This document shows, piece after piece, positions 1 to 35,132 of a stretch of 35,132 bases of DNA. Position numbers and translations under genes: made by a program. The notes under the pieces were generated by a model. That model saw only the letters and a list, made by a program, of their open reading frames with translations. It ran no database searches and was not told the origin of the DNA. Origin of the DNA: Pseudomonadota bacterium (lineage in GTDB: Bacteria > Bdellovibrionota_G > JALEGL01 > DATDPG01); the NCBI GenBank assembly GCA_043809315.1, contig JAZDDX010000033.1:1-35132 (forward strand), given 5' to 3'. Position 1 is the first letter of the stretch, and every line of letters starts with the position of its first letter.

Positions 1-305
1 GTCTTTACGATCACTCCGTGCTCCACGAGACTTCGAATGGCGGGCAAAAGAGCCCGGCGGGAGAGGCCGACACCTCGGTCGAGGCGGACGCCGTCCCTTC
101 GGCGGATCCCCCCGAGCATTTGAGACAGGGCAATCGCGTCCTCACGTTTCTTGAAACCGAACGTCCGGCGGCAGATGTAGAGAAGGACACGCAGCTCCGC
201 GAGTGATAGATCGACCATCAATTGGTCGAACAGCTCGTCGGGAACCGGCGTGTACGTCGGAACCGAAAAACCGGTGAAGGGGGTTAGAGCCTGGTCGGCA
301 CTCAT
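1..305 (-). CDS. Phage replication protein O-like winged-helix replication initiator, N-terminal part (runs off the left edge)
   Basis: Translated by hand; not in the ORF track. ATG at 305 (alternative ATG at 311) is open to base 1: MSADQALTPFTGFSVPTYTPVPDELFDQLMVDLSLAELRVLLYICRRTFGFKKREDAIALSQMLGGIRRRDGVRLDRGVGLSRRALLPAIRSLVEHGVIVK. The pattern T.VPDELFD...LS.AEL.VLLYI.RRTFGF.K..D.I.LSQ is typical of Phage_rep_O-like N-termini. Confidence 0.75.
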   Translation of the reverse strand, partial: MSADQALTPFTGFSVPTYTPVPDELFDQLMVDLSLAELRVLLYICRRTFGFKKREDAIALSQMLGGIRRRDGVRLDRGVGLSRRALLPAIRSLVEHGVIVK

Positions 306-324
306 CGGCATTTTTCGCCCCCAG

Positions 325-343
325 GGATAACATCTGGATAACA
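325..343. repeat. Tandem direct repeat GGATAACA x2, 11-bp period, DnaA-box-like
   Basis: GGATAACA at 325-332 and 336-343, just upstream of the rep start. TCTGGATAA is one mismatch from the DnaA box TGTGGATAA. Confidence 0.35.
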
Positions 344-594
344 GGTCCCCGGAAATCGCGGGAAAATCGCCTAATGCGTACTAATCGGGAGGTGGCTATC
401 TGCTTGTTATTTCATTAAAAGCCAGATCTACTCTGGCCCGGCGAGGCGACGCCTGCATTCCCGTCCGCCCCGCCAATTTCCAAAATCGCGGGCCATCTTG
501 GCTCACTCCACCCCGGGTCGAACTCCCCTGGTTTTTGCCGCCAATCGCGCTACGCTAGTTTCCAAACAGCCTGACCACGAGTTAGGAGAAACCT

Positions 595-1755
595 ATGAAG
601 ACTTGGATTTCTTGCGTCGCATTTCTCGGCATGGTGTTCGCGCTTTCCTGCGGAGGGGGAGACGGTAGCGGCGGGAACGGACCGTCCATCGAGTTCACGA
701 AAGGGGCGATGGGATCGCTCCCTTCGGTGTACAGCAGCACGGCGCCAACGATGTCGCTCCAATCCCATGCCCTCACCGGGACCATCACGGCCTACTCGTC
801 GCTGGTGAGTCTCTTCAAACAGGAATGCCAGCTCGGTTCCACCGAGAACTACTGCCCCCCGACTCTGCACCCCGACTTCGAAAGCCTCATGGACCCGACC
901 CGCTTCGAGATGGGATCGCTGATCGGGATGGTCTACCACGCACAGATGTACACCGGCATTCTGGACGAGACGTGCGAGGGGACGGGGCACACGCCGATGA
1001 CGGTGACGGCGGCTTCCTACAAGGCCGCCAGCACCGATGCGAGCGCCGATCCGACGCGGTTCATCCTGGATAATTATTCTCTCTACACCTGCCGCGACAC
1101 CAATCTCGACAATCCGAGCGCGCAGACCCGCATGATCTCGACCGCAGCCGACGGCTCCTACCAAGCGGCGCTCACCACCCGTTACAAATACAACACGGGG
1201 ACCGGCGGCGATCAGACCGATTTCTTCCAGGTCTACGTTTCGATCGACAGCGCCGGAACCCCGACATTTCTGGCGTTCAACTTCGCATCGGCGGAACCCC
1301 ACGCCTCGCGGGTCATCCTCCTCACGAATCTCACAAACCATAAGTTCGCCCTGAAGTATTACGTTCCGTCGCAGACGGACAACAACGGCGGGGGGACCTC
1401 ACCCGTGTTCTACGCCGTGGCCACGGGGATCGGCGGCTACGATTACAAGACGGGGACGTGGTATCCCGGGCATTACTACGTGAACTCTCTGGACGACTTC
1501 CACGCCGCCATCGCGCTTTGTGTCGACAATGAGGCAAAGACATTCGACACCGACCTGGCGGCCTGTGATACGGCGGGCGTACCCAGCAGCTGGACGGCTT
1601 CCGACACCGACAAGATCAAGACGTATCTCGAGATCTCGGCTACGGATGCGGGAAGGATCGGGCCCTTCCTGGAGAAGTTCGCGACGAGCGATCAACTTTC
1701 CGACGCGGACGATTCGACGAGCGCCGACCTCTATTTTCCGGCGTCACTTCCCTGA
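595..1755 (+). CDS. Hypothetical lipoprotein (386 aa)
   Basis: AGGAG RBS upstream; signal peptide with lipobox (ALSC) followed by a Gly linker; strong GC3 bias; Thr/Ser/Tyr-rich with several Cys. Confidence 0.8.
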   Translation: MKTWISCVAFLGMVFALSCGGGDGSGGNGPSIEFTKGAMGSLPSVYSSTAPTMSLQSHALTGTITAYSSLVSLFKQECQLGSTENYCPPTLHPDFESLMDPTRFEMGSLIGMVYHAQMYTGILDETCEGTGHTPMTVTAASYKAASTDASADPTRFILDNYSLYTCRDTNLDNPSAQTRMISTAADGSYQAALTTRYKYNTGTGGDQTDFFQVYVSIDSAGTPTFLAFNFASAEPHASRVILLTNLTNHKFALKYYVPSQTDNNGGGTSPVFYAVATGIGGYDYKTGTWYPGHYYVNSLDDFHAAIALCVDNEAKTFDTDLAACDTAGVPSSWTASDTDKIKTYLEISATDAGRIGPFLEKFATSDQLSDADDSTSADLYFPASLP

Positions 1756-2256
1756 CCGAAGCATCTCTCGATACGAACCGGCAAGTAATGAATCGGGCTT
1801 AACTCCAAACTCCGACAAGAGCCGATTCACTTTGGTCCGCTCGCTTTCCTCTTCCTCCGGGCGGTCATAAACGGCTTCGAACTCGAGAAACGATCCGAGA
1901 TTCTTCACTTCATCCAGATGAATTCGCACATTCTGAAGCAAGTAGATCGAGCGTTGCTTTTCGACCACCACTTCGATCCCGAGAATCTCGTCGAGCAGCG
2001 CCTTCACGGCCCGAACCTCCGGGATCGGAATCATCTGGTAGTCACTCACCTTCGGTCCGGTCGTATCGGGCCGAAGATAGGGGATCAGCTGTGCTCCCTT
2101 CCCTTCAATTTCTCTAATCTTGAGCCGCCCGGACCGGGTGGCGAAGTACGTGTCGATTTGATGCTGTACACTGTCGAAACGGGCTCCCAACCTTTCCGCA
2201 CAAGTCTTTCCCCTCTTGAGGTCGGGATAAGTACACTTGATCTCAACGTTCGGCAC
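1744..2256 (-). CDS. CYTH-domain protein (class IV adenylate cyclase / triphosphate tunnel metalloenzyme family)
   Basis: GTG start at 2256 gives MPNVEIKC. Motifs QIDTYF, GRLKIRE, V.K.R.IY, VRIHLDEV..LG.FLEFEAV and the C-terminal SY are present. Confidence 0.9.
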   Translation of the reverse strand: MPNVEIKCTYPDLKRGKTCAERLGARFDSVQHQIDTYFATRSGRLKIREIEGKGAQLIPYLRPDTTGPKVSDYQMIPIPEVRAVKALLDEILGIEVVVEKQRSIYLLQNVRIHLDEVKNLGSFLEFEAVYDRPEEEESERTKVNRLLSEFGVKPDSLLAGSYREMLRSGK

Positions 2257-2962
2257 GACGCCGGTCGGCCTTCCTTTCGACAAACTCAATTCTCGGTGGT
2301 CCTTCTTTGATCAACTCCCCTTGCAGTCTCTGCTCGCGGGCCGCTTCCTCCTGGGCTTTGCGAACTTCCTCATCCTTCCGGATCGCCCCGATCATGGAGA
2401 GAATCTGAAGGGGGATATGTTCGTCGTACCGGTTGATGATGGTGTAGTTGAGCTCCAAACGTTCCAAGATCGCCAAGGTCTTGAAATGGAGATCTTCGGC
2501 CTGCTTCTCATCTTCGTTTCGCCCGAACGACTCGAAGCGGGTGAGTTTTCGGGAGACGAGGTAGTGCGTGTAGCGGTGCTTCTCCTTTACCGCCAAATCA
2601 AAAAGCGTTCGCGCGATCTCGCTTTGGTCTCCGTGATAAAAGGCCGAATAGACCGCACTGATGACGAGTGGGGCCTCGCAGATGAGAATGTCGAACTCTG
2701 AAGGATAAATATCCTCCAGCTCCTTCTGCTCCCGGAATTTCTGCATTTCGAATTCGGGAGGGGAGAAATCGGTCCCCTTATAGAAATGCCACTTCGCCAC
2801 TTCCGGAACAGAGTCCGCGTGAAACGAGAAGAGCTTGCTGAAGTAAAGAAGCCCCGAAGCCAACGTCGATTTTCCCGACCCGGGGGCGCCCAAGATCGCC
2901 AAGCGCAAGTGTTCGGTATCATTGGGAACATAGCCGCCGGTCAGATGGACAAATGGTCTCAT
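2243..2962 (-). CDS. P-loop NTPase, NadR/Ttd14-like (AAA_28) nucleotide-kinase fold
   Basis: Walker A GAPGSGKST after the hydrophobic strand RLAIL; VPE.AK, ILICEAP and GRNE motifs; overlaps the CYTH start by 14 nt. Confidence 0.75.
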   Translation of the reverse strand: MRPFVHLTGGYVPNDTEHLRLAILGAPGSGKSTLASGLLYFSKLFSFHADSVPEVAKWHFYKGTDFSPPEFEMQKFREQKELEDIYPSEFDILICEAPLVISAVYSAFYHGDQSEIARTLFDLAVKEKHRYTHYLVSRKLTRFESFGRNEDEKQAEDLHFKTLAILERLELNYTIINRYDEHIPLQILSMIGAIRKDEEVRKAQEEAAREQRLQGELIKEGPPRIEFVERKADRRRAER

Positions 2963-3081
2963 GAGATTCCTTTTGGAAGACGCCCGGAGCCTCTTATTGC
3001 ATGCCCATTCTCGAATGCAAAGATCAGATTTGCACTTTTGAATTTTTAGCTATCGGCTTCGATTTGAGCGATCTTTTCGAG

Positions 3082-3678
3082 ATGCGCTGGAAGCTCTTCT
3101 TGCTCGGTTTTTTGACGCTGTTCCTGGAGCTGATCCTGATCCGTTACCTGGCCGGGAACGTTTGGAACCTGGGTTATTTCTCGAACCTTGTTCTCCTGGC
3201 GGTCTTCATCGGGATGGGGGCCGGCTTTGTCTTCCACCCGAAGATCGACGATCGCCGCTCGCCGTTCTTTTTCATGCTTTCGACCGTCGTCCTTTCGATC
3301 CTGCTCGGATTCGCCTATCTCTTTCATCCCGCGATTCCGGGATTCGACCAATCGTCCGGAGTGATCGGCAACGAGCTGTACTTCAGCGACTCCATGGCCG
3401 AAAGCGGTCCCTTAAGCTACTGGACGTTCTTGTTCTGGTTTGTGGCGACCATCACGGTTTTCTTTTTTCTCTGCCAATACAAAGCCAAGATCTTCCGGTC
3501 GCTCGCCCCACTGACCGCTTACACGCTGGATATCGTCGGGGCCTGCTGCGGGATTCTTCTCTTCATGCTGCTCAGCTGGTTCCATTTTCCGGCTTGGAGC
3601 TGGCTGCTCCTGGCGGCTCTGACCTATGCGTCGATCCTGGCCCGGTCGCGCCCTTCCGTCCGCCTCGCCGATTCCTAG
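3082..3678 (+). pseudogene. N-terminal multi-TM fragment of a spermidine-synthase-like membrane protein, apparently truncated (198 aa)
   Basis: LFLELILIRYL..NV..LGYFSNLVLLAVFIGMG.G and AYTLDIVG.CCG match the N-terminal TM region of long membrane-anchored aminopropyltransferase-like proteins. No SAM-binding domain follows, and the stop overlaps the convergent gabD stop (CTAG, 3675-3678). Confidence 0.55.
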
Positions 3679-5138
3679 GACCGCGCTTCGATCCCGCCCA
3701 GGCAAAGGTATTTCAGTTCCAAGAACTCTTCGATCCCATACTTGGAACCCTCGCGACCGATGCCGGACTGTTTCATTCCCCCGAACGGAATGACTTCCAT
3801 GGAAATGGCCCCCTCGTTGATTCCGATCATTCCGTACTCCAACGCTTCGGAAACGCGGCAGACTCTCCCAACGTCGCGGGTGTAAAGATACGCGGCCAAG
3901 CCATACTCCGTGGCGTTGGCCAACTCGATGGCGTCCCTCTCCGATGTAAAACGGAACAACGGAGCCACGGGACCGAAAATCTCTTCCTTGGCCACCCTCA
4001 TGTTCCTCGTGACGTTGGTTAGAATCGTCGGTTCAAAAAATGTTCCGCCCAGCGGATGACGTTTTCCCCCCAAAACAATCTTGGCCCCCTGGCTCGTGGC
4101 ATCCGCGATGTACTCTTCCACCTTCTCCACGGCGTTCCGATCCATGAGTGGACCTTGCTGGCAGTCGGGTTCCAGACCGTTCCCCACCTTCAGCAACTGC
4201 ACGGCTCTGGTTAGCTTTTCAGCAAAGAGATTGTAAACCTCATCCTGAACGAGAAAGCGATTCGCGCAGACACAGGTCTGGCCGGAGTTCCGAAACTTCG
4301 AAGCCATCGCCCCAGTCACGGCCGCATCCAAATCGGCGTCCCCAAAGACGATGAACGGAGCATTTCCTCCAAGCTCCAAAGAGATCCGCTTCACCGTGTC
4401 GGCGCATTGTCTCATCAAGAGTCTTCCCACTTCGGTCGAACCGGTGAACGTGAGTTTTCGCACGAGAGAATTGCCCGTGAGTTCGCCCCCGATCACTTCC
4501 GGCACACCGGTAACCAGATTGATGACCCCCTTCGGGAAGCCGGCGCGCTCCGCCAGTACACACAACGCTATAGCCGAAAACGGAGTTTGTTCCGCCGGTT
4601 TGATGACGAGGGTACAGCCGGCAGCCAGGGCGGGTCCTGCTTTGCGGGTCAGCATCGCGGATGGGAAGTTCCACGGCGTGATCGCAGCGCAAACTCCAAT
4701 CGGCTCCTTCGTAACGATGATCCGTCGGTCAGAAAAGGGGGATGGGATCGTATCGCCATAGACTCGTTTCCCCTCTTCCGCAAACCATTCGAGAAAGGAG
4801 GCGGCATATGCGATCTCGCTTCTCGATTCCGTCAACGGTTTCCCTTGTTCGACGGTCATCAGAACGGCGAGATCTTCTTGATTCTCCATCATGAGTTCAG
4901 ACCATCTTCGTAAGAGATGGGCTCTTTGTCGGGCCGTTTGAGCCCGCCAAAGTGGAAAGGCGGTCCCCGCCGCGTCGATCGCTTCCCGTGTTTCCGTAAC
5001 GTCTACGCTTGGGACGGTTCCTACCGTTTCCCCAGATGCCGGATTGGAAATCGCCAAGGTTTTTCCGTCCTCGGCATTCCTCCATTGTCCGTTGATGAAA
5101 CATTGTTGGCGGAAGAGGCGAGGATCTTTGAGTTTCAT
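3675..5138 (-). CDS. gabD: NAD(P)-dependent succinate-semialdehyde dehydrogenase
   Basis: Start MKLKDPRLFRQQ at 5138 with a GAAGGA RBS. Motifs ITPWNFP, FTGSTEVG, LELGGNAP, FRNSGQTCVC (catalytic Cys), EEIFGP and GREGSKYG. Confidence 0.93.
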   Translation of the reverse strand: MKLKDPRLFRQQCFINGQWRNAEDGKTLAISNPASGETVGTVPSVDVTETREAIDAAGTAFPLWRAQTARQRAHLLRRWSELMMENQEDLAVLMTVEQGKPLTESRSEIAYAASFLEWFAEEGKRVYGDTIPSPFSDRRIIVTKEPIGVCAAITPWNFPSAMLTRKAGPALAAGCTLVIKPAEQTPFSAIALCVLAERAGFPKGVINLVTGVPEVIGGELTGNSLVRKLTFTGSTEVGRLLMRQCADTVKRISLELGGNAPFIVFGDADLDAAVTGAMASKFRNSGQTCVCANRFLVQDEVYNLFAEKLTRAVQLLKVGNGLEPDCQQGPLMDRNAVEKVEEYIADATSQGAKIVLGGKRHPLGGTFFEPTILTNVTRNMRVAKEEIFGPVAPLFRFTSERDAIELANATEYGLAAYLYTRDVGRVCRVSEALEYGMIGINEGAISMEVIPFGGMKQSGIGREGSKYGIEEFLELKYLCLGGIEARS

Positions 5139-5233
5139 GCGACGTCCTTCCTTTGAGTTTGAGGATAACCAGAGTATTAACAACAAGTTAAGACATTCGA
5201 CTGCAATTGTTTACAAAATCCTGATCCGGGACC

Positions 5234-5262
5234 TTGACCTCCTTGGCCCGGGTAGGTATGCG
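5234..5262 (+). promoter_or_regulatory. Sigma-70-type promoter ending 7 nt before ATG 5270 (leaderless-type)
   Basis: TTGACC-N17-TATGCG-N7-ATG. Confidence 0.4.
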
Positions 5263-5269
5263 GGATATC

Positions 5270-5482
5270 ATGGAAACAACCACATCCACTCGCTACAAGA
5301 CGAATACCAAGACCACGTATCCGAGAAGCACCAAAACGACGTCTACGAACCTTCTGACGTCGGACCAGCGTGAGCGCCTGATCCGCGAACTGGCTTACTC
5401 CTTGGCGGAGCGGGACAATTTCTGCGGCAACCCGACCGAGTACTGGCTGGAAGCTGAACGTAGGGTCGACGCGCGGCTGTAA
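5270..5482 (+). CDS. DUF2934-like small protein (70 aa)
   Basis: C-terminal IRELAYSLAE..NF.G....YWLEAERRV matches the DUF2934 pattern; the N-terminus is Thr-rich. Confidence 0.75.
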   Translation: METTTSTRYKTNTKTTYPRSTKTTSTNLLTSDQRERLIRELAYSLAERDNFCGNPTEYWLEAERRVDARL

Positions 5483-5492
5483 GGCGCGTGGT

Positions 5493-7451
5493 TTAGTCTC
5501 TCGCCGGTTGATTCCGGCGCCACTTGAGGACAACCGTTGCCAGCGGCGGCAGGTTGACCGTGACGGAGTGAGGCCGTCCATGCCACCATCGCGGCTCACT
5601 CCAGGTTCCCCCCAGGTTCCCGATATTCGATCCCCCGTAGACTTCGGAGTCGCTGTTTAACAGCTCCTCCCAGTGTCCCGCCTCGGGTACGCCGAGGATG
5701 TAGCTGTATCGGGGGACCGTTGTGAAGTTCGTCACGAAAAGGAGAATCTCCTCGCCGATTTCATCCCGGCGGATGAGGGAGATCGTGCTTTGCTCCGCGT
5801 CGTTGCAGTCGATCCACTCGAACCCGCGCGGTTCGAAATCGAGAACGGACATCGCCTTTTCGGTCCGATAGAGATGGTTCAGATCCCGGACCCACTGGCG
5901 CAATCCGGCGTGGTGCCGGTATTGGAGAACGTGCCACTCCAGGCTCTCCTCCACCACCCACTCCCGGAATTGCCCGAACTCCCCCCCCATGAAAAGGAGT
6001 TTCTTGCCGGACTGAGCGTACATGTACCCGAACAGCGCCCGCATGTTGGCGAACTGCTGCCATTGGTCCCCCGGCATCTTGCCGATCAACGAACCTTTCC
6101 CATGGGTTACCTCGTCGTGGGAAAGAGGGAGAACGAAGTTCTCGTGGTAGGCATAGAGCATCCGGAACGAGAGTAGATTGTGGTGGAATTTCCGATAGAT
6201 CGAATCCTTCGACATGTACTTGAGCGTGTCGTGCATCCACCCCATGTCCCATTTCATGCCGAACCCCAAGCCGCCGACATGGGTCGGCCGCGAAACCATC
6301 CCCCAGGAGGTCGACTCCTCGGCGATCGTCTGGACGTCCGGGTAGTTCCGGTAGATCTCTGCGTTCAACGTCCGGAGGAACTCGATCGCCTCGATGTTCT
6401 CCTTCCCGCCGTACTGGTTCGGAATCCACTCCCCCGCCTTGCGGGAATAGTCGAGGTAAAGCATCGACGCGACGGCATCGACCCGGATTCCGTCGGCGTG
6501 GAACCGATCCAGCCAGAAGAGGGCGCTGGAGATCAGGAAGCTCCGGACTTCGTTCCGGCCGTAATTGAAGATGTAGCTCTTCCAGTCCGGATGGAACCCT
6601 TTCCGGGAGTCGGCATGTTCGAATAGGTGCGTCCCATCAAAATCCCCCAACCCATGCCCGTCACAGGGAAAGTGGGATGGAACCCAATCGAGGATGACTC
6701 CCACACCCGCTTGGTGTAAGCAGTCTACGAAGTAGGCAAAATCTTCCGGATTTCCATACCGACTGGTAGGGGCGAAATACCCCAAGCTCTGGTACCCCCA
6801 GGAGAGGTAATAGGGGTGCTCCATGATCGGGAGGAGTTGGACATGGGTGAACCCCATCCACTTGCAATAATCGGCTAGTTTCGGACCCAGCTCACGATAG
6901 GTCAGTGACCGGTTCCCTTCCTCGGGGACCCTCATCCACGACCCCAGATGGACTTCATAGATTGAAATCGGAGCTTTGTGGGAGTTCTGGGTCCCCCGCG
7001 TCTGCATCCAGCTTCGGTCGCTCCAGCGGTGCTCCCCTTGCCAGACGATCGAGGCGCTTTTTGGCGGGGTCTCGAACATCCGGGCGAACGGGTCAGCCTT
7101 TTCCGCCTCATACCCGTGGAACTTCGACTTGATGAAGTACTTGTAGCAGGCACCGGTCGTGATCCCGGGGATGAATCCTTCCCAAATCCCTGACGAGCCG
7201 CGGTGGTGAAGAAGGGTGGCATACCGGTCCCACCGGTTGAAGTTCCCGATGACCGAGACATGCGTCGCATCGGGGGCCCAAACGGCAAAATAGGTTCCGT
7301 TGATACCGTTCACGCTGACCGGGTGGGACCCGAGCTTTTCGTAGAGACGGAAATGCCTTCCTTCGTTGAAGAGATGGATATCGTCGTTCGTCAGAAGGGA
7401 AAAACCTTCGCTCGTCCGACTGTCTCGTCCTTTTTCCATTGTCATTTCCAT
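5493..7451 (-). CDS. glgB: 1,4-alpha-glucan branching enzyme (GH13, short N-terminus type)
   Basis: FAVWAP, IYEVHLGSW, WGYQ, DWVPSHF; catalytic RVDAVASM, AEES and SHDEV motifs. The start is among ATG 7451, 7445 and 7439. Confidence 0.96.
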   Translation of the reverse strand: MEMTMEKGRDSRTSEGFSLLTNDDIHLFNEGRHFRLYEKLGSHPVSVNGINGTYFAVWAPDATHVSVIGNFNRWDRYATLLHHRGSSGIWEGFIPGITTGACYKYFIKSKFHGYEAEKADPFARMFETPPKSASIVWQGEHRWSDRSWMQTRGTQNSHKAPISIYEVHLGSWMRVPEEGNRSLTYRELGPKLADYCKWMGFTHVQLLPIMEHPYYLSWGYQSLGYFAPTSRYGNPEDFAYFVDCLHQAGVGVILDWVPSHFPCDGHGLGDFDGTHLFEHADSRKGFHPDWKSYIFNYGRNEVRSFLISSALFWLDRFHADGIRVDAVASMLYLDYSRKAGEWIPNQYGGKENIEAIEFLRTLNAEIYRNYPDVQTIAEESTSWGMVSRPTHVGGLGFGMKWDMGWMHDTLKYMSKDSIYRKFHHNLLSFRMLYAYHENFVLPLSHDEVTHGKGSLIGKMPGDQWQQFANMRALFGYMYAQSGKKLLFMGGEFGQFREWVVEESLEWHVLQYRHHAGLRQWVRDLNHLYRTEKAMSVLDFEPRGFEWIDCNDAEQSTISLIRRDEIGEEILLFVTNFTTVPRYSYILGVPEAGHWEELLNSDSEVYGGSNIGNLGGTWSEPRWWHGRPHSVTVNLPPLATVVLKWRRNQPARD

Positions 7452-7632
7452 TGGTTCGGTCCCCAAGCGTGAATCTGGCAGTGTACGCTTCGCTCGCCCG
7501 TTCGCAAGTCGAAGAGAGGCGCCCGTGACACGATCCGTCATCAACCTACTGAAATTGTTTTGTTTTTTCTTTCAAAGACCTCTGAAAACGCTACATTCCG
7601 GCCCGATTTCGCAATGCGGAGGTAGGTCCGGC

Positions 7633-9105
7633 ATGTACGTCACGATGATCGCCTCGGAGTGCGCTCCGGTCGCCAAGGTCGGCGGCCTGGGGGACGTCGT
7701 CTCCGGTCTGGCGCACGAGTTGGAGATCCGAGGCCACGCGGTCGAGATCATCCTCCCGAAATACGACTGCATGCGGTACGACCAAATCTGGGGGTTGCAG
7801 CAGACCTTCCAAGATCTTTGGGTCCCGTGGCACAACGGGCAGGTCCACTGCACCGTCTGGTTCGGCTTCGTCCACGGCCGAAAGTGCTTCTTCATCGAAC
7901 CGCACTCCCAGGATCAGTTTTTTAACCGGGGAAGCTTTTACGGGTTCTCGGACGAGGCGAAGCGGTTCGCTTTCTTCAGCAAAGCGGCGATGGAGTACCT
8001 CCTGAAGGCGGGAAAACGCCCCGACATCATCCATACGCACGATTGGCAGACCGCCCTTGTGCCGGTCCTCCTCTTCGAGATCTACGCCCACCACGGGATG
8101 GAAAAACAGCGGGTCTGCCACACGATCCACAACTTCAAGCATCAGGGGACCGCCAGCGCCGACATCCTGGTCGCCACGGGCTTAAACCGGTCCGACTACT
8201 TCTTTTCGACCGGCCGGATGCAGGACGACTTCAACCGGTCGGCCCTGAACTTCACGAAAGGGGCGATCCTCTACTCGAACTTCGTCACGACCGTCTCCCC
8301 CCACCATGCCTGGGAGGCGCTGAACTCCGACCAGGGGCACGGCCTCGGCCACACGCTGCACCTGAACCGGGCCAAGTTCGGCGGGATCTTAAACGGCCTC
8401 GATTACGACACCTGGAACCCGGGACTCGATCCGCACATCCCGCACCATTTCAGTGCCGGCCGGATCGACCCGAAGTACGGGAACAAAGAAGCGCTTCGCG
8501 ACCGTTTTTGGCTCCGGAAGGAGTTCAAACCGATCATCTCCTACGTGGGACGCCTCGACACACAGAAGGGGGTCCACCTGATCCGCCATGCGATCTACTA
8601 CTCCATCGCGAACGGAGCGCAGTTTGTCCTCCTCGGGACCAGCCCGGAAAGCGGGATCAATGACTATTTCTTCCATTTGAAGCGCCACCTAAACGACAAC
8701 CCCGACTGCCACTTGGAGCTCGGGTACGACGAGGAGCTTTCGCACCTCATCTACGCCGGTTCCGACATGGTGGTGATACCGAGCATGTTCGAGCCTTGTG
8801 GCCTTGCTCAGATGATCTCGCTCCGGTACGGAACCGTTCCGATCGTGCGCGCGGTCGGCGGGTTGGCCGACACCGTCTTCGACAAGGATCACTCCGACCG
8901 CCCCCCCGAAATGCGAAACGGTTTCGTCTTCGACCATTCCGACCACGCCGGTCTCGAGTCGGCCCTGACGAGGGCGATCGGTCTCTGGTACCTCCATCCG
9001 GACGAATTTCGAAAACTTATGGTCAACGGGATGCGGGCCGACTATTCCTGGAATCAACCGGGACAGCATTACATCGATATCTATGAGTTTATCCGGCACA
9101 AATAG
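7633..9105 (+). CDS. glgA: Glycogen synthase (GT5)
   Basis: GGAGG RBS; SECAPVAKVGGLGDV, HTHDWQ, RL..QKG, PSMFEPCGL.Q and VGGL.DTV motifs. Confidence 0.96.
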   Translation: MYVTMIASECAPVAKVGGLGDVVSGLAHELEIRGHAVEIILPKYDCMRYDQIWGLQQTFQDLWVPWHNGQVHCTVWFGFVHGRKCFFIEPHSQDQFFNRGSFYGFSDEAKRFAFFSKAAMEYLLKAGKRPDIIHTHDWQTALVPVLLFEIYAHHGMEKQRVCHTIHNFKHQGTASADILVATGLNRSDYFFSTGRMQDDFNRSALNFTKGAILYSNFVTTVSPHHAWEALNSDQGHGLGHTLHLNRAKFGGILNGLDYDTWNPGLDPHIPHHFSAGRIDPKYGNKEALRDRFWLRKEFKPIISYVGRLDTQKGVHLIRHAIYYSIANGAQFVLLGTSPESGINDYFFHLKRHLNDNPDCHLELGYDEELSHLIYAGSDMVVIPSMFEPCGLAQMISLRYGTVPIVRAVGGLADTVFDKDHSDRPPEMRNGFVFDHSDHAGLESALTRAIGLWYLHPDEFRKLMVNGMRADYSWNQPGQHYIDIYEFIRHK

Positions 9106-10420
9106 CGCCGTCGCGATCGCGCTTCACATGCACCAACCGCTGATTCCCGCGGGTGGCGGCGATCTCCGGACCGCGGCGATCATCGGGAACTTGCAGTACA
9201 TGATGGAGCACCCGGGAGAAGGGGACAACCACAACGCGCCGGCTTTTCTCCGCTGTTATCAGCGGATAGCGGAGTTCATTCCGCAGCTCGTCGCGGAGGG
9301 AAAACAGCCGCGGATCATGTTGGAGTACTCCGGAACACTCCTTTACGGCTTGAAACAGATGGGCGCCGGATATGTTCTCGACGATCTCCGGAAGATTACG
9401 TGCGACCCCGCCTTTGCTCCATCGGTGGAGTGGCTCGGAGCCCCGTGGGGGCATGCGGTGGCACCGTCGACACCGGTCCAGGACTTCCGTCTCCACGTCC
9501 AGGAGTGGCGGCGATATTTCTCTGAACTGTTCGGAACGGAGGTGCTCGCAAAAGTTCGCGGGTTCTCACCGTCGGAGATGGCGCTCCCGAACCATCCCGA
9601 CGTGGCGTACGAGTTCGTCCGGACGCTTCGCGACTGCGGATACACCTGGGTTCTGGTGCAGGAACATACGGTCGAGCAGCCGCACGACGGCCGGACGCCG
9701 GAGCGCCGCCACCTCCCTCATCGGCTCGTCTGCCGGAATTCGTCCGGACAAGAAGCCTCGATCATCGCGATCGTGAAAACGCAGGGGAGCGACACGAAGC
9801 TGGTCGCCCAGATGCAGCCGTATTACGAGGCGAAAGGTCTTTCCCCCTGGGAGGTGGCCGGGAGACAGGTCCCTCCGCTCGTGACCCAGATCGCAGACGG
9901 GGAGAACGGCGGGGTCATGATGAACGAATTCCCGGGGAAATATTTCGAGGTGGTTCGTGAGAGCGCCGGCTCGCCGTGCCGACTTGTGAACGTCGGCGAG
10001 TATCTCGACCATCTTGCTTCGCTCGGAATCACGGAGAACGATCTTCCGCCGCTCCAGCCGCTCTTCCAGAAGGCAATCTGGGACCGTTTCAAGCCGGGTG
10101 AGGAACCTGAGAGATTGGCCAGCGTCATCGAGGATCTTCGAAAAGAGAACCCCAAGTTCCACATGGAGGGAGGGAGCTGGACGAACAACCTCTCCTGGGT
10201 GCGCGGATATGAGAATGTCCTCGGTCCGTTGGACGAGGTGAGTTCGCGGTTCTACGAAAAGATCATCCTGCCGGGTGTGCCGCGGTCCGATCCGCACTAC
10301 CAAAACGCGCTCTTTCATCTGCTCGTCTGCCAAACCAGTTGTTACCGGTACTGGGGGCAAGGGCTCTGGACCGACTACGCCCGTGAACTCTGCCGCCGTA
10401 CTCTTTCGATATTGGAATAA
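9083..10420 (+). CDS. Glycoside hydrolase family 57-like protein
   Basis: LHMHQP (region 1), LEYSGTLL, GFSPSEM (putative nucleophile Glu) and IADGENG (putative acid/base Asp); overlaps the glgA stop. Confidence 0.85.
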   Translation: MSLSGTNSAVAIALHMHQPLIPAGGGDLRTAAIIGNLQYMMEHPGEGDNHNAPAFLRCYQRIAEFIPQLVAEGKQPRIMLEYSGTLLYGLKQMGAGYVLDDLRKITCDPAFAPSVEWLGAPWGHAVAPSTPVQDFRLHVQEWRRYFSELFGTEVLAKVRGFSPSEMALPNHPDVAYEFVRTLRDCGYTWVLVQEHTVEQPHDGRTPERRHLPHRLVCRNSSGQEASIIAIVKTQGSDTKLVAQMQPYYEAKGLSPWEVAGRQVPPLVTQIADGENGGVMMNEFPGKYFEVVRESAGSPCRLVNVGEYLDHLASLGITENDLPPLQPLFQKAIWDRFKPGEEPERLASVIEDLRKENPKFHMEGGSWTNNLSWVRGYENVLGPLDEVSSRFYEKIILPGVPRSDPHYQNALFHLLVCQTSCYRYWGQGLWTDYARELCRRTLSILE

Positions 10421-10485
10421 CTGGGGACACACGATTGGACTCGATCTCCGACTTGAATTCGGGGTTCAGTCGTGTGTCCCCAATT
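10419..10485. repeat. Intergenic 16-bp inverted repeat (REP-like hairpin)
   Basis: AACTGGGGACACACGA (10419-10434) and TCGTGTGTCCCCAATT (10470-10485), one mismatch; the inner region can pair further using G-U pairs. Confidence 0.7.
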
Positions 10486-10615
10486 CCAAAGAGCCTCAAC
10501 CGGGACAACTTCTCCCCAATCCGGGGAAAAGATCCTCGCTCGCATGAGAACAATCAGATACTTAGCCCCTCTCGACTTGGTATCCCGTTTGCGAGAGAAG
10601 ACTCGTCGAGTTCTC

Positions 10616-11941
10616 ATGCGCAATGTCCACATAACCATCGCGTTCATGGCCGCGCTTTCCGTGTCCACAGCCTTCGCTCAGTTGGTCGAAGTGCGCCGCC
10701 TCCAATCTGTTCTGGGATCCCAGGCAAAAGAACAGTACGCCCTTACGCTGCAAGCGATCGATGACTTCGATGGCGACGACCTCCCTGATCTTCTTGTTGG
10801 CATCCCGAAGGTGCACCGGGTCGAACTGCTGAGCGGCAAAGAGTACTGCGAGATCGTTCCCTTCCAATCGGACCTGCCGGATGATCTCGGCTGGACTCTG
10901 ATCCCTCCTGTCGACGTCAACGGTGACGGCAAACCTGACTTCATCTTCGGCATTCCAGCTAACGTTCCGACGGGCGCCGAGGAAGACACACGGGGCGCGA
11001 TCGCAATCTACCGTTCGGACGTCCAAGCCGATGGCGTCATTCGATATAACTCTCAGCGAATCCGCAGTGACGTGCCCGGAGCATTCCTTGGCGAAAGTGT
11101 CGTCTGGCTCGGCGGTCCGAAGAAGATCTTCGTTGCAACCTCCCCGAGCTTTACCGGAGGAACCGCGTATCTTTTCAGTGCTCTCGATGGAAAGCGCGTC
11201 GGTGAGGTCGATTTCGATTTCGCGTTCGCGCACGAGAACGACCGGAAGGGGTATCTCGCGTGGGGAGCTCCCGACATCGATCACGATGGGTTCCGCGACT
11301 TCGCCATCGGTGCCGTCGGCCAGGACCCCACGAACAACGTCGACTTCGAATCGCCGGGATGGATCTATCTGTACAGCGGAAAAACGGCGCGGCTCCTGAC
11401 CGTTCTTCAGGGAAGCAGACCGACCAGCCATCTCGGGATGAGTTTCGCATCGGTCGGGGACCTCAATGGTGACGGGTGGGAGGAGTTCGCGGTGGGCGTT
11501 CCTTACCAACGTTGTGCGGGTGAAAACCGATGCGGTGCTGTTTACATCCTGGACGGACACTCTCTCCGGCCACCGACTGACAAACCGAGGCTCATCACGA
11601 TCGATGAGAGGGAGCCGGAGGTGATGTTCTCGGCTTTCGGAACGAACAAGAACGAACTTCTCGGTTTTCAGGTGGCTCGATTCGCGGACGTCAACGGAGA
11701 CGGAATCCCGGAAATCCTTGTGGCGGCCCCGGGATCCGGGAAGTTCCGCGGCCAAGTACAAATCCGAAGTGGTAAGGATTTTACGGTTCTGAAGATAATT
11801 GATGGAGACGCGGACGGGGAATGGTTCGCCAGCCGTCTCGAAAGCGATCCCTCGCTCAAGCGAATCTTCGTCGGTTCCCCCTATTTCAGCTCGGAAGGGC
11901 TTCCGCTTCGCGGACGGCTCGATGTGTATGAAGTGAAGTAA
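10616..11941 (+). CDS. Secreted FG-GAP / integrin-alpha-like beta-propeller protein
   Basis: Signal peptide MRNVHITIAFMAALSVSTAFAQ. Repeated Ca-binding DxDxDG-type motifs (DFDGDD, DVNGDG, DIDHDG, DLNGDG, DVNGDG) are followed by VG.P/AAP and G.VY.Y.G. Confidence 0.85.
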   Translation: MRNVHITIAFMAALSVSTAFAQLVEVRRLQSVLGSQAKEQYALTLQAIDDFDGDDLPDLLVGIPKVHRVELLSGKEYCEIVPFQSDLPDDLGWTLIPPVDVNGDGKPDFIFGIPANVPTGAEEDTRGAIAIYRSDVQADGVIRYNSQRIRSDVPGAFLGESVVWLGGPKKIFVATSPSFTGGTAYLFSALDGKRVGEVDFDFAFAHENDRKGYLAWGAPDIDHDGFRDFAIGAVGQDPTNNVDFESPGWIYLYSGKTARLLTVLQGSRPTSHLGMSFASVGDLNGDGWEEFAVGVPYQRCAGENRCGAVYILDGHSLRPPTDKPRLITIDEREPEVMFSAFGTNKNELLGFQVARFADVNGDGIPEILVAAPGSGKFRGQVQIRSGKDFTVLKIIDGDADGEWFASRLESDPSLKRIFVGSPYFSSEGLPLRGRLDVYEVK

Positions 11942-11953
11942 CGGAATTCCCGT

Positions 11954-12532
11954 TCAGAAGTAGCTCGGCTCGTTCCCGCGGCGCCACTTGATGTTGCAAC
12001 CGATGCTCGGTTTCTGCTCGACGGTAACCGTCTTTCCCGACAGCACTGCGTCGAGGGCTGCGCGCAGGTCTTTCCCGTTCACCGGCTTCGAGTTCCCCGG
12101 ACGCGCGTCGTCGAGCTGCCCGCGATAGACGAGCTTCGTCGAGCCATCGAAAAGGAAAAAATCCGGAGTGCAGGCCGCGCGGTACGCCTGAGCCACCTTC
12201 TGCGTTTCGTCCAACAGGAACGGGAACCTCCATCCCTCTTTCAGAGCGAGTTCCCTCATGGGGGTCGGACCGTCCTGCGGGTAGGAGGTGACATCGTTCG
12301 AGTTGATCGCGACGATCTTGACCCCTTTGGAGAGGTAGTCGTCTTGCAGTTTTTTGAACTCCGGCATGATGCGCTGAACGTATGGGCAGTGATTGCAGAT
12401 GAACATCACGAGAAGAGCCCGGGCCCCCTTGGTGTCGGTCAGTGAATACGGCCGATCCTCCATGACGTTGCGTAGAGAGAAATCGGGCGCGCGGGTTCCC
12501 AGGGAAAGCATCGTGGAAGGGGTCTCGGCCAT
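11954..12532 (-). CDS. Thioredoxin-fold redoxin (AhpC/TSA-like, CxxC)
   Basis: GGAGG RBS; APDFSL, FICNHCPYV, AACTPDFF, YRGQLDD and SIGCNIKW motifs. Confidence 0.92.
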   Translation of the reverse strand: MAETPSTMLSLGTRAPDFSLRNVMEDRPYSLTDTKGARALLVMFICNHCPYVQRIMPEFKKLQDDYLSKGVKIVAINSNDVTSYPQDGPTPMRELALKEGWRFPFLLDETQKVAQAYRAACTPDFFLFDGSTKLVYRGQLDDARPGNSKPVNGKDLRAALDAVLSGKTVTVEQKPSIGCNIKWRRGNEPSYF

Positions 12533-12593
12533 CGGTCACCTCCAAAGGTTTTGGGAAGCTACTTCTGGCCGGCGGGGAATGTCAACCGCCCAC

Positions 12594-12622
12594 TTGAATT
12601 CCTCTTCTTCCGCATCTACCCT
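12594..12622 (+). promoter_or_regulatory. Sigma-70-type promoter, leaderless-type, for the rhodanese gene
   Basis: TTGAAT-N17-TACCCT-N6-ATG(12629); no SD. Confidence 0.5.
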
Positions 12623-12628
12623 CCGCGC

Positions 12629-13024
12629 ATGAAAAAACTGTTGTTGCTCCTATCCCTGCTGATCCTTCCTTTCTCCTCCATCGCGGCCGGAGGAGATCCG
12701 TTCGGGCTGTTGACCGTCGATCAGGTTTCCGACCGTCTGGGAAAGACGGAGGTCTACGTCTTCGACGCCAACAACGTCACCCGATACAAAGAAGGGCATC
12801 TCCCGGGCGCCTCTCACGTCGAGTTCAACAAATACTCCGAGAAAGCCCTTCCGAAAAATCGCGAAGCTACGCTGATCTTCTACTGCTACAACCCGGCTTG
12901 CACGGCGAGCCATGAGGCGGCCAAACGGGCGATCAAGTTCGGGTACAAGAACGTCTTCGTGATGTCGGCCGGAATCGAGGGGTGGAAGAACGCAAAGAAG
13001 CCGGTTCAAAGCGGAACGAACTGA
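12629..13024 (+). CDS. Exported single-domain rhodanese-like protein
   Basis: Signal peptide MKKLLLLLSLL; GHLPGA, active-site loop IFYCYNPAC, and GYKNV..M.AGI.GW. Confidence 0.88.
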   Translation: MKKLLLLLSLLILPFSSIAAGGDPFGLLTVDQVSDRLGKTEVYVFDANNVTRYKEGHLPGASHVEFNKYSEKALPKNREATLIFYCYNPACTASHEAAKRAIKFGYKNVFVMSAGIEGWKNAKKPVQSGTN

Positions 13025-13477
13025 GTGACGACCTGCCACGAATGCCCGATTCGGCGGTTCACACCGACCGTATCCCGAAGAACGAGGCTCTTCCTGGCCG
13101 CGTTTCTTTGGTCCGCGGTCGGAACCGGCCTCCTGTTCGCCGGGGTCCACTGGCTGTGGGGTACGGATAACCATCTTTGGCTCGCTTTGTTCCCGGTTGC
13201 GGCTGCAATCGGATGGGCGAAAGGACGTTTTGTTCTCGGTTCCCGGGCGGAAGCGAACGCCCAGAGGATCCTCGAAACCACCGACGCGCGGTGCGTGGGA
13301 GGGATCTTCAGCTGGGGATCGTGGTTCCTTGCCGTCGGGATGGTGGCGTTGGGGATTACCTTGCGACACTCCGCTCTTCCCCGCCCCTGGCTTGGCCTCC
13401 TCTATTCGGCGATCGGGACCGCCCTCCTGACCGCCTCCCTTCGCGCCTGGCGATACGCCGGCTCCAACCCGCCTTGA
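13025..13477 (+). CDS. Hypothetical 4-TM membrane protein
   Basis: GTG immediately follows the rhodanese stop; four hydrophobic segments. Confidence 0.75.
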   Translation: MTTCHECPIRRFTPTVSRRTRLFLAAFLWSAVGTGLLFAGVHWLWGTDNHLWLALFPVAAAIGWAKGRFVLGSRAEANAQRILETTDARCVGGIFSWGSWFLAVGMVALGITLRHSALPRPWLGLLYSAIGTALLTASLRAWRYAGSNPP

Positions 13478-13509
13478 CCCGTCGCGTTAATTCGGATAAG
13501 AGCGCGTCT

Positions 13510-14778
13510 ATGCTTATGCGACCATTTCTTAAGACCGCTCTCCCAGCACTTTTCTTAACCATTCCATCCCTTTCCCCGGCTCAGACAATCACGGCCGAAG
13601 ACGTTTGGAAGCACGTCACCGAGGGGGTGCAACAGAAGCTTCAAATCGCTCGGGAGCCCGGCTCGACGGAATTGCAGGGTCTGTCAGGACCTGAACGTTC
13701 AAAAAAATTGTACGAGATCTTTGACGAGACGTTTGCAGCTCAACGCCTCGCCATGTTCCGCAATATGACGTTTGCCGAGATGACGACGTTTCTGGTTCAG
13801 AGCGCGACGCTTGACCTGATCTCGTATCCGGAAGCGGACAAATTCTATCGTCTCTTTTCGAACGACCCCGATTTCGGTGGGTACTCGGAGCCACTTCGGA
13901 GGATCTATTTCGAAGCCCTCGATCTATTGGCTTCCACCAACACGTCGAAAGGTTGGGCTGCGATCGGCTTAGCGACCGCCTTCGACAAAGCCTTCAGCCC
14001 CGAGTGGGGGATTGCGGCTCGGGCTCAGGAGCTTCTCAAACGTGGTTTTACGCCGGAGAAGTGGAAGGGGATTCAAGATGCCATCGGGTATCTTAGAAGT
14101 CGTTCCGACGAGGGACCTCGGTTTGAACAGGCATTCTCGATTTTACAGAGCGACGTCGTCACAACGCTTCGTGCTTTGGAACGCCGATCCCAGGCGGAAT
14201 GCCTTCGGGATTTCTGGCAGGCGGCCCGGCGCGAGGGGTTGATCACTTTGAGCTCCGAGAAAGCACCCTCTCCGGCAGACCCGTCGATTCAGATCTTCCG
14301 GATGGAGGGCGTCGAGTTCTGGATGAAGCGGCCGATCACCGATCCGCTTTTCAATCTGGCCCAGCTCGCGATCGAGGTCGGGATATCGAAGAACAACCCG
14401 ACCCCCCATTTGTTTGAACTTTCAACGGACTACACGGGAATCGAAGACAACGGATACAAAAAGGCGGTCGTCTGGTCCGAAGCGGGCGAAAACACGGCCG
14501 GGAGAACCTCGATCCTCAAACACCTGACCGAGTTGGGGGCTCCGACGGAGGTGCTCGTTCCGGAGTTCTCCGGCAAGGTTGTTTCGACCGGGGCCCTGTT
14601 CGAAGAGACCGTACGCACCATCAAGGGAACGATTGAAGACCGTCTCACCGCTTTGAGAGAGGTTGCCAGACTCGGTGAAAAAGGGGGAGATCCGACGTTG
14701 AGGGACCGATTCGAAGCCGCCCGCAGATATCTTCATGTTGAAAGGGCAATGGGAACTCTTCGTTCGATCCGCCCGTAG
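13510..14778 (+). CDS. Hypothetical secreted, mainly helical protein (about 420 aa)
   Basis: Signal-like N-terminus MLMRPFLKTALPALFLTIPSLSPAQ, preceded by TTGACC-N17-TAAGAG-N7-ATG. The upstream extension in the ORF track overlaps the previous gene. Confidence 0.7.
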   Translation: MLMRPFLKTALPALFLTIPSLSPAQTITAEDVWKHVTEGVQQKLQIAREPGSTELQGLSGPERSKKLYEIFDETFAAQRLAMFRNMTFAEMTTFLVQSATLDLISYPEADKFYRLFSNDPDFGGYSEPLRRIYFEALDLLASTNTSKGWAAIGLATAFDKAFSPEWGIAARAQELLKRGFTPEKWKGIQDAIGYLRSRSDEGPRFEQAFSILQSDVVTTLRALERRSQAECLRDFWQAARREGLITLSSEKAPSPADPSIQIFRMEGVEFWMKRPITDPLFNLAQLAIEVGISKNNPTPHLFELSTDYTGIEDNGYKKAVVWSEAGENTAGRTSILKHLTELGAPTEVLVPEFSGKVVSTGALFEETVRTIKGTIEDRLTALREVARLGEKGGDPTLRDRFEAARRYLHVERAMGTLRSIRP

Positions 14779-14784
14779 TCTGTC

Positions 14785-16830
14785 TTATTTCGTCGCTGTC
14801 CAGCGGTTGAGCCAATCGAGGACCGTCTGGTGCCAGAGACGCGAGTTCTGCGGCTTGAGGACCCAGTGCCCCTCGTCCGGGAAGTAGAGAAGCTTGCTCG
14901 GGATCCCGCGCCGCTGGAGAACGTTGAACGTGGAAAACCCTTCCGTCTCGACCACGCGGAAATCTTTCCCGCCATGGATCACGAGCGTCGGCGTCTTCCA
15001 CTTCGCAACGTTCGCCATCGGCGAGTTCTTCCGGTAGACCTCCCCCTTCTCCCACGGCGGGCCGGTCATATCCCACTCGGGGAACCAGAGCTCTTCGGTG
15101 TTGTAGTACGAACTTACCGTGTCGAAATCGCCGTCGTGGTTGACGAGGCAGGCGAACGGATGATCCTGGCCGGCGATCCAGTTGACCATGTACCCGCCGA
15201 ACGAAGCGCCGAGCGCGCAGATCCTCTTCTTGTCGATGAACGGATACCTCTTGAGAACTTCCGCAAGTCCCGCCATCAGATCGGAGTACGGCCCCGGCCC
15301 CCAGTTGCCGCGGATCGCGTCGGTGAACGGCTGGCCGTACCCGGTCGAACCGCGGAAGTCGATCGCAACGACCGCGTATCCAGCCCCCGCGTAGAACTCC
15401 GGATTCCACCGGTAGTGGAAGCTGTCTTCCCACGAACCTTGCGGGCCGCCGTGAATCAGGAACGCCAGCGGATAGCTCTTCCCCGATTGGAACCCCGCCG
15501 GCTTCACGAACCAGCCGTGCAGTTTCCTGCCGTCGTTCGAAAACCAAAACTCTTCCGTTTCACCGAAACGGATCTGCCCCAGCCGTTCTCCGTTGACCGA
15601 ACTGATCTGCGTCTCTTTCGAGGTTGTGGGGTTGAAACGACAGATCTCTTTCGGCTGGGTCATTCGTTCTTTCAGGAATAGAAGCGACCCGTTCTTCAAG
15701 ACACGGAGAGTACTGTTCGTTCCGACCGAGACCAACCTCCGGACGTTGCCGCTCGAAAGCTCGATCGAAAAGATCTTCCCGCACCCCTCTTCTCCCGCCG
15801 TCACGAAAACCGTCTTTCCGTCGGGGGAGAAGACCATCTGGTCGACCGACCGGTACCACGACCGGGCCAGGTCCAGCTTCCGCCCGCTTGCAAGGTCGTA
15901 AAGGACGATCCTTCGCTGATCCGCCTCGTACCCGGGGCGATCCATCATGAGATACGCGAGCGTCTTCCCGTCGGGGGAGAAGACCGGGTTCGTGTCGAAG
16001 GCGAGGTTCTCCGTCGTGATCGACTTCGGCTTGGCGCTCCCGTCCGACGGCACCAGATAGATGTCGGTGTTCGTCTTCCACGCCTCCCCTTCGGCCGCCT
16101 TGGAGGTAAAGGCGATCTGTTTCCCGTCGGGCGACCAGGCGATCTCCTCCGATCCGCCGAACGGCTTCGTCGGACTGTCTTGATCGATCCCCGCCATGAG
16201 ATCGATCGGTTTTTTCTCGTCGAGCGCCATGACGAAGAGATGATTCGGCCGCCCGTCGTTCCACTCGTTCCAATGACGGATGAAGAGGGACTCGAAGATC
16301 TTCGCCTTGACCTTCGACTCCTCGCGTTCCTTGATCCTTTTCGCCGTGCAATCGAGGTCTTTGCAGTCGACGAACACCGAACTCCAGAACAGGATCGTCT
16401 TCCCATCCGGGGAGAGTTCGAAGCCGTCGATATCGACCGGGAGATCGGTCACCTTGATCGGTTCGCCGCCGGAGAGCGACATCCGGTAGATCTGAGACGA
16501 TCCGCCGCGCGCAGAGAGAAAGAGAATTTCGGATCCGTCCGGAAGCCAGCGACCGTTCGAGTCGGATGCGGGATCGACCGTCAGGCGCTGGAGCGTCTTC
16601 CCGTCGGCTGAGATCAACCCGAGGTCGGTGTTCGACTTGTTCGCCTCGACGTTGTTCTCCCCTCTCGCGAAGAGGATCCGGGTCCCGTCGGGACTCGGCT
16701 GTGGATCGGAAACACGGATCATCGAGATCAGGTCGTCCCAGGCAAACGGATGAGTTTCCGCCCAACTGTTTCCCGTCACGAAGAGAAGGGAAAGCAGGGT
16801 GAATGGAATCCAGGTGTTCCTTCGTTTCAT
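14785..16830 (-). CDS. Secreted S9-family peptidase (dipeptidyl/acylaminoacyl peptidase) with PD40-like propeller
   Basis: Signal peptide; repeated W/F-SPDG units; IHGGPQG, nucleophile GASFGG, HGGKDFRV (Asp) and PDEGHWV (His). Confidence 0.93.
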   Translation of the reverse strand: MKRRNTWIPFTLLSLLFVTGNSWAETHPFAWDDLISMIRVSDPQPSPDGTRILFARGENNVEANKSNTDLGLISADGKTLQRLTVDPASDSNGRWLPDGSEILFLSARGGSSQIYRMSLSGGEPIKVTDLPVDIDGFELSPDGKTILFWSSVFVDCKDLDCTAKRIKEREESKVKAKIFESLFIRHWNEWNDGRPNHLFVMALDEKKPIDLMAGIDQDSPTKPFGGSEEIAWSPDGKQIAFTSKAAEGEAWKTNTDIYLVPSDGSAKPKSITTENLAFDTNPVFSPDGKTLAYLMMDRPGYEADQRRIVLYDLASGRKLDLARSWYRSVDQMVFSPDGKTVFVTAGEEGCGKIFSIELSSGNVRRLVSVGTNSTLRVLKNGSLLFLKERMTQPKEICRFNPTTSKETQISSVNGERLGQIRFGETEEFWFSNDGRKLHGWFVKPAGFQSGKSYPLAFLIHGGPQGSWEDSFHYRWNPEFYAGAGYAVVAIDFRGSTGYGQPFTDAIRGNWGPGPYSDLMAGLAEVLKRYPFIDKKRICALGASFGGYMVNWIAGQDHPFACLVNHDGDFDTVSSYYNTEELWFPEWDMTGPPWEKGEVYRKNSPMANVAKWKTPTLVIHGGKDFRVVETEGFSTFNVLQRRGIPSKLLYFPDEGHWVLKPQNSRLWHQTVLDWLNRWTATK

Positions 16831-16834
16831 TAGA

Positions 16835-18358
16835 TCAGCCCTCCAGTGGCCCGACGGTTTCTTCGACCGCCTTTAAGATTTCGAGGCTCTTGACGAGCGC
16901 AGCCATCGTGTTGTGGTCCTTGAAGAGGGGGCGGTCCTCCTCGAGATGGGTCACGTGTTTTCGGATCACGCCGTGCGCCGCCTTCGTCCCCTTCCCGACC
17001 TTGAACTCGCGAAAATCGATCGCTTGCGCAGCCGCCATAAATTCGATCCCCAAGACAGCCTGGCCGTTCTCGAGGATCCGGTGGTTCTTGTGTGCCGTGT
17101 TCATCCCCATGCTGACGAAATCCTCCTGGTCGGCCGCCGCCGGGATCGACTGGACGAACGCCGGCTGCGAGAGGGTCCGCTGTTCCACGATCAGCATGTC
17201 GGCGGTGTACTGGCTCAGCATGAAGCCGGAGAAGAGCCCCGCATTGCTCGTCAAGAACGGCGGGAGCCCCTGACTTAAGGCTTCGTTCAGAAGGCGGTTC
17301 AGACGCCGCTCGGAGAGAACCGAGACCATCGCGACCGCCGCGCCGAGCGTGTCGAGCGGCATGCTGATCGGCGTGGCCTGGAAGTTGGCGCCGGTGTAAA
17401 CGACATCCTCATCGGGAACGAAGAGCGGGTTGTCGGCCGCCCCGTTGAGCTCGATCTCGAACTGTTTCCGGGTGTGGTGCAGTTGATCTCGCACCGCCCC
17501 GATCACCTGCGGGGTCGAGCGCATGCTGTAGGCGTCCTGGAGCTTCGTCTTCACCTTGGCGATCAGGTCACTCCCATCGATTATGGTGCGAAGATTCTTC
17601 GCCGAGGCGATCGCCCCGGGAAAGCCGCGCTCCTTGTGTAAGCGTTCCTGATAAGGACGCATGTTCGCCTTGAGCGCCTCGAGACTCATCGCAGCCGCGA
17701 TCTCTGCCTGTTTCAGCCACCGTTCGATGTCGTAGCACTGGAGGCACCCGATCCCTAAGATGACGTTGCTCCCGTTGATCGACGAGAGGCCGTCGCGCGG
17801 CTTCAAACCCGGCACCGGAATCCCGGCTTTCCGAAACGCCTCTATTCCTGAGAGCCTTTCCCCCCGATAAAACGCCTCCCCCTCCCCGAGCATGACAAGC
17901 GCGAGCTGGCTCATCGGTGCAAGGTCCCCGCACGCTCCGACGGAACCGTGCGTGCAGACGACGGGGGTGACCTGCTTGTTGAGCATCTCAACGAACGTCT
18001 GTGTGATTTCCGGGCGGCAGCCCGAAAGTCCGATTGCGTGGACGTTGGCCCGGCTCAGCATCGCCGCGCGGATGATCTCCAGGGGAAACGGTTCCCCGAT
18101 CCCAGCCGCGTGGTTGTAGATCAGGTACTTTTGAAATTCGTCCTGCTGGGCAGGGGTGAGGATGACGTCGACCAGGTTCCCGATCCCGGTGTTGATTCCG
18201 TACATCGGGGTCCCCTTTTGGATCCGGGTTTCGACCATCTTCCGGCAGGTCTTGATCCGATCGAGAGCGTCGGAGGCAAGTTCCACCTTCTCCCCGAACC
18301 GCGCCACCGCAACGACATCGTCCGCTCTGAGCCCTTTTCCCCTGATCTGAATCGTCAT
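16835..18358 (-). CDS. hutH: MIO-dependent aromatic amino acid ammonia-lyase, histidase-like, with an Ala-Cys-Gly cofactor tripeptide
   Basis: YGINTG (Tyr53), His83, GSVGACGDL (142-144), Asn195, QDAYSMR, DNP, NF and QED.VSMG (Glu412); GGAG RBS; FTCD gene nearby. Confidence 0.8.
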   Translation of the reverse strand: MTIQIRGKGLRADDVVAVARFGEKVELASDALDRIKTCRKMVETRIQKGTPMYGINTGIGNLVDVILTPAQQDEFQKYLIYNHAAGIGEPFPLEIIRAAMLSRANVHAIGLSGCRPEITQTFVEMLNKQVTPVVCTHGSVGACGDLAPMSQLALVMLGEGEAFYRGERLSGIEAFRKAGIPVPGLKPRDGLSSINGSNVILGIGCLQCYDIERWLKQAEIAAAMSLEALKANMRPYQERLHKERGFPGAIASAKNLRTIIDGSDLIAKVKTKLQDAYSMRSTPQVIGAVRDQLHHTRKQFEIELNGAADNPLFVPDEDVVYTGANFQATPISMPLDTLGAAVAMVSVLSERRLNRLLNEALSQGLPPFLTSNAGLFSGFMLSQYTADMLIVEQRTLSQPAFVQSIPAAADQEDFVSMGMNTAHKNHRILENGQAVLGIEFMAAAQAIDFREFKVGKGTKAAHGVIRKHVTHLEEDRPLFKDHNTMAALVKSLEILKAVEETVGPLEG

Positions 18359-18432
18359 GATTTACTCCATCCCCCGTTGTAGGCGGGGAACATATCATCG
18401 GGACCGGAAAAGGGAATTTCGGAGGGAAGATC

Positions 18433-18885
18433 TTATTTGGGCGAAGCAATCAGCCGATTGAGGCGCTGCGCGAGGGTGCGAAGTTCTTTCGGGACATCGC
18501 TCCCATCCCACCATGTGACCTCGTGGTCGGCCCCCTCTTCGCTCACCTTCAGCGTGTATCGGAACGTATCGCGACCCTTATTCACCGTGCGAAGACTGTC
18601 CAAGCTTTCGAGATCGAGTGAATCCAAAAGACTGATCAGGGTATCGACGGAGCTGCTCGGAAGTTGGAAATAGATCCGAGCCGCTTTTTCCTTCTTCAGG
18701 GAGATCCCGCCGCGGGGGAGATCGACGGTCGCCTTGCGATCTACCTTCAGTTGTCCGCCGTGTTGTTCGAACGTCAGGATGCGCGGCAAGATCGTGCTGC
18801 GTTTCTTGGTCTGCTGTGCCAACGCGATGGAAATCGTCCCCACAAGAACGAATGCGATCAGAGATGGAACGATGGTTCTTCTCAT
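18433..18885 (-). CDS. Secreted protein resembling emfourin (M4 protease inhibitor-like)
   Basis: Signal peptide; FEQHGG near the N-terminus and GRDTFRYTLKVSEEG..HEVTW.D...VPKELRTL at the C-terminus; ATGA overlap with the upstream gene. Confidence 0.55.
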   Translation of the reverse strand: MRRTIVPSLIAFVLVGTISIALAQQTKKRSTILPRILTFEQHGGQLKVDRKATVDLPRGGISLKKEKAARIYFQLPSSSVDTLISLLDSLDLESLDSLRTVNKGRDTFRYTLKVSEEGADHEVTWWDGSDVPKELRTLAQRLNRLIASPK

Positions 18886-19961
18886 AAAGCCGGTTCCAAG
18901 AGTTCGTCGTTCGCGATCCAGGCGGCGAAATACGCCTTGAGCCCCTTCGGGGTCTTCTGAGCAAGGATCACCAGGAACGGGGGATCGAACTGGTAGTTCC
19001 GCGGTCCCCCCCCTCTTGTCACCATGATCGTCCCGCTCGACTTGAGCAACGCCCCTTCCTTGTTCAGAACGAACTTGATGTCGTGGATCGCCGCCGCGAT
19101 CGAATAGTCGGAGTGAACGATCGGCTTCACCATTTCCGCGTAATTCTTCCGGATGTTCAGGCCGATCACGGGAACGCGCAAGCCGCTGTTCGGAACGAAA
19201 TCATCCCCATCCCCTTTCACCGAGGCAACCGCTTCATCGATCATCTCTTTCAGGGTCGGCTTCGCGTCGTTGACTTTGAGGAGGATGATCGTGTCGTACC
19301 TCTTCGCGTAATCCTTGGGACGCAATTCCACGACGGTGTGGGAGTACGAACTGTCGTGGATCCGGATCTGCGAAGCGATCGACGCCTGCCCCTTCGATCC
19401 CGCCTTGAATAGGCCGATTCCGAAGCTCTTGATCGGCGCCGGCACGTGGGTTTTCTCGTCCCAGTAATCGAGATCGACATCTTCGAACGGTTTTGCAAAC
19501 TCGAGATTCTTGAACAGATACGCGTAGGCGAGGATGTCGTCCGGTCGTAAGAGATTCACCGCGACCTTGGGCGCGTCGCTTCCAAATTTACCTTGTAATC
19601 CCTGGTTGATCTTGTCGACGATGTCGTCTTTTTTCATTCCCGCCATCGCGAAACGATCGGGGGATGGCACGTCGAAGAAATACGGGTCAACGTCGTTGAG
19701 CGCGTCGGACCAGTTAGACTGTCCTTTCAGCTTCAGCGGAAGCGCCCGGTCGAAGACCTTCACCTCCCCCAAAACATTCCAGGCATGAGCCATCGTGTCG
19801 CAATAGATCTGGTTCCTCTCGGCGTTGAACTTGAGCGTCGGAGCCGGCACTACGTCGGTTCGTTTGAAGTCGTTCGCATCTTTTGGCGTCTCGGCTGCAG
19901 AGGAGGTCCCGACAACGACCAATGCGAAAAGAAACGGAACAACTCTTCTTGGGAGGGTCAT
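18882..19961 (-). CDS. Secreted divergent serpin-like protein
   Basis: Signal peptide. The C-terminal HDIKFVLNKEGALLKSSG...PRNYQFDPPFLVIL.....YFAAWI parallels the serpin pattern H.a.i.V.EEG.E / F..d.PF; LEFAKPF parallels W..pF. Confidence 0.55.
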   Translation of the reverse strand: MTLPRRVVPFLFALVVVGTSSAAETPKDANDFKRTDVVPAPTLKFNAERNQIYCDTMAHAWNVLGEVKVFDRALPLKLKGQSNWSDALNDVDPYFFDVPSPDRFAMAGMKKDDIVDKINQGLQGKFGSDAPKVAVNLLRPDDILAYAYLFKNLEFAKPFEDVDLDYWDEKTHVPAPIKSFGIGLFKAGSKGQASIASQIRIHDSSYSHTVVELRPKDYAKRYDTIILLKVNDAKPTLKEMIDEAVASVKGDGDDFVPNSGLRVPVIGLNIRKNYAEMVKPIVHSDYSIAAAIHDIKFVLNKEGALLKSSGTIMVTRGGGPRNYQFDPPFLVILAQKTPKGLKAYFAAWIANDELLEPAL

Positions 19962-20036
19962 GAGGCGGATTCTAATCCCCTTTTAACTGTTTGCATCAAG
20001 ACTAATTCGGAAAGCGCTGTTAGGATCAAAACCCTC

Positions 20037-20276
20037 GTGATTTCCGAGAGTTCCAAACCTCCCGTTCGCGTGATCGACAGTCTCTGGACGTTCGTCCTCG
20101 CCGTCTGCGTCGTCGGACCGCTTGCGCTCCCGCTCTTCTGGCGGAACCCGCGCTTCTCCCGTCAGACGAAAGTGATCGTTTCGATCGTGGTGATCCTATT
20201 TACGGTGCTGTTGACGATCTTCGCGGGAGCGTTGATCGGATATCTGACCGGTCAGCTCGCGGATTTCGCGGGCTAA
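20037..20276 (+). CDS. Small 2-TM membrane protein (about 79 aa)
   Basis: GTG start after an extended -10 (TGTTAGGAT); VGPLALPLFWRNPRFS..K between two hydrophobic segments. Confidence 0.65.
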   Translation: MISESSKPPVRVIDSLWTFVLAVCVVGPLALPLFWRNPRFSRQTKVIVSIVVILFTVLLTIFAGALIGYLTGQLADFAG

Positions 20277-21316
20277 GGTTTTCGTTCCACTTTCGGCATT
20301 CGCGGACCCCTGCCCGGACCCTGAGGTCCGCGTCCCGGCGGCCCACCCCGCCCTCCATCCGGCCTCGGCCCTCGCGGACCTTGCGGAGGGCGTCCCCCGG
20401 CAGCAGTTCGCGGCGGTCCGTCCCCGCGCGGCGGGCGCGGGGGGAATCCTGGACGGTCGGGACGCCCGGCCCCTGCCCTGGGAGCCCCTCCTCGCGGACC
20501 TTTCCGGTCCCCACGATCGTCCCTTTTTCCCTTGCCCCCTCTTCCTCGACCACCTCGTCGATCATCCTCCCGGGGAGGGGGTTCCGGTCGATAGAGATAT
20601 TCCAGCACGTAGACAAAATCGCCGATCTTCCGGCCGAACTTCGGGAGAGGTTCATCCTCTTTGTCCGGTTTGAACAGGACGACGCGGCGGAGGCGATCGA
20701 GGTTCTTTGGATCGATCAGATCGAACACCGTCATCGCCTGCGCGATCCGCTCGTCGCTCCACTGATACTTCTCCTTGATCTTCGCGGTCAGCGGCCCTTT
20801 CACCGCCTCGAGAAGCGCGAACATCTCCTTCTTCCGGCGCTCGAAATCCCTCTTCTTCCGCTCCTCGAACTCCGCCATCCGCTGCTCGACGCTCTTGATC
20901 CGCGGATCTTGATTTGGATTCGCCTCCTGTGGAGGTAGAGCTGGCGGTTCTTCGACCACCGGTTCGGCGGGAGCGGCATCGACTGGCACCTCTTCGGATG
21001 CCGGAGCCTCGGGAGCGACTTCCAGAGGAGGCTCGGGGATCGATTCGACGACCGGTTCCGGCTCCGCCGGTGGAGCGGTCTCCTCCGACGCGGTCTCTTC
21101 GGGAGGGGATTCGGGTGCAGCCGTTTCCTCGGTTGGCGGGGGCGGTGAGTCCTCTGGGACCGGAGCCGCTTCCGCTACCGGCGCACTCTCCGGTTTCACG
21201 ACCGACTTCGGCGGCCGCTTGAGCCACTTCTCCTTTCGCGCCGTCTCGACCAGCTCGGCACACCATCGATAGATTTCCCGGAGAGGAATCCCCGGAATCT
21301 CGGTGAAGGTTTTCAC
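20273..21316 (-). CDS. Hypothetical protein with a Pro/Glu-rich linker and an RGG/Pro-rich disordered tail
   Basis: AAGGAG RBS plus GTG; acidic low-complexity region, charged coiled coil, small globular domain, then an RGG-rich C-terminus. Confidence 0.8.
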   Translation of the reverse strand: MKTFTEIPGIPLREIYRWCAELVETARKEKWLKRPPKSVVKPESAPVAEAAPVPEDSPPPPTEETAAPESPPEETASEETAPPAEPEPVVESIPEPPLEVAPEAPASEEVPVDAAPAEPVVEEPPALPPQEANPNQDPRIKSVEQRMAEFEERKKRDFERRKKEMFALLEAVKGPLTAKIKEKYQWSDERIAQAMTVFDLIDPKNLDRLRRVVLFKPDKEDEPLPKFGRKIGDFVYVLEYLYRPEPPPREDDRRGGRGRGGKGKRDDRGDRKGPRGGAPRAGAGRPDRPGFPPRPPRGDGPPRTAAGGRPPQGPRGPRPDGGRGGPPGRGPQGPGRGPRMPKVERKP

Positions 21317-21357
21317 CGTCGCTCCTTTATCCAGCCCGCTCGGCGGGCGGTTTCACG

Positions 21358-21954
21358 TCAGTAACTGAACCCGACTCCACCCAAAATGCCGTACACGATC
21401 CCCTTTTTCGAATCGGTCCCGGTTGCGGAGAGCGGGCCCGCGTCGACGAAGTATTTCCTCCAGAAATCGTAATCCAGCGCCATCGGCGTGAAGCTGACAT
21501 GGAGGCTCTTCGTGATCTTGTACTGCAAGGCGAGGTTAAACTGCATCCCGAGCTCGATCACGTGCCCCGTAGACCCGGTGGCACTCAGTTTTTGATAATT
21601 CACCACGAGTCCGACCCCCGGCCCGATCCACAGTTTCTCCAACGCCGAGATCGGCGCAATAAAGTACTGGAACCTCGGCTTGATGCCGGCCATGAAAATC
21701 TTCTGACCAAAGGAGATCGACAGGGGGAAGGCGAAGAAGCGACTTCCCGGCTCGAACTGGATCTGAAATCTTGCATCTCGTCCTGTGCACGCTGCCCCAC
21801 TGGCACAAAACAGCGCACCGACGTTCCCGTCGATATACGATCCGAACGATCCCGCTTCTGGAGCAACCGTGGTCGCCCCTTGCGCGAATGAACGACCCGT
21901 GGAGAGAACCAGACCTAACGAAAGAATGGCTAGAAAAAGGGGTAGTTTTTTCAT
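21358..21954 (-). CDS. Small outer-membrane beta-barrel protein
   Basis: Signal peptide; alternating amphipathic strands; C-terminal GVGFSY aromatic beta-signal; promoter TTGAAG-N16-TAAGCT-N7-ATG. Confidence 0.75.
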   Translation of the reverse strand: MKKLPLFLAILSLGLVLSTGRSFAQGATTVAPEAGSFGSYIDGNVGALFCASGAACTGRDARFQIQFEPGSRFFAFPLSISFGQKIFMAGIKPRFQYFIAPISALEKLWIGPGVGLVVNYQKLSATGSTGHVIELGMQFNLALQYKITKSLHVSFTPMALDYDFWRKYFVDAGPLSATGTDSKKGIVYGILGGVGFSY

Positions 21955-21985
21955 GCGGCGCAGCTTAGCCGAACCGCGAAAAGCT

Positions 21986-23665
21986 TCAACTTGTTACGCA
22001 GATCTTCCAGACGGCGTCGGCCGCGCTCCGCGCCCTCGCCAGAAGCTCCTCCGCGCGTTTTCCCAGCCGGTTGGCAACCGCGCGGTCCTTGAGGGTGGCG
22101 ATGTTGATCTTGACGTTCAGGTACGCCCCTTCCGCCCCGGCACGTGCCATCGATGCGGCCACACCGGCATCACTTCGAGAGGAAGGGTTCCCTTTTTCCG
22201 CCACGACCTTCGCCAAATCCAGGATCGCCGGCATCTTCTCGAGAACGGAAAGCGGAACTTCAGCGGCCCCCCGCGTCGCCTCTTCGATCGCGGCCAAACG
22301 GACGCTCTCCTGCTCCGATGTCCCTTTTGGCAGGCGAAACGCCTCCATCACCTTATCAAACGCCTCAGTATCCCGATCGACGGCGGCAACCAACTCGTTC
22401 TTGAGCTCCTGCCCCCGAACGGCGACTTGGACCATCTCCTCGTGAACCGCGGCGAACTTCTTTTTCCCCTGCGTCAGGTTCGCAACCATCGCTGAAAGTC
22501 CGGCCGCGAGAGAACCTGCGAGAGCCGCGACGCTCCCCCCTCCAGGAGTCGGGGTTTCGGTCGAGCACTCATCCACGAATTGCGAAACCGGCATCGAAAC
22601 CAAACGACCCATACGACCCTCCAATCGGTATTCGATCACTTTCTCTTTCGGTACGAACGGCGACAGCTCACGCAGACCGAGCGACTGAACGGCCGTCTCT
22701 ACCAGATACGACTCGGGGACTCCCCATGATCGCCGCTGTTTTTTCAAATAGAATTTTCCGGCATCGAGAAGCGCATCGAGCGGAATCAACCCGACCAGTT
22801 CGCTCCCGGTCACGCGGACGCCGAGCTTTTCCGCCTCCTCGCAACAGGTTTCGAATGCAACGTGCGGCGGGGTCGCACGGAAATCGGTCAGGTTGATCGA
22901 GATCTGCGCGCGGTTGTACGCGTCGATGTACCAGCCGGTCGCCTTGCACGCCTTGAGCCGCCCGACCGTCCGCAACGGTTTCCCGTCCGGTCCATTCACA
23001 GGCTGACCGTTGACATCTTTCACCGGCCGGCCGCTCTCCCGGATGTTCCCGGAGATTTCGTTGGCGATCTTCGTGTCGCGTGTGTTGAGGTTCACGTTGT
23101 AGGCGATCAGGAACGGGCGGACGCCGATCACCGTGGCCCCCGACTTCGCTTGAAACTCTTTCGGGCCGAAGTCCGGTTTCCACTTCGGATCTTTCATCTT
23201 CGCCGCGAGCCCTTCGTATTCGCCGGCCCGGATGTCGGAAAGGTTCCGACGGTACGGGGCCGATGCCGCCGCCTCATAGAGATAAACTGGAATCGAAAGC
23301 TTTTCCCCAACCCGTTTCCCCAGACGCCGGGCCAACTCCACACATTCTTGTTCCGTGATTCCGGAGATCGGGACGAACGGACAAACGTCGGTCGCCCCCA
23401 TTCGGGGGTGCGCGCCATGGTGCCGCCGCATGTCGATCAATTCGGATGCCTTTTGAATCGCCCGGAACGCCCCCTCGACGATCGCATCGGGAGATCCGAC
23501 TGCGGTCACGACAGTCCGGTTCGTATCGGCCCCGGGATCAACGTCGAGGACGGTTACGCCTTGAACCTCCGCCATGGAGGCGACGATCCGGTCGATCTTC
23601 GCACGGTCCACCCCTTCGCTGAAGTTCGGAACGCACTCGACGATCGCTTTCTGAACTCCGGTCAC
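21986..23665 (-). CDS. ftcd: Bifunctional glutamate formimidoyltransferase / formimidoyltetrahydrofolate cyclodeaminase
   Basis: VECVPNFSEG, H.G.HPRMGA.DVCPF, LIAYNVNL and GSELVGL; cyclodeaminase part TPGGGS.AA and D.D..AF. Probable GTG start at 23665. Confidence 0.95.
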   Translation of the reverse strand: MTGVQKAIVECVPNFSEGVDRAKIDRIVASMAEVQGVTVLDVDPGADTNRTVVTAVGSPDAIVEGAFRAIQKASELIDMRRHHGAHPRMGATDVCPFVPISGITEQECVELARRLGKRVGEKLSIPVYLYEAAASAPYRRNLSDIRAGEYEGLAAKMKDPKWKPDFGPKEFQAKSGATVIGVRPFLIAYNVNLNTRDTKIANEISGNIRESGRPVKDVNGQPVNGPDGKPLRTVGRLKACKATGWYIDAYNRAQISINLTDFRATPPHVAFETCCEEAEKLGVRVTGSELVGLIPLDALLDAGKFYLKKQRRSWGVPESYLVETAVQSLGLRELSPFVPKEKVIEYRLEGRMGRLVSMPVSQFVDECSTETPTPGGGSVAALAGSLAAGLSAMVANLTQGKKKFAAVHEEMVQVAVRGQELKNELVAAVDRDTEAFDKVMEAFRLPKGTSEQESVRLAAIEEATRGAAEVPLSVLEKMPAILDLAKVVAEKGNPSSRSDAGVAASMARAGAEGAYLNVKINIATLKDRAVANRLGKRAEELLARARSAADAVWKICVTS

Positions 23666-23691
23666 CGCGCGAATTAATCCCAAATGAACGC

Positions 23692-25196
23692 CTATTTGGC
23701 AAGCCGCTTCCACAGGAAGTAAACCGGGATCCCGCTCAAGACAATCACCAGCCCCGGCCAGGTGGTCTGCGTCTTATAGAGCGCGAGGACGACGATCAGG
23801 ATCGAAGCCCCCCCGATGTAGAGCGCCGGAAGAAACGGGTAGCCGAACGCTTTGTACGGCCGCTCCGCGTCCGGGCGTTTTTTCCGAAGGATGAAGAGGC
23901 CGATGATCGTCAGGACGTAAAAGATCAGGACCGAGAAGATTACGTAGTCGAGGAGGTTGCTGTAGAGGTTCCCATACGTCACCGTACCGTCCGCTCCGTG
24001 AATGATCGTTCGAGGAAGAACCAGGAGGACCGCCCAGATCCCCTGCAGCACCAACCCAGCCGCCGGGACATGGTTCTTGTTCAGCGTGCCGGTGGCGCGG
24101 AAGAAAAGTCCGTCCTTCGCCATCGCGTAATAGACCCTGGCGCCGGACAGGATGATCCCGTTGTTGCATCCGAACGTCGAGATCACGATTGCGATCGCCA
24201 TCAGGACCGCGCCCGCATCTCCAAAAATCACTTTGAGAGCCGCCGTCGCAACCCGGTCGTCAGCGGCGGAGGCGATCTCCGGCATCCGAAGAACACTCAA
24301 GTAGGCGACGTTCGAAAGAAGGTAGATCACGGTGACCAGCCCGGTCCCGATCGCCAGCGCCAGCGGAAGGTTCCGCTTCGGGTTTTTCACCTCCCCCGCC
24401 GTGAAGGTGATGTTGTTCCAGGCGTCGGAGGCAAAGAGCGACCCGACCTGCGCAACGCAAAGGGCGATCAGAAGGCCGAAAAATCCGTCCGTCGCCGAGA
24501 CCGTCGGAAGGAACGAGAAGTCCGGGCGAACCGGGACGACATCGCGGGGAGTCCAACCCGAACCGAAGTTCGCCGCGACGACATCGACGTTCCGAGCGAT
24601 CACGACTCCGATCACGATCAATGCGATCAACGCAAGGGTCTTCGCCGACGTGAAGATGTTCTGGATGATCTTCCCCGTCCGTAACCCCCGCGTGTTGAGA
24701 TAGGTGAGAAGAGCGATCACGAGGACCGCCACCAACTGTTGTGTCGAGAAGCTCACCGCGTAGTTCTGGGAAAGATGGATCGGCGGGATCAGGAACGACG
24801 TCGGGGAGACCGGCGGGACCAGGACTCCCAGGAAGCGCGAGAAGGCAACCGCGACCGCCGCGATCGTCCCGGTTTGGATTACCAGAAATTGCGCCCATCC
24901 CCAGAGGAAACCCCAGAGAGGAGAGTACGACTCCTTCAGGTAGACGTATTGCCCCCCGCCTTCGGCATCATCGCCGCAAGTTCGCCGTAGGAAAGTGCCG
25001 CCGCGCAGGTCAGAAAACCGGTCACGATCCAGCAGATCATCAGCCAATACGGGGATCCGAGATTCCGCGTGATGTCGGCGGATACGATGAAGATCCCCGA
25101 CCCGATCATCGATCCGGCGACGATCATCGTCGAATCCCAGAGACCCAACCCCTGGACGAACCCTTCCTTGGACGGCTGCGTGTCGTTCTGTGCCAT
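23692..25196 (-). pseudogene. APC-family amino acid permease split by a -1 frameshift in a G6 run (pseudogene, phase variant or sequencing error)
   Basis: The N-terminal frame (GSMIGSGIF...YGELAAMMPKAGG) and the C-terminal frame (QYVYLKESY...) join into one 501-aa protein if one G is added at 24952-24957. Confidence 0.85.
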
Positions 25197-25225
25197 GATG
25201 GATTCTTACGATACGCTGGCCGCGG

Positions 25226-26038
25226 ATGTTGTCCAAGCGAACGAGAAGAATTCTCGGGTATAGTGCGGCCGGATTGACCGCCTTCGCTCTCCTCCCCCGA
25301 CTTCTTGCCGACCGGCTCCTCTACTTTCCGGAGAGGCGATACGATTCCCGTCCGGAAATGTACCGAATCCCCTACGAAGAGGTCCGTCTCACGACCGAAG
25401 ACGGCGTGAAGCTCCACGCCTGGTGGACCGGCGAACCGTCCCAAAAGACCACGGTTCTCTTCTTCCACGGCAACGCCGGAAACATCAGCCACCGCTTGGA
25501 GCGCATCCTCACGCTCCACTCTCTGAAGGTCCGGTTCTTTCTCCTTGGATACCGGGGGTACGGAGAGAGCGAGGGGAAGCCGAAGGAGGACGGGCTCTAC
25601 CGGGACGCGACGGCGGCGTACCGGTACCTCATGGATCACGGCGTGCCGGCGAAGAACCTCTACCTCTTCGGCGAATCGTTGGGTGGGGCCGTCGCGATCG
25701 AACTGGCCACGCGTCTTCCGGTGGCCGGTCTGATTCTCGAAAGCACGTTCACCTCCGTCCGGGAGATGGCCTGGCTTCACTACCCGTTCTTCCCCTCCCT
25801 CATCGTCCCGGACCAGTTTCCGTCGCTTGCGCGGATTCCGAAGATCCGCTCAAAATTCTTGATCGTCCACGGCAATCACGACGAGATCGCGCCGTTTTCG
25901 ATGGGCGAACGACTGTTTGCGGCTGCCAACGAACCGAAATCGTTCTTTCCGGTCCCCGGCGCGGGGCACAACGACGTCTATGTCGTCAGTGGAAGAGCGT
26001 ATATTGATCGGATCGCCAACTTTCTCGAGAACCGATAA
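25226..26038 (+). CDS. Alpha/beta hydrolase (Bem46/ABHD13-like) with N-terminal anchor
   Basis: FHGNAGN, YRGYG.S.G.P.E.GLY.DA, nucleophile GESLGG, HG..DEI and GAGHND. Confidence 0.92.
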   Translation: MLSKRTRRILGYSAAGLTAFALLPRLLADRLLYFPERRYDSRPEMYRIPYEEVRLTTEDGVKLHAWWTGEPSQKTTVLFFHGNAGNISHRLERILTLHSLKVRFFLLGYRGYGESEGKPKEDGLYRDATAAYRYLMDHGVPAKNLYLFGESLGGAVAIELATRLPVAGLILESTFTSVREMAWLHYPFFPSLIVPDQFPSLARIPKIRSKFLIVHGNHDEIAPFSMGERLFAAANEPKSFFPVPGAGHNDVYVVSGRAYIDRIANFLENR

Positions 26039-26074
26039 AATGGAAAAGTTGGTCTCTGTTTCGTTTTCCCGAAA

Positions 26075-26087
26075 TATCAGTAAGTTA
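26075..26087 (+). promoter_or_regulatory. IHF-consensus site in a convergent intergenic gap
   Basis: TATCAGTAAGTTA is an exact match to WATCAR-N4-TTR. Confidence 0.4.
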
Positions 26088-26134
26088 TGTGTGCGATCTA
26101 AGCCGCGGAGGCCCCATGCAAGATGAGGTAAGCG

Positions 26135-26704
26135 TCAGCCGGCGCGGCCGGTGATCCCGAGCTCAGAAGCGTGGGGCCTCAGAGCCTCGATCACCATCCG
26201 AATGTGAGCCTCCAAGTCGGCTCCGAGCATCTCGATTCCTTGGAAAATCTCGGAGCGGTCGACCTTCGCGGCGAACGCCTTGTCCTTGAGTTTTTTCTTC
26301 ACGCTCTTCGGCTCGAGGGTCGAGATCCCCTCCGGCCGGACGAGGCAGCAGGCGCCGACAAACCCGGCCAGCTCGTCGCAGGCAAGAAGTGCTTTGTCGA
26401 GCTGGGTCTCGTACGAAATCCCAAATTTTGTGAAATGGGCGGAAACGGCGTGGGCGATCTCCTCCTCCCCCCGCTCCCGAAGCCAGGCGACGATCTTTTT
26501 GGGATGCTCCTCCGGCCATTGATCGTAATCGGCGTCATGAAGCAGGCCGGCGATCCCCCACCTCTCGACATCCGCATCCCCTTTTCCGTAGGTCTCCGCG
26601 GCCGCCCGCATGACGATTTCGACCGACCGCGCGTGCATCCGGAGCGCTTCCGTCTTCGTCCAATCGCAGAGATGGGCCCAGGCTTCGAGTCGGTTTAGTG
26701 GCAT
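26135..26704 (-). CDS. HD-domain phosphohydrolase (HDIG/COG2316-like)
   Basis: L..H...VE..M, GLLHDAD, EEHP, AVSAH, ACDELAG and K.K.FAA.V.R motifs; GAGG RBS. Confidence 0.9.
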   Translation of the reverse strand: MPLNRLEAWAHLCDWTKTEALRMHARSVEIVMRAAAETYGKGDADVERWGIAGLLHDADYDQWPEEHPKKIVAWLRERGEEEIAHAVSAHFTKFGISYETQLDKALLACDELAGFVGACCLVRPEGISTLEPKSVKKKLKDKAFAAKVDRSEIFQGIEMLGADLEAHIRMVIEALRPHASELGITGRAG

Positions 26705-26746
26705 AACGGTCCTCAGCTATCAAAATGCGGAGAAAAGAGAAAGTCG

Positions 26747-27655
26747 CTATTGCCGGTGAACCCTTTTCTGGAAATGCGTGTAATCGAACGGTGCCTCCCT
26801 AAGTCTTCGGTAGGCCGCCTCCTCGTCGTCAGCCTGACTGGGATGAACCGAAAAATCCTTGCAGGTCGTTTGTTTTTGGATTTCAACGCTCTTGTTCACA
26901 TTTTCCGGGGACAGTTCGGGCACGAGAGTCATCCGTTCGAACGCAAAGCCGCCCGCAACCTGGAAATATTTTGAAAAATCATGAAAGGCTCCGAAGATGA
27001 GTGCCACACGAGGGGGCCGCGAACCATCGGACTCGCAGATCTCTCTGACTCGCCTTGCAGCAATCTCTTCGCGGCGGTCGTTGACGAACGCCTTGACGTC
27101 AGGATCAAGCAACGTGGCGCAGCCCAGATCGTCCCCATACTCGCGTTGAATGCTTTCTCCCTTGGCGGCGATCTCCTCTGAATCTGCTCCGATGGCGGAT
27201 CCATATAGGGTCGGAATCCGACCCAAGTAGAAGAGCGTTCGAGCCCCCCCAACGGAGTACACGACTGTCTTTTGCTCGGCCGTCAACTCTTCCGGACGAG
27301 AGGGATATCCGTCCGAGAAAACCGATCGGACTTGATTCAGCTCGGAGCCGGGTTTCTGACTTTCCGAACGGTAGTACTCGGGTGTCATGTCGAAGCCCAG
27401 CGTTTCATCGACCACTTTGATGGAGGACGATCGTTCCAGAATGTAGCGAGCGATCCGATCCTGAGTTCTCGTGATCATTTCGATTTGACCGGGGGACAGC
27501 TCCCAACCCGGAAACGAGTGCATTTGCGCCAGGTGAGCAACATGGCATGTGCCGTCGTTCGAAATCGCGGGAACGGAGGCACGTGGCCGGGCGACCGAGG
27601 CTCCGTACGTGAAGACCAAAACCAAGGTTGCCACGACGGTTACGTTTCGGAACAT
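26747..27655 (-). CDS. Hypothetical secreted protein, possible EreA/ChaN/TIKI-superfamily fold
   Basis: AGGAGG RBS before ATG 27655; signal peptide; order of motifs AQMH ... VDE ... RRE ... VALIFGAFH. Confidence 0.65.
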   Translation of the reverse strand: MFRNVTVVATLVLVFTYGASVARPRASVPAISNDGTCHVAHLAQMHSFPGWELSPGQIEMITRTQDRIARYILERSSSIKVVDETLGFDMTPEYYRSESQKPGSELNQVRSVFSDGYPSRPEELTAEQKTVVYSVGGARTLFYLGRIPTLYGSAIGADSEEIAAKGESIQREYGDDLGCATLLDPDVKAFVNDRREEIAARRVREICESDGSRPPRVALIFGAFHDFSKYFQVAGGFAFERMTLVPELSPENVNKSVEIQKQTTCKDFSVHPSQADDEEAAYRRLREAPFDYTHFQKRVHRQ

Positions 27656-27671
27656 GGTCCTCCTGTACTTG

Positions 27672-27687
27672 TGCAATCCGGGTGCCA
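27672..27687 (-). promoter_or_regulatory. Sigma-54 (-24/-12) promoter
   Basis: The minus strand reads TGGCACCCGGATTGCA, an exact TGGCAC-N5-TTGCA match, 16 nt before the start at 27655. Confidence 0.75.
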
Positions 27688-27723
27688 ACTGATTTCTCGT
27701 GGCCATGAAGAATCCGGGTGTCT

Positions 27724-27736
27724 TTTCAGTAAGTTA
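27724..27736 (+). promoter_or_regulatory. IHF-like site upstream of the sigma-54 promoter
   Basis: TTTCAGTAAGTTA, one mismatch to WATCAR-N4-TTR, about 36-49 bp upstream of the -24 element. Confidence 0.5.
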
Positions 27737-27910
27737 CGACTGAGTTTTTCCGAGATGGCAGCCTGTGCGGTGAACAAGAGATCTACCGTGGGACGCGAGT
27801 GTCTCGTCTACATCGACGATCGGCGCAACGAACTTGGAGAAGATGATTCCGCACTTGATGCACTCGATGTCGCTCGGGCTCTGAAAGCCGCAGCTCGGAC
27901 AGGAGGTCAC
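27734..27910 (-). CDS. Short zinc-ribbon protein (58 aa), possibly a truncated remnant
   Basis: GTG at 27910 overlaps the HAD stop (GTGA). MTSCPSCGFQSPSDIECIKCGIIFSKF contains CxxC-x9-CxxC. Confidence 0.6.
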   Translation of the reverse strand: MTSCPSCGFQSPSDIECIKCGIIFSKFVAPIVDVDETLASHGRSLVHRTGCHLGKTQS

Positions 27911-28524
27911 GGGAGTAATCCATGTTTTCGGAGCAGCTTGCCCAGATGGTCGGGGTCGGGGCATCGCAGTGCTCGGAACCCGAGTTTTCGAGCCGCTTCC
28001 ACGTTTTCGGGACGGTCGTCGATGTAGATCAACCGCCCGGGCTCGATCCGGATCCGTCGGAGCATTCGTCGGAAGATCTCCGGCTCCGGCTTCCGCGACC
28101 CGAGCCCGAAGCTCGTGAAAACCCGGTTGAACTGCCGGAGCCACGGAAAGTTCGCCCGGAGATACCGGAAGTGCGTGTCGACGGTATTGCTCAACAGATA
28201 GATCCGGTATTTCTTCTTGAGACGCAGGAGGGTACGTCCTACGTTCGGCCCGGCCCCGGGGAAGATCCCGTTCCAATGTCTCCGGAACTCGCCGATCGTC
28301 ATCTCCGGAACGGAGAACCATTTCCGAAACGCCTCGAACGCCTGTCGCTCCGTCACGAAGCCGCGCTCCCAGCGATCGTAGACGGTCCACGCCTCGATCG
28401 CATCGATGCACGCCTTGACCGTTTTGCCGTGCCGATACCCGAGGGCCTCGAAGAACGGTTTCGAGTCGAGGCGGACCAGAACCCCGCCCAGATCGAAAAC
28501 GATCCCGCGAACATTCGACTTCAC
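27907..28524 (-). CDS. HAD-family phosphatase (YihX-like)
   Basis: FDLGGVL, LLSNT, RKPEPEIF and YIDD..ENV motifs. Confidence 0.92.
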   Translation of the reverse strand: MKSNVRGIVFDLGGVLVRLDSKPFFEALGYRHGKTVKACIDAIEAWTVYDRWERGFVTERQAFEAFRKWFSVPEMTIGEFRRHWNGIFPGAGPNVGRTLLRLKKKYRIYLLSNTVDTHFRYLRANFPWLRQFNRVFTSFGLGSRKPEPEIFRRMLRRIRIEPGRLIYIDDRPENVEAARKLGFRALRCPDPDHLGKLLRKHGLLP

Positions 28525-29552
28525 CCTCGACGCCCCTTTTTCTTCCCCGGTTTCGGCGTGGATCCCTTCATGTAATCCAGCGGGACGAACGACGGAATTC
28601 GCGCGTGATGAAGAGAGCGGATCGAAGCCAACGAGGGGATTCCTCCTTCGACATAGATGCGGTCCCAGATCGCCGCAAGATACGCCGCTCCGCGCGCCAG
28701 TTCCCGGACCGGGAGATCGCCGAATGCGTCCACCACTTTCGGCGCGGGAAACCGCTCCGGATTCTTCCCCGACCGATCGAAGATCACGCGGTCGTCCCCT
28801 TTTTCGATCTCCGGAATGTCGGGGAGAGTGGCAAGGCTCAAGCTCTGCATCAGACGGAGAGCGAAGTCGGCGGATGCGGCGATTGGTTTCGGCTTTTGTT
28901 TCCCCGCTTCGCGGAAGACGGACATCGGAAGGTTGAGCGGCTGAGCGTTGATCAGATCCACCTCGTAGTAGATGTGGATCCCGGAGTGTCCCGTCTTCCG
29001 CCCGTTGAACTCCGCCGTCACGTGGTACGGCATCGATCCATCCCCCACGAAATGCCCCAGAAGAGCCAGATCGACCACGAAATCGGCGATGTCCGCTTCA
29101 CGCGACGAGATCTTCACCCTCCTCGCGTCCGCCAGTGCCAGACGGTAGAACTGATCGGCCCGCCACCAAAGGGATCCGGCGCGGGCCGGTGGGTCGACTT
29201 TCGCTCGAACCGCGAGGGACCAGAACGAGGCGAAGTCGAGCGGCAAATCGGCGAGCTTTGTCCGCATCAACTCCGGGTTGATCGAGTGCGCTTCCTCCGC
29301 CTCCACCGTGTCGTACGGAGGACGGCGCCAACGAGAGTCGGGGACGTCGCAGAGATCCCCCAGCTCGGCCCCCCGGTTTTGAAGAAACCACCGCAGATCC
29401 TCCGATTCGAGCAACCGGACGGCGACATCGCAGACCACCTGATGTCCCCGGCTGCCCCAGGCCGCAAGAGGCGTCGGGGCCAGCGACACAACCATCAAAA
29501 CTACGATCCGGATCGCCGGAGATCGGAGAGGCGATAAAACGTGCCACGCCAT
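28521..29552 (-). CDS. Secreted S1/P1 nuclease / zinc phospholipase C-fold protein
   Basis: Signal peptide, then mature WGSRGH; PD, H.IN, GHFVGD..MP.H and IH..YE zinc-ligand motifs. Start is ATG 29552 or 29495. Confidence 0.8.
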   Translation of the reverse strand: MAWHVLSPLRSPAIRIVVLMVVSLAPTPLAAWGSRGHQVVCDVAVRLLESEDLRWFLQNRGAELGDLCDVPDSRWRRPPYDTVEAEEAHSINPELMRTKLADLPLDFASFWSLAVRAKVDPPARAGSLWWRADQFYRLALADARRVKISSREADIADFVVDLALLGHFVGDGSMPYHVTAEFNGRKTGHSGIHIYYEVDLINAQPLNLPMSVFREAGKQKPKPIAASADFALRLMQSLSLATLPDIPEIEKGDDRVIFDRSGKNPERFPAPKVVDAFGDLPVRELARGAAYLAAIWDRIYVEGGIPSLASIRSLHHARIPSFVPLDYMKGSTPKPGKKKGRRG

Positions 29553-30649
29553 TCGATTCCTCCTCGAAAAAGGGTCTTTACGATCGCGTTCCAAATGATC
29601 ACCAGAAAGAGGAGCGCCGCCAGTGGATAGAGAATCCCCGCGATGAAGCGAAGACCGTGAACGCGGGCATTGCTGTGGGATGCGGTCAGGAGAATCAGGG
29701 CCGCCAGAACCGAGACATACGCTGCGGTCCCTCTCACGAACCAAGGCGCGACGAACGGTCCGACGCTGACGAGGAGGATCATCCCCGAATAGAAAATCGC
29801 CTTCCCGAACCGATAGTCGAACCCGGAGAAGCTGTTCTTTTCGAGCCCACGCACCAGTTCCCGCAGATTCGGGTACCACTCCACCTCGACCATTCCACCC
29901 CCCAGCGCGCAATCCTGCCGGGCGCCGGAACGTTTGAGCCGTTCCCCCAGTTTTAAGTCGTCGTCCGGGCGCATCCGGATCCGCTCGTGCGTCCCCATCC
30001 GCAGGTACGCCTCCCGGCGAACCAGGTTGAAAGCGCCGATCCCGATGAACGATTTGCTCCTCGGGTCTTTCGCCTTCCAAGGTTGGTAGTAGCCGGCGAA
30101 CAGCATCGTGAAGTACCCCATGAACCCCTGGAGCATCGCCCCCTTCATCGGGACGTGCGGAATCACCGCCAGGTGGTCGAGCGACCGTTCCCGGACCAGC
30201 TGCATGGCACGAGAAAGCGCGGAAGGGGCCAACAGGACATCGGCATCGCTGAAGAGGAAATATTCCCCGCTCGCCTCCGCAGCCCCCCTCCAAAGAGCGT
30301 GATTCTTCCCGAGCCAGCCGGGGGGAAGGTCGCGGATCTCGATCACCTTCAATTTGGAATTCTCGCGGGCGAGACGGCGAACGATCTCCCCGGTGCCGTC
30401 TTCGGAGCGGTCGTCGATCAGAACGACTTCGAGGCTGGGGTACTCCTGCGAGAGAAACGACCGTGCGGCGGCTTCCATCTTCCCCGCTTCATTTCGCGCC
30501 GCCACGATCACGGAGACTTTCGGGGAGCCGGGACCGATCGGCGGCACCCGCTCCAGGCGAGGGATGACATGATTGCCGTACCAGATCGCCCCGAGCGTCG
30601 CGAGGCTGATGATCAAGATCCCGATCGCATATATGAGACCGATCTCCAT
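29501..30649 (-). CDS. Membrane GT2 glycosyltransferase (HpnB/CrtQ-like)
   Basis: N-terminal TM; VSVIVAARNE, DDRSEDGT, PPGWLGK, FSDAD, G.FNL and DDL.LG motifs; C-terminal TMs and W.G. Confidence 0.9.
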   Translation of the reverse strand: MEIGLIYAIGILIISLATLGAIWYGNHVIPRLERVPPIGPGSPKVSVIVAARNEAGKMEAAARSFLSQEYPSLEVVLIDDRSEDGTGEIVRRLARENSKLKVIEIRDLPPGWLGKNHALWRGAAEASGEYFLFSDADVLLAPSALSRAMQLVRERSLDHLAVIPHVPMKGAMLQGFMGYFTMLFAGYYQPWKAKDPRSKSFIGIGAFNLVRREAYLRMGTHERIRMRPDDDLKLGERLKRSGARQDCALGGGMVEVEWYPNLRELVRGLEKNSFSGFDYRFGKAIFYSGMILLVSVGPFVAPWFVRGTAAYVSVLAALILLTASHSNARVHGLRFIAGILYPLAALLFLVIIWNAIVKTLFRGGIEWRGTFYRLSDLRRSGS

Positions 30650-30713
30650 CGGTTTCGAGAAAACCTTATTTCGAGATTGAGGGCCAGCAGAATTCCTCAT
30701 ATCCTGGCAAACG

Positions 30714-31790
30714 ATGAAACGGTTCGTCTATCTCGTGGTGGTTGCGGTCCTGGCCGTTTTTTTCGCCGCTTGTAAGGACGACCGCATCTGCGGCACACCG
30801 GGAACCTTTCCCGGGTTCTCCCTCTCCCCCGTCGGATTTCCGGTTTCGTATGACAAGCTCGGAGCGTTCTTTATTGACACTCGAACTCTGGGGGTCGGCA
30901 ACCTCCTCTGGAAAGGTCCCTGGCGGGACGACGCGGCGGACGGAAGCGACGCGGGGAACGTCCCGGCCCGAGCGACCCAGTTGAGCCAGCAGGGAAAGAC
31001 CGACTGTTTCGCGACGGAATTCGTGTTCCAGTGGCGCTCCGGGTCTGCACTATGGATCGGCGTACCGTCCAACACCTCCCAGGATTGGCGGAACATCGAG
31101 GCAAAGAACCGTTTTCTCCAGATGCTCCGGATGTTCGTTTCGGTCGAACGCCCTTCCATCCTGTTCCTGGGGAACGAGAACGATTTTTATTACGAACAGG
31201 ATCTTCTGGATTACGCGAACTGGCTCCAGTTCTACAACGACACCTACGACGAGCTGAAAAAGATTCTCCCCGGAGTCTCCATCGGGCCGGTCTTCAACTT
31301 CGAACATCTCTCGGGAAGCGGGACGCTCAGGGGGTGGATCCGCCCATTCTGGGAGGCGTTCGACCACCACGATTTCAAGCGGGTCGATGTCGTGGGACTG
31401 ACCGTCTACCCGTTCTTCAAGTATCCGATCCCCTCCGAGATCCCCGCGACCTATCTGGACTCGTTCGTTAAGCGCCTTACCGATGCGGCGACCGCGGCAA
31501 AGCGGACGATCTCTCTTGCGATCACGGAAACCGGCTGGCCGGCGGAAAACCTGGGCGACCCGAATCCCCCCTGGGTCGCTTCCGCTCAGCAGCAGACGAA
31601 CTACATCCCGAAGTTCGTCGACATGATCCAAGGGAAACAGCTCCTGTTTTACAACTGGCTCTTCCTGTACGCCATGGCCGACGACGGCTCGGCCGATTGG
31701 AAGACGTTCGGGAGTATCTCGTTGCACGATTCGGCAGGAATCAAGCGCCAGGCGTACGATATCTGGTACGACACCTGGCGCCCAAAATAG
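30714..31790 (+). CDS. Lipoprotein with a clan GH-A-like TIM-barrel glycoside hydrolase domain
   Basis: Lipobox FAAC; LFLGNEN (acid/base), VGLTVYP and AITETGWP (nucleophile); promoter TTGAGG-N17-TATCCT-N8-ATG. Confidence 0.75.
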   Translation: MKRFVYLVVVAVLAVFFAACKDDRICGTPGTFPGFSLSPVGFPVSYDKLGAFFIDTRTLGVGNLLWKGPWRDDAADGSDAGNVPARATQLSQQGKTDCFATEFVFQWRSGSALWIGVPSNTSQDWRNIEAKNRFLQMLRMFVSVERPSILFLGNENDFYYEQDLLDYANWLQFYNDTYDELKKILPGVSIGPVFNFEHLSGSGTLRGWIRPFWEAFDHHDFKRVDVVGLTVYPFFKYPIPSEIPATYLDSFVKRLTDAATAAKRTISLAITETGWPAENLGDPNPPWVASAQQQTNYIPKFVDMIQGKQLLFYNWLFLYAMADDGSADWKTFGSISLHDSAGIKRQAYDIWYDTWRPK

Positions 31791-31815
31791 ATTAACCGAT
31801 CCCAGTTCGGGGCCG

Positions 31816-31831
31816 AGGCACAGCTTTTGCT
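31816..31831 (+). promoter_or_regulatory. Sigma-54-like promoter upstream of the ORF6N gene
   Basis: AGGCACAGCTTTTGCT has GG-N10-GC spacing with GGCAC and TTGC. Confidence 0.55.
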
Positions 31832-31847
31832 CAGTCTTCTTGATGCG

Positions 31848-32378
31848 ATGAAAAACCACGCTCAAGAGACCGAAAACCGGACCCCCATGCTACCGGAACG
31901 GATCGAAAACCGAATCCGGATGATTCGAGGTCAGAAAGTCTTACTGGATAGTGACCTGGCAGAACTTTATGGCGTCAAAACCAAAGTTCTCGTTCAGGCT
32001 GTGAAGAGAAATATCGAACGATTTCCAGATGATTTCATGTTCCTTCTGACTGTAGAGGAGGCCAGATCTCTAAGGTCACAAATTGTGACCTTAGACGTTG
32101 GCCGCGGAAGGCATCGAAAATACGTGCCTTTTGCCTTTACCGAGCAGGGCGTAGCGATGCTTTCGAGCGTTCTTCGAAGTCCTACCGCCGCTCAGGTGAA
32201 CATCGAGATCATGAGAACCTTCGTGCGTCTGAGACAATTGCTGGCTTCGAATGCAGACTTGGCCGCGAAGCTCACCGCGTTGGAAAAAAAGTATGACTCC
32301 CAGTTCCGCGTGGTTTTTGAGGCGATCCGCGGGCTGATGGCGCCACTGGAAAAGCCACTAAGAAAAATTGGGTTCTAA
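31848..32378 (+). CDS. ORF6N-domain (KilA-N-related) DNA-binding protein
   Basis: [54 protein letters not shown], and a C-terminal coiled coil ending RKIGF. Start is ATG 31848 or 31887. Confidence 0.93.
32069..32095. repeat. Intragenic palindrome with perfect 13-bp arms and a 1-nt centre
   Basis: TCTAAGGTCACAA-A-TTGTGACCTTAGA, encoding LRSQIVTL of ORF6N. Confidence 0.95.
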
Positions 32379-32878
32379 CTGAGTTGCGATTGGTCGCTCA
32401 GCACCTTGGTGGTTTGCGCGGCTCGAAAATTCTTCAGCTTCTTCCGAAGATCGGCATCCGAAAGGGAGAGAATCTCGATGGCCAACAGCGCGGCATTGGC
32501 CGCCCCCGCTTCTCCGATGGCGAGCGTCCCGACCGGAATCCCTCTCGGCATCTGAACGATCGACAACAGCGAATCGAGCCCGTGAAGCGCTTTCGACTCC
32601 ATCGGAACGCCGAGAACCGGGAGCGTTGTCTTCGCCGCGATCACGCCGGCGAGATGGGCTGCGCCACCTGCCCCCGCGATGATGACCTGAAGTCCCCTCT
32701 CCTCAGCCGATCCGGCGTATTCGGCTACCGCGTCCGGAGCCCGATGCGCTGAGAGCGCCCGGCATTCATGCAGAACGCCGAACTCCTTTAGGAGCTCGCT
32801 CGCCTTCGCCATCGCCCCCCAATCGCTCCTGCTCCCCATCACGATCCCGACCTGCGGTCTTGTCTCTTTCGGCGCCAT
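32375..32878 (-). CDS. purE: N5-CAIR mutase
   Basis: [44 protein letters not shown] and GA.NAALLA motifs. Confidence 0.97.
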
Positions 32879-33824
32879 CGGTGCGTACGGTAGACCGATT
32901 CGAAAGAAGCTTCAACCTGGGGAACCGGGTCAGGTGGATCAGCCCGACGGAACTCAAGATCAGGGTGCCACCGAAAATCTGAAGCATCGACGGGATCCGG
33001 TCGAGAAAAAACCAGTCGAGGATCACGGCGACCAGCGGCATGCAATAGGTGGTGGCCGAGGAACGAAGCGCCCCCCAAACTTTGATCAAGCGGAAGTAGA
33101 TGATCCATCCGATCGCCGTCGAAACGAGGGAAAGATACAACATCCCCCAAAGACTCCGCGGATGCATCCAGACCGTCTGGAGCCAGGTGGTCGGTTCGAA
33201 CACAACACTCAGAATCAATAAACCGGTCGCAGCCAGAAAACACTGGATCGAGATGCTCCAGAGGATGTCGAACCCGAGACCGAACCGTTTCGTCAGGATC
33301 GCCCCGATCGCGTACGACGCCGACATGATCGTGACCGCCACCATCCCGTACGTCGATCGCGGATCGGACGAGAAGTGCGTGAGCCCGGGACCGAAGACCA
33401 TCATGATGCCGAGAAACCCGAGAGCCACTCCCGAAAACCGGACCCAGGTGGGGGGTTCGTCGGAGAGAAGCCAGATCGAGAAGAGGAAGACGAACAGCGG
33501 GACCGTGCTGTTCAGGATCGAGGCGACCGCAGGCTCGACAAACTGCTCCCCCCAAAAAAGGCAGGCCCAAGGGATGAAAAAATTGACCAGGGCCAAGGCG
33601 GAGAGTTTCGGAAACCATTTTTTCGACGCGGGGAACGGCTTCCGACCGACCAGCGCGAAGAGGGCCATAAACCCGGAGGCGAGAAGCGTACGCGAGCCGG
33701 CCGCTGCCAGGGGCGGCATCCCGTCCAACATGAAGCGGATCGCGATGAACGAACCGCCCCAGGATGCGGAGGCAAAGATGAAAAGGAACCAGTTCATGAG
33801 GAGGGGGGCTTCTATCACGCGCAT
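32766..33824 (-). CDS. DMT/EamA-family transporter (about 10 TM)
   Basis: [10 protein letters not shown]....[20 protein letters not shown]...GFLG and Y.MP.VA motifs. Start is 33824 or 33797; the 3' end runs 113 nt into purE. Confidence 0.9.
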
Positions 33825-33881
33825 ATCCCCATTTCTACCCCACTCGATTTTCCGCCGGAGCCGGTGTATGGTGCCCGGCCG

Positions 33882-34238
33882 ATGACGATCACGATGCTCA
33901 AAGCGAAGATCCACGGGGCTTGCGTCACCGCCTCGGAGATCGACTACGAGGGGAGCATCGCGATCGACTCCTCGCTCCTCGAGATGTCCGGGATCCTTCC
34001 GCATGAAAAGGTTCACGTCTGGAACCGGACCAGCGGAAACCGCTTCGAAACGTATGCCATCCCGGCCCCCCCCGGATCGGGAGCAATCGTCGTCAACGGC
34101 GCCGCGGTCCATCTGGCGAAACGGGGGGATATCGTGATCGTGAGCGCCTTTGCCCAACTGACCGACGAAGAGGCGCGCAGCCATCATCCCGCCGTCGTTC
34201 TCGTCGACGACCGGAACCACGGCCGAATCAAGCCATGA
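33882..34238 (+). CDS. panD: Aspartate 1-decarboxylase (pyruvoyl)
   Basis: MLKAKIH (K9, H11), YEGSI cleavage site (G24-S25), GNRFETYAI (R54, T57, Y58) and NGAA. Confidence 0.96.
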   Translation: MTITMLKAKIHGACVTASEIDYEGSIAIDSSLLEMSGILPHEKVHVWNRTSGNRFETYAIPAPPGSGAIVVNGAAVHLAKRGDIVIVSAFAQLTDEEARSHHPAVVLVDDRNHGRIKP

Positions 34239-34924
34239 TCGTCGTACGCCCCAAGACCCCGAGCGCCAAGCTGATCCCCGCTCCCCACGAGGAGCTTCGG
34301 AGAAGCCTGGGCGCGATCCGTGAAGATCAGGCCTCCTTCGGTCTCGTCACGAGCGACCTCGACCACGCTCTTTTCGTCGCGCTCGATGAGGCTACGAAAG
34401 CCTCCCCCGTATCGGTCCTGTACGCGCGGTCCCTTTACGCGGGAGCGGCTTCTTCCCCCGGACCCCTCTCCGGCGAAGCGATCGGCATTCTCGCCGGCGC
34501 GGACGACGACATCGTCCGGGAGGGGCTCAAAGCGGCGGCTCGGATGCTCGAGAGCCGGGTTTCCTATTCCGCAACGGAGGGGATCCGTCGGATCGTTTTT
34601 TTCTCCCACGTCATCCCCAGTCTCGGCCTCTATCTGTCGCGGGAAAGCGGCCTTCTGCCTGGGGACTCGCTCGCATATTTGATGGCCCCGCCGATCGAAT
34701 CGATGGTGGCGCTCGACGCCGCACTCAAGAGCGCGAACGTTCGTCTCGTGAAAAGCTTCCTTCCCCCGACCGTGACGAACTACGGAGGCGGGTACCTGAC
34801 CGGAGAGCTGAATGAATGTGAAGCGGCCGCCCGCGCGTTCACGGAAACAATCGGCCGGATCGCGGAAACCCCCGTCGACTCCCTCTCGTCCTACATCTTC
34901 GAACGAAAAAAATCGAAAGACTAG
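34235..34924 (+). CDS. eutL: EutL/PduB-like tandem-BMC (BMC-T) microcompartment shell protein
   Basis: S.GLVT.D.D....VALDEATK...V.V.YARSLYAGA....GPLSGE.IGILAG, LAYLMAPP.E...ALDAALK.ANV and PPT.TNYGG..LTG motifs; ATGA overlap with panD. Confidence 0.88.
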   Translation: MIVVRPKTPSAKLIPAPHEELRRSLGAIREDQASFGLVTSDLDHALFVALDEATKASPVSVLYARSLYAGAASSPGPLSGEAIGILAGADDDIVREGLKAAARMLESRVSYSATEGIRRIVFFSHVIPSLGLYLSRESGLLPGDSLAYLMAPPIESMVALDAALKSANVRLVKSFLPPTVTNYGGGYLTGELNECEAAARAFTETIGRIAETPVDSLSSYIFERKKSKD

Positions 34925-35132
34925 AAGTCGACCAAACCGAGAGCCAAGTAGACGTGGAACGCACGGTCCTCGATCCCGTACCCGAAGTCCACCCCGAAAA
35001 CGGGGGCCAGAATGTCGGTCAACGAAACCCGCAGACCGCCACCGACGCCATTGTGTGCGGCCGAACGGCTGATGCCGTTCGCGTCCCGGTAGATCAATCC
35101 GAGATCGTGAAAGATCAGGCCGAAGATGGAGA
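34921..35132 (-). CDS. Omp85/BamA-TamA family outer-membrane protein, C-terminal end (runs in from the right edge)
   Basis: Translated by hand: SIFGLIFHDLGLIYRDANGISRSAAHNGVGGGLRVSLTDILAPVFGVDFGYGIEDRAFHVYLALGLVDF*. It contains F.D.G, G.G.GLR, .D.GYG and a terminal Phe. Confidence 0.75.
   Translation of the reverse strand, partial: SIFGLIFHDLGLIYRDANGISRSAAHNGVGGGLRVSLTDILAPVFGVDFGYGIEDRAFHVYLALGLVDF

Follow-up and report, generated by a model that had tools for sequence, protein, structure and literature searches.

A histidase-like lyase clade with a natural Ala-Cys-Gly tripeptide and a probable route to the MIO electrophile through loss of H2S

The window analysed here, a stretch of 35,132 nucleotides, carries on its minus strand an ATG-initiated gene (16835..18358) for a 507-aa lyase of the HAL family, a member of what we call the NFQ/Ala-Cys-Gly clade; the open reading frame contains THGSVGACGDLAPMSQ. 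The protein matches PF00221 over its full length at 541.3 bits (cut-off 27.3; E 2.4e-162; residues 10-467 on profile positions 1-466). On the same strand, a gene for an S9 (prolyl-oligopeptidase family) peptidase (14785..16830) starts 4 nt past the lyase stop codon and is probably co-transcribed with the lyase. A sequence-only reading of this DNA had noted two further genes nearby, and both are present on the minus strand 3.6 kb upstream, separated from the lyase by four ORFs: the bifunctional formiminotransferase-cyclodeaminase FTCD (21986..23713; PF07837, PF02971 and PF04961), responsible for the last step of histidine-to-glutamate catabolism, and upstream of it an APC-family amino-acid permease (23692..25236; PF13520 and PF00324).

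On the plus strand, positions 17927-17935 read CCCGCACGC, the reverse complement of which is GCG TGC GGG. On the minus strand these codons specify A142 (17933-17935), C143 (17930-17932) and G144 (17927-17929) at the position of the MIO precursor tripeptide, and in the HMMER alignment the segment 'gsvgaCgdlap' falls on 'gsvgaSgdlap' of Pseudomonas putida HAL (1gkm, 1gkj). Codons and alignment together confirm the earlier claim that the lyase carries Ala-Cys-Gly where HAL, and EC 4.3.1.3 as defined by its tripeptide, has Ala-Ser-Gly. The tripeptide is followed directly by the conserved D145 (GAC, 17924..17926, minus strand), which we take to be the Asp with a role in MIO formation. Together with G144, N195 and F326, D145 is invariant in an alignment of 28 clade sequences hand-picked from the best 120 homologues. 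The PDB includes the D145A mutant of P. putida HAL as 1gk3.

All residues called essential or substrate-binding in HALs are retained in the lyase. A direct check of the translation bears out the earlier statement that Y53, H83, N195, Y277, R280 and E412 are intact, and adds Q274, F326 and M380 to the list; the motifs GINTGIG, YNH, GANFQ and DQEDF named at the same time were likewise all found. Based on the alignment to P. putida HutH, the catalytic base Y53 in the mobile loop (YGINTGIG; 18200..18202), N195 (17774..17776) and the carboxylate-binding and MIO-side residues Q274, Y277 and R280 (17519..17539, with S281 next in line) match Y53, N195, Q277, Y280 and R283, while F326 matches F329. For imidazole recognition and the conserved Met, H83, E412 and M380 take the places of His83, Glu414 and Met382, whose roles in HALs are described in PMC11432326 and bioRxiv 10.1101/2025.08.13.670108. 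According to PMC11432326, Tyr52, N194 and E411 of GkHAL, i.e. Y53, N195 and E412 of the lyase, are essential.

The residues around these positions differ from canonical HALs. The segment A324-N325-F326-Q327 (17378..17389) gives GANFQ for GGNFH, and D410-Q411-E412-D413-F414 (17117..17131), which includes the imidazole-binding Glu, gives DQEDF for NQEDH. The substrate-recognition motif of HAL, described as the SH motif in PMC11432326, is Asn82-His83 (18110..18115) instead of Ser-His, with H83 unchanged. All of 200 clade rows (100%) have Asn at position 82, where 94% of 84 canonical representatives have Ser; the two deepest branches of the clade (P0121 and P0123) retain Ser-His. S281 stands where 99% of the same 84 representatives have Cys. 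In total, 46 clade-fixed differences separate the lyase from P. putida HutH and the canonical HALs (among them S82N, L149M, H151Q, C284S, corresponding to S281 here, G324A, H327Q and H414F), and several of them flank active-site residues.

The protein passes the HAL subfamily model PRK09367 (NF006871) of NCBIfam with 539.1 bits (cut-off 524) and, unlike P. putida HutH, remains under the cut-off of the hutH equivalog TIGR01225 (500.7 against 539.15 bits). Scores fall short of the cut-offs of the equivalogs for Tyr 2,3-aminomutase (385 against 501), FlxA TAL (329 against 700), PAL (220 against 519) and the Phe aminomutases (343 against 800 and 131 against 1250). For the AF2 model (pLDDT 84.9), the best fold matches are HAL structures with TM scores of 0.84-0.89. 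P. putida HutH (PDB 1b8f, 1gkm and mutants) shares fold (TM 0.88-0.89), length and tripeptide position with the lyase. The best PDB match by both sequence (E 1.5e-91, residues 3-497) and fold is the HAL of Thermoplasma acidophilum (7tqr), a canonical ASG enzyme from which the lyase differs in that 7tqr has SH, GGNFH and NQEDH and an MIO modelled from the standard triad. The PDB copy searched holds no structure from the Cys/NFQ clade.

We considered whether TGC reflects an assembly or sequencing error, or whether the gene is a decaying pseudogene. The source genome is a metagenome-assembled draft (44 contigs, 96% complete) with thin read support for these codons. One 229-nt contig, obtained from a subsurface metagenome run, spans the site and differs from the window at 18 positions, none of them in the three codons. 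Its depth of 2.5 is low, and the run could be either the source sample or one related to it, which makes the support weak. The run that gave this contig yielded two short low-depth contigs; a second run gave none. The reading frame, however, is full length and unbroken, its homologues align at 100% coverage, 17 of the 18 differences from the related contig lie at third codon positions, and the same codon state recurs in 116 of the 120 top-ranking database homologues, at 67-100% identity, and in 70 of 80 loci from GTDB species. Judged by this conservation, error and decay appear effectively refuted, and we give them next to no weight.

The remaining four of the 120 homologues carry ASG, and the other ten of the 80 loci are nine with ASG and one with SSG. 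Ser in close homologues, which the sequence-only reading had named as a sign against itself, is hence not the rule. Phylogenetically, the Ala-Cys-Gly-type proteins form one monophyletic clade with a support of 99 that shares YNH, GANFQ and DQEDF. These motifs are invariant among the sampled members, with P0121 and P0123 keeping Ser-His. The proposal that the pattern marks a distinct clade and not a single mutation is thus borne out by monophyly and by the shared signature. The clade occurs in at least 576 GTDB species genomes from many phyla, mostly uncultured, and these comparisons suggest that the lyase represents a widespread subfamily of its own within the HAL/PAL family.

Within the clade, residue 143 is far less constant than its surroundings. 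The in-group tree of 200 rows requires at least eight changes of state between Cys and Ser, and all ten Ser codons (six AGC, four TCC) are a single substitution away from TGC. Ser-bearing members keep the full YNH/GANFQ/DQEDF signature, the deepest branch (P0123) combines Ser with GANFQ and DQEDF, and conversely P0226 has ACG in an otherwise canonical HutH that passes the hutH equivalog (650.6 against 539.15). The expectation that GACGD would be tied to a monophyletic clade with this signature therefore holds for the monophyly and the signature and fails for the Cys, which is separable from the signature. A link between Cys143 and either the signature or C284S was rejected; over 132 representatives the pairs at 143/281 were S/C 112, C/S 3, C/C 3 and S/S 2. 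An apparent interruption of the gene in one locus (L087) is a masked run of 120 N and not biology.

The suggestion that maturation of a Cys-derived MIO might be redox-sensitive finds no support. A haem-copper oxidase (PF00115, E <= 1e-20) is encoded by 10 of 10 carriers of the Ser type and 44 of 70 of the Cys type (Fisher one-sided p = 0.0145), but only four phylogenetically independent contrasts underlie this association, one or two in the same direction and none opposite, and the sign test is not significant. The link to redox state or oxygen was accordingly rejected as evidence and is a weak lead at most; the genome studied here itself combines the Cys type with a PF00115 match.

The genomic context points to histidine degradation, as had been proposed from FTCD and the permease. 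The lyase is the sole PF00221 match in its 96%-complete genome, which also encodes hutU and hutI, adjacent to each other on another contig (C16), and FTCD within the window; urocanase, imidazolonepropionase and disposal of FIGLU, the genomic coupling that goes with EC 4.3.1.3, are all present. Of 80 carrier genomes, 77 encode urocanase, as do 46 of the 48 carriers, this genome included, whose only PF00221 gene is of the clade type. Among 14 control genomes PF00221 occurs in five, the same five in which PF01175 passes its cut-off. In five of the 80 loci the lyase is followed on its own strand by hutU at a distance of 69-180 nt, in three of them together with hutI, and genome coordinates add a sixth carrier (G057); the other 74 of 80 carriers have no adjacent hut gene. 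A GntR/UTRA (HutC-type) regulator lies upstream of the lyase in two loci (L070 and L076), and HisRS adjoins it in two others (L013 and L035).

Beyond the hut genes the neighbourhood is variable. The S9 peptidase is not conserved next to the lyase: like the window's Emfourin-like protein, ORF359, FTCD and permease, it was found by tblastn at none of the 80 related loci. Clustering of the flanking ORFs gave no cluster common to more than five of the 80 loci. When 216 flanking ORFs were scanned against Pfam, covering 63 of the 80 loci (17 high-GC loci, in which the gene caller lost the lyase ORF, were dropped), the only recurrences were small: urocanase at five loci, HflX and PIG-L at three each, and HisRS, a HutC-type regulator, canonical HAL and fumarase at two each.

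We consider it likely, at a probability of roughly three in four, that the lyase is a functional histidine ammonia-lyase that converts L-His to trans-urocanate and NH3 with an MIO formed from Cys under loss of H2S. The electrophile would arise autocatalytically from Ala142-Cys143-Gly144: the amide nitrogen of Gly144 would attack the carbonyl of Ala142 with loss of water, and the side chain of residue 143 would depart by β-elimination as H2S rather than H2O. Since H2S would leave in place of H2O, the mature cofactor would be identical to that derived from Ala-Ser-Gly. Urocanate would then pass through HutU and HutI and finally FTCD to glutamate. We infer MIO formation from Cys, release of H2S and L-His as substrate; loss of H2S appears the most economical reading because the clade has switched repeatedly between Cys and Ser with all else fixed. 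That a Cys can mature into MIO at all rests on the engineered P. putida HAL S143C, which according to Langer, Lieber and Retey in 1994 reportedly matured into active enzyme. While in P. putida HutH the Cys is present only by engineering, in the lyase it is natural and clade-wide.

The strongest competing view starts from genomes with two copies. A second PF00221 gene, scoring 597-674 bits and thus in the range of canonical HutH, is present in 25 of the 80 carrier genomes; the canonical copy adjoins hutU in seven of these 25, the ACG-type copy in three (G010, G062 and G068). At two Cloacimonadota loci the ACG-type gene and a canonical HutH stand in tandem and score 505.9 (under the cut-off) and 714.1 bits, respectively, on the hutH equivalog. 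Such carriers could reflect subfunctionalisation, and the clade might then be a diverged MIO-forming paralogue acting on another imidazole-bearing primary amine, e.g. a methylated or otherwise modified histidine, or a kinetically or regulatorily distinct isozyme beside HutH. The 46 clade-fixed differences, with S82N in the substrate-recognition motif among them, and the score under the hutH equivalog cut-off are in line with such divergence. Taken further, the clade would be a second type of MIO lyase with a function of its own, building its electrophile by desulfhydration and having its own substrate preference or regulation. This would explain why about one third of carriers keep the clade gene beside a canonical HutH, twice in tandem, and why S82N, H151Q, C284S, H327Q and H414F are fixed around the active site. 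We nevertheless regard divergence of the paralogue as unlikely and the distinct lyase type as equally doubtful. The clade type is the sole PF00221 gene in the genome studied here and in 47 other carriers, with urocanase in 46 of these 48; in five to six loci it takes the place of hutH in hutC-hutH-hutU or hutH-hutU-hutI operons; the imidazole contacts H83 and E412 and all carboxylate contacts are unchanged; and the 216 flanking ORFs of 63 of the 80 loci offer no other conserved neighbour. The altered substrate raised as an option by the sequence-only reading is not indicated for this genome; it may apply in carriers that also have a canonical HutH.

A different possibility is that Cys143 is not eliminated at all, leaving the enzyme MIO-less or with another sulfur-containing electrophile and a substrate with a better leaving group. 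Such lyases exist within the family: the ergothionase TdETL (6s7j), a clear relative of the lyase by sequence and fold, and the histidine-betaine lyases of Shewanella share the PF00221 fold, the Tyr base and the His/Glu and Arg/Gln/Asn contacts, and bioRxiv 10.1101/2025.08.13.670108 and 10.64898/2026.04.22.720169 indicate that MIO-less members keep the same Tyr/His/Glu/Arg set. TdETL and the histidine-betaine lyases, however, have no tripeptide and depend on a trimethylammonium leaving group. MIO-less representatives in our alignment show gaps ('Y--') at the site (P0204, P0224 and P0249), whereas the lyase has x-Cys-Gly-Asp and, unlike the trimethylammonia-lyases, retains all MIO-supporting residues in addition to the x-Gly-Asp context, with G144, D145, N195 and F326 invariant in its clade. 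The repeated interchange of Cys and Ser, unaccompanied by any other change, is hard to square with a functional thiol, and the co-occurrence with urocanase and the placement in hut operons point to histidine. This possibility therefore seems to us highly improbable, and conversion of Cys143 to MIO in a histidine ammonia-lyase remains the preferred reading.

If this reading is correct, MIO biogenesis through loss of H2S is a normal natural route and not a curiosity of a mutant, the methylidene-forming residue being naturally Cys in a clade of this breadth. Because its members score under the hutH equivalog cut-off they are annotated under the generic name 'aromatic amino acid ammonia-lyase', and histidine catabolism is therefore under-called in the carrier lineages. 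The clade offers ready natural Cys/Ser pairs for studies of MIO maturation, and the tandem ACG-type and canonical pairs would allow subfunctionalisation to be tested. As the mature enzyme is probably ordinary, the practical impact would be modest.

In the literature, PMC3903478 and bioRxiv 10.64898/2026.04.22.720169 describe Ala-Ser-Gly as 'strictly conserved' or as needed by every characterised enzyme. We found no paper describing a natural Ala-Cys-Gly MIO precursor in a search made mostly without subscription journals, and one may have been published elsewhere. The natural variation of the precursor accepted by Peng et al. 2022 (PMC9002059) concerns the first residue of the tripeptide, whereas in the lyase clade it affects the central one, whose side chain becomes the exocyclic methylidene. 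The tripeptides SSG, CSG and TSG also occur among the family representatives.

The lyase gene (16835-18358, minus strand) encodes a 507-aa protein that includes THGSVGACGDLAPMSQ, and the tripeptide codons at 17927-17935, minus strand (plus strand CCCGCACGC) read GCG TGC GGG on the gene strand, i.e. A142-C143-G144. A profile search gives a full-length match to Pfam PF00221 (E 2.4e-162), and the protein scores above the cut-off of the NCBIfam HAL subfamily PRK09367 (539.1 bits vs 524) and below that of the hutH equivalog (500.7 vs 539.15 bits). In HMMER alignments with P. putida HAL structures Cys143 falls exactly on Ser143 of Ala-Ser-Gly, while Y53, H83, N195, Q274, Y277, R280, F326, M380 and E412 correspond to P. 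putida Y53, H83, N195, Q277, Y280, R283, F329, M382 and E414. Reading frame, codons and alignment thus bear out the sequence-only reading, which had placed Ala-Cys-Gly at the Ala-Ser-Gly site of an enzyme with intact HAL catalytic residues. An AlphaFold2 model (pLDDT 84.9, pTM 0.89) gives TM scores of 0.84-0.89 to the HAL structures 7tqr, 6v6h and 1b8f.

The Ala-Cys-Gly triad is genuine, a conserved and naturally occurring form of a cofactor system already known. Of the 120 top database homologues (67-100% identity), 116 have ACG and 4 have ASG. Scanning GTDB, one genome per species, with the clade-specific peptides QDAYSMRS and IPAAADQE yielded at least 596 matching stretches, at least 576 of them confirmed; among the clade genes of the 80 loci retained, 70 carry ACG, nine ASG and one SSG. 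An assembly or sequencing error, or a one-off, is ruled out by the predominance of ACG in both sets. Record titles of the carriers name Acidobacteriota, Chloroflexota, Bacteroidota, Elusimicrobiota, Ignavibacteriota, Pseudomonadota, Cloacimonadota, Vulcanimicrobiota and other phyla. Between the window and a subsurface-metagenome contig spanning the tripeptide site there are 18 differences, 17 of them at third codon positions and none in the three codons; the depth of this contig is low and it may not be independent. Cys143 is encoded by TGC in 54 loci and TGT in 16; the ten Ser codons (AGC 6, TCC 4) represent two different Ser codon families, each one substitution away from TGC. Once 18 of the 150 best representatives at 50% identity were set aside for length, the triads in the remaining 132 are ASG in 108, SSG in 11, ACG in six, CSG in two and TSG in one, with none in four. 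The triad has been called 'strictly conserved' ASG (PMC3903478), and a second paper (bioRxiv 10.64898/2026.04.22.720169) states that enzymes 'in all so far characterized' cases require ASG; a central Cys appears in neither description. A literature search that covered few subscription journals turned up no account of a naturally occurring Ala-Cys-Gly enzyme.

In a FastTree phylogeny built from 220 rows (the 80 loci, 120 close homologues and 20 hand-picked representatives) the clade separates from canonical HALs at support 99. GxNTGIG, YNH, GANFQ and DQEDF are invariant in 28 aligned clade sequences picked from the 120 homologues, and recur in every crown-clade row of the 132-representative alignment. 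This support and the shared signature agree with the earlier view of a distinct clade rather than a single mutation. The proposed check, whether GACGD is conserved across a monophyletic clade, came out positive in part: the group is monophyletic and its crown keeps the signature, but Cys is not fixed, given the ASG and SSG members. The crown group comprises 186 Cys, 14 Ser-type and one SSG sequence, and the triad changes state at least eight times among the 200 in-group rows. The deepest branch is the Ser-bearing representative P0123, followed by the Cys-bearing P0121. Ser-bearing members retain the whole signature and P0123 combines Ser with GANFQ/DQEDF; the signature can thus occur apart from the Cys.

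Outside the clade, ACG arose as well in P0226, which in other respects is a canonical HutH and scores above the hutH equivalog cut-off (650.6 bits), and in the pair P0171/P0180. This pair forms a small separate Ala-Cys-Gly lineage that has Leu where Tyr280 is expected and NSEDH, two traits that elsewhere occur in the triad-less (ergothionase-like) representatives P0204, P0224 and P0249; the lineage may represent an intermediate state between lyases with MIO and those lacking it. The sole Ser-Ser-Gly clade member (L056:7892-11527), from a Terriglobia MAG, has a 649-aa open frame, and immediately upstream of it are IS21-type genes (Mu-transposase C-terminal domain and IstB); its genome also has a canonical HAL adjoining hutU.

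In the proposed mechanism residues 142-144 would cyclise and the leaving group on the side chain of residue 143 would be eliminated to give MIO; from Cys143 this would be H2S, which should be chemically easier to lose. The most economical reading of the sequences is that the mature cofactor would be equivalent to the Ser-derived one, because Cys and Ser have replaced one another repeatedly while the rest is unchanged, because G144, D145, N195 and F326 are invariant in the 28 aligned clade sequences, and because P. putida HAL S143C was reported in 1994 to mature into active enzyme. Once mature, the clade enzyme would most likely be an ordinary histidine ammonia-lyase. With alanine in place of the serine (S143A), activity falls by a factor of over 1000 (PMC3903478). 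Redox-sensitive maturation, which had been suggested, is not upheld: a haem-copper oxidase match occurs in 10/10 Ser-type vs 44/70 Cys-type carriers (Fisher one-sided p = 0.0145), but the association is not significant in a sign test on independent contrasts, of which only four exist, and the window's own genome combines Cys143 with such a match.

The own genome (2.42 Mb, 44 contigs, 96% complete) contains a single PF00221 match, the window lyase. Genes for a bifunctional FTCD and an APC permease are found 3.6 kb upstream of this gene, and the urocanase and hutI genes overlap by 4 nt on another contig, C16, which substantiates the histidine catabolism context first seen in the window. Besides the lyase, this genome has no candidate for the opening step of a full His-to-Glu route. 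Likewise, the clade type is the sole PF00221 gene in 48 of the 80 carrier genomes (including G079, where masked N splits a single gene into two matches), and urocanase is present in 77/80 carriers and in 46 of these 48. In 14 control genomes PF00221 matches occur in five, and PF01175 is above cut-off in exactly those five. At five of the 80 loci hutU lies 69-180 nt downstream of the clade lyase on the same strand, in three together with hutI; a sixth hutU-adjacent case, in genome coordinates, is carrier G057.

That the clade type has a diverged role, or is an isozyme, where both types coexist appears unlikely beside its place as sole PF00221 gene in urocanase-bearing genomes, though several observations favour it. 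No hut gene adjoins the clade lyase in 74/80 carriers. A second PF00221 gene occurs in 25/80, in the canonical range by score (597-674 bits) and confirmed as canonical for the L034 and L053 copies; the canonical copy adjoins hutU in seven of these 25 genomes and the ACG type in three two-copy genomes. In two Cloacimonadota MAG loci (L034:4746-7862 and L053:96-3209) an ACG-type gene is followed in tandem on the same strand by a canonical hutH (ASG, GGNFH, NQEDH), with no other hut gene nearby and hutU on another contig; hutH equivalog scores in L034 are 505.9 bits for the ACG type vs 714.1 bits for the canonical copy. Finally, 46 clade-fixed positions differ from 84 canonical representatives, although at positions 143 and 327 the comparison is circular, since these representatives were picked by patterns requiring xSG and NFH. 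The differences include S82N, L149M, H151Q, G324A and H414F, and position 82 lies in the HAL 'SH' recognition motif (PMC11432326).

The residue beside R283, Cys in 99% of the 84 canonical representatives, is Ser in the clade (S281; window 17516-17518). Together with Cys143 the invariant S281 gives what looks like an exchange of Cys and Ser between two positions next to the active site; strict coupling of the two changes is ruled out by P0123 (Ser at both) and P0226 (Cys at both).

Gene neighbourhoods vary. In two Anaerolineales MAGs (L070:6198-8981 and L076:6161-8926) a GntR/UTRA (HutC-type) regulator lies directly upstream of the lyase, and a xanthine-dehydrogenase-family molybdoenzyme gene, transcribed divergently, borders the hutC-like/lyase/hutU cluster; the cluster is followed by an X-Pro dipeptidyl-peptidase in L070 and an MmgE/PrpD-family gene in L076. 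A histidyl-tRNA synthetase gene adjoins the lyase in two Bacteroidota-type MAGs (L013:8140-9516 and L035:3779-5215). In the window, two ORFs lie upstream on the lyase strand (18433-19961), one of 359 aa that has a signal-like N-terminus and lacks a Pfam match, the other of 150 aa and Emfourin-like (protease-inhibitor family), and a secreted-looking S9 peptidase lies downstream on that strand (14785-16830); none of the three recurs at the 80 related loci. A 347-aa ORF at 20273-21316, without Pfam match, ends in an extremely Pro/Gly/Arg-rich low-complexity tail (PRGG/GRGG repeats) covering its C-terminal third, and a glycogen-metabolism cluster at 5493-10420 encodes a branching enzyme (CBM48 and alpha-amylase), a starch/glycogen synthase (Glyco_transf_5) and a GH57 enzyme.
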